Assembly: GCA_951406725.2 (NCBI GenBank) | Contig: OX597815.1 | Coordinates: 13,020,001 to 13,084,000, forward strand | From: Octopus vulgaris | Taxonomy: Eukaryota | Direction of reading: 5' to 3' | Length of the DNA: 64,000 nucleotides | In this document: positions 1-64,000 of the stretch, in pieces | How the letters are laid out: each line of letters begins with the position of its first letter | Position numbering within the stretch: position 1 is the stretch's first letter | The notes under the pieces: generated by a model | Told to the model about the DNA's origin: nothing | What the model saw: only the letters and a program-made list of their open reading frames with translations | The model's database searches: none | Made by a program: the position numbers and the translations under genes

Positions 1-398
1 GAAGTGGCTGTGTGGTAAGTAGCTTGCTAACCAATCACATGGTTCCGGATTCAGTCCCACTGCATGGCATCTTGGGCAAGTGTCTTCTGCTATAGCCCCG
101 GGCTGACCAATGCCTTGTGAGTGGATTTGGTAGACGGAAACTAAAAGAAGCCTGTCGTATATATGTATGTATTATGTGTGTGTTTGTGTGTCTGTGTTTG
201 TCCCCCTAGCATTGCTTGACAACCGATGCTGGTGTGATTACGTCCCCGTCACTTAGCGGTTCGGCAAAAAAGAGACCGATAGAACAAGTACTGGGCTTAC
301 AAAGAATAAGTCTCGGCGTCGATTTGCTCGACTAAAGGCGGTGCTCCAGCATGGCCGCAGTCAAATGACTGAAACAAGTAAAAGAGTAAAAGAGAGTA
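1..398 (+). mobile_element. tRNA-derived SINE, family A (CORE-like box, internal TA/TG microsatellite, AAAAGAGT tail)
   Basis: A-box GTGGCTGTGTGG, B-box-like GGATTCAGTCCC, CTTGGGCAAG box; similar copies at 8 other sites in the window. Confidence 0.9.
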
Positions 399-619
399 AT
401 TTTTAATCTTTTAAATTTATGGCTAAGAAGGATTAACCTATATTGTATACTTAGGTAATTCTAAAGTAGGGAATTAATTAAGGTTTACACGTAAAGAGGC
501 TTCTATCTACACTAGGTAAGCTCAATTAATTATGGAGAATATATAGGTAAAATAAAATTTAGAGATATAAATTTCTTTCGATTATGAGACAAATTTTCGT
601 TACTTATTCTAAAGAGAGT

Positions 620-636
620 TTATTGTTGTCGTTATT

Positions 637-690
<54 letters not shown>

Positions 691-766
691 GTTATTATTA
701 TTATTGTTATTATCATTATTATTATTGTTATTATTATTGTTATTAATATCATCATCATCATCATCA

Positions 767-818
<52 letters not shown>
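620..818. repeat. (TTA)n/(TCA)n microsatellite
   Basis: Directly visible triplet array. Confidence 0.97.
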
Positions 819-1113
819 GTAGCATTTCAATGCAGTGACAGATACATTGAATTATGCAGAAAAACTATTAGATGGATAAAAAAAATATATCATACTTACT
901 CCTATGAGGAATTTATAAATTTATGGATGATAAAGGGAATATATTAAGTAGATTTATTAAAAAGATCCTTACTTATTCTAAAATAAATGTTATATTCAAG
1001 AACAATGGGTTATGTCCCATTGTTTATCTGGTGGGGGGGGGTGAATTACGATTAATTGACAGATGAAAAAAATTTTGAAAGCGGTGTGTGGGAACTATAA
1101 GTATAAATTGTGT

Positions 1114-1493
1114 CGTGGCACTCCGTCGGTTACGACGACCAGTGTTCCAGTTGATCCGATGAACGGAACAGCCTGCTTTTGCAATTAATGGGCAAGTGTT
1201 TGAGCACTCCGCAGACACGTGTACCTTTAACATAGTTCTCAGGGAGATTCTGCGTGACACAGTTTGTGAAAAGGCTGGCCTTTTGAAATACAGGTGCAAC
1301 AGAAACAGGAAAAAAGAGTGAGAGAACATTATGGTGAAAGAGTACAGGATTCGCCACCACCCACTGCCGGATCCTCGTGTAACGTCGGGTGTTCTCGCTC
1401 AATAAATACTAACAACGCCCGCCCTAGGAATCGAAACCGCGATTTAACGACCACGAGTCTGCTACCATAACCACTGGACCATTGTGCCTCCAC
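1114..1493 (-). mobile_element. tRNA-derived SINE, family B
   Basis: Reverse complement of the full-length copy at 50065-50453 (tRNA-like head GTGGAGGC.CAATGG.CCAGTGG, tail ...GTAACCGACGGAGTG). Confidence 0.88.
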
Positions 1494-1800
1494 TAAAGGA
1501 GCATTCCCTCAGTTAAGACGATGTGAGTCCCAGGTGATACGATCGATGGAACAGTCTGCTCGTGAAATTAACGTGCAAGTGGCTGAGCATTCCACAGACA
1601 CATGTACCTTTAACGTAGTTCTCAGGGAGATTCAGCGTGACACAGAGTGTGACAAGGATAGCCCTATGAAATACAGCTACTACTCCTTTTTGCCAGCTGA
1701 GTGAACTGGAGCAAGCGAAATAAGGTGTCTTGGTCAAGGACACAACACGTCACCCGGAACTGAACTCACGACGTTACGATCGTTAGCCACGCGCCTTCAC
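1494..1800 (-). mobile_element. SINE, family E (tRNA head plus CORE-like box; 3' half shared with family B)
   Basis: Minus strand reads GTGAAGGCGCGTGGCT...GAGTTCAGTTCC...TTGACCAAGACACC..., then the same GAATCTCCCTGAGAACTACGTTAAAGG tail as family B. Confidence 0.8.
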
Positions 1801-2123
1801 ATAAATTATGTGTATGGTATAGATGTATGTATACATGTAATTTTATGTACATATGTGAGTGAACTTATAATATTTAGATGCAGGTTGAGTCTCAAATATT
1901 ACTGATGTCATGGTATAAGTATATAATCCAAAAAAATAAGACGATGGTAAAAATATGATTAATAGTAGAATGTAGTGGTGATAAAAGAAATATCTTCAAA
2001 TAGGTAAGTAATATTATTGTAGGTACATATAATTATATGAAATGTACTTTTAATGAAAGTGAAGCATACAGAAAATATGAGTATAAATTGTGTGGATGAT
2101 ATAGATATATGTAAGGAAAAATT

Positions 2124-2525
2124 TGGCTCTGGGGTAAGTAGCTTGCTTACGAACCACATGGTTCCGGGTTCAGTCCCACTGCGGGGCACCTCGGGTGTCT
2201 TCTACTATAGCCTCGGGCCGACCAAAGCCTTGTGAGTGGATTTGGTAGGCGGAAACTGAAAGAGGCCCGTCGTATATATGTATATATATATATATATATA
2301 TGTGTGTATATATGTTTGTGTGTATGTGTTTGTCTCTCCAACATCGCTTGCCAAGCGATGCTGGTGTGTTTACGTCTCCGTAACTTAGCGGTTCGGCAAA
2401 AGAGACCGATAGAATAAGTACTAGGCTTACAAAAAATAAGTCCTGGGGTCGATTTGCTCGACTAAAGGCGGTGCTCCCACATGGCTACAGTCAAATGACT
2501 GAAACAAGTAAAAGAGTAAAAGAGT
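2124..2525 (+). mobile_element. SINE family A copy
   Basis: Colinear with 1-398. Confidence 0.9.
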
Positions 2526-3099
2526 ATATGTGAGTGAACGTATACTATTTAAGTACATGTAGAATCTCGATTGTTGTTGATGCTATGGTATAAGAGGATG
2601 GTTTATGTGGAATATACATATATTGCAATTAACAATGATGGAGATATTATAAATGGCTGTATTAAGTTGACATAAATTGAGATTAGAATTTGGAATCAAA
2701 TTTAAGTTTATTTAATTGTAGATTAAAGATTAAATATTAAAGTGTTAAATAATATTCTGGGAATTAACATATTGGGTATAAATATATATCTAATAAAAAA
2801 TGGTATAAAGAGTGGGTTACTAAATGATATATATAGGTAATATTTATCGTAGAATTGGAACATTAAAAGCAGGATTTATATGAAATATGTGATTAAGGTA
2901 GAATGTATGTTTAATCAGAAATGTTAGGTCTATATAGAATATATTAGAATATTTATCTCTGATGTATTATATATTATTATTTTGCGATAAAATATGTAGT
3001 GAATTATTTACATTTAGAAAAAATATATTTGTGTACATATAAGCATTGAGGAATTTTCTAGGATCTGTCATTTAAAAGTTTATGTTTAGAGAATAAGAT

Positions 3100-3880
3100 G
3101 TTGTATGTTTCATCCAGGCAATGTAAACAGGTTTTCGCTGGTATTTTTTATGCTTGAGCGTTATTTAAAATTTTCCATGCTATAAGTTATTTTGTTCATT
3201 ATTTTATCTCCAGTGAGAATGGGTAGACTTTGTATGATAATGTTGAACGTCTCACTGTTTCCTGGGTTGTGTGAAGAGATATATGGAAGTACTTTTAGAT
3301 ATGGTGCTGTATTTCGGTTAACTTCATGTAATTCTCGTATGTCTATTTCCTTATTGGAAGCGCCATCCAACCAAAATGCAAATATATGGGAAACTACCAC
3401 CTGTGTCATCTCTTGTGAAAGGTAGGAGAGTCCAGTTTGCTGGACATTGTTGTAGAGCTGAAAAAGAGGTAATTTCTACTCTTCTCCTCTGGAAGCCATC
3501 TACTCGCAATACCAGAGGGCGCACACTCTCCTACCCTGATGTAATCTCCAGGGATACAGGCATCCAGCAACAAGACCTCCGTAATGCCATGATGGACCGT
3601 GAAGTCTGACGTAGCATGGTAAATTCCATTGTCTCGACCACGGTCGAACAATGATGATGATGATTTCCTTTGTTCCTTGAATCCCATCATCTATTAATGA
3701 TTTTGGGCAATGTTTCCTAATTAGTGTTGATTTTTAGTTCTCAGAGTCTTAATTCACAGGTATTGGTATACGAAACTATGGTCCAAATTCTTTCTGCTAG
3801 TTTATGAGTTATATTAATTTTTGTGTGCTTCTTGTGGCATGAGTTGAATAACAAGTAGTGATTATAGATAGATTTATTCA
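3100..3880 (-). pseudogene. Penelope-like element (PLE) RT thumb/linker relic, split by a LINE insertion
   Basis: Minus frames give YLLFNSCHKKHTKINITHKLAERIWTIVS and LPYISSHNPGNSETFNII, typical of the PLE region between RT and GIY-YIG; multiple stops. Confidence 0.7.
3353..3662 (+). mobile_element. 5'-truncated RTE-type (RTE/RTE-X) LINE 3' end
   Basis: ORF IYGKLPPVSSLVKGRRVQFAGHCCRAEKE...GRTLSYPDVISRDTG...AMMDREV, (TGA)n tail, 8-bp flanking duplication ATTTCCTT. Confidence 0.8.
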
Positions 3881-4170
3881 ATTGGGCTATTGAGCAATTT
3901 AGGTAAATAGAAAGATCTAAGAAAATTAAAGATAACTTCGTCAAAGACAATCCTAGAAATAACAAACAAATCACTTGAAGAATGTCTATTTTATGGCGAC
4001 AGTGGGGGTATATTAAGATGTCTTCCCATTACGGTAGCCATTCTTCAAGTGCTGTGTTTGTTATTTCAAGCTGACGAAGGTATCATTAATTTTCTTGGGT
4101 TTAAACCTCTCTGAATGACAATTACTTCAAATTGCCTCTTACATATATATATACATAGGTGAATGTATGC

Positions 4171-4240
<70 letters not shown>

Positions 4241-4241
<1 letters not shown>

Positions 4242-4447
4242 ATTACCTGAAGATTGACTGTAACCATAACTCGAATTATTACGAATTGGACAGCCATGAA
4301 ACGATCGTAGTGTTTTACTCATTATCTTTTATTAAACTTTTAATACTTTTGATATATATTTAAAATAATATAAATTAATTAATTTTATGTATTGGCTTGT
4401 GTTTTTCATTGTTTGATTTGCCTAATAGTGGTTTTATCTCTAATTTA

Positions 4448-4452
<5 letters not shown>
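4241..4452 (+). ncRNA. Hammerhead-ribozyme-bearing PLE terminal-repeat module between (TA)n tracts
   Basis: CTGAAGA (4247-4253), stem II, GAAA (4298-4301), palindromic CGATCG, TA; ATTAAA downstream. Confidence 0.7.
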
Positions 4453-4514
<62 letters not shown>

Positions 4515-4619
4515 ATATGTATGTATATGTGTGAATGTATATATATACGTGATCGTGTGTGTATTTATACTCATAACATATCTTTATTATTGTGAAACTG
4601 TCTTCTGCGCGTGCATGCT

Positions 4620-5251
4620 TATAGTTGGTAATATTGTGGTCACATGATCGAAGTTCGAGCCTGATCGCGTCATTTTTCGTTCTGCTTTTCCTGTGTAAGA
4701 ATGGTAGCTCCACTAGCATTTTGCACCAAGGAAGAACAAAAGCAGAGATACGATTTCTCTGGAAAAGGAGTGTACGATCAACAGTGCAAGATACACAGCT
4801 TTGCTAGTCAAGACACTGAAGTCAACAATTCATACAAAGCGCCGAAGCATATTGTCGAAGTAAGTTTTATTGTTGCATGACAATGCACGCCCACAGACGG
4901 TTGAAACCCTCAACCAACCGGGATTTTCAGGAGCTGGAACAGCCTGACTACAGCCCAGATCTCACCACTTCCGACTATCCTTTCCTTGGACTGCTCAAAG
5001 ATGGTTAACGAGATCGTCGATTTCCTACGGATGAAGACGTCAAGAAAGCAGTGCATTAATTGTTGCACAACCAACCGAAACTCTTCTTCTTAGAGGGAAT
5101 AGGCCAGTCCATGGACCATTGGACCAAGTGCACTGAAAATGATGGAGACTATATAGAAAAATTACGCAATTCTTTATCCCTTGCTTTTGTGTAAATACAT
5201 TGAAAAAATAACAAGAGGGCGTATACATTTTTGACCCCCCTCTCTCGTGTA
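4620..5251 (+). mobile_element. Internally deleted mariner transposase relic
   Basis: LLHDNARP and DYSPDLTTSDY motifs, C-terminal WTKCTENDGDYIEK, TIR-like end ...TTTTGACCCCCCTCTCTCGTG. Confidence 0.85.
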
Positions 5252-5254
5252 TCG

Positions 5255-5569
5255 ATCTATCCGCTCAGTCGAAGTCGACTCTAGGTTACTCCATGGATCA
5301 GTGTCCTCCAGTCAGTTCTATCCTAGGCCGCTTCTTTCAGATTGGCTATGTCCATTCCGGTATCACTCTTGATGGTGTCAAGCCAGCGGGTTCTTGGTCG
5401 GCCTCTTCTTCTCTTGTCACTGACCATTCCGAGCAAGACGTCCTTCTCCAGTGATTTTCTCCGCATAATATGACCAAAATATACCAATCTATGCTTGGTG
5501 ATCCTAGCTTCTAGTGACATTTTCGGTCTGATCTGCTTAAGAAGTTTTCCATTGGTGAGCCTCGCTGTC

Positions 5570-5570
<1 letters not shown>
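5255..5570 (-). mobile_element. RTE (BovB-like) LINE 3' end
   Basis: SLEARITKHRLVYFGHIMRRKSLEKDVLLGMVSDKRRRGRPRTRWLDTIK is the classic RTE C-terminus. Confidence 0.92.
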
Positions 5571-6222
<652 letters not shown>

Positions 6223-7009
6223 TGCGAGTTATGTCTCATGATTTCTGGAAGATGTCATAAATTGAATTTCATTTATTCTTACAGTCATCTATTTTAAAAA
6301 TTAAATTGTGTAGTTATACCAATAAGCATCTCGCTAATTAATTTTAAATTGAGACGAGTAATCTTAATAAACTAAATGAAATGCCCACGTATATTAATAC
6401 GGATTATTATCAGCAACACTTGGTATTAAAATATTTTTTCAGAGATGTAAATAAAATTAGTTCAGCTACACTTGTGGCTAAGGGAACCTTTAATATTATT
6501 CTAAAATATTGCTTTAGAGGAAATTGGATTATGGAACAAGAATTATTGCTTCATTCCAAAATCATTTATTAGAAAACTATATAAAGTTTTATTTGTTTTA
6601 AGGCCCCTGTCACTGTGTGCTTTATAAGCAAAGAACAAATGACATCTAGACATTATAGGTAAGAAATTTACTCAATACAGTTGTTGTTCAAAATTTATAT
6701 AATAGAAACTTTATAAACGTTATTACATTTCACTATTAATATTTAATATATTTTATTAAGCAAATCAGCTGATGCGAAGTTTGATAGCAATAAAACTGAA
6801 CACTAGGAACATTCGTACAGATTCTCGGGCTTTCAGGTTATGTTTAATTCCTAACATACATGTTTTGTATAACAATACATACATTGGAATTATTAAGGGT
6901 ATATTTAAGGAACGTTACCATAATGATTTATCCAGTATGCAGTGATAATTTTACAGCTATTTTCACGAATTGAAGGACAACTACTTTAATAATTTAATAA
7001 ATTCACCAT

Positions 7010-7290
7010 TTGTCGGGGGCTGTGTTCCACTCTATCCGATTTGCAGAACAGTCTGCTCGTGAAAATAAACGTGCAATATCAGAGATCTCCAAAGTCCTGC
7101 ATAGCCTTGTGATATTTCCCAAGGAGAATAAACGTAATACAAAATAGGCGAAGACTAGACCTTCGTATTACATGTACAACTCAGATTGTCTGAAATAGCG
7201 TGAAACGAAGTGCCTTGTGAAAGATTACAAAGCACTGCTGGGATTCGAACTCACAAGTTTAGGATCATGAGCTGAATACTTTTCTCGCAC
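7010..7290 (-). mobile_element. Degenerate SINE, family B/E type
   Basis: GAACAGTCTGCTCGTGAAAATAAACGTGCA and GGGATTCGAACTCAC match 1549-1770. Confidence 0.65.
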
Positions 7291-7437
7291 CCTCCCGACA
7301 ACATAGATGACTGCTATGTTTGTAAATTAAAGATGATGCTTCTACATTATTACAATCCATTATAAGTGAAACGTTTTTAATACTTAGAAATATGCTATCG
7401 TAAATAATCTCAACTATCTGAAGGAAAGATTTGGAAT

Positions 7438-7640
7438 ACTCTTTTACTGGTTTCAGTCATTTTGACTGCGGCCATGCTGGAGCACCGCCTTTAGTCGAGC
7501 AAATCGACCCCGGGACTTATTCCTTGTAAGCCCAGTACTTATTCTATCGCTCTCTTTTGCCGAACCGCTAAGTGACAGGGACGTAAACACACCAGCATCG
7601 ATTGTCAAGCAATGCTAGGGGGACAAACATAGACACACAA

Positions 7641-7695
<55 letters not shown>

Positions 7696-7870
7696 TAGAT
7701 ATATACGACAGGCTTTTTTCAGTTTCCCTCTACCAAATCCACTCACAAGGCATTGGTCGGCCCGGGGGCTATAGCAGAAGACACTTGCCCAAGATGCCAC
7801 GCAGTGGGACTGAATCCGGAACCATGTGATTGGTTAGCAAGCTACTTACCACACAGCCACTCCTGCACCT
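7438..7870 (-). mobile_element. SINE family A copy
   Basis: Full-length reverse-complement copy. Confidence 0.92.
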
Positions 7871-7879
7871 TTTTTTAAA

Positions 7880-8750
7880 CATTTAAATATACTTGATTTT
7901 GTAAATGTAAAGAAGTTTCTATTCCTGATAGATCCAATGAGCGGAAGCTGCAAATTTCTCAAAAATTGCATCCCATGAATTTATAATTTGCTTCACGTTG
8001 ATCGTATGCTTTAGCCTGCTAATTTTACAATTTTGGTTTTACATTATAACTTATTACAGGAATTTCTCCACCAGATTTTCTCTATTCTCTTACTTTGTAT
8101 AATAAGTACAGCCTGAAAGACATTCTATTAACATTCTAAAAATACAAAACAATTGTTTATTTCACGTCAACATTATTTTGTGCAAGATTTCCGTTGCACC
8201 AAGTGCGACCTTGTCATTGAAGTGATCTGACTTCATCTACTTCCTGGAGAGGTTGTTGGTCGGCACATATATTTCTTGGGATAAATTTTTAGTGATATGT
8301 AATGTTTTCTGAAGCGATGTTGTTGCATATGTGTTATATTCCTTAAGCAATAAATAGCAGAACTGTTCGTGTTTTTGAAAGCCTGGTTGAAGCTATCGGA
8401 ATTGCGGATGGGGTATAGTTTTAGTTCTTCTTGTCAATATGCATAGCAATGCGTGTCTGTATTTCTACATTGAGCCAATTATATTTTCACTAGCCTGAAT
8501 GTTTTTCATGCTCAGATGCCCCATGTGTGCAAAAAATATATACAATTTTCTATCCTCAGGTTCAGGTATTTGCTTTTCAGTTGTGATGTCAATATGCCTT
8601 TGGCTTAGCATGTTTATCATTTACTCAAGTCGCTGTGAGATGGGTTGCACCTGTCATTTAAAAGTTTGACTACCTTGTGGCATTATCGTAACCTGCTTCT
8701 ATATTTCAATAAGTACTTGAGCGCTTACGATTTTAGGTCAAGCAATAATT
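7880..8750 (-). mobile_element. Probable highly decayed Tc1-like transposase
   Basis: Minus-strand remnants such as RIEKIW (cf. NPIENLW) and VFQ; many stops. Confidence 0.4.
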
Positions 8751-9133
8751 TTAAATATTCATATTCAAAATGGAAACCGGTGTGTGTGTGTGTGTATGTG
8801 CGTGCGTACGTACCTGCGTGAGCGTGCATGCATATGTATAAGTACGTAGATATGCCCTGACGTATGAGCGTAAGAGTGTCTCTATGTACTCATTCTGTGA
8901 ATAACGCTTTTCCGAATGGTAAGATGTTCGCTTCTCACTCAAAATGTGTAGCACCTTGGTATGCAGGAATTAACACGACCTCGGATAGCGATGGCGATTC
9001 TGAGTGAAATTGAGGAAACGGAAACCAGAAAGTCATTAACTGCATTGAACATGTAATTCAAACGCCATGAATGCAATATAAGATACTGCACATCATATAT
9101 ATATATATATATATATAAATATATATATATATA

Positions 9134-9357
9134 CTTTATTTAAAGCAGCACAAAATTCAACAAAACCTGCACTTGAGTTTCCCGTTGCCGTTCATCGGAC
9201 AGTTTTTGCTAGAAAAACTGTCCGATGAACGGCAACGGGAAACTCAGAGTAACAGGTTTTGTTGAATTTTCTGCTACTTTAAATAAAGCATATTACTCTA
9301 CCACTGGTATTTGAGTACTCGTTTTTCCACCTTGTTTCACATTTATGTGTTTACTCC

Positions 9358-9358
<1 letters not shown>
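9134..9358 (+). ncRNA. Fold-back module with minimal hammerhead motif, flanked by (TA)n
   Basis: Arms 9134-9207/9213-9288; CTGT-CCGATGA-ACGGCAACGG-GAAA-CTCAGAG-TA-ACAG; AATAAA downstream. Confidence 0.7.
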
Positions 9359-9419
<61 letters not shown>

Positions 9420-10116
9420 TGCCAACGAATTAGTTTAAAGTGTATTTTTACGTGGAAAGCTCTGTCTTTTGCATACATATTCAATGTGCAATAATGTTGT
9501 TTTGCTTGATCAATTGTAACGAAACAGACAGAGATGCATAAATTTTTCTTTTGCCTGTATATATGCAAATGGACGTTTACAGTTTTTATTTTTATCTCTG
9601 CTTGTGTATTCGTATATTCAACTAGTTATATATATTCAGTGCTAACAAATGGTAAAACATTTCTATAATGCAGTGATACAGAAAACCGTAGTGCCACCAT
9701 TTTTGTCGGTTTTCCAATAAGTAATTATATTTATTATTGGTAATGCTGATACACCGATGTGGAATTATAAATTATTTGATAAAATTGTTGCGAATGAAGC
9801 ATATATACTGCACAGTGTCTTCAATAAGAAGCCCTAATTAATATAATTAATCTTAGCGGTTATTTATTCACAAGCTAGTTTGCAAATAGGATGTATAATG
9901 TATTCTTTCCCTCTAGGTGACTAAAATAGCTGAGTCTGAGAAATGCAAGATTTTCTTCTCATTATCAACGAAAGAAATGCTGACCACGAATAATTTCATT
10001 CGAATTCATTATTTTCGCATATATTTTGCTGCTGGTTCTTAATGAATATAAATTACCATTTCAACTGCTAATAGTTTTAATGACTTTTCAATGCACTTAC
10101 TTCTCTGTTCGCCGAT

Positions 10117-10472
10117 TCTTCTTCTTCTTCTTCTTCTTCTTCTTCTTCTTCTTCTTCTTCTTCTTCTTCTTCTTCTTCTTCTTCTTCTCCTTCTCCTTCT
10201 CCTTCTTCTTCTTCTTCTTCTTCTTCTCCTTCTTCTTCTTCGTCTTCTTTTCTTCTTCTTCTTTAATTTTACCTCTTTATTCTACTTCTGTTCTATCTTG
10301 TTCCCGTAGATGCTGTTGTTGTTGTTGTTGTTGTTGTTCTTCTTCTTCTTCTTCTTCTTCTTCTTCTTCTTCTTCTTCTTCTCCTTCTCCTTCTTCTTCT
10401 CCTTCTTCCTCTTCTTAATCTTCTTCCTCTGGTTCCTCTTTTTCTTTTTCTTCTTCTGATTATTATTATTAA

Positions 10473-10521
<49 letters not shown>

Positions 10522-10545
10522 TTACTATTATTATTATTAGTATTA

Positions 10546-10622
<77 letters not shown>

Positions 10623-10645
10623 ATCATTATTATTATTATTATTAA

Positions 10646-10700
<55 letters not shown>

Positions 10701-10723
10701 ATCATTATTATTATTATTATTAA

Positions 10724-10763
<40 letters not shown>

Positions 10764-10769
10764 TTACTA

Positions 10770-10858
<89 letters not shown>

Positions 10859-10891
10859 TTACTATTATTATTATTATTATTATTATTAATA

Positions 10892-10947
<56 letters not shown>

Positions 10948-10979
10948 TTTTACTATTATTATTATTATTATTATTAATA

Positions 10980-11013
<34 letters not shown>

Positions 11014-11090
11014 CATCATTATTGATGTTGTTCTTTTTTGTTGCTCTTGTTGTTCTTGTTGTTATTATTATTATCAATGCTATTAATGTT
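10117..11090. repeat. (TTC)n, (TTG)n and (TTA)n arrays
   Basis: Directly visible. Confidence 0.97.
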
Positions 11091-11566
11091 GTTTTGTTGC
11101 GTTTGCAATAGTTGCTATAGATATTAAGGTTAGTTTTTTTTTTTTTAACTGTTATTTGTATTGGTTGTCTGAAGTATTTTTTGGTCTTTTTTCAATGAAG
11201 ACCAGGTAATTTGTCAAATTTTTCACATGTATGCAAATATGCTTTTCATGTGCGTGTTAGTACATATTAAATTCACGGCAGAATCTTCATTGCGCGGAAA
11301 TACTTTCCTTCGCATTTTCATCCTTCTTTTTCTCACTCGTTAATTACACTATAATCTCTCGATCTTTCATTTGCCTCATGTAATACACCCCCACAAACAG
11401 AGAAACAAGCACACGCACACACATACGCGCACAAGCACACACACTCACACTCACTCTCTTTCTCGCTCTCTCTCTATCTCAAACACACACATATATGCAG
11501 AGAGAGTATGGATCTCGATAGACCGATATAGACACACACATACATAAATGTACATGAGTGTCATAC

Positions 11567-11599
<33 letters not shown>

Positions 11600-12714
11600 T
11601 ATATATACACATACAAATATATAAATTCAATTGATATAGACACCATATAACCATATATATATATATATGTATGTATGTGTGTGTGCGCGCGTGTACGTAT
11701 GTACACATATATACATACACACGAATCCCTCGCGTTGCGGCATAATTCACACCCTGCAAATCTTAACATATAGCGAAGTCACATAATGCAAATTTTGTTA
11801 TGCATGAAATCTATTTCTAAACATATAATACTTATATGCACATAAAAAGGAAACGTTTGACGAAAAATACCATAGGTTATTAATAGAGAGCATAACAAGG
11901 TAATGTTGTATGTTAATGCCGCAAAATATGCTCGCCACCGTTTCAAGAGTGTTGTGACAGTTAATGACAGGTTAAAAGAGTCTAATGTCTACCTTATAGG
12001 TCATCAACATCAACATGTACTTGACGGTTCAAGAATTTATACAAAATTCTTTAATATTTATAACATCCTGTCCTTGTAATACTGAGAGGACGTACATAAC
12101 TCACTGTTAAATTTTCTTTAAATTTTTGATACTTTCTGCTTGTTGAAAACTTTTACACTCACGGATGCATTCTGGTCATATATTTTCCATGTAACATTCA
12201 AATTAGAGCAATTCGCTTCATCCTATGCCCCAGCTGGTTTATTCTAAGAAAAAGCTATGTTTATTTTCCTTCAGAATAGTATAACTGTAGTGTGATCATA
12301 TCTGACAATTGCTTTCATAAGTTATTTGAATGTTCTTCTCAGGAGACATTGCATTGAAATTGGCTTTCACATCTTTAACCTTTGTATGGAGCAAATAAAA
12401 TGTACTTTCTCAGGTATGCGTTCAACTCGTGCAACACAAGAAAGCTCATATACCTTTACAGGGCTGCTTAGTTTATCGTTTAAAATGGGCATTTCCTTGT
12501 TTGATTAGCACTGTTCTTTTCCACAACTGGACGAAAACTTTTCGAATCCCTCTTCGAAAAGACTCTTTGACATCCATCCCTTTTTTACAGGTATGGTGTA
12601 CATCGGTTATATATATTAATGGGCTACTGAATTCTTTTTTTTTTTTATGCATGACTGTTCACTGTTCATATTACCATGATTTTATCCTGGTCATAAGATA
12701 CCCTGTAAAGGAGC

Positions 12715-13015
12715 ATTCTCAGCAGTTAGAGATTCAGGCTCACAATCGTAAGATAGTAAGTTCAATTCCTGGACCGGGTTGTGTTGTGTTATTGAGCAAG
12801 ACACTTTATTTCACATATTCCAGTTCACGCAGTTGTAGGAATTAGTTGCAGTATCACGGATGCCAAACTGTATCGGTCTTCGCCTTTCCCATGGATAACA
12901 TTTGTGGCGTTACCAATATCTATAAACAAACATGCGCGGTCTTGTGCCTCGGATGGTAAATGTCTAGGAGCAATCCCATTGTCCGAAATCCCATGACCGA
13001 AACAAGTCTTTATCT
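12715..13015 (+). mobile_element. Old tRNA/CORE-like SINE (family D): head like family E, different tail
   Basis: B-box AGTTCAATTCC followed by TTGAGCAAGACACTTTATTTC box. Confidence 0.7.
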
Positions 13016-13291
13016 TTCACCATTTAAAATACCTTGAAATATTTTTGTATTCACCATTCATCGAGAGAATATATGGTCCGTACTTAGAATTAAAAGCCAT
13101 GTCTTAGGATACCATTTTTCCTGTATATTATTTATATATTTTACAGTGTAACCCAGAATACAATGAATTAGACGTTGTTCTCTACAACATCCGTTTGTAT
13201 TCTGTAAATCCGGAGTTGCATTATCCTAAGTACTTTTTCAACAAACATTCCCGCCACTTCCACACCAAGATCTTTCCTAGTGTAATATACC

Positions 13292-13692
13292 TATTTCTTT
13301 ACTACCCACAAGGGGCTAAACACAGAGAAGACATACAAGGACAGACAAACGGATAAAGTCGATTACATCGACCCCAGTGCGTAACTGGTACTTAATTTCT
13401 CGACCCCGAAAGGATGAAAGGCAAAGTCGACCTCGGCGGAATTTGAACTCAGAACGTAGCGGCAGACGAAATACCTATTTCTTTACTACCCACAAGGGAC
13501 TAAACACAGAGAAGACATACAAGGACAGACAAACGGATCAAGTCGATTACATCGACCCCAGTGCGTAACTGGTACTTAATTTCTCGACCCCGAAATGATG
13601 AAAGGCGGAAATTTGAACTCAGAACGTAACGGCAGACGAAATACGGCTACGCATTTCGTCCGGCGTGCTAACGATTCTGCCAACTCGCCGCC
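13292..13692 (-). mobile_element. SINE family C (Deu/Nin-like domain) with tandemly duplicated 3' part and 18-bp TSD
   Basis: GCCTTTCATCCTTTCGGGGTCGA domain; TSD TTCCTAGTGTAATATACC at 13274-13291 and 13693-13710. Confidence 0.9.
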
Positions 13693-14315
13693 TTCCTAGT
13701 GTAATATACCGTTGACTCTATCACCTCGTATATCTTTGTTTAAAGTACTAGTTTGAGATATATACATTTGGTCGATATTCCAGAACATTCGTCGGTATCA
13801 CTGTTTATTCTGGAGGATTACTGGCTTACGTAGCCCTTCAAAAATCTGTTGTTGAATTTGCTCTCCTATTATTTATCAACCAAGTGCACTTTACTTTCAA
13901 AGAGCAATTTACCTTGCAAGTACTGTTATTTTCCTTCAGACCCAATACATATAGATGGATGGCATAAACGCAAATGAGATAATAATTAATACAAAGGGAC
14001 GGAGATATTAATAAATATATAAATAAAAACATTGAAAACGTAAATCAAAGTAATGTACTTTATGCACTTTACTTAATGTTGCTTGACTACCATCGGTAAT
14101 ATATATCCCATAATTCTCGGAAATTATAAACTGCTTTGATCGGTAAGCTCCAAGTTTAAGTTCACATTGGAAAGTAATTGATTGATTTCCATTTACAAAG
14201 TCGTTATTTCTTCTTTCAATCAATACTCCCACAAGTGCGTATTTACACGGACACACATAAATATTTTCAAATATAATCACACTTGAATTTCTCATAACAC
14301 ACACATACACACACA

Positions 14316-14372
<57 letters not shown>

Positions 14373-15485
14373 CGTACACTCATATACCTGTGACTGTCAG
14401 GCCATTTGTGAGAGATACAGAGAATGGATGGGAAAACGTGTGAGTGTATTGACTTAATATTTTCTGTACTGAATAAACTAGAAAATATGTGTCTTACATG
14501 AAAGCTTTTTACTCCTTTATCAAACTTTAGCCGTTCGACCATGGTCGCTGGTTGTCGGCTCCTGTGAATGCCGTGAATCATTTAATATGTGTTTCTGTGA
14601 GTTTGTATGGTTTGTGTGTAAGAAAGAGAATGTATCTGTGTATATGCGTGCCTGTATGTATTTATATACATATGTGTGTGTGTGTGTGTGTGTGTGTCTG
14701 TCTGTGTATGTGTCTGTGTGTGTGTGTGTATGTGTGTCTGTGTCTGTGTCTGTGTGTGTATGCGTGTGTGTGTCTATGTGTCTGTGTCTGTGTCTGTGTG
14801 TGTATGTGTGTGTGTATGTATTTATAAGTTGAGATTTATGCATTTATAAATAAAAATGTTCAGATCGATAAAGACGCCAAAACTGGCTTATTTGAATTAG
14901 ATTACTTGTTCTCATTTCTGTTTAAAAATCTAGTCGTTAATACTACTTTTGATTTCGCTTATCTACTCACCTAAATCTTTATTGAATATCTGAATGATAC
15001 AGCCATGCATATCTTAGTGAAATTATTAGCGAATACCAGGTTAAATGTCAAGATATCAAACAGATATTTGTGTCGCAGTTGTGAGAGAGAGAACATTCGT
15101 ATTGGAAATACTGTACAGAACATCATACATGCTTCCTCATCAGAATGTATATTATTCATTTTTTGCGAATCCATTGTGTTTGATTTTATAACTAATAATA
15201 TTTCTATTAGTAATAGTAATAAATAATTTTAAATAAAATGCCAAATACTATTGCTTGGGGGAGAATGTAGTCGACAGCAGCGATCTGACGGAAAGTTTTC
15301 TCAAAAATAAAGTAATATAAAAGTCACGACGGTTTGATCAATGCTTATGCCAGTAAATTTATTTTTGGTGACAGAAAATTGTAAGCAGTGTCGACTCTCT
15401 TGTCTCTTTCTCTGTATATATCTATTTCTCACCCCATCTCTCTCTCTTTCTTTCTCATACACACACACACACACACATACATACA

Positions 15486-15525
<40 letters not shown>

Positions 15526-15767
15526 TATGAACACGCGCCCTTACACACGCACACACGCAAACATATACATAATATTCAAAGAGACAGAGAAAGAGAGACA
15601 GACGTGAGTAAACAGGTGACTGGCATAGAACGGCAGGAGTAAAATGCGAATCACATTTTGTGATGATTAATTTCTCGGGTATGGCGATATCCTCACTCAA
15701 CGATTTTTTGCATAAAGAAAAAGTACCACAAGCCTATTGCAATTTAAAGAAGCACTCGATATAATTT

Positions 15768-15836
<69 letters not shown>

Positions 15837-16419
15837 TATGTGTGTGTGTGTGTGTATACGTATATTTGGATGGGCGTGCACAAAAGTAATTTAAAGACGT
15901 ACTCCAACTTTTTCGAGATCAAAAATTCATAGATTTTGTTGTATCAGTTTTGGGTAGCTGGCAAGAGAAACCGCTACTTCAGGAACTCAAATTAGATAAA
16001 ACATCACAAGCGAGTGGAAATCTTATGAAATAGTATATGACACCGGTGTGGATTGCATTTGGCAAGGAGGATGCAATACGTAACTGCATGTTTGCGGAAT
16101 ATTCACAACAAAGTTGAAAAGAGGTGGTGCATCTGGAATGCTTAGCGTCGGAATCAGTGCACTATATTTTCTGTCAAGCGAGGCAAAGATCAATTGATGA
16201 ATTTTGGGATGTTATGGAAATTATATAATTAATGATAGCCTAGCAATATTTAGTAGCTTTTTAAAATGTGCATTAAGTTGGTAGATCTTCCCAACGTGCT
16301 TTCATTTTTTTTTTATTATTTAGTGATATTTCTTTTTCTATACCGTTTCTCATTCGCATCTATGTCCTTTGCATGAAAATAGCGATATTTTAGTATAACA
16401 AACCACATATAAGATAATA

Positions 16420-16983
16420 TTGGGTTGTCAGCAAAGTTCGTGCCGATTTTGAAAGGAAAGAAAAAGGCCAATAAATACTTGCCATTACATTCTTAATCAA
16501 GCAAATATGAACCATTTTTTGGACAACGCATCTCCATCTTTCCTTTAACTTGAAAATACCCTCTTCCCAGAATTGAGGTGGTTTTATGGCAAAGAATTCA
16601 TTAAGTTATCTTTTTACGTCATCCAAGGAATTGAAATTTTTACCATTAAGACTATACTGCAGGGACCTGAATAAGTGGAAATCCGAAGGAGCAATATCTG
16701 GTGAATATGGAGGGTTGGGTAGCGCATACCAGCCGAGCTACAGCAATTTTTTTCTGGTTACCAAAGCATCAAGTGCCGAAAATGAACTTTCTTATCGTCC
16801 ATTTTAAAGGGTTTCAGAATTAAGTCAGGTTATAGGAACATAAACCTTCTTCCGCGAAAAGATAGCTTAAACTGTGTGCTATATGGGGGTGTAGTCAAAT
16901 GCTATTTTATGGACTCAACCATGTTCTAAGATAAGTCGAAAGTAATCTACTATAAATCGGCACGAACTTTCCGGACAACCCAA
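16420..16983 (-). mobile_element. Non-autonomous mariner with both TIRs and TA flanks
   Basis: TIRs TTGGGTTGTCAGCAAAGTTCGTGCCGATTT / AAATCGGCACGAACTTTCCGGACAACCCAA; minus strand encodes PPYSPDIAPSDFHLFRSLQ. Confidence 0.93.
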
Positions 16984-17334
16984 TATTTAAGTCCTTGTAT
17001 GGAAACACTTTCATTTATGAAACCGATATACTTTCTTTAGGAAACGGATGCTATCTAAAAGACACAGTTATTCGTCACTCAATCTTTTTTTTATATAAAT
17101 CAGTCGTACACATTCATAGCGATGGCTCAGATATAGTAGAAGGCGTACTATAATAAATAATATCAAAACGGAAAAACTGTACTACATTCATCGTTGTCAA
17201 AGCACTCAACAATATTTTTGCATTCGTGTTTAGATATGTGGCGTCCAATATACTCAGTGAAATGTCTAGTAATACTCTCTGATGGAAAAAAGTGAGAATG
17301 CTATACTTGAACGATAAGCACAAGTGAAAAAATG

Positions 17335-19530
17335 CATTGGTTCTTAGTGTCCAAGCGCTTCCAAGCAGTGCTGTTTTCTGCAAGTGCTCCACACTTATTG
17401 CAATCCCTATTTATTCCATGTACTTCTCAAGACTTTTGCTCACCGTTCCCAGGTCTCTGATAGACATTGGTAATACTGCCACCTTTATCTTTGATCAAAC
17501 TTGCTTAACTTCCCAATGTAGCCTGTTATATTTATCGACATTTCCTTCTTCCTTATCACATACTTTGTTGTCAGCTGGGCATGCTATATATATGATTCAG
17601 CATCGTTTGTTTCGTTTCTCAGTTAACACTATATCTGGTTTCATATTCTCTATCACGTGGTCGCACTGAATCATAAAATCCCATAGGAACTTTGCATTAT
17701 CATTTTCGATGGTACCTTCGGGTTTATGTTCGTACAACTTTTTGCTTTGTCAACTCTATACTTGTTGCAAAGTGTCAAATGGACAATACTTGCTATATTG
17801 TCATATGTCTCTTATATCATTTCTGGGCTAGTGGCGTACATTGGCTGGTATTATGCCATACGGTTTCACCATTTTGTCCACAAATTCTGCACTTATCACT
17901 TTCTCATGCGTTGTCTATTCTGAATTTGATATAGTTGGTTCTTAATGCTTGCTCTTAGGAAGCACAGATTAGAGCCACCGTTTTCGATTTTAAAGTAATT
18001 TTAGTCATCCATAGCCATCTTTTTCCACTGTCCCGCTTATATTCAACATCCATACGAAATCTTCCTTGCATTCTTTTCTTTATCCACCTATTTTCAGTTT
18101 CATTCCTTCAGAAGTGCTTGTACAGTGCTTCATTATTGCAATCTTCCATCCAACACAAGCCTGATATTCTTAATTCCAGTAATAACAATTCTGTAGCTTA
18201 TTTTACATACCAGACTATGTTGTTTTCTTCTCCTTGAATGTTGTGTTCGCATCCAATCAGTCCTCTTCTCCCTCTTTTTCTTGGTGCATACAGTCTGTCT
18301 GCGTCACTTTTTGGGTGGAGTATCCCATATCTAGTCAGCAACATCGTTGTCTTTCTCTGTCTGTTTAGTTCGTCTATTGTCCATGCGATTACTCCTGCTC
18401 CATATCTAAGGCGTGAAACCGCCCAGGTCTTGCTAACTTCAATCGTATTCTGTCCGTTTAATTTCTACTTAAGCAACAGTGTCAGTATGCGCAAGTACTC
18501 CACCTTAAATTCTTGTCATGTCTTTCTCCATCAATTTATCTCTTTCACTATCCCCACATACTTATAGCCTGTCCCTTCTATCTGATTCATAACCTTCCCC
18601 AACGGTATCGCTAGCGCGTCCACACGCTTGGTTTTTACCTCTTTTCAAGTCAAACACGCCACAGTGTTTCAGTCCGAACTTCATTCTGGTATCAGCACTG
18701 AAAGTATACAACGTATCCACGACAGAACTGACTTGGGATTAATCATTACCATACAGTTTATATTACCGTATGTGGTTGAATATTTGATCGCAGCCTTTGA
18801 AACATACACATTTTTTTCTTTCCTCAAAATCAATATCAATACTATCATGAACAGTACACAGATCAGTGGGCCAGGTAGTCTCCTTGGAAATGCCCCTTCT
18901 GATTTCTACTATCCCTAAACTTCTTCCATATTCTGTCAGTTGCGCCCTTTACTCCGCGATACCTTTTCTAAGCAATCGCTCAACATTCGATTCCATACGA
19001 AATAGATTCATACATTCTATAATCCAAGAATACAGGATAATATCATACGTCTTACGATAATCAATCCATGACATGGCTAAGTTAGTCTTCGTCCTGTTGC
19101 AGTGTATAAGGAAAGTTTTTGCCTACCAAGAGTTGATATTTGGTACCTCTGCATTTACGCTTGCACTCCTTCTGCTCATGTGGCAGGACTCTATTATTTC
19201 CAAAAGTAAGTACATTTACTCTGCGACTATTCCAGGCAATAATTTCCACATAACGGTCAAGCAGGATATCGGCCTGTAGTTGTCTACTGTATGGACTTTC
19301 TTCGATGTTTTTCAGGCATAGCACAGTCCTACACGCTGTCAACCACTGTGATATTACTTGGTCGACATTTAGCAAGGTGTTCTGTTGTGAAGCTATTCGT
19401 GCATGACATTCACCAAATCTTTTGATCCAGTAGCCTTGAACTCTATTTAGTGCCCGAGCTTTCCGGTTGTGTTTTTTTTTAATTTGTTGATTTCCTTAAT
19501 TTCCGTAAGTAAAATTACTAGTTCTGCCTG
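17335..19530 (-). pseudogene. Decayed R4/Dong-type (RLE-encoding) non-LTR retrotransposon ORF
   Basis: Remnants NLAMSWIDYRKTYD, RRGIFQGD, YKYVGI, PDIVL and C-terminal EHLQKTALLGSAWTLR. Confidence 0.8.
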
Positions 19531-19683
19531 TTTTGGACAGACTAATCTTTGTTTCAGTTCTTGCAATCATTCAGCATCCTTCTTGTGCTTCTTGTCTTTT
19601 CTGCAGATATTACTTCGAAACCTTTGACTTTCAATTTGATAATAATGATGATGTTAATAATAGTAATAATAATAATAATGATG

Positions 19684-19723
<40 letters not shown>

Positions 19724-19739
19724 CATCATTATTATTATT

Positions 19740-20298
19740 GAGTGAGAGAGAGCAGTGCATGCCATCAAAATGACACTGGGGTAAAATATACGAAGCCCAG
19801 TATACCCATCATGACTACCCGTCTGATAAGGGTACACCAGGCACATGCATCACAACCATGTGTGCGCTACATGGTGATCTCATATCAAGATAAACAGCAC
19901 ATGACCTTGCAGGTGGGGCCTAGTTAGAATTTTCGTCATGTTGAGTAGCCTATCCCGCTCAAAAGGTCTCTGAATAAGGATTTTTTAAGGATGTTGAACG
20001 AACCACCCATGTTTCCAGAGGTGAATTATCCAAACCTCTAAGAATTCCTTTCGACACATGGCTATGATGCTCCCCCACTACTTCTGCTCGTGATCAGAGA
20101 TGCACATATTGTCAGCCACTAAGGGACATGCTCAACTGGTTAAGGTCAAACAACTGACAAGCAAATCTGTGGTATTGAGCAGAATATTTGCTGTAGCCCA
20201 TCTTTTATACCAAGACAAAACAATGTACATGACAACACTTCCAATCAGTTAAGATCAGAAGCCATGAGAGCCACCGCCTGGTACTGCATCAGGGCATT
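19740..20298 (-). mobile_element. About 560-bp non-coding retroposon embedded in (TAA)n
   Basis: Second copy at 62020-62550 and 3' fragment at 42472-42510; all end ...TCACTC(AAT)n. Confidence 0.85.
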
Positions 20299-20324
20299 TA
20301 TTATTATTATTATTATTATTATTA

Positions 20325-20374
<50 letters not shown>

Positions 20375-20589
20375 AGCTCCTCTTTCAATTTTGTTTCCAT
20401 TTTTTGCCAAATGTCTTCCTAACACCGAGGACAAAGAAAGTCATTGATTATATTGAAAGGATTTTAAAATAAACACACCAGATTGATCATTTACAAAGTC
20501 ATGTGCTAGAACAAAGGGGGAAAAGGGACAGAGAGAAGAATGAAAGAAGGAAAAAAGGGAGAAAAAGAAAAAGAAAACAAAGAAAATAA

Positions 20590-20905
20590 AAAGGGAAATA
20601 GAAAGAAAATTTAGGGCGACAATGCTCTCAGTACTTTTGACATGCCAGTTATAAGAATCTTTTGCCATTCCTGCATAAATGGTAACACAGGGATCTTCCT
20701 CATATAATTTCCAGTTCCTTTTTCTCACTATTCCAATTGCTCTTACAATGACATGTATTGTAACCTTTTTTATGTATTCGGAGCTTATCAAATTCTCTTG
20801 CCCAGATATTATGATCACAAGGTATGCTCCTGCCAATCGGGAAATAGACTTTATGGTTTCGGTCCTTCAAAACAATATCTGGTTTATTAGCGTTGATGGT
20901 CCGGT
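20590..20905 (-). mobile_element. R4/Dong RLE-domain 3' fragment
   Basis: TINANKPDIVLKD...IPCDHNI...EFDKL, homologous to 61054-61397. Confidence 0.75.
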
Positions 20906-20944
20906 CTATTATCAAGGCTTTGAGCGGGCCGAACCATTATAAGG

Positions 20945-21130
20945 CCAGTCAAAATGCTTAGCGACTTTTCGTCCATCAACACGCACTGAGCTCAAATTCT
21001 TCTGAGGTCGGCATTAACTTTCATTCTTTCATGGTCGATAAAATAATTACCAATCATGTACTGGTTTCATTATTCAACTGGTATCGACTTCCTTCTGTTC
21101 AAAAATCGTGGCCCTATGGCAAATTTATGA
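20945..21130 (+). mobile_element. Degenerate SINE family C
   Basis: AAATGCTTAGC...CTTTCATTCTTTCATGGTCGATAAAAT. Confidence 0.65.
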
Positions 21131-21507
21131 AAATTGACGTAATTCTTCACTAAGGTATTACCCGATTATTAAAGTAAGATAAGTAATAAATAACAGATAT
21201 TATCCGAGCTTATTGAATATTGTCTCAATTGTAAGTTTGTCTTTCTCACGTTCAAAATATGAATATGCACGAACAGCATAAATCTGTTAACAACTTGTTT
21301 TTGTTGTTAACTGATTAATCTGCTTAAAACGACAAAAACGAGATGACTGTTAAACAAATTGGTTGTCTCGAATAATAATTTTACGTCACTTTCTCCACAT
21401 TATTAGGGAGATAAAAAATTAGCAGTGTGTAGCAGCAGTCCTATGACTGAGACCATTAAAAGAATAAAGGAATAATACAATATTTCTACTTTCAGCCACT
21501 CTTTCAG

Positions 21508-21914
21508 TCTTTTACTCTCTTTTACTTGTTTCAGCCATTTGACTGCGGCCATGCTAGAGCACCGCCTTTAGTCGAGTAATTCGACCCCAGGACGCATTCT
21601 TTGTAAGCCTAGTACTTATTCTATCGTTCTCTTTTGCCGAAGCGCTAAGTTACGGAGACGTAAACACACCAGCATCGGTTGACAAGCGGTGTTGGGGGAA
21701 CAAACACAGACACACAAACATATACACACATACATATATATACATATATACAACGGGCGTCTTTCAGTTTCCGTCTACCAAATCCACTCGCAAGGCTTTG
21801 GTCGGCCCGAGGATATAGTAGAAGACATTATCCCATGGTGCCACGCAGTGGGAATGAACCCGGAACCATGTGGTTCGTAAGTGTGCTACTAACCACACAG
21901 CCACTCCTGTGCCT
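21508..21914 (-). mobile_element. SINE family A copy
   Basis: Full-length reverse-complement copy. Confidence 0.9.
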
Positions 21915-22149
21915 ATATACTAATTGCAAATAAATAAGAAATAGATTTGTCTTGAACTCCATTCAGAACTGAAAGTTTAATAGAGTTCGACTATTTTCTA
22001 AAATGCGTATTATAAGGCGTTCATCGAAGTGAATCTCATAACAAAAGTTTTGCTGAAGTAATGATATTCTTTCTGGCGTTACACCTATGCCTGTTCAATA
22101 TTCCTTTGGTTGATCATGAATCTTGTCAAACAAGTATTTGCGAAGGCTT

Positions 22150-22830
22150 TAAAAGAAGTAAAAAGACGACTTTGAACATTTCATATGAGGCACTCAGTTA
22201 TCGAACAATGGTTGTATTGTCATTAAGACAGCAGTTATAAGGGAGTGTTATCGGGATTATGAACAAGGGTGAGTACATATAAGTTTGTGAAGAATCTGTA
22301 AGTGTCAAAACATTTTATGCAGAATTACCTGCTGATCCAAACGTCCAATTACAGAAAACAAATTGACAAAATAATCTTGGAAATGGAGGAATACAACATT
22401 ATAAATGACATTGCATCTTGCGGTCAGAAGAAAAACAACATACAAGAATTTTAATTATAGAAGTCAAAGATCAAATTCTGAGAGAAATTATTCTAGTTAT
22501 TCAGTGGCGCCGAAATTTTGCTGCATTCCAAAGATATTTCATGAAACGTAACAAAACACTTGGCAAAATATCCTTGTTAAAAAATATATATTCTTTCTTC
22601 AATACATTGTTGGATTTAGACGTTATAAATGACAAACATGAACTAGTTTTTCTGTTATTTATCTAAGCCTCATTGGAATTTTTCAACAATATGAAACTAA
22701 AAGAATAAGTCAGTCAACTCTCTCACAAATTAGGAAAGAAATTTTGATGTATATACAGAGGATTGGAAGTTGTACCACTTCACATTTGGTGTACACAAAT
22801 ACTTACCGCAGATACGTGTGCTTTATGTTT
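22150..22830 (+). pseudogene. Decayed PLE reverse-transcriptase N-terminal region
   Basis: Frameshifted VIKTA..KGSVIGIMNKGEY (DKG motif), FYAELPADPN, TLLDLDV, HFTFGVHKYL. Confidence 0.6.
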
Positions 22831-23096
22831 GTTGCACAAGAGAAACATTTAAAACAAGATTTAATAAACATTGTTGCAACTTCAGACGCAGTAGCACTTC
22901 CTTGACATGATTTGGCGAGTGTTTTACTACATATGATTGTAAATTTGAAGAATTTAATTTACAAATTCCCAGATAATATTCAAACTCCACTGCAAAACAC
23001 ATGCAGACTAAAATATATGCGAGTTCATTTCGTAACTCCCCTGTAAGGGACATTGAAGAAAAATAACAGGCAAGTTCCATCAGATTTATACAAAAT

Positions 23097-23217
23097 ATGG
23101 TTCCGGGTTCAGTCCCACTGCGTGGCATCTTGGGCAAGTGTCTTCTGCTATAGCCCCGGACCGACCAATGCCTTGTGAGTGGATTTGGTAGACGGAAACT
23201 GAAAGAAGTCTGTCGTA

Positions 23218-23303
<86 letters not shown>

Positions 23304-23530
23304 TGTGTGTATGTGTGTCTGTGTGTCTGTGTTTGTCCCCCTAGCATTGCTTGACAACCGATGCTGCTGTGTTTATGTCCCCGTCACTTAGCGGTTCGCC
23401 CAAAGAGACCGATAGAATAAGTACTGGGCTAATAAAGTCCCGGGTCGAGTTGCTCGATTAAAGGTGGTGCTCCAGCATGGCCACAGTCAAATGACTGAAA
23501 CAAGTAAAAGAGTTAAGAGTAAAAAGAGTA
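23097..23530 (+). mobile_element. SINE family A copy, 5'-truncated
   Basis: Starts at ATGGTTCCGGGTTCAGTCCC. Confidence 0.9.
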
Positions 23531-23949
23531 AAATATTTTATGAAGCAGCTTTCGCCACCCACTTTTCGTGTGTTCACTTATTTAGAATGCTGTTTCTTCT
23601 ACATACACATTTAAGCACAATCTCCGTATTCAGTTCAGTTCACACGTAATCCTTTGCTGTTGCATTAGGTACCAGTCCTTGAGAATTTCTGCCCACGCAA
23701 AGTCGTGTCTTTAAGGTTAAACACAACGCCGGGATTATATGCCATCAATATGTTCGTTTTTGCTGCGATTCACATTAAGAGATTAATTCTTCTGATTCTA
23801 AACGAATTTATTTTGAGAATTCTGATGCTGCGGATATTATCAATGGTTACCTTTTATGTCGTAATCAAAAAAGGTCCCATAGCTGGCCTTATTGTGAGCA
23901 GAAAAAGTACTTGGCAAAATTTAGTAATGCCTTTATTACATCTTTCAAT

Positions 23950-24945
<996 letters not shown>

Positions 24946-25639
24946 TTTTTTTAAATTATTATTACCAATAATAATAGCTGCGGCAGCTACAAATTACTGT
25001 GGCTTCCAAAAACGTTATGGTCTTATGCCATTTCCAGAATGTATCATTCTTATTTAGCATTAGGATGGCTTCAAAAAACACCATGGACATCCGCCAATAT
25101 TAAACTGAACTTTTCTCATTTTTCCTTCTTGCTCCCCTCCTTATCAGTACATTATTACTCTGATGATGATTTGCTTTATTATTATTGTTGTTGATTTTGT
25201 TATTGCTGTTGTTTTTTATTTATTCTGTTTGTTCATTTATTGTGCGTTACATATTGTATTGTAAGTAATATGTGCACAATCCCTGCAATTTCAATTAGTG
25301 CCTGAATGTTGAATGGATGTGCAAGCTACATGGGGTGACGGTTACGTTTCTGTTGGCGATACTATACACATCGTTTCCAAGGCGCCTATTTATATAGGGA
25401 TTGCATTTAATTCAAATTTTTCCCTTGTGCATTTATGTTTGAATTCAGATACACTTATACACGCACACACACTCATATGTGTGAGCACTCATTATATACA
25501 TATGCATTCACATGTGTGTTTGTGTGCGAGTGTGTATATGTATATATATATATATATGGAAGGATACAATTTGTGGATGACGAATACATACATATAAACA
25601 TATACATTTATATGGGAGGATACAATTAGTGTATGACGA

Positions 25640-25670
<31 letters not shown>

Positions 25671-25691
25671 CATACATATATATATATATAC

Positions 25692-25756
<65 letters not shown>

Positions 25757-26324
25757 TATATGCATGTATATATGTATGTATATATGTATATGTGAACAGT
25801 TATCACTGCATGACTTACCGTTTCTGTGTTAGATATTTGCTTCGAAAATGTAGGAGTAGAAGGTTAGTAATTTCTGGAAGTTATATTTTGGATTTTCCGA
25901 TCCGGAAAGAGCTTCCGAAGAACCTAATGATTTCCTTTTACTCTACACCTTATATTTTTCCGAAGACACCATCGCTCTCCCCGACCGCTTGTGTATTTAT
26001 TTTATATAATGATAATATGGAACTTTCGTCAACACTTTCGTTCAAACCGTATGTGGTAGTAAGTAATGTGGGATATTACAGATGACATGAAGTTAGCCTA
26101 CGTCCGTGTTTTACTTTTCTCTTGTTTTTTTAATTTTTGTTGACATGGATACGTACCTTCTGAAAAGTGAATAGCAATGGGAAGATGTTACGTACAAATA
26201 GAGAACATAGATATTGACCTTTCAGGAAATTCTGCAAACGGTGCACCCTGAATGCCCATTAACAGCCATTACGTGGCGGATTTGACTTTAGCATCAAGCG
26301 AATGAGATGGTAATAATAATAATG

Positions 26325-26385
<61 letters not shown>

Positions 26386-26689
26386 TAATCCTTTATGATT
26401 ATTGTGCTGATATTCGTCTTCCGCTATTTGTATCCTTCCAAAAGTGTTTTGCGCATATAGATAACAATATTGCCTCTAAATATCATTTATAGAGAAGAAT
26501 TATTAACATATAGTGGTATCTATTTGGGAAGAAGAGTTAGAGGATTAGGCCTTCTCAGTGAGAATTGCATGTGCTGAAGAGGTATACTTTATAGTTATTT
26601 CAAGCCCCTAAAGGTTTCTCGGAATTTGAAATGTTGTTTTTAGCATGATATCGTTTGTGTAACGCCAACGAAGTAATGTTATCATAAAT

Positions 26690-27030
26690 ATGTTAGTTAG
26701 TTAATGTTTTGGCTCAAAAGCAAAAAGCAAGGACATGTGGGGGGACATGGAGTTAAGTACAGGGTGGTGTTCATGCAAAGAGTTCAGGCCACTTGAGGTC
26801 AAGAGAGACTTTGAACAAAGCGGTCGTCGGCATCTTCACCATCTCGTCTGGCAGCTTGTTCCACGGATCCGCAACCCGGACGGAGAAAGCTCCTCTCCTT
26901 CGATTGAGATGAAATCGTCGCAGGTAGAGCTTTTCGGAATGACCCCGCAGGCATCTTACTTGGTCTTCATCGACTACAAGATCTTCAAAATTACAATTGA
27001 ACTTATTCACTTGTAAGCTGCTATACAATA
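26690..27030 (-). mobile_element. CR1-like LINE 3' end with (TAAC)n tail
   Basis: RGHSEKL...RRGAFSVRVADPWNKLPDEMV...FKVSLD; same 3' UTR recurs at 57098-57190. Confidence 0.9.
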
Positions 27031-27649
27031 CAATACTTCACAATCTTGCACCCAGATTCAAGCTTAACATTCTTCTATTTAATTTCGATGGGTCAGTGGG
27101 CTGCTTGTGAAAGGAAGTTACTTAAATAGTAAGAATCATTTTCCTGCAATAGAAACCTACTTTGGAGGGTTCAGCAAAGTTTCCCTAGTGATGTAGAAGA
27201 AAGGCTGCGGCATCCCGAGATATTTCTGATGTGTTATCATTTTGCGAAATATGCTCGCATCACTTTTCCTTCGAGGTGATGTATTCCTGTGTATAGATGA
27301 GATCACATTTAGGCTCCTAGCATCTAGGTTTTCTTCCAGCTCTCACATGTCTCATGTTATCTTCTGCAGTCTCGATTCCGAAGAATCTGGAATGTTTTCG
27401 AACTTTCACCGCCCTATATAGTCCCCTACATAGGGGACTATTTGTGTGAAAGGACATTTCCAATGCGATTAATTCTATGAGGGTTTGTGAGCAACAAGTT
27501 CAATGAAATTTGCGGAGATAATTTTGGAGGCGATAAAGTATAACTAAACAACCATTCGTGACGATATTCTTCTAATGGTGCTAGTTCTAAAATCTAGAAC
27601 TAACATTTTTGTCTTTTGCAAAATCAGCAACTGTATTCTTCTAATCGCT

Positions 27650-28600
27650 TCCCTCAAATTCCAGCAGGCCTTAACCGGGCAGTGATAGCCTTTGTATATT
27701 ATCGATCCCGAGGAAATTTAACTGGCCAGGAAATGCTGTTAGGCGTCTCTCTCAAACACACGCTAATTAAATATTCTGCTTCTTTTGTCTACATGAATAA
27801 TTATTCTGTGAATGCTTGATTGTGGTCCACATTATCATCTTAATATGCAAAAACAGTTGCAGAAATAAAAGTAGTGGTAGACGAATAGTAGAACAACGCT
27901 TAAAAATTATATACTGTGGTACGTTTCATCGGGTTGATGCCAAAGACGTGAACGGCGTGTCATGGTTGTTGATATACCGACACGCCTTCAGGATCTTTAG
28001 AGAATTTCTTGAGAGATAAGTAGAAGGGTTTTCTGTTTGGACGCAAGGTTTTTCTGAAGCTAGTCTTCTTGTTGCAGCAGAGCATCCACGTAAAAGTAAG
28101 AGGTGTCGAGACGAAGACACCGAACCTGACATCTGGAATATGAGCTACTCGTTATCATCTAGAGTTTGGACTAAACGATAGACAAATGCTACATGTTATC
28201 AACATAGAGAGGGAGGAAAGAGCGACAATGTCTTCAGGAAGACACCGGATCTGGTATGTTCCAGAATTATTTCCTGTCAGGGAAACGGAGTGTATCTTCC
28301 AGAAATACTTAGCCTACCAGTACTACTAGTTTGAAAGAGATTTTAGATACAGAGGAATGAGTTGAAGCAATTCTACGCGCACACTTCCAGCATTCGGGTT
28401 TACTAGCTCGCGGAACATCTATTACTGTATGTAGGGGAGATCCAGCTATCGACCTCGAAACTTGATTAGCCATCCTCTTTATATCAGGCAGGCGAGTTAG
28501 ATTTCTTGCGCCTGGTAGCTATTTCGATAGAGATTGTTTTGTAGAAAATGCTGAAAGAACTACAAACGGACATTTTACTCCTTGGTGAATCTCAATTTAA
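27650..28600 (+). pseudogene. Possible very old L1/Tx1-like endonuclease relic
   Basis: Scattered remnants (DVNG...AFR); weak. Confidence 0.3.
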
Positions 28601-28999
28601 CCTTATAACTTTTGAGTTGAAAAGGAAAATGAGAGTGCAGAGAGCATTTCCTTTTGTTATTTTCTCAAAAGGATAGCGTAGCGAGTAGCAGAAATAGACG
28701 AGGCATATTGATCAGAGAACAACAGCTGAGAGATGATATGAGCACAGCAGTGTTTGGTTTCTTCGTTCCTTTCATTTGTCGTAGCCGGAGATTTCCTCTA
28801 TCAAAAAAAAAAAAAACAAAAAAAAATCCCTGTGTTCAAAGCCATTCTAATAAAATTTCATTTCAGTTCCTTTATTTTCACAGACTCTTTTTTTTTATAA
28901 AGTTTATCCGTTTTTTTCTAAAATGTAAACTTTTCTATAGGCAATTCACTTTGCCATGTTTTCTTCAATATAAATAATTTGGGACAAATAAAATCAAAT

Positions 29000-29986
29000 C
29001 CCATCACCATCATCATCATCATCATACCCCTCCTCTTCCTCCTCCTCCTCATCATCATCATCATCATCACCGTCATGATCACCGTCATCATCGTCATCAT
29101 CACCGTTATCATCATCGTCATCATCATCATCGTCATCATCATCGTCATCATCGTCATGATCACCGTCATCATCGTCATCATCACCGTCATCGTCATTATC
29201 GTCATCATCAGCATCATCATCGTCATCATCGTCATCATCACCGTCATCATCATCATCATCACCATCATCATCACCGTCACCATCATCATCACCATCGCCA
29301 TCATCATCACCATCATCACCATCATCAACATCATCACCATCATCATCACCACCACCACCAATCACCATCACCATCGCCATCATCATCACCACCACCACCA
29401 TCACCATCATCATCACCATCACCATCATCTTCAACATCATCACCATCATCATCACCACCACCACCACCAACACCACCATCAACATCAACATCAACATCAT
29501 CATCATCGTCATCATCACCGTCATCATCGTCATCATCATCATCACCATCACCATCATCTTCAACATCATCACCATCATCATCACCATCATCATCATCATC
29601 ACCATCATCACCATCATCAACATCATCACCATCATCATCACCACCACCACCATCACCATCGCCATCATCATCACCACCACCACCATCACCATCATCATCA
29701 CCATCACCATCATCATCACCATCACCATCATCTTCAACATCATCACCATCATCATCACCACCACCACCACCAACACCACCATCAACATCAACATCAACAT
29801 CATCATCATCATCATCGTCATCATCACCGTCATCATCATCATCATCATCATCATCATCACCATCATCTTCAACATCATCACCATCATCATCACCACCACC
29901 ACCACCAACACCACCATCACCATCATCATCAACATCATCACCATCATCACCACCACCACCACCGCTACCATCAACATCAACGTCAA

Positions 29987-30045
<59 letters not shown>

Positions 30046-30116
30046 ACAACAACAGCAGCAGCTGCGTCATCGCAACCACATTGCATACGGTTACCACTAT
30101 CATCATCATCATCATC
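29000..30116. repeat. (CAT/CAC/CGT)n array with higher-order repeats
   Basis: Marker TCTTCAACAT recurs near 29428, 29557, 29731 and 29866. Confidence 0.95.
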
Positions 30117-30399
30117 CACTTCATTGTTACCGTTATTATCACCAACATTATATCTTTTGTGTCAGAGCTTCGGAAACATGCCATTTGCATCTCTTGCTTC
30201 ACTTCATGTTCAAATACAAAATAAAAAAAAATAAAAAACCAAGAAACTCCGTGTTTATCTACAGGATTCATTATCTCTGTATCTTTAACACAAAATACCA
30301 GCCAAACGCTTAAAACACTGACACTACGTAATCAAACGACCTTGAACCTAGAACAAAAAAAGGGAATAGTAAAAAAGAAAATATCATAATCATTCATGA

Positions 30400-30610
30400 T
30401 TATACTGATAGAGAGTCGGAAATACTATCTGGTAGTATTTGTTCCGTTTTCCTTTACGCTTTGATGTTTCATATTGCCGAGGTTTAGGTTTCCTTTCATA
30501 CATCCAGAGTCAATAAACAAATAAAGTTTCAGTCTAGTATTGGAGTGTATTCTATCGATTAAGACCATCGGTTCGAAAATTGCTGGCCTCGTGCCAATAT
30601 TTGTTATTAG
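30400..30610 (-). mobile_element. Degenerate SINE family C
   Basis: ATTGCCGAGGTTTAGGTTTCCTTTCATACATCCAGAGTCAATAAA matches the family C body. This motif is read on the + strand, so the strand call is uncertain. Confidence 0.4.
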
Positions 30611-30699
30611 CATGACATGAGGGGCACTTTATTGTTCTTCTTCTTGTTGGTGTATTCATCACCATAAGCAGCGGTTGATGCAGTTCAAGAAGCAGCACT

Positions 30700-31142
30700 A
30701 ATAGCAGAGCAGCAGCAGCAGCAACAGCACCAGCAGCAGCGGCTACTGCAGCAGCAGAAGGCGCGGCGGCAGTAGTAGTTGTTGGTGTTGTTGTTGTTGT
30801 TGTAATAGTAGTAGTGGTGGTGCTGGTGGTGATGGTGGTGGTGATGGTGGTGGTAGTGTTGGTGGTGGTCGTAGTGGAAGTAGTAGTAGAGGGGGTAGTA
30901 GTGGTGGTGGTGGTAGTAGTAGTAGTGGTGGTTGTGGTGGAGGTGGTGGTAGTAGTGGTAGTAGTAGTGCTGGTGGTGGTGGTAGTAGTATTAGTAATAG
31001 TAGTAGTTGTTGTTGTTGTAATAGTAGTGGTGGTGATGATGATGGTGGTGGTGGTGATGGTGGTGGTGGTGATGGTGATGGTGGTGGTGGTGTTGCTGGT
31101 GGTGGTGTCGGTGGTGGCCGTAGTGGTAGTAGTAGTAGAGGG

Positions 31143-31183
<41 letters not shown>

Positions 31184-31209
31184 GGCGGTGGTAGTAGTAG
31201 TAGTAGTGT

Positions 31210-31248
<39 letters not shown>

Positions 31249-31685
31249 CAGCAGCAGCAGCAGTTGTAGTAGTAGTAGTAGTTGAATAAGAAGACAATGT
31301 TTAAATGTATAAATGGCTGGAGATAAATCTGTTACAGTGAATATGCTGAGAATTTAATCAAGTTGATTAAAGCAAACGCATTTACTGGAAAACTTGATTA
31401 CAGGAGCTTATACAGTAAATCCAATTACGAGAAGCTCTAAATAAATGAAAAATAAAATATAGCAGGCAAATTGAATGACAATCATGACAATAGCAGCAGT
31501 ATAACAACAACAACGATAATATTAATAACGGTAAAAACAACAGCCACAACACTAACGATAACAATAACAGTAATAATGATGATGATAATAATAATAATGA
31601 TGATAATAATAATAATGATATAATAATAATAATAATAATAATGATAACAGTAATAATAATAATAATAACAGTAATAATAATAATG

Positions 31686-31737
<52 letters not shown>

Positions 31738-31802
31738 TGATAATAATAATAATAATAATAATAACAGTAATAATAATAATGATAATAATAATAATAATGA
31801 TG

Positions 31803-31857
<55 letters not shown>

Positions 31858-31868
31858 TAATAATAGCA

Positions 31869-31932
<64 letters not shown>

Positions 31933-32088
31933 TAATAATGATGATGATGATGATGATGGTGATGTTGATGATAATGATGATGATGATGTTGATGATGGTG
32001 ATGATGGTGATGATGATGGCGGTGATGATGATGATGATGATGATGACGACGACGATGGTGATGATGGTGATGATGGTGGTGGTGATGG

Positions 32089-32123
<35 letters not shown>

Positions 32124-32201
32124 TTGATGATGACGACGATGATGATGATGATGATGATAGTGATGATGATCATGATGACGACGACGACGATAATGATGAT
32201 A

Positions 32202-32245
<44 letters not shown>

Positions 32246-32285
32246 AAGGATGAGTTTGATGATGATGATGATGATGATGATGGTG
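30700..32285. repeat. (GCA)n, (GTG/GTA)n, (ATA)n and (ATG)n arrays
   Basis: Directly visible. Confidence 0.96.
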
Positions 32286-32904
32286 AAGTGTTGACGTAAT
32301 CATTACTACTAATAATAGGCACAATGGGAAGGAAGTATGAATGTAGCACAAAACAACAAAGAGATGAAAATGAATAAATCAAGCTATTTGGACAATGACG
32401 ATATCACGAATAACAACTGTAACAAGCGTAGCTGCTAGAAGAACAAGATAAACGAGAATACGATAACAGCAAACACAATGTAAATTATAAAATCAACAAA
32501 CGAAAAGGCAAGAAGAACGGTGATAATGATTTCTAGCGTTTTACTTCGATAATAAGAGCAGTAGATTCAGCTGATATGGTATCTGGCTACTGGCCCGTTA
32601 GGTCGATACTTACACTATTCTCGTTGGTGTAACGTCTAATTCACTAAGTTTTGAAGTGACTCGGCTTATGTAGTACTTGAAATGTTACATTCGTACTTGG
32701 TTAGGGATAATTTATGTCTTAACGAATAGCTCTATGGAGAAGGATGGCTTTCCTGCGACAATACCCATGTCCATGTTTCTCGCTATTTTACTCGTATATA
32801 AATGTGGTTTTTGGGGAATATTTGGCGATTATTTTATCAAATCGAGCACCTGCTTAGAGGCTTATTGGATAGTTAGATTTATCAATATTTATTTTGACGA
32901 AAAT

Positions 32905-33120
32905 GTGGTGAGTTGACTAAAACCGTTTGCACGCCTAGCAAAATGCTTAGCGGCATTTCATCCGTCTCTACATTCTGCGTTTGTATTCCGAAAGATTGAT
33001 TTTTGCATTTTATCCTTTCGGGGATCGATAAAATAAGAACCAGTTGAGTACTGGGGTCGATGTAATCGACTTGTTCCTTCACCGCAATTATTGGCCTTGT
33101 GTCAAGATTTGAAACGAATA
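32905..33120 (+). mobile_element. SINE family C, older copy
   Basis: GCACGCC..AAATGCTTAGCGGCATTTC...TATCCTTTCGGGGATCGATAAAAT...CTGGGGTCGATGTAATCGACT. Confidence 0.8.
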
Positions 33121-34719
33121 TTTATGTTGGAATGTTTTTTTTCATCCGAGGGAAATTAGAAAGTCAAAAAGAGAGATTTTTACAGAAAGAAGGTGATAGA
33201 CATAAAGAGAAGCAATGTAGTGTGTGTGTGTTAATAATATTCCAGGCTGGAAAAACGTTTTGCGGCCTAACCTTATGAGAGAAAGCTAGTGGGAAGAAAA
33301 ACAAACAAAATGCAAAGCAGAGAGGAAAAAAAACATCTATGAGGATTTCATTTAAGCCCCTAACCTGACATCGAAGCAAAAGCTTCTAAATAACGAATGA
33401 GAAACGCTCTGAATATGCAGTGATATACATATACGAAAAGGAATAGTAAAAGATGCCAAATCGATTCTTTCTTAGCAACAACATTACAAAAATTACTGAC
33501 GTGAAAATACCATTTTTTTAAAATTCCAATTTTTTAAAAACATCATAGATCATTTTGACATCATATCATATAATTCGATGATATATTTGATGACGTCCCT
33601 TAGTTAAGAGGCCTACAAAAGATAACAACTGGATTCACTGTTACAATTTACAGTTGTATGTCTAATTCCATTGTAGTCGCATAAATCGTAAAAATCCCGT
33701 ACTTGTGAATACTGATAGTAAGAGAAATCGGAAATGATATCATAGATATATGGTTTTCGTAAATAATTATGCATAATTATATTCAATAGAATAAACCATG
33801 CATTTTGTGCGTAATTGCCGAAAGACAAGTTTTCGTGACGATGGTCTTTTGACGTCTTTAAATAAGTTATACTAATTAATGCAATGTTATAATTGATATT
33901 CAGTACCTGATCAAAGTTGATACATGGAGTATATAATCAAAGCACATGCAGTCTTGGCAATGCTGTCCTTTGGTATTTCAGGGATCCCTTTTAACTTGGT
34001 ATTATTATTTTTTATTTACAACCACGGAGAATGACACGAGGAAATATTGCTGTTACATCTGCCAGCTGAGAGCTTAAATGCTAACTAGTTGAGAGCTTTG
34101 ATGCTAACGAGTTGTCTCGTGATGATATTGATATTATTGATAATCGAATGAATCATTACAAATACACACCATAACTAATATTGCAGAGTAGTATATTGAC
34201 TATAACTCATCGCATCAAACTATTGATGCATGCCGCTGTAGAATAAACGGAAAAAGAAACTTTCAAAAGAAAGTCTTGAATCGTGAGAGAAGAGATCACG
34301 TATCTGAATGAAATGGATATATTTTCAGAGATATATATAACGGCCCCTAAAAGCTATACCAGCATAATGGAAATGGAATCAGATATAAGGGCCAGAGTAA
34401 TTAATGCTGAAATCATAAAGGCAAACGTATAATACAATAATGAAATGTTGTTACCATCTCTAATGCAGTATGTCGCCCACACACTTAATCGATTTTCGTC
34501 CTCATCGAAGTTGTTTGATTAGCATGAGCTTCCTGTATTGCATATAGATGTGAAATAGTATAGTGCGTCAGTGTTGTTCTTTTTGTTGTTGTTGCGTTTC
34601 TTGAAGTTGACGGTGATAAAGACGAGCGTCGACGACGACGACTACGTGAGCGGATACGACGACGTGGGCGGTCACGGCGACGACTACGACGACGTTGATG
34701 ATGATACAGCCTAATGGTC

Positions 34720-35215
34720 CTCGTTCATTTGTCAATATGCACAAGTCCCGCTTGAAATAGCTAACTATTGTGGTATTAGTTCTCAGAGAAAGATCGTCTC
34801 CCGGTACTTCGTAACAGGTTGTGTTTCGAGTCATTACTGTGGAAGATAGAAGTTTTCAGAGCTATACTTTTCGAGTTGGGTTGCGGGGAAGCTGAGGTCA
34901 CTGTAATGGTGTTAGACAAAACAGAAATAGAGACGATAGGCAAACTTTTAAAGAAATACGCGGCATTTGTCGTTGCAAAGATAAATCAGGACAAATTGTT
35001 GGGTCTGAAATGTGGCAAATAGAAATTCGAGTCTCTAAATTCAAACAGCGTCGCAGATCGCTGGTTAGGCGGTTATGAATTGCTCAATGCGTGTTTCGAG
35101 CTAAACTTCCAGAGAGACATGCTGAATGTTGGAAATAGTGCCCGCCTCATACAGAAACGGGATGAAATAAAGGTAGCTCTGAAAGGTTGAGTCTGGAAAT
35201 GCTAACATCATCCCC
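34720..35215 (+). pseudogene. Decayed L1/Tx1-like reverse-transcriptase fragment
   Basis: FESLLWKIE...EAEVTVMV...IGKLLKKY...AKINQDKLLGL matches the LEPLL...YADDVTV...GAKIN..KS.GL pattern. Confidence 0.6.
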
Positions 35216-37494
35216 ATATTAATATGTCATTTAATATTCATATCTTTACCTAGTACTCGTATCTCCAGATAGGTGCGGTATATCTTCCGTTTCCTGTGGA
35301 ATTCACGTGTTCCACTGAACAAATGTTAGATCCGTTGTCCATGCTCAGTAGAAAGCGGCTTAGCATGAATAAGGCCATTGATGCGCATTTATGGCCCAAG
35401 GCTGAGTGATCTGCAGAGTTTCCAGGTGGACACTCAGCGCGTCTGGTCTTCACTTGTAAAACATCCTTTATTCGCAATAATGATATCACTCCAATAATAA
35501 TTTATATGGTTTACTTTCTCAATTGAATAATGTTACAAAAGGTGACAACCAAATCAAAATATAGTGACTAATACTTTACACAATATACGGCATAGAATGA
35601 CAACATTTACCGAGAATACAGAGACCTATGGGAAGAATAGAACTAGAAATAATTTTCTAAGGTATCGGCTAAGTGGAGAAATCTACAAAACATCTACGAA
35701 AGAAAAAGATGTATTCTACCAAGGAGAATTACAAATTCACAGATTGAGTGTAATGACATGCTTGCACACTACAGTAGCGAAGTAAAGCCTACAGAGGCGC
35801 TGGCACATTCTTTATGAGCATAATGCAAACGAATATAAGCAATTGTCTCTAAGAAACATGGTACTCAAACTCAATGAGAAATTCTTCATTGTACCATAGG
35901 GACCGAAGTCACTCTTCCTGAAACACGAGATGCATCGAATGAAGAAGCATATTTTACATTATTGTAGATACCAATGATTCTGGGAAAGAAAAATTAAGCA
36001 CAATTTTTCAAACATAACCAGGAAACAAACCATCTTAAGGCATGACAATTCTAGGGCTCTCATACACTGGTAATTATGTCAGTATTATGTAATACTACGT
36101 GAAAATATTTGGTATAAATATAAATATAAAATTAAATATTTGGTGTAAATATAAAGGAAAAACGGTTCTACGAAAATGACGTAGCGATCATAGACCTGCT
36201 TTAGCAATCATCACAGATTGTTCAAGGATAATCTGTTAGATAGTGTCGTCGAAGGTAATCACAAATGCAACTGCTTCGTAACTGAAATATTACTTCCAGC
36301 GAGTGATAATGTCCTTCGAACAGAGATAATCAAGCCGTCGAAGATGAAAAAAAAAGAGACAATCTCAATGATAATAAATGCTTTCGGAAATGTCTACTGA
36401 AAGACTTACTATCACATGTCAAAAATCCCATGAGATTACAAACACAGAATACAGCAAGCTTGCAGTTCTCACATAACGTCGCTTAGATAATAAGTGAAAC
36501 TATACTACGATGATGATGACGATGATGATGATGATGATGATGATGACGATGACGATGATGATGATGATGATGATTTCACTGACGTAATGATTTTTCTTAT
36601 CACGCGCGGTGTTCTAAGCTCGAGGAAAGATTTCACAACAAAATCAGCAAAAGAAATTTACTAAAATGTTGACAACGTGTAAGCGCTGGCGAAAGAAACG
36701 GAAATGATTGTCACGTAAAAAATAATATCGCAATAAGAAGGTTTTAGTGTTGAAAACACTACTTCAAAGCTCAACATGTTCTGTTTTGAATACACTACAA
36801 AACTTGATTAACTGAAATATGCTTTAGAATATTCCCAAGAGCTTCCTCCACACAATTAAAGCCAGTGTTGTTGAGAATTATAATGTTAATATTATTACAC
36901 GGCCCTTATTTGCTCCATATTCAATCATAATTAACATTATTTCTGCCTAAACTACTGAGAAATGAAGCAGTGAATAGTACCTGGAAGACCTTTAATCTGT
37001 TAAATATGCAAGTTGTATTAATTAAAAATGTATGCATATTCTGTACATACTAATTAATAAATGAATGCGACTGTAAAGTTATAATAATAAAACAATTCTT
37101 TGTTTTTCAGATAAATGACTCAACCATGCGGATAAAGATTTTTGGAAAAGACCCCACTGGCTCGTGCCAAATGAAACTAGTAACATAAAGTAGTTCAGCA
37201 GATATGCACCATAGTATTATATATAAAGATTATGAGATATATATTCTAAATTGATTCACTTTTGTAACCATCAGTGAAACGACTTACCAAATCTGGAGAA
37301 TCATTATCGAATTGTTGTAAATTATCAGCAGTACAGGAAAGCAGTTCATTACAAAAATAACCCCTCAAATTTTGTGTGTTACAGAAATAACACAATAGCA
37401 AAACTTGCAGGCAGAAGCGTTAAAAACAGAAATTGTAACGAGTTCTAATACTATCTCACCTAAGGAAGAATTTCAACAATGACAGATATACATA

Positions 37495-37539
<45 letters not shown>

Positions 37540-37720
37540 AGAGAGAGAGAGAGAGAAGAGAGAAAGAGAGCGGGAGAGACGGAGAATTCACAAAACAAGA
37601 AAAAACAAAGACAGGTAGTGAGGACTACAAACAGATGTATTAGTTTAACGCTCGGGAAGTGAAAATGTCTTTAATGCTTCGAAACTACGCTCTTCCATAT
37701 ATATATATAATTATATATAA

Positions 37721-37842
37721 GACGGGCTTCTTTCAGTTTCAGTCTACCAAATCCACTCAGAACGCTCTGGTCGGTGCGAGGTCATAGTAGAAGACACGCA
37801 GTGGGACTGAACCCGGGACCATGTGGTTGGTAAGCAAGCTAC
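37721..37842 (-). mobile_element. SINE family A head fragment
   Basis: GACGGGCTTCTTTCAGTTTC...GTGGGACTGAACCCGGGACCATGTGG. Confidence 0.85.
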
Positions 37843-38059
37843 TTTATTTCATTATATTTGCCATAAAGGCAGTACATAGAGTACACTAGCTTTGCGGGCT
37901 AGACAAGGACATTGATGAAATGAATGATAACGAAACAAGGATGATAAGGATGGGAAAATCCAAAAACCACCAGTCGACTTTTGCTTCTCTAAACCATTGT
38001 CCTTTAGAATCAAACACAAAACGAGGCATTAAACCTCTTACAACTTTTATAATTTTTCA

Positions 38060-39290
38060 ATTTTTGGACTTCATAGTCCATTACATAGTTCACAAAACTC
38101 AATCATTCCCCTGCCCGACCAGGCTGTACGCTACACTTAGGCACTGCTCCAGATCCAGGTCGGGCCCCAGAATGCAAATATGAACATGTCCTTCGAGAAG
38201 GTGCCCATCACCCTGAACATACCTATTTCTTTATTACCCACAAGGGGCTAAACACAGAGGGGACAAACAAGGACAGACATAGGTATTAAGTCGATTACAT
38301 CGATCCCAGTGCGTAACTGGTACTTAATTTATCGACCCCGAAAGGACGAAAGGCAAAGTCGACCTCGGCGGAATTTGAACCCAGGACGTAGCGGCAGACG
38401 AAATACCGCTAAGCATTTCGCCCGGCGTGCTAACGTTTTTGCCAGCTCAGCCTGAACATACCGACATCCGATATGACCTTCGTAGTCACCTACAAAGGCC
38501 AATCCTCGTCATATGTCCAGGGCATGGGCTCCTCCCTCCGGTCATCCAGCTTCTCTACGAAGCTTTGTATTGCCCCTCCCTTCTGGAAGAAGATGACAAA
38601 ATCATCTTTCCTCCTTCTGGGAGGGAGCTCAGTTTCCTATGTCGGTGGCACACTTCCCACCGACAAAGTTTCCGGACATGCCGTCAGTTCACCATCAACC
38701 GCCGGCGATGTCACATTATTTTTCTTTCTCCTTTTTCTCTTCTCCTTTACGATGGGAGGGTGGCGTTACTCCTCCATGTCTGGAAGTCCTTCCTTCCCTC
38801 CCGCCGCCTCAGGATCTATAGGTGAGCCACCATTGTTACTCATCTTTCTTTTTTCCTTTCATTTTTGAGAGGGTTGTTTCCCCCTCGACTTCCTCCTTCT
38901 CTCCCTCCAATGGGGGAGCAGAGGGCTCTTCTTCCATTAACTGCTTCAAGACTTTGCTTGGTTCCAGCAACAGTTTCTCTTTATGAGGCCCAATTACAGG
39001 CACAGGTGACACTTGGGGGTGCGTCCCTCAAGGATCACCGCATACCTGGAACCGGCTATTCTTTAAAAAAAACTGGCAAAACCAGATCATCGGCTGATTG
39101 GATCCATAAGGTCAAAATAGCTTTTGACCCCACCCAATCAGCCGCAGTGAGAATTCTGACATTCAAGAGCCTGGCAGTGCTGCCACCCAGACTCTGATGG
39201 ATTGTGTCTTCTAGCCTTCTAGCCTTTCTCAATAAACTTAATCTCTGGCAGGTACTCCGCCAACTCTTTTTCAATATCAATCTGAGAACA
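38060..39290 (-). pseudogene. Decayed LINE ORF1 (gag-like) with CCHC-type zinc knuckle remnant
   Basis: Minus frame near 38965-39055 reads YAVILEGRTPKCHLCL*LGLIKRNC; locally GC-richer. Confidence 0.6.
38224..38450 (-). mobile_element. SINE family C with 12-bp TSD
   Basis: TSD CCTGAACATACC at 38212-38223 and 38451-38462. Confidence 0.92.
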
Positions 39291-39710
39291 CAGTGATGGT
39301 GTCAAGAACCTTAGAATACGTTCTTATCACCACCGTTCTCTCGGAAAATTTTGTAACCACTGTTTGGCCGGTTGCCATTCTTTGCCACTCCAAAACAGTA
39401 TTTTTGTTGCCATATTGACAAAAATAAATAAAGAGTTAAATGCTCAACACAAAAGTTCAAACATTCAGATTAAAGTCGATCATAAACAAAAAAGAATGGA
39501 AAGACAGAGGAGAGAAAGAGAACGAAGGAAGACAGCTCAAATGGCAACGCACTTCTGCTACTCAGGTAATCCAGTGTTCCGTCGCAGCGCAAAATTTCGA
39601 TTTTGTTTTCTCACAGTTAAGTGACAGACAAAAAATAGTAATTTACTGTCTGTCCCGGTATTCCTGACCGAAAATCGTAATCCACGGGCACAAAAAACGG
39701 TCAGAAATAC

Positions 39711-39846
39711 CATCCTGATAACATCTTTTCTGGTTTTACTCAAGAGGTATGTTAGTTTAAGCGGCATTTTCACTTCGTGATAAATTCTAGAAATACGCAC
39801 AAGCTACGGAAACTTTTCGAATATTATTACAACAACAACAACAACA

Positions 39847-39888
<42 letters not shown>

Positions 39889-39889
39889 G

Positions 39890-39934
<45 letters not shown>

Positions 39935-40074
39935 GTTTCTGTTATTCAGTATTCTATTGTTACCCTGGTATTGAATTCGTAGTAACAAGCTGCCTCGTGC
40001 AAACGTGGTTACATACCTCTTGAGTAAGACCTGAAAAGTCTTACTCAAGGGTGAGAAAGGTTTTACTCAGGATG
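39711..40074. mobile_element. MITE-like element with imperfect TIRs and internal (ACT)n
   Basis: 39732-39752 is a 20/21 reverse complement of 40011-40031; ends CATCCTGA/TCAGGATG. Confidence 0.6.
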
Positions 40075-42002
40075 AAATTACTCTACTGATCATCATAGAC
40101 GCCTGCAGTTTCTCCAAATATACCGTTCTTTTTTCCCTATAAACTAGTGATCAATAGGACGCTTATTAAGATTTTACACTTAAGGCAATGCCCGGGAGAC
40201 TGGCGGACTGTGTACATCTGATGACATTCCAGACAACGTGCCTGCAAATTTTCTTATTACTGGGTCCAATATCAGAGATCTGTAAAGAAAACGCCTGACG
40301 AGTTTGACAAAAGTCAACACAAATTTCACATATTTATAAATGCCGCAGTCAATGCACCACCCCTTTGTAGTAGCTGAAGATAAATGAACTGAACAATGGA
40401 ACAATCTTTCTTTGACGCAGAAATTACAGAAAATATATCATCGGTGGCCTACAACAGCACTTTCAAGCTACACTTTAAAATGACTGAGGCAAAGACATTA
40501 TATAACATAGAGTATTTATTTTAATTGCTCAAAATAATAAAAGTAATGTATATAAAATATATATTGAACTGATGTATTATAACAACGCAAGAAGCATGTA
40601 TGGGCATCAGATTCATACTTAGTTTAAAATCGACGCCCTATAATACATATTAATATAACCGAGCCCTTTTATTATTTTCTAGGATCCCATTACCTCTGAA
40701 CAGGTACATTCGAAGTGATGAAAGATTGTCGGCATATTTTTTCACCGGTACACTTTAATCTGAGAATCTTCAGAATAGTTTTGTCATATTTTTGCACGTA
40801 GCAAAAAATCGTCATCTTATTTCGAATATTTTCTTTAATCTGAGGCAAAATTAATTGTATTTTCGACCAACCGTGACATAGAAGGTGATTTTATGAGTGT
40901 TTACCTTAAGTTTTATTCGCATCCTTTTGTGTACGTTGATTCTTCAGCATGCCTTTAGTGTGGTAACTGTTTCTGTTTTGTTTTTCTTTTACTTTTATGC
41001 ATTACAATCTCTTCAAAACTTGTCCAACCCTTTTTACTTTTTATTTACTCCTCGTTGCAGAACCACTGAATAAACGATATCGGTTCAGATCGACCTGCTC
41101 TATCAGGTCAAGATGTTCTTTTCCGATAATTCCTGGGGTTGAGGCCATATTAGTTGCACGCATATAGAAAGTATACATTTGTCTTCTTGCACCCTCATTT
41201 TCTCCCTCAGGCAGAAAAAACATAGGAATAAAAGTGGTGTGTCCCTTGTCTGTCGTTCAATACATCAATTTTGTTTATTAAATAAAGCTCCTTTATTTGG
41301 CTGAGTTCGCCGTTGTTGTTATTCTTTTTAAGAGTACTGTTACAATTGTCTTCGGTGTCAGTTTTAAATCTTAAAATATAGTTTCGCGTAGAATGCGTGG
41401 GTTTTCAAGTAAATTAAATTTTAGCATCCATTTCCTACGTGTAATTGTGCACATTTTTACGTTCCTCTCTTCTTTCTGTGGAGGTTGTGAGAAAACACTA
41501 TTTTAATTTGAATATAAATAGAAATACAAGAATATAATTATGTCCAGAAATGACAGGCCTCATGTTTTTGCGGAGTAATTACAGTTTCTATACTAGATAT
41601 TACGTAATAATAATAACCATCCTTTCTTTTAGCAGAAGGGCTGAAATTTAAGGAGAGGGAGATAATCAATTACGTTTGCAGCGATGCTTATGCGGTAATT
41701 TTTTATCGAGCCCAAGGCATTTCGTTCGACGCGCTAATAATTCTGCCATAATAATAAAGATAGACTCTCCTGTCGATTCCCACGAATGAGTGTTTGAAGG
41801 AGCGGTTTAAGTCTGAAAGACACAGAACAGCTTTTGAAAACAAATGAATGATGGAAACTGCATCTGTTTACGATGGATGCATGAGTGTAATTGGAGCCTA
41901 GGTACGGAGTTTGCTATGAAATTCCAATGGGACAACGATGATTTTTGATTTTTGATTGTGTCCTGGTATTCTGTAAATACCAGTTGATTAATTAATTTTT
42001 AT

Positions 42003-42408
42003 TTTTTACTTGTTTCAGTCATTTGACTGCGGCCATGCTGGAGCACCGCCTTTAATCGAGCAACTCGACCCCGGGACTTGTTCTTTGTAAGCCCAGTACT
42101 TATTCTATCGGTGTCTTTTGCCGAACCGCTAGGTGACGGGAACGTAAACACACCAGCATCGGTTGTCAAGCAATGCTAGGGGGACAAACACAGACACATA
42201 AACACACACACATACACACATATATATATATATATACATATATACGACATGCTTCTTTCAGTTTCCGTCCACCAAATCCACTCACAAGGCATTGGTCAAC
42301 CCGAGGCTATAGCAGAAGACACTTGCCCAAGGTGCCACGCAGTGGGACTGAACCCGGTACCATGTGGTTGGTAAGCAAGCTACTTACCACACAGCCACTC
42401 CTGCGCCT
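42003..42408 (-). mobile_element. SINE family A copy
   Basis: Full-length reverse-complement copy. Confidence 0.92.
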
Positions 42409-42510
42409 ATGTAACTCATTTATTGTTCTTTTGTTTGGAGTCAACTTATAATAATAATGATAATAACAATACATGCCATCACTTTGATGGCATGCACTGC
42501 TCTTTCACTC

Positions 42511-42554
<44 letters not shown>

Positions 42555-43332
42555 TGATGAGAAGAAGAAGAAGAAGAAGGAGGAGGAGGAGAAGAAGAAG
42601 AAGAACAAGAACAAGAACAAGAAGAACAAGAAGAACAAGAAGAAGAAGAACAAGAAGAACAAGAAGAACAAGAACAAGAAGAACAAGAAGAACAAGAAGA
42701 AGAAGACGAGAACTGGCAATAATATAAACAGCTGGCACGAAATCTCTTGGCAGGGGTTAATCGATTACATTCACCACATAGTTTGCTTGTAATATATTTA
42801 ATCGACCACGAGGTGATGATGAGCTATGTTGAATTTCCAGTGATCTGAGCTGATGTAAAAAAAATATAAAAGAAAGAAAAATAACACTAGAAATGCAGTC
42901 AATTATTTTTCGATGGTCTTTCGATTCCACCAATTAACCATAAACCGTAAATGTGGCACATAAATAGCATTGGTTAAGAGGTAAATGATACGAGTATAAT
43001 GGGATTACTCGAATGTGGAGGTACAAAGATTAGCGAAAAATACTAATCTGTGAGTTAATCAAGGTTGATTCAAACATCCTCTAATACTCCGAAACCCCTG
43101 CTGATGTCAATTTATTTGGGGTTCAATTTCGAGGGAGAAAATGATTAGGAAAAAAAAAAAATCATGACAGAAAAGTATCTGTGGCTATGAATATGAAAAT
43201 TTCAATAAAACAAACTTGGAAGGACAAGTACGATACTTGAAAGGAAGTCTTGCATGGAAGACAGAAAAACGGGATTCATAGAAATTATCATAACATCAAA
43301 CATTCTTGGTTGCAGACTGCTAAAGAAAAATA

Positions 43333-43749
43333 TCTTTATATATAAAAGTAATGTTGTGTGTCTGTCTCCTACGATTTAGATTCCTAACTACTCCCACATT
43401 TGGCGGTGCAGTTTAGCCAAAACCGGGTATCTTATAGTCGTGATTCTTATCGAGCCCTTCTGGGTATTAGCGCGCGTCTACGATGAGTCTCCGATTTTAA
43501 AAATAATTTACCATCATTTTTTTCCATTTTAATGCATTTTTTACTCGGTTTTATATAAGGGAAGTAACTCTCTAAAAATGTCTACGATGAGTCAATGATT
43601 TAAAAAAAAAATTACCATCATTTTTTTTCCATTTTTAATGCGTTTTTTTGCTATTTTTTGGCTATAACTCTCTAAAAATGCTTTATAGACCCGAGCAACG
43701 GGCGATACTGCTAGTAACAGACCCGAGCAACGCCGGGCGATACTGCTAG
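43333..43749 (+). mobile_element. Non-autonomous Helitron
   Basis: A|TC start (TCTTTATATATAAAAG), subterminal GC hairpin CCCGAGCAACGCCGGG, CTAG|T end, internal duplication. Confidence 0.85.
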
Positions 43750-45329
43750 TAACACATAAAAGTGGAGCGATGTAGGGTAAAATAAGTAAGTGTGTCCAAT
43801 GAAGAATGAATCAGTATCATCAGAATGGAAACGGGGGAAATAAATTTTGCCGGCACTCGGAATATGGACCTGAATACGAGGAGGATAATACATCAAATAC
43901 TAGAGTAGCAAAAATAATGCTGTCGGTTATTTCTGGCGAAATCATTGATTGTTACGGCACAGAGAAACGGATAATCGGAGCAGGGAAACACGAGGTTGAT
44001 GACAATGCAAATTTTGTAGATGCGTGGCTTCCCTTTACTTTTGTATCGCACTTCAAGTGGATGTATCAATAGTGTTAGATAAAGGCCGAAAACCGTCAAA
44101 ATGTTGTTGGAAATTACGTTTACATATTTGTTGTGCAAGATTTTTAAAGTGAAATCGTTTGTTGAAACACATATTGTTGTATTTCGGAATGGTCATTTTG
44201 CCAGTTTAGCCAGTAAATAATACTGAAGCAAAGTAACACCAAATATATAGTGCGTGTGTTTTTATTGGCTCAACTGGCAAAATGACCATTCCGAAATACA
44301 ACTATAGTTGTTGAAAATCTTTACGAGCCTGAATGCCACAATACTAGACTAGCCCAATTTAATGTGTTTTGTAAAAGACTATGTTATTTCGCATATCCAT
44401 AGTGAGAGCAATTTCCACACCTTGACAGTGTGAAGGAAGTAGAGAAGAAATGATAAAGATGCAAGTGGAAACCAACCGATCCAGTGGAAACCAGCCGAAG
44501 GGTAAGTTCCAACTTGCAGAGCGCCATCAGTCACAGCTTCGGTAAATTGAATGCAATCATATCCTGTGCAGCTCTAGATATAAGAAAGTGGAAATTTCAT
44601 CCAGTAACATTTAGAATATGTGACACTGGAGCATACTCTTGTGCCGAGGAAGAGAATGTTACTGAGGAAAGTATCCAACCTTTCAGTGGAAACAAAAATT
44701 AGAACGAGCAATACGCCCAGAAAAAGGAATAGAAGTCAACAGAAACCGAAAACAACAAAATCGGTTGAAGAGGGGCAATCTATTTTAATTAACAATGGTG
44801 ATCTTCATCAGAGTATTGACAAATCCGTCGTAGAATAACGAAGATTTCCCGGTGATGTAAAAATGATAAAGATACTGCTGGCGTTAAGAAAAGATGAAAC
44901 ACTCTAAGGACAGGTTGTTGACAAAAACGATAGAAAGACGAACTTAAGCAATGTCATGCTAAACATGTCGATTATTATAATTGAAATGAATTTGATAAAA
45001 TTAAAACATTTATAATATAGACAGAAAGAGAAACTGATAGGAACTTGTGTAGGTGGTGCAACACAGAAAACAGCAATATTTCAATTATATTTTCCGTGTA
45101 TATTTGAGAAATTGCTGAGATGACGTTCTAATAATTTATAATGTAAGATGAAGATACCAATATAGTATTAGAAACATTTACTCAGACACATGTAAATATT
45201 CATGACGGATTTTACATTACTACTACTACCAGTATGATGGAGAACAAATCTGCATATGAAGAACGCTAATATACGTTTTGATACAGCTATAGGGAAAATT
45301 GCAACAACGGACACGGAAAATATATATTA

Positions 45330-45416
<87 letters not shown>

Positions 45417-47559
45417 CATAACAGTATTTTCCGTATCCGTTGTTGCAATTTTCACAAGCATAAACACAAATACATAAATATATATATATATATATATCTG
45501 TGTGTGTGTCTGTGTGTGTGTGTGTATGTGTGTGTGTGTGTTTGTGTGTGTGTATGTATGTATGTATGTATTTGTGTTTATCCTTGTGTATGTGTATACA
45601 CTACATATGCATATATGCGAACAATTTATTTAATTTTATATACGTATTTCGACGTGTACGTTTGCTTGTATGTCACTTATCAGTGCGTGTATTTTCACAC
45701 TCTTGGAATATCTGTATCACGCATACAGATACATTAATACAATAGACACAATAGACGCGGTATACAGCCATAATGATGTAAATTTCTATTAGCATACGGC
45801 AGCAAGTGATTTCTTGCAGACACACATGTACAAACTCACACGTACAAAATGGAAACCGTCAGATTCCTATACTGATAAGCTTTTGAAATTATTTAAGAGA
45901 GAACACAACTGTAGATTTTGAATGAAGAAAGTAAACAGAAAAGTTGATTAATGGAGAGATAGAGCAATTTTACTTTAGAAGAGCAAGCAATTGGAAGTAA
46001 ATTTAATTTAGACGCCAGCATATGAGAAACACTAGATGCTTCCTGTTGTTTTCATTATTATTATTGATTGTTTCTGACTAGGGACACGAAATGAATTTAC
46101 TGGTGTTATATAGATGAAGGTATACTACTTTCTAATCAAGTGATGTTAGCTGTAGAACACAACCCTCTCTCTCTAAGATTCCATGCCTATTTCCCGTAAT
46201 AATTACTCTTAACAATAGTGGCTATGCGGTGTTTTCATTCCAATTGATGATCGAATGCTGATAAGGTATTGGATAACCAATATTAAATTAATATTACTAT
46301 GACGAGTATTTCATGTTTTCAGTCACAAAGCCAGCTCTTATGGCTGCCTACGCTTTTTTTTCTTCCTTTTAGTTTTTAAAGACACATGTGTGTGTGTTTT
46401 CTTTTACCGCCAGGTTTTCAATATTTTAGTGTTCATACTGTTCCACCAGATTTACACCTCAGAGAGCTTGTTGAGTGTGCAGTATTCATTTTTGATGGAT
46501 CTCTTACATTATATTCAACGTAATGTTAATTTAATATTTTATTAATTTTCTAGAATTTGTAGTGTTTCATTTGCTCTATCAATTAGATTGTGCGTTTGTG
46601 TACTGTATAACATGGAAAAGGATTAAACTGTAATTGTGAAGAATTATGGGCCTTGATAGTTGTCTTGCTGTTACCTGCCGACTGGGTATATAATAAGCTA
46701 TGAATTTCTTTTAGAATATAACCTGAGTAGTGTGGATTATTGTATTAACGTTTCCTGCCACTGAATGACGTCCGAATCTATGAAGTCATATTTTTGTCCA
46801 TTATTGCTTATAATCATGCTTTCTTTATAACTTTCATAAGAATTACCCTTGTAATTAATACTCTCTTGCATTCATATCTATCCTACAGTAACTTTCTATG
46901 CCAGGATGCGTATACTTTAAGTTTACTAAAATATATTTTTGCGTTATATGTTTTTATAGGTGCGATTGCGATATCCATCAGAAAACATAATATTATTTTC
47001 TCCTGAGTACTTCTATTTTGGCAGATCATCTTCATCGTTTTGGTTCTACATTACATACATATTAGTTCGTTTCGCATTTGATGTCAAGTATGAAATATTT
47101 CCATATTTCCAGAGATAGTATCCAAATTGTCCAAGACTTCTTAACATATTGTATTTCTAAGAAACTGGTCTTAAACATCATGTAACAAATATTCTATTGC
47201 TCACAGAGGAGTCTTCAACAGAGTCTTGAATATATTGGTGCAATGATTTAGATCTCTATTTAACTCTCTTTCTCCCTTACTCTCCTTCTCTTTCTCTGTC
47301 ACTATCTCTTTTTCTCTTTCTCTCTCTGTCTCTCATTTGCTTTAGTATAATCTAGATTTTGATTTGAATTTATTCTTTTGTTTATACAGTTTCTCTACCT
47401 CCTCATTCACAAAGTTTTCTATAGCATATATTATAATTTAGTTCCTAATTTATTATTACGATTTGAACATCTTTATTTTAATAACTAACTTTTATTTACT
47501 TATATGTGTTTTCATGGATTCAAGGTAATTCCTGTAAAATTATGCAGTGACATGAAGGG

Positions 47560-48755
47560 TAATGTTGGAAAAAATCCCGTTCGGTTCTTCAGCAAAAATA
47601 GAATAAAATTGTTAAATTCAAACATGGATATGCTTATATTTTCAGTCCACTTTATTCTGCCATCGTGTGGGCAGCTCCATAAAGGAGCTTCTTACAAGAA
47701 TGTCCTATCTATATTGGCGAAAAATACTACCAACTGAATTTTTACCTCCTCTTCAGACGTGAATGTCTGTCCATTCAGTGAAGTTTGCAGAGACTGAAAC
47801 AGGAGTATAACCGAATTGGCTAAGCCGAACGAAGAATGAGGGTGCGGCAAAACTTTCCAAGCAAGTCTCAGACGTTTCTCTGATGTTTACCGAACAATAT
47901 ACCGCCTGGTATTGTCCGTGATGAAAGACAATGCCCTTACGATTAGCAAATGTTGAATTCTTCTGGTAAAAAGATAAATTTAATTAGTCTTGTTAGCCAG
48001 AGTACACGTACGAATTCGAATGAAACTCGAAGCTCGTAAAAGCAACACTCTTCTAATTCCTCCAACTTCAAACCACAGCCACCTTTGAGCTATGTCCTAC
48101 GTTGGAGTTCGTTTTTAGCGGTTCACCACTCTTCCCCGTTGATCGCTTGCACTTCACATTGTTATACACGACCCCATTATTGTCATCTGTCATCATTCCC
48201 TTAAAAAAAAAAAGAATAGGCTACTTTAGGTTTCTATAACGAATCACAGATTGAATTACGTTGGGTAAGGTTAGCCTCGCTCAGTTGCAACATCAAGCCT
48301 CCTGACTTAACCAATTGTTGCAGATGGTTTTCAACACTCCATGTGAATAACTGGGAAACATCTGCGATCATCCTGGTTGTATAGTGGGCGTTGAGCGGCT
48401 GTTAATTTCACTTTGCCTGCAAGAGCGAGGTGAAACTTGAACCAAAAACTTTGCCGATTTAAATTATGAAAACAACTTCTGGTATACATGCTCCGTACTT
48501 AGCGTATATCTGCTCGCAAGTTTCCACAGCTTTGTAACCTTTTCAAAAATTAAAACAAAGCATGAGTTGTTGATAAAGGCCGTGTTGGTTCTTCATTTTC
48601 AGAGTGATTCCGAGCGCAAGGATGCGTCGTAATACGTTCAAATATCAAGCATCTAACAAGTGTGCATGTGCAAGGGACAGACTAACGTTAGCTACTTATT
48701 AGAGTACTTGAAATCTAATGTTAACAAAAGCCAAACAGACTTTTGGCCAACCCGG
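47560..48755 (-). mobile_element. Decayed near-full-length mariner
   Basis: Remnants of TGDEKW (MMTDD) and VFHH.DN motifs; TIR-like end ...GACTTTTGGCCAACCCGG-TA. Confidence 0.7.
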
Positions 48756-48769
48756 TATCTCCGTTTGAT

Positions 48770-51700
48770 TTTTATTTAGGATGGCGTCTTCTAGACGCAG
48801 TTTATAGTTTTGTAATATTTTCTGTAGTGTTGCTTTTGCTATGAAGTTTTACTCTACTATTAAGTGCAGATATGCCTTCTCTATGAGTAATGAAATACAT
48901 TTTTTTTTGCGGGGCAGGGGCATATTCCATTATATAATATTATATAACAAGTATATGTCATGCATTGTAGTCCCATTTATATATTTTTCATATTTATTAG
49001 CGCTGATGTTAGCAGTATTTTTTTGTCTGCATGATGTTTTAAAATTATTTCCAAGGTAGCATCTATGAAAGCGATTGCTCTGGTTGTGAGTCTTTCATCT
49101 TGATTAGTTTTTATGTTCATATGCAGATTCTTGAAAAAAACATTTCATTTTCTGTTAGAAATATATTATCATTTTGCTTTAAATGGGCCTTCCCTTGGTA
49201 GGTAATATCACAGCATCTTGTCTTTAGCATAATCATCCGATTAACGTTCGTATATATATCTTCGTCTTTATGGAATGCTTTACATTAGGGCAAGATAACT
49301 TTGTCAAATTCTCCCAGTAACTGTGTTATTTCACTCATGCTTTGATGTATTATATTTCATATTGGTTTTATCTGCTCATCGTTAAACGAGTATTGGCTCA
49401 CTTTTGAGTGTGATGGCATAGACATTTTTGTGTCATCGGGGTAATTCTTTAGGGCGGACCTGCGCACTTGTGAGCTAATACTTCATAGTGTGATGATAAA
49501 TAATGGTCTTAGAGCCCTACTCTAAGATATACCACTTAATACAGGTGACTTTGCAGAGATAAAACCGTTTGCAGCAACAGGTTGCTTCCTACGCCATAAG
49601 AAGTAAAAAGGCCACTGCCTGAGTTTTGGAGTGATACCAAAATCCATTAACCCATGACAAATAATTCCATAATAAATCTTATTAAATGCTTTAGCAAAAT
49701 CAAGGGATATAGTCAGAGTTTATCCCTCTCAAGCGATTAATGAGAATAGCATTATGGTTGTAAAAGTTGCGACAGGGAACTTTGTCCAGTTTGAAAGCTA
49801 TGTTGTTTATTTCCAAGGCGTTTGTTTCCCAAAAGGTAAGTATTTATTCTTTTTCAGGCCGAGCATCCGACAGTTTTAGAAATGTGAGATATGAGAGAAA
49901 CAGGTCAGTAACTTTTAGCTTCAGCCCTGTTATCATTGCGTGTAGGTTTTACTATTTGTTCTTTCATTATTTCTAGGAAAATGTCAGTATCTAGCGACAT
50001 TTGAAATAGCATCTATCATGGTTTGGCGAGATTATTTTTGTACGTTTATCATTATATGGTTGGTGTGGAGGCGCAATGGCCCAGTGGTTAGGGCAGCGGA
50101 CTCGCGGTCATAGGATCGCGGTTTCGACTCCCAGACCGGGCGTTGTGAAGGTTTATTGAGCGAAAACACCTAAAAGCTCCACATGGCTCCGGCAAGGGAT
50201 GGTGGTGATCCCTGCTGTACTCTTTCACCACAACTTTCTCTCACTCTTACTTCCTGTTTCTGTTGTACCTGTATTTCAAGGGGCCGGCTTTGTCACTCTC
50301 TGTGTTACGCTGAATATCCCCGAGAACTACGTTAAGGGTGCACGTGTCTGTGGAGTGCTCAGCCACTTACACGTTAATTTCACGAGCAGGCTGTTCCGTT
50401 GATTCGGATCAACCGGAACCCTCGTCGTCGTAACCGACGGAGTGCTTCCATCCATATGGTTGGTATACTACCTGGCTCAGATGCTGAGTTTGAATCTAAC
50501 CCATTAGTAGCTGTAAATATATCCTCTTCCGTAATGTCCTTAATTTATCTGCAGTTGAATTCTAGGGATCAAAGAGTTCATCCGAATTATGAACCTTTTT
50601 ATTAGTTATGAATTGCTATGAGTTGAAAATGCACTGTTATATTTTTCACTCAAGAATGAGCATATCTGTGATAAATCATTAGTATATGATACTTTTCGGC
50701 CCATCGGAAGGCAGATTTATGTTTAGCAGACTGGCAAAAGGACTGGAGTTTATTTACACTTGATATCCTCCACTGCTCTGTATTTCTTTGGCAAAGTTTC
50801 TATTCCATAACATATTTTAGAATCCAGTTCACAGCTTTTTCTTTCCTTTTTTTTTTTTTTTTCGCAATTCCCTTCATTGAAGAAACTTAGCTTTTTACCT
50901 GTTTTGTTAGTTTGGTTTTGTTGTGTTTTAGCATCCGTGTATCTCGTAGAATCGAGTTCTAGCGGGAACAGGCGAATTTGTATGGGCTATGTGTTCAACA
51001 GATTTTGATTAACTAATCGTATATAAATTACATTCCCTCATTTGCATTGAGGTTTCCGATATACTGAGACCAGTTTGTCTTGAGGATATCAGTTTCAATT
51101 TCCTTCCACTCGGCGCTCCTAAAATTCAAGCTCCTGAGGCATGAATCATGTTTCATGCTATTTGTGTGTGTTGCCCTCTTTGAACCATATGTAAAGTATT
51201 GTATAATATAGTAGTCATAAATAGCTGTTAGAATGACCTGAACATTGCGAATAAAGTTTGTATTAGTATTAAAGACTTGCTGCATGGAGGAATATTTCAA
51301 GGAGGCCATTCAAATCCTGTATTGTTGTTTAGTTCCAGGTTGGATATAGGCTTGAAATCACCTGATATAAGGGAAATTAAATTCGCCCTTAAAAGTACAT
51401 TGGTCTGCGGTCGGCCTCAGAGTTTGACTTATGGATGACAAAGTATATCTGAAGTAATCTGGTTAGCATCATGAGAAGAACTGTAGGTAATGCCTATGAT
51501 CAAATTGAGGTCGCGAACATGCATTGTTAGTGTATTGCACACTGTTGGAGTAGGAGAGAAGGACATTTGTTGCTAGAACTTCATGAGGTGAAGATTTCTA
51601 CTCTTTATTTGTGTGTTTATCATAAATTTGCATACGCATTTCCGTGACCAGTATGTATGGGGTCAGATGTGTTTCACATACTTCTACGCATAGTTTCTTT

Positions 51701-52300
51701 TCTCGATTTGTGAAGTGTAAGAGACCTTGTGCGTTAACATTATTATTGAGTCAGGATTGTGGGTTAATGACAACAATGTTGCGTGTTTGTGCATTGGGAG
51801 GTAACAGCAGTGGTTGCTGCGATGTGAGAGCTAAATGTTTCTTCTTGGACTTCGTTTGCCAGATTCGTCATGGTTAATAAACATTGTTCTTGCTTCCGAA
51901 AGGGTTGGTCTCTAGAATTGCTATGGCTGCATTGTTGGATATGGTTATGGTTATCTGGTTTGCCGAAACTCGTAGATATCGGAGTGACTTCTGAATTTCG
52001 ATAGAAGTCTGGACGAGCATTGTCACTACAGGAATGTTTCTACTGTAGATTTTGCTGTGGCTTGGAGTAATGCTTTTAATAGTACGCCGAGTCTCTAAGG
52101 GAGGAGTAACGGGACAGTCACACATTAGATATAATCTCACGCGTTTGGAGCAGTGGTAGTTTTTAGGATCCTGGCTTACAAGTGTAGAAGCTAAACAGTT
52201 TCATTCAGTATTTTGTTGTTGTGATAGTGATGGTAGATGTGTGTTTTAGCGGTAGCTGGTGTTACTCGTATGAAGTGTGAGTCTTGTCTCTGGTGAAGAC
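48770..52300 (-). pseudogene. Decayed CR1/L2-like LINE (ORF1, APE, RT)
   Basis: Minus-strand LDFAKAF, V.SG remnant, YPDDTK (YADDTK), GEFNFP (GDFNFP). Confidence 0.8.
50065..50453 (+). mobile_element. Full-length SINE family B with 11-bp TSD, inserted in the LINE relic
   Basis: A-box TGGCCCAGTGG, B-box-like GGTTTCGACTCC; TSD ATATGGTTGGT at 50054-50064 and 50454-50464. Confidence 0.93.
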
Positions 52301-52308
52301 GCAGTTAC

Positions 52309-53196
52309 GGATCTTTTCAATTCTGAAGCCAGTTTTTTCAAATTTTTCCTACTGAACCAAACAATTTGAAACTACGTATACTGGTAGAATGTGTCAAAAG
52401 TAAACTTAATTGTAAACCAGAATGAAAACGGAATTGTAACTTCTAAGTTTAACGTTGTTTAATAATTAGAATTTTAACCAATGATATTCCGTCATTCGGC
52501 TTTATTTTATTTACTCCGTCTCGACCACCAATTTGGTGACGTATTAAACATCTTAAATGTAAACAAGCCGCATATCTCCGTGAAATCTCCTTCTAATTAT
52601 TTAACGTACTCATGTTTCCAGGATCCTATAGTCAGCCACCTTCTAATAACAATATTTAAAACTAGTTAATAAGCAACATGTATTAAATTGAAAATGTTTC
52701 CATTCTGTTAGTACTTGCTTTCGTTTGCTATTAAGAAGTGGCATCTCAGTGACGAGGCTTCTAACAAGATTTCGTTTCTAAGCTAATGCGTTTCATTTCA
52801 CTTATTGTATTTATTTGTGCAAAAGGCAAGAAATTTAATATTAAAAAAGCAAAGAGCTGGCAGAAACGTTAGCACGCCGGGCGAAATGCGTAGCCGTATT
52901 TCGTCTGCCGTTACGTTCTGTGTTTGTTTACAGTTTTCCGAACGTTAGTACGTCACAAAAGCGCTTTCTACGTCACACTAATAGAATGCAGTCAAGTTTT
53001 ACACATGAAAACAAACAATCTGATTGGTTAAAATTCGCAGTTTTAATCTACGATTAAAGTCATAAAATAGATTTTTCTCAAATAAACTAGTTCCAACCTG
53101 TGTCTTGTTTTGCTAGACTCTATCAGCATACGAAGTTTCAGAATATTTAGTTAAGTAGAAAGATCTGTGGTCCTGGCTTCAGAATTGAAAAGATCC
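52309..53196. mobile_element. Non-autonomous DNA transposon with 24-bp TIR and 8-bp TSD (Merlin-like)
   Basis: Perfect TIR GGATCTTTTCAATTCTGAAGCCAG; TSD GCAGTTAC at 52301-52308 and 53197-53204. Confidence 0.88.
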
Positions 53197-53798
53197 GCAG
53201 TTACTAACAATGCATTCTCTCGCTTTAGAAATAACTGCATATTTTTTGGTTTCCTATTTTCATAGATTTTACTTTGTTTATAGTTAGATTATTTATCACG
53301 GAGCTGTGTGGTATATATTCAGATCGAGGTTGATAGTAGGAGGAAAGAAAGTTGTAGTAGAAGCGTTAATTGTAGTAGCAGTATAATAGGATGGCGATGG
53401 TGTTGATGGATTTCTTGCACCATTCTGATAAAGTGAGAAATTTGAGTGACTTGAATGTGGGGATAGGCCAGGGGGTGATTAGTTTAATACGATTTCAATC
53501 GTGGTATTATTGAGGAGTGGCCGCGGCTGCTGATTTTATTGTTGTTCTTCTGAGCGGTAATGGTAGTGTAGCAATGGAACAGGATTACAACGATGATGAT
53601 TGGTCACTTTCGGTGTTCTAAGGAAATGAGAAATGTCGGACTGTTACGGGCTGTTGATTGACGGCTTCAGTAGGTCATCGGTTGTGCTACTATTGAGGAA
53701 AGGCCGCAGCTGATGTTAATGATGTTGTTTTTGTGGCTGCTGCTATTGTTGTTGAAGCCTAATTGGAGAAAACACATGCTGAATATTGTCAAAATATA

Positions 53799-53998
53799 TA
53801 CTCTTTTACTCTTTTACTTATTTCAGTCATTTGACTGCGGCCATGCTGGTGCACCGCCTTAAATCGAGCAAATCGACCCCGGGACTTATTCTTTTGTAAG
53901 CCCAGTACTTATTCTATCGGTTTCTTTTTGCCGAACCGCTAAGTGACGGGGACGTAAACACACCAGCATCGGTTGTCAAGCAATGCTAGGGGGACAAT

Positions 53999-54034
<36 letters not shown>

Positions 54035-54190
54035 CGACAGGCTTCTTTCAGTTTCCGTCTACCAAATCCACTCACAAGGCATTGGTCGGCCCGGGGCTAT
54101 AGCAGAAGACACTTGCCCAAGATGCCACGCAGTGGGACTGAACCCGGAACCATGTGGTTGGTTAGCAAGCTACTTACCACACAGCCACTC
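53799..54190 (-). mobile_element. SINE family A copy
   Basis: Reverse-complement copy. Confidence 0.92.
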
Positions 54191-54445
54191 GTGAATGAAT
54201 TTAAACGATATTTTAATGTTCAAATTTGTTCCGTATTTATTTGCTTCTCCAATGGTTTATCGATCAGTTGGACTGTTCTTTTCTTTTTTTTATGGCAATA
54301 AAATTTAAACAAGTATCTTCTATGATTTTAGTTTGGGAAAGAAACAAATCTTGCATTTATGAGAATCTTCATTGAACACATAAGCCCCTGTTGTTTATTC
54401 TAGGCAAGTTGTATAGGCATATGTTCGTGTGTGAGTATAACGTTG

Positions 54446-54591
54446 GCGAGCTGGCAGAAACGTTAGCACGCCGGGCGAAATGCGTAGCCGTATTTCGTCT
54501 GCTGTTACGTTCTAAGTTCAAATTCCGCCGAGGTCGACTTTGCCTTTTATCCTTTCGGGGTCGATTAAATAAGTACCAGTTACGCACTGGG
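54446..54591 (+). mobile_element. 3'-truncated SINE family C between 35-bp direct repeats
   Basis: Identical 35-mers at 54411-54445 and 54592-54626. Confidence 0.9.
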
Positions 54592-54997
54592 GTATAGGCA
54601 TATGTTCGTGTGTGAGTATAACGTTGATATACAGATAGGGACGCAAATATTTCTTAAATGTATCTCAGTGAATTTATTCGAAAGTACGATTTTGTGAGTT
54701 CGATATATGCGTATAAATTATTCAAATTTCCACGTAGTCAACTTTACCTCCTGATTATTAAAAGATCGTGTGTTTCGAAGGATTTTCAGTTGAATAGCTG
54801 GATTGAGTTGAATTTTGTTTCTTCGGCTACTGAATGGCCAAGGTTATGAAAGCAAAAAAGTCTACCTACAGCCTGTGTCCATACAGATATCATACGTAAC
54901 TATACTCAGAACATGGATGTCATTAAATGAAATATTTGTGATGCATACTAATGAGAGTCCTTACATATTTGAATTTTTGATCTACACAGTCTTCCAA

Positions 54998-55443
54998 GGT
55001 ACTACTAGCGAACAGTGATCCCAGTGCGCGCACTCGCGCATCCACGCATCCACGCTAGCTAGTCGTAAGTAGTCGATCCTACAACGACTTGCGTGTATGT
55101 TTGTATTTCAAGGCTGAATACATATCAAAGAAAATTAAATAATATTTTTAGAACAAAGTAAATAATTGTTTAAACTAAGTAAATGAATTATTTTTTAAAA
55201 CAATGTATATAATTTTTTTACACAAATTAAATATTTTTCGAACAAGTTAAATAAAACGCAAAGTAAATAATTGTTTAAACTCAGTAAATAAATTATTTTT
55301 ATAAACAAACTAAGGTTATGGTTTGGGTTAAAAATTTAGGTTTAGGGTTAGGGTTAAAAAGTCGTTGTAGAATCGACTACTTACGACTAGCTAACACGGA
55401 TGGGCGAGTGCGCGCACCGGGACCACTGTTCGCTAGTAGTACC
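54998..55443. mobile_element. MITE with about 90-bp TIRs and 9-bp TSD (Mutator-like or Merlin-like)
   Basis: GGTACTACTAGCGAACAGTG.../...CACTGTTCGCTAGTAGTACC; TSD GTCTTCCAA at 54989-54997 and 55444-55452. Confidence 0.92.
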
Positions 55444-55825
55444 GTCTTCCAATTTATTTTAGGCACATAAAAACAAAAAAAATTAGTGTTACAACAGTAT
55501 ATTACAAAAACATTTTTCTTAAGCAGTGATAGTAAGCGATCTTAAATATCGCATTGAAATGTTTCAAATATCAGGTTAATACAACTATAACATATATTCC
55601 TACAAGTTTCCGTCACTTCTTGTGCTGTTTTGGTTGCTTCAATAACTTTAACTGAATACATGCGTTCGTCTAATTACATAGTTTTCGTTTCTTTATATCC
55701 AATGAGATTAAATTACATCTTTTTCGTGAAGTCCAAATTTTGTTACCCACTTTATAATCAGACTCTTATATAATTACCATTGTTAAATCCATATACTGTC
55801 TACGCAGGTAATTTTAATGATCTAT

Positions 55826-56247
55826 TACTCTCTTACTCTTTTACTTGTTCCAGTCATTTGACTGCGACCATGCTGGAGCACCGCCTTTAGTCGAGCAAAT
55901 CGACCCCGCGACTTATTCTTTGTAAGCCCAGTACTTATTCTATCAGTCTCTTTTGCCGAACCGCTAAGTGACGGAGACGTAAACATACTAGCATCGGTTG
56001 TCAAGCAATGCTAGGGAGACAAACACAGACACACAAACACACACACACACACACATATATACATATATATATATACATATATACGACATGCTTCTTTCGG
56101 TTTCCATCTACCAAATCCACTCACAAGGCATTGGTCGGCCCGGGGCTATAGCAGAAGACACTTGCCCAAGATGCCACGCAGTGGGACTGAACCCGGAACC
56201 ATGTGGTTGGTTAGCAAGCTACTTACCACACAGCCACTCCTGCGCCT
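55826..56247 (-). mobile_element. SINE family A copy
   Basis: Full-length reverse-complement copy. Confidence 0.92.
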
Positions 56248-56661
56248 ATTCTACATAGTACATACATTTATTTCCTCAATATACAGAAAGTGCCTGATTG
56301 CTTCCCCACCGCATATGCTATGGGTAAAGATGTTCCACCAAAGTCCACATTAATTTAATACACTAGGTACGTCTTAAGGCACAATGCACAACACGAATGA
56401 AGAAAACAATTCGTGGATCAGTATTCACATGTGTAGAATATGACCAGGTGTTCTCTGTCAGTTAATATTTGCCATTATTAGGACCTTCATTTACCTGTTG
56501 GTGTCAGCTCTGTTGATTACTAAACCTTGTTAAACTAGCTACTGCAGAATCACTTCTAAGTTTCAGGATTTTTTTTCTCCTCGTAGGCATATTTTTATAG
56601 CTAAATCTTGTATACATAGAAATGCATTTCTTGACTGTATAAATTTAGGTCGCGTAGATAT

Positions 56662-56902
56662 TATATATCTCTTTACTGCTCAGAAGGGGCTAAACATAGA
56701 GGGGACAAACAAGGGCAGACGAAGGGATTGAGCCGATTATATCGCACCCAGTGCGAAACTGGTACTTTATTTATCGACCCCGAAAGGACGAAAGGCAAAG
56801 TTGACCTCGGCGGAATTTGAACTCAGAACGTAACGACAGACGAAATACCGCTAAGCATTTCGACCGGCGCGCTAACGTGTCTGCCAGCTCGCCGCCTTAA
56901 CG
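56662..56902 (-). mobile_element. SINE family C with 16-bp TSD
   Basis: TSD TAGGTCGCGTAGATAT at 56646-56661 and 56903-56918. Confidence 0.9.
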
Positions 56903-57097
56903 TAGGTCGCGTAGATATCATAGGCTTCGAAATACAACTGATACCTCGCTATCCGGTCTCCTTTGTTATAGATTCAGTTTAAAATTTCGTGACAGATACA
57001 ACAAATATATTTTTGAATATTTATTTATTTCTACTGTTCTATGTTTTAGACTGAGGAATTACGTACAATATTTAGATTGGACGTTTCGGCTGATAAG

Positions 57098-57190
57098 TCA
57101 GTTAGTTAGTTAGTTAGTTTATTTTTGGCTCAAAAAGCAAAAAGCAAGGCCATGTAGGGGACATGGAGTTATGTACAGGGTGGTGTTCAT
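57098..57190 (-). mobile_element. CR1-like LINE extreme 3' tail
   Basis: Matches 26692-26774 including the (GTTA)n tail. Confidence 0.85.
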
Positions 57191-57202
57191 AAATAAAGGT
57201 TT

Positions 57203-57310
57203 CGGTTCGAAATTCCACTAGGATATCTGATGAAGACTGGCGAGTATATCAGCCGAAACGGTGTGATAATAGCAAACGAGGTGAGGACACCTATCCGTCA
57301 ATGTAAATAT
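57203..57310 (+). mobile_element. HHR-bearing tail of the tRNA-(AAT)n-HHR element
   Basis: CTGATGA (57227-57233)...CAGCC-GAAA-CG; homologous to 60140-60310 and 60568-60697. Confidence 0.75.
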
Positions 57311-57635
57311 TATTTATTACTATCTTCAATTTCATTGTTGAATTCTATGGTTGTAAAAATATGTTCCGCAGAAAAGCTTGGTTTAGAAATTTGCACTCTT
57401 AGAATTTCATGTCTGTAAATCTTGCTTATCCTCTATATATTCTTCTGCGTACATTATCTAAATCGAATATTTTTTCAAGAACTACTCTAAATCCTAATGC
57501 TGGGATTTCAAAGTTTTTTTCCTTTTTGATTATCTGTTACGAAAACATGTTTTCGTCTTTTCAAAAACGAAGTTTGACTATTTTATCGCAAAATATGTTG
57601 ATGGTACCACGATCACCGTCTCTACCGCAACCACA

Positions 57636-58345
<710 letters not shown>

Positions 58346-58349
58346 TTAG

Positions 58350-58540
58350 AAATTTTGTTACAAGTTCAGCAATTTCGTGAATGGTGGCAATCGAATACCT
58401 CGACCCCTGTGCTCAACTTATTTTATCGATCCTGAAAGGAAGAAATGTAAGTTGACGAGGGTGGAATTTGTCTCAGAACAAGAAAACGGATGAAATGTCA
58501 CGAAATATTTTGCCCGGAGCGGTAACTATGCTGCCAGCAG
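58350..58540 (-). mobile_element. Degenerate SINE family C
   Basis: CGACCCC...TTTTATCGATCCTGAAAGGA...GGAATTTG.CTCAGAAC. Confidence 0.7.
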
Positions 58541-60139
58541 AATAAAATCTAATAATACCAACAAATATCTCATTGTTATAGAGGTACATTATCGTCTGTT
58601 AGCAATGATTTACCGATCAGGATCTAATAACGTACCTGGCGGTCGGTCCCTGACAGCACTAACTGACCTATAGCTCTAAAATCCTCATTAATGTTTGTTG
58701 CCATTCTCCGACTTGTCAATCTGTAATTTTCATCCCCATAAATTGTCCCTTAGTAATTCTCTGATGCTTTGTAGGAGCCATTTTTAAAACATTTCTTTTC
58801 TGTTATCTGACATTGATGGCATTATACCCGTTATATTATGCATTTGACATTCTTCTACTTCAAGCTTTTACATTATGGTCTAAAACCTGGTCACAGCAAA
58901 ATAAAGTGGCTATTTGTACTTTGCAGATTTTCATTGCATTCTACTTTGCTTCATGCATTTGGTAGATTCTTGTGACTTGCACTACAAGGGAAAATTATTT
59001 CATTTATATTTTGAGTTGTCGAAGGAACTCAATATGGTGATATATCTTGAAGTAAATCTGTTACTTTCACTTACTCCGTGCATTAGTGAAGGGATTTCTC
59101 ATATGTTATATAGCTTTAGTCTGACATTCAGTTTCCCATTATGAGATTAGGTGCTGTATTTTTTTAAATATGTTCTTTTCTATTCTTTGTCTTCTTTCAC
59201 AAATCTCCGTTTCCTTAATGTCGTTTTGTATTATGCGCCATCTGAAGATACAAAGGAATCTATATTTATTTCTTCAATTTTAACGGTTTGATGTTTCCTA
59301 TTTATTTTAAGCTATCATATCTCAAATGCAATAGCAAATATGTAATAATGATCTTCGAGTTATTGACAGCTGCAGCAACACTAATTTCTTCAGAAATATA
59401 TGAGTACCTATCTTGCATTGCTCCTACAGTCGGTATCAAGCTGTACCAAAATCTAATTAAGACTAAGGCAGCTAGAAAGCAAGCTGTCTTAAATTCTGTA
59501 TGAAACTATAACATTTCTTCTTAATCAGTTTCTTATACTTCCATATTGTAGTTTACATAGTTTCTTTATTCCTAACCATTTGTAAGAACGCTTTTCGTCT
59601 AATTCTCTTATTATTTCTTATCTAAAATGAGGTTAGTATTTGTAATTAATTTTACACTCTTTAACTTTGAAATACTTTCATACCACATTTCACGTGAATT
59701 TCTTTAGAAGTTCGTATTTAAGACGTTCTCTTAACTTGTAAGAAATTATCGTGCGTTGGATAAATGCTTTAGCGATCATGGAGTGGGAAAATTTTCTCCA
59801 ATCACATTGAGCTGATCGAAATCTTTTCATTGAAATTTTGTATACGCAAATTTTATGAACGTTGTCGAATAGACAGCATGGCTTCACACACATCATGTCC
59901 CTAATACTGTCGCTCTCTACGGTGCCAAACTCGTCTCTAACAATGTCACGCTGACTTTCTCTGAGAATGAACGTTTATGCATTATTGTACAACGACTACT
60001 CAGTCATACTATAATTCAGTGCCTACATAGATACTAGATCGAAGAAGTGGAAAATATATACTATCACAATGAACTGATGATCCAAAAGAGTCTGACGTTC
60101 CAAAATTGTTTTATAATGTCCTGTTATTCCTTGAGCTAT

Positions 60140-60310
60140 TAAAAATACCTTAGAAATGAGAAACCAGCTTCAAAATTTCCACAAGACGACTGATGAAGGC
60201 TGAGGGTATATCAGCGAAAAAGTTGTATGAACAACAAACAAGATGAGGACAAATATCCGTCAAATATACATAACGTACATAATTCCTGATCTCTTAAATA
60301 TAGAACTGTA
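60140..60310 (+). mobile_element. HHR-bearing tail of the tRNA-(AAT)n-HHR element
   Basis: AAAAATACCTTAG...CTGATGA-AGGCTG...CAGC-GAAA...GATGAGGACAAATATCCGTC. Confidence 0.8.
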
Positions 60311-60370
60311 ATATATATATTTAGAGCGGTCAGCTAAAAGTTTTTGAGCATTTTGATGTCGACATAAGTT

Positions 60371-60465
60371 CCTTGATTTTCCTGATGAGAAATCTGCATA
60401 ATGTACTCCTTATTCCTTCGGAATTAGGAATATGCAGCCTTCGAAACATATGTCGAGAATAAAGG
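60371..60465 (+). ncRNA. Type I hammerhead ribozyme, apparently intact
   Basis: Stem I CCTTGATTTTC/GAGAATAAAGG, CTGATGA 60382-60388, stem II GAA..CTGCATA/TATGCAG..TTC, GAAA 60443-60446, palindromic CATATG, GTC cleavage triplet. Confidence 0.8.
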
Positions 60466-60512
60466 ATATTTGTTAACTAGTCGTTCAACTCCATTCTTTC
60501 ATATACTTATAA

Positions 60513-60567
<55 letters not shown>

Positions 60568-60569
<2 letters not shown>

Positions 60570-60742
60570 CGGATATTTGTCCTCATCTTGTTTGTTGTTC
60601 ACACAACGCTTCCGCTGATATACACTCCAGCCTCCATCAGTCATCTTGGGGAAAGTTTGAACCTGGTTTCTCATTCCTAAGGTATTTTTCGATGTTCCTG
60701 TTGTTGTTGTTATTATTATTGTTATTGTTGTTGTTGTTGTTG

Positions 60743-60831
<89 letters not shown>

Positions 60832-60908
60832 GTTGTTATTGTTATTATTATCATTAATCTCGTCACTGCTTGGAATCGAACTTGGGATCTTAGGGTTAGT
60901 AGCCCGCG
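60568..60908 (-). mobile_element. Composite element: tRNA-like head, (AAT)n spacer, HHR-bearing tail
   Basis: Minus strand: truncated head with B-box AGTTCGATTCC (60862-60908), triplet spacer, tail (60568-60697), ending at (TA)n. Confidence 0.75.
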
Positions 60909-60977
60909 TCATATAGCGTAGTCGTTAAGAACTCGGGCTAGTAACACCAGGATTCCGAGTTCGATTTCCGACAGTGA

Positions 60978-60981
<4 letters not shown>
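60909..60981 (+). mobile_element. tRNA-like Pol III head, head-to-head with the minus copy
   Basis: A-box-like TAGCGTAGTCGTT, B-box-like GAGTTCGATTTC, then (AAT)n. Confidence 0.8.
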
Positions 60982-62017
<1,036 letters not shown>

Positions 62018-62019
62018 GA

Positions 62020-62550
62020 GGCTCTCATGGCTTCTGATCTTAACTGATTGGAAGTGTTATCATTTACGTTGTTTTGTCTTGGTATAAAAGATGGGCTACA
62101 GCAAATATTCTGCTCAATACCACAGATTTGCTTGTCAGTTGTTTGACCTTAACCAGTTGAGCATGTCCCTTAGTGGGTGACGATATGTGCATCTCTGATC
62201 GCGAGCAGAAGTAGTGGGGGAGCATCATAGCCATGTGTTGAGAGGGATTCTTTGGGGTTTGAATGATTCACCTCTGGAAACATGGGTGGTTCTTTCAACA
62301 TCCTTAAACAACCCTTATGCAGGGACCTTTTGAGCGGGATGGGCTACTCAACCTGAAGAAAATTCTAACTGGGCCCCACCTGCAAGGTCATGTGCTGTTT
62401 ATCTTGATATGAGACCACCATGTCGCGCACATATGGTTGTGATGCATGTGCCAGGTGTACCCTTATCAGACGAGTAGTCATAATGTGTATACTGGGCTTC
62501 GTATATTTTACCCCAGTGTCACTTTGATGACATGCTCTGCTCTCTCACTC
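62020..62550 (+). mobile_element. Second copy of the (TAA)n-embedded non-coding retroposon
   Basis: Reverse complement of 19740-20272; lacks about 25 nt at the 5' end. Confidence 0.88.
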
Positions 62551-62580
62551 AATAATAATCATAATAATAATAATAACAAT

Positions 62581-62655
<75 letters not shown>

Positions 62656-63196
62656 GAAAGAAGGTTTGAAAATGCAATTTAAAAGATGTTTATTTACTTT
62701 ACCGGTTTCACACTTTGGAAAAAGATTGTCAAAAGTAACATGTAGAAGTTTGGTTGCGTTAATTATTGGTTGTTGCAAATTGCTACATTACATATATACA
62801 GTCTTTGGTAACAGGGACGTGTTAAGGACATAAAAAAGTTCAACAAGTTCCTTAAAATATTGGGCACAAGAGATTACTACAGAAGTAATCGTTCTCAAGG
62901 ACATACTTAAGATAGTTTCCAGAAGGAATTGATATTGGTATTGTATCTGCATATTCAAACATGCACAGAATATTGGTTGACACAGAGTACTATAATCCAT
63001 ATAAATATACATTCTTTGGTGACAACAGTATGTTGAGAATATAAAAAAGTTTAACAAGCTCATTGAAATAATGGGCACAAAAGATTACAACAAATATATT
63101 ATACATCTCAAGATAATTTCCAGGAGGAATTATTAAAAAAGTTCAGTATACACGTACAGAATATTATGAGTTCAAAAAGATTTATATATATATATA

Positions 63197-63950
63197 CGAG
63201 GGGTGTATGAATAGTTTTGAGCCTAACCTAGAAATGACGCTGCTAGATAGCTGAAACAATTTGTTCTTGTAAGTACAGTCTTTTCGGAGTATTCTTGCTC
63301 ATTTTCATGAGTCTGACATTTTAAGTTTTTTGTTGTTGCAGATTTTTGAATAAACAAGTGTCGAGGTTACAAGGAAAATGGAGAAAATTAAGTATCGTGC
63401 TGTCATAAAGTACCTTCATTTGAAAGGCATGACTCCATCAGAATTCCATGAAGATATGGTAAGAACCTTAACAGAAAATGCCCCTTCCTACGCAACAGTC
63501 AAACGCTGGTTAAATGAAATCCAGTGTGGCAGGGTGAGTGTGAAAGATGATCCCTGACCAGGGAGACCTCCAACTACAACCACCAAGGTCAACCTTGATC
63601 TTGCTTTTGGTATGATAATGCAAGATCATCGAATATCATGTCGCCAGATAGCTGAGAGACTGGGCATCTCGACTGAAAGAGCAGACAACATTGTGACAAA
63701 AGAACTTGGGTTCTCAAAGGTTTCTGCAAGGTGGGTCTCTCGCCTTTTGAATCCAAACAGAAACGCACCAGGTGGACTTTGTCCACGAGAAATCTGGAAC
63801 TGTTTGAAGCCGAGGAAGATAATTTTCTTGTTCGTTTCATTATTATGGACGAAAGCTGGGTTCAAAGAACAATCAGAGCAGTGGAAGCACATATCTTTTT
63901 CTACCCAAAAGAAGGCCAGGGTCATTCCTTCAGCTAGCAAGGTCATGGCG
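63197..63950 (+). mobile_element. Mariner transposase pseudogene, 5' part with left TIR
   Basis: TA-CGAGGGG TIR; ATG 63378 MEKIKYRAVIKYLHLKG...ATVKRW...DDP*PGRP...ARWVSRLL...MDESWV; stop and frameshifts. Confidence 0.92.
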
Positions 63951-64000
63951 CCACCGAGCTGGCTAAGCAGAAGAAAGAGTGAGAGAAGGTTGCGGCAAAA

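Follow-up and report, generated by a model that had tools for sequence, protein, structure and literature searches.

Hammerhead ribozymes in the pseudo-LTRs (pLTRs) of Penelope-like elements (PLEs) are already established, and the long-armed lineage described here is a variant of this known class. The nearest described system is the Hydra clade (Craig, Yushenova, Rodriguez, and Arkhipova 2021, PMC8557442), which includes Hydra-1_Obim of Octopus bimaculoides. As set out there, Hydra-clade elements have in common with the present one a C-terminal GIY-YIG domain without CCHH; the motifs DKT, RW, CxxC, and CxH; insertion into (TA)n; a 3' type I hammerhead with a palindromic stem III; and an inverted, 5'-truncated arm with a tail at one end. 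The same paper associates a CxCX5C linker finger with (TA)n targeting, as a hypothesis. The octopus element differs in that the finger is missing; its size is ~3.6 kb compared with <3 kb; its tail is ~150 nt compared with 30-40; its stem II domain is 54 nt, whereas the Hydra entries of File S2 have short-looped stems of 3-7 bp; and its hammerhead and protein sequences are unlike those of Hydra-1_Obim when judged by eye.

The metazoan PLE hammerheads of Cervera and de la Pena (2014, PMC4209133) also lie in the pLTR, have a G10.1-C11.1 pair, a small palindromic helix III, and a helix II larger than usual, occur mostly as solo truncated copies, and are expected to act under a dimer model with low activity in vitro. 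The present motif departs from them in a helix II far above 7-8 bp, a helix I of 11 bp where theirs has 4-5, the lack of an additional base between positions 9 and 10.1, and a helix III that is not minimal. Long-armed PLE hammerheads have precedent in spike-moss PLE-X1, where two long-loop-2 rows (File S2 of PMC8557442) likewise have about 50 nt in their stem II domain; these are deviant, belong to unrelated endonuclease-less plant elements, and are given as a single consensus without covariation shown. A further parallel is the PAc Poseidon element of Anolis carolinensis (Frangieh et al. 2024, PMC11167929), which belongs to a different clade. PAc likewise has a hammerhead at the pLTR-ORF junction, two internal reverse transcription start sites that define the tail, and AT-rich targets. 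A literature search covering mostly papers open without subscription yielded nothing on the octopus family or on long-stem-II PLE hammerheads, and a search on the Hydra clade and zinc fingers found no paper. The family is undescribed in the titles and abstracts of octopus papers and in the available part of bioRxiv 10.64898/2026.07.22.740005, whose supplements could list related motifs.

The motif lies within a 64,000-nucleotide stretch of the Octopus vulgaris genome, denoted the window. Base-by-base reading identifies it as a type I hammerhead on the forward strand, with every listed part verified at its position (Table 1). Stem I forms 10 of 11 bp, with a single G.A mismatch. The basal pair of stem II is G10.1 (60389) with C11.1 (60442), the helix above it pairs CTGCATA (60394-60400) with TATGCAG (60431-60437), and the domain also contains an asymmetric internal loop and an apical hairpin (60407-60429). 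The self-complementary octamer ACATATGT (60446-60453) forms stem III, and cleavage is predicted, from sequence, directly 3' of C17 (60454). An earlier examination of the letters alone (the sequence-only reading) had proposed this stem I, CUGAUGA, G10.1-C11.1, long stem II, GAAA, and ACATATGT, together with an AATAAA in stem I and (TA)n downstream, and all were located as claimed; its cut after C60454 is supported as a prediction from the hammerhead layout. It had also called the motif the best preserved, which holds in that this is the sole full type I match when both strands of the 64 kb are scanned under strict criteria, but not at the base of stem II, which in this subfamily has just 3 bp followed by a 2x2 mismatch, compared with 5-6 bp in most sister subfamilies.

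Table 1. Features of the hammerhead, its insertion, and the flanking repeats (window positions).
Feature	Position	Strand	Basis or remark
5'-truncated tail of 3' pLTR	60320..60518	+	92-99% matches to copies in 29/29 other fetched loci
Stem I, 5' strand	60371..60381	+	pairs with 60455..60465
Catalytic core C3-A9 (CUGAUGA; CTGATGA in DNA)	60382..60388	+	direct reading
Extended stem II domain, 54 nt	60389..60442	+	fold, compensatory changes, length constancy
G12-A15.1, stem III, and GUC triplet	60443..60454	+	GAAA at 60443-60446
Stem I, 3' strand	60455..60465	+	holds AATAAA, 60458-60463
(TA)n target microsatellite	60518..60567	.	direct reading
Decayed family X copy (short-stem-II minimal hammerhead), core broken, outside element	60141..60308	+	sequence match
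Second decayed family X copy, facing same TA run, outside element	60568..60729	-	sequence match
Other family X piece	57032-57100	-	sequence match
Other family X piece	57197-57309	+	sequence match

Every one of 200 shuffles folds less stably than the region 60360-60480 (z -2.69), and z reaches -3.5 for the stem II domain on its own. The three-way junction carries CUGANGA, GAAA, and NUH with an open stem I. In most copies a mismatch or internal loop interrupts stem I 6-7 bp from the core, and stem II has no terminal loop 2 at the canonical height. The sequence-only reading had recommended a covariance search against the Rfam hammerhead model; no hammerhead family matched at E<=1 over the whole window or at E<=10 over 60000-60700, most likely because a 54 nt stem II is beyond the models. 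The apical hairpin of stem II resembles stem I, a possible alternative pairing. As a possible switch, an upstream palindrome and an 8 nt anti-cleavage-site match (60356-60366) were weighed, and the idea was discarded because sister subfamilies do not retain them.

Three hammerhead families are verified in the window, and further decayed ones could be missed. The earlier count of at least four was too high, as the four neighbouring tails constitute one family; the accompanying claim that the motif is unrelated to those tails was borne out by local scores of 18-24, compared with 89-207 among the tails themselves. The window's TA run also took in two copies of another repeat, family X, one per side. 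Across the genome, 4,358 copies of family X have an intact core, with 0 in a control, and the cores of its window copies are broken or truncated. The third verified family lies elsewhere, at 4240-4450 (+), an unrelated long-stem-II hammerhead-like motif with its core at 4247, a U-U at 10.1/11.1, a palindromic ACGATCGT stem III, and a weak stem I. It lies in a high-copy repeat of ~220 nt flanked by (TA)n, with 1,602 first-look candidates and 96-100% identity among the 49 matches listed; a search for its parent element found none. Yet another long-stem-II hammerhead, a third kind with no relation to the main lineage, occurs at another fetched locus (L101:1490-1590, +), with a 57 nt domain and a ACAAATTGT stem III. 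The stretch 61054-61475 (+), between (TAA)n runs, is the 3' end of another retroelement with a PD-(D/E)xK-type endonuclease tail, presumably resembling R4/Dong-type elements. Long, near-perfect inverted repeats (MITE-like hairpins) are found at 60860-60985, 9163-9260, 44167-44311, and 5703-5780; microRNA matches at these hairpins were dismissed as spurious.

By its sequence, the hammerhead at 60371..60465 sits in the 3' pLTR of a Hydra-related Penelope-like element of ~3.6 kb. The window copy is a dead insertion of 200 nt, an inert fragment. Its tail of ~200 nt stops about 64 nt beyond the cut site, a 3' end of the short class, and has a short TA remnant at the 5' junction (60311-60320). Matches in all 29 other fetched loci begin at or near 60320, and other copies extend upstream by variable lengths, up to 3.5 kb, into a coding frame for a reverse transcriptase (RT) and GIY-YIG domain that is separated from the pLTR hammerhead region by a 3' UTR of ~560 nt. 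The longest element bodies are about 3.6 kb and contain a single ORF with RT and C-terminal GIY-YIG. One genomic place (loci L038 and L006) shows two pLTRs in direct orientation and the junction of pLTR and ORF, with the ATG start codon 256 nt 3' of the cut site. A possible GT-AG intron of ~70 nt (L006:1329-1396, -) lies between the pLTR and the start codon and overlaps the long 3' end; no spliced joint over it was present in the contigs of five presumed-RNA runs, which counts neither way. Those contigs span the pLTR and parts of the ORF and cannot show ends, strand, or level. An unbroken full-length frame is present in 0 of 20 long loci, with each copy read having a frame break or truncation. 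Pseudo-LTRs, an inverted truncated 5' arm, and a tail at one end are all present, as for EN+ Penelope-like elements, and the homologues named are from Octopus bimaculoides and Argonauta hians. Assignment to a non-LTR retrozyme, a short non-coding tandem hammerhead unit, was rejected because the copies are dispersed truncations of a coding element.

The element protein, in which a Pfam search named no domain, has the motifs RW, DKT, and YRDD and, at its C-terminus, a GIY-YIG-type domain without CCHH and with CxxC and CxH. DKT replaces DKG, as in the Hydra clade, and RWL stands at the RWK-motif position, where relatives have RWR, RWK, or RWM. Two further Hydra-clade traits, (TA)n insertion and a 3' hammerhead, are both present. 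The CxCX5C linker finger is absent, with 0 Cys in the 207 residues before the GIY motif, and neither the three subfamilies read nor the other reading frames contain one. At the linker, these three subfamilies have a conserved, cysteine-free motif of ~25 residues (L048:1614-2200, -; L060:2245-2742, -; L076:384-869, +). Among metagenomic relatives with a readable linker, 65 of 66 have the finger. A quick RT tree of 98 rows, midpoint-rooted and containing no named reference or outgroup sequences, groups the lineage on a long branch with the finger-bearing relatives P0001 and P0002 (SH-aLRT 100), a position that suggests derived finger loss. Because the finger is absent, the parent is filed as a derived Hydra-related lineage and not as a plain member of the clade.

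The lineage is young and abundant in the 2.8 Gb genome (227 contigs). Exact copies of the 95 nt motif number 116, a 171 nt query gave 1,626 first-look candidates with 99-100% identity among the 40 scored, and a lineage pattern with a 40-55 nt gap found 6,802 intact-core sites compared with 0 in a reversed control. From 143 pattern matches in fetched loci, 73 were distinct and formed 12 clusters at 90%; 18 rows from 10 of these were aligned, excluding L101 (other family), L106 (local duplication), and near-identical copies. The 17 other rows are 65-91% identical to the window copy, and in all 18 the stem II domain measures 53-57 nt. Unaided, RNAalifold recovers lower stem II with 11 pairs, 6 of them compensatory (two-sided). 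The full model pairs 84.6% of cells over the 18 copies, compared with 37-49% in slid controls, and its covariation score was matched by 0 of 500 shuffles, a count that overstates independence since the 18 rows represent about 10 related subfamilies. Two-sided change occurs at 12 of 31 pairs, a number equalled in 91 of 500 shuffles and hence not significant alone. Stem I covaries at one pair (U-A to C-G), and the apical hairpin has zero two-sided changes. Since the search pattern dictated the core letters, these are not independent evidence of conservation. The structural conservation and covariation among copies, named as checks by the sequence-only reading, are borne out, with stems kept through compensatory changes. 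The family is real and well conserved and is most likely a functional ribozyme.

The outgroup for arm length was 78 Hydra-type metagenomic loci from an alignment-based scan, with stem II allowed up to about 90 nt; a metagenome scan using P0001 had given no match. Of these, 58 loci yielded 69 hammerhead sites; 68 of the sites have a stem II domain of 10-25 nt (median 17), and the remaining one is a doubtful match with a 64 nt domain. The arm of the window lineage is about threefold longer than those of its relatives. Selection acts to keep it paired, and most likely it extends helix II in a way that is either tolerated or stabilising. A possible but less favoured alternative is that the arm has a function of its own, for instance as a putative binding platform for the RT-endonuclease or a tertiary docking partner for stem I, and times the ribozyme cut. 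The length of the domain is held in copies down to 65% identity, and CA/TG pairs and a TATT far from the core are invariant in the aligned copies. The endonuclease regions of sister subfamilies are just 56-64% identical to the protein of the window family. Protein-assisted cleavage is, moreover, known for one PLE hammerhead (PMC11167929). However, the subfamilies share one ancestor, so the arm length is possibly just inherited; an unrelated family in the window carries a long arm of other sequence; and upper stem II varies between copies in pairing and loop size.

How the hammerhead would cleave is suggested by stem III. All 18 copies keep the octamer self-complementary, including a double change from ATAT to ACGT in the would-be loop, which is best explained by the pairing of two copies. 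The self-complementarity already pointed out from the sequence is in this way confirmed as a pattern of the dimer type. The 8-bp intermolecular stem III duplex is predicted at -7.0 kcal/mol, and it takes two molecules to make stem III stable. The active monomer fold occupies 0.3-0.9% of the ensemble, a stem III of this length being too short within a single molecule. Two copies of 60369-60468, folded without constraint, form a double hammerhead at -58.0 kcal/mol compared with 2 x -25.3 kcal/mol; with longer flanks (60350-60475 and 60320-60520), other dimers fold better than this active structure. Dimeric PLE hammerheads have reportedly been studied by Luense et al. in 2017. The favoured and probable reading is a type I hammerhead that likely cleaves only weakly as a monomer and mainly as a dimer paired through stem III or with the assistance of the element's protein, carried in the pLTR of a recently amplified Hydra-related Penelope-like element.

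Family insertions have two classes of 3' end. Measured from the predicted cut site, 33 of 67 genomic ends are short (about +57 to +79 by local alignment) and 32 are long (+208 to +217); one lies at +14, one reads through, and 0 of 67 fall at the cut site itself. As classes, the two kinds of end are placed at about +57-65 and +205-210. TA repeats adjoin 60 of the 67. Head-to-head insertions make up 23 of 48 loci examined, and 22 of these 23 pair one short with one long end. As 3' ends are never at the cut, the template for insertion would be uncut or re-joined there. By analogy with the anole PLE, where initiation is internal and on unprocessed RNA (PMC11167929), reverse transcription likely starts at two internal sites. 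PAc is cut inside the ORF and starts about 111-118 nt into it, whereas here the cut precedes the ATG and both ends are in the 5' UTR, about 150 nt apart. Anole hammerhead cleavage required protein, according to the same paper. Anole ribozyme mutants still inserted in vitro, so cleavage may be dispensable for transposition.

A plausible sequence of events begins with tandem pLTR-ORF-pLTR transcripts, which would bring two hammerheads together. Cleavage after C60454 would release a unit RNA whose 5' end is 256 nt ahead of the ATG. After a nick in (TA)n by the RT-endonuclease, cDNA would begin at either of two internal, TA-rich positions beyond the ribozyme, with a template RNA that is uncut at the cleavage site or has been re-joined.

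The absence of insertions ending at the cut site, along with an active monomer fold below 1%, could also be accommodated if the motif were a catalytically silent relic, kept for 3' end formation or as a promoter. A hexamer overlapping stem I occurs in every aligned copy (AATAAA in 7/18, AGTAAA in 8/18, and TATAAA in 3/18), and all three variants are poly(A)-signal-like. Such hexamers are, however, frequent in sequence of 65% AT, and in 18 of 18 copies the N17 base is limited to C, A, or U, stem III is palindromic, and stem I is paired beside the core, all of which are constraints expected of catalysis rather than of a poly(A) signal. A silent relic is for these reasons unlikely. About equally improbable is a part swap, in which the finger was lost, the cysteine-free motif took its place, and the long arm became the RNA handle by which the protein couples cleavage to the choice of start site, one per strand; nothing in the evidence links finger loss causally to the long arm. 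That the unit of 200 nt is a non-autonomous repeat in its own right (SINE or retrozyme) and not a broken tail is very improbable and largely refuted, since its many short copies and the common boundary in comparisons with the window are offset by that boundary being the window copy's own truncation point, past which other copies run on, and by the absence of tandem arrays of the short unit in 50 loci.

Three points give the family wider value. With ~6,800 intact-core motifs in one lineage and the window copy missed by Rfam, length-capped ribozyme censuses likely undercount. The lineage's roughly ten subfamilies provide natural covariation for asking whether a long helix II matters. Strong (TA)n targeting is retained without the finger that was hypothesised to mediate it, and this fingerless targeting, together with the rule of one short and one long end, bears on how PLE reverse transcription is initiated and how targets are chosen. 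Were the part swap true, the finger would be dispensable for TA targeting, and the lineage would be a natural system for learning what PLE hammerheads do.
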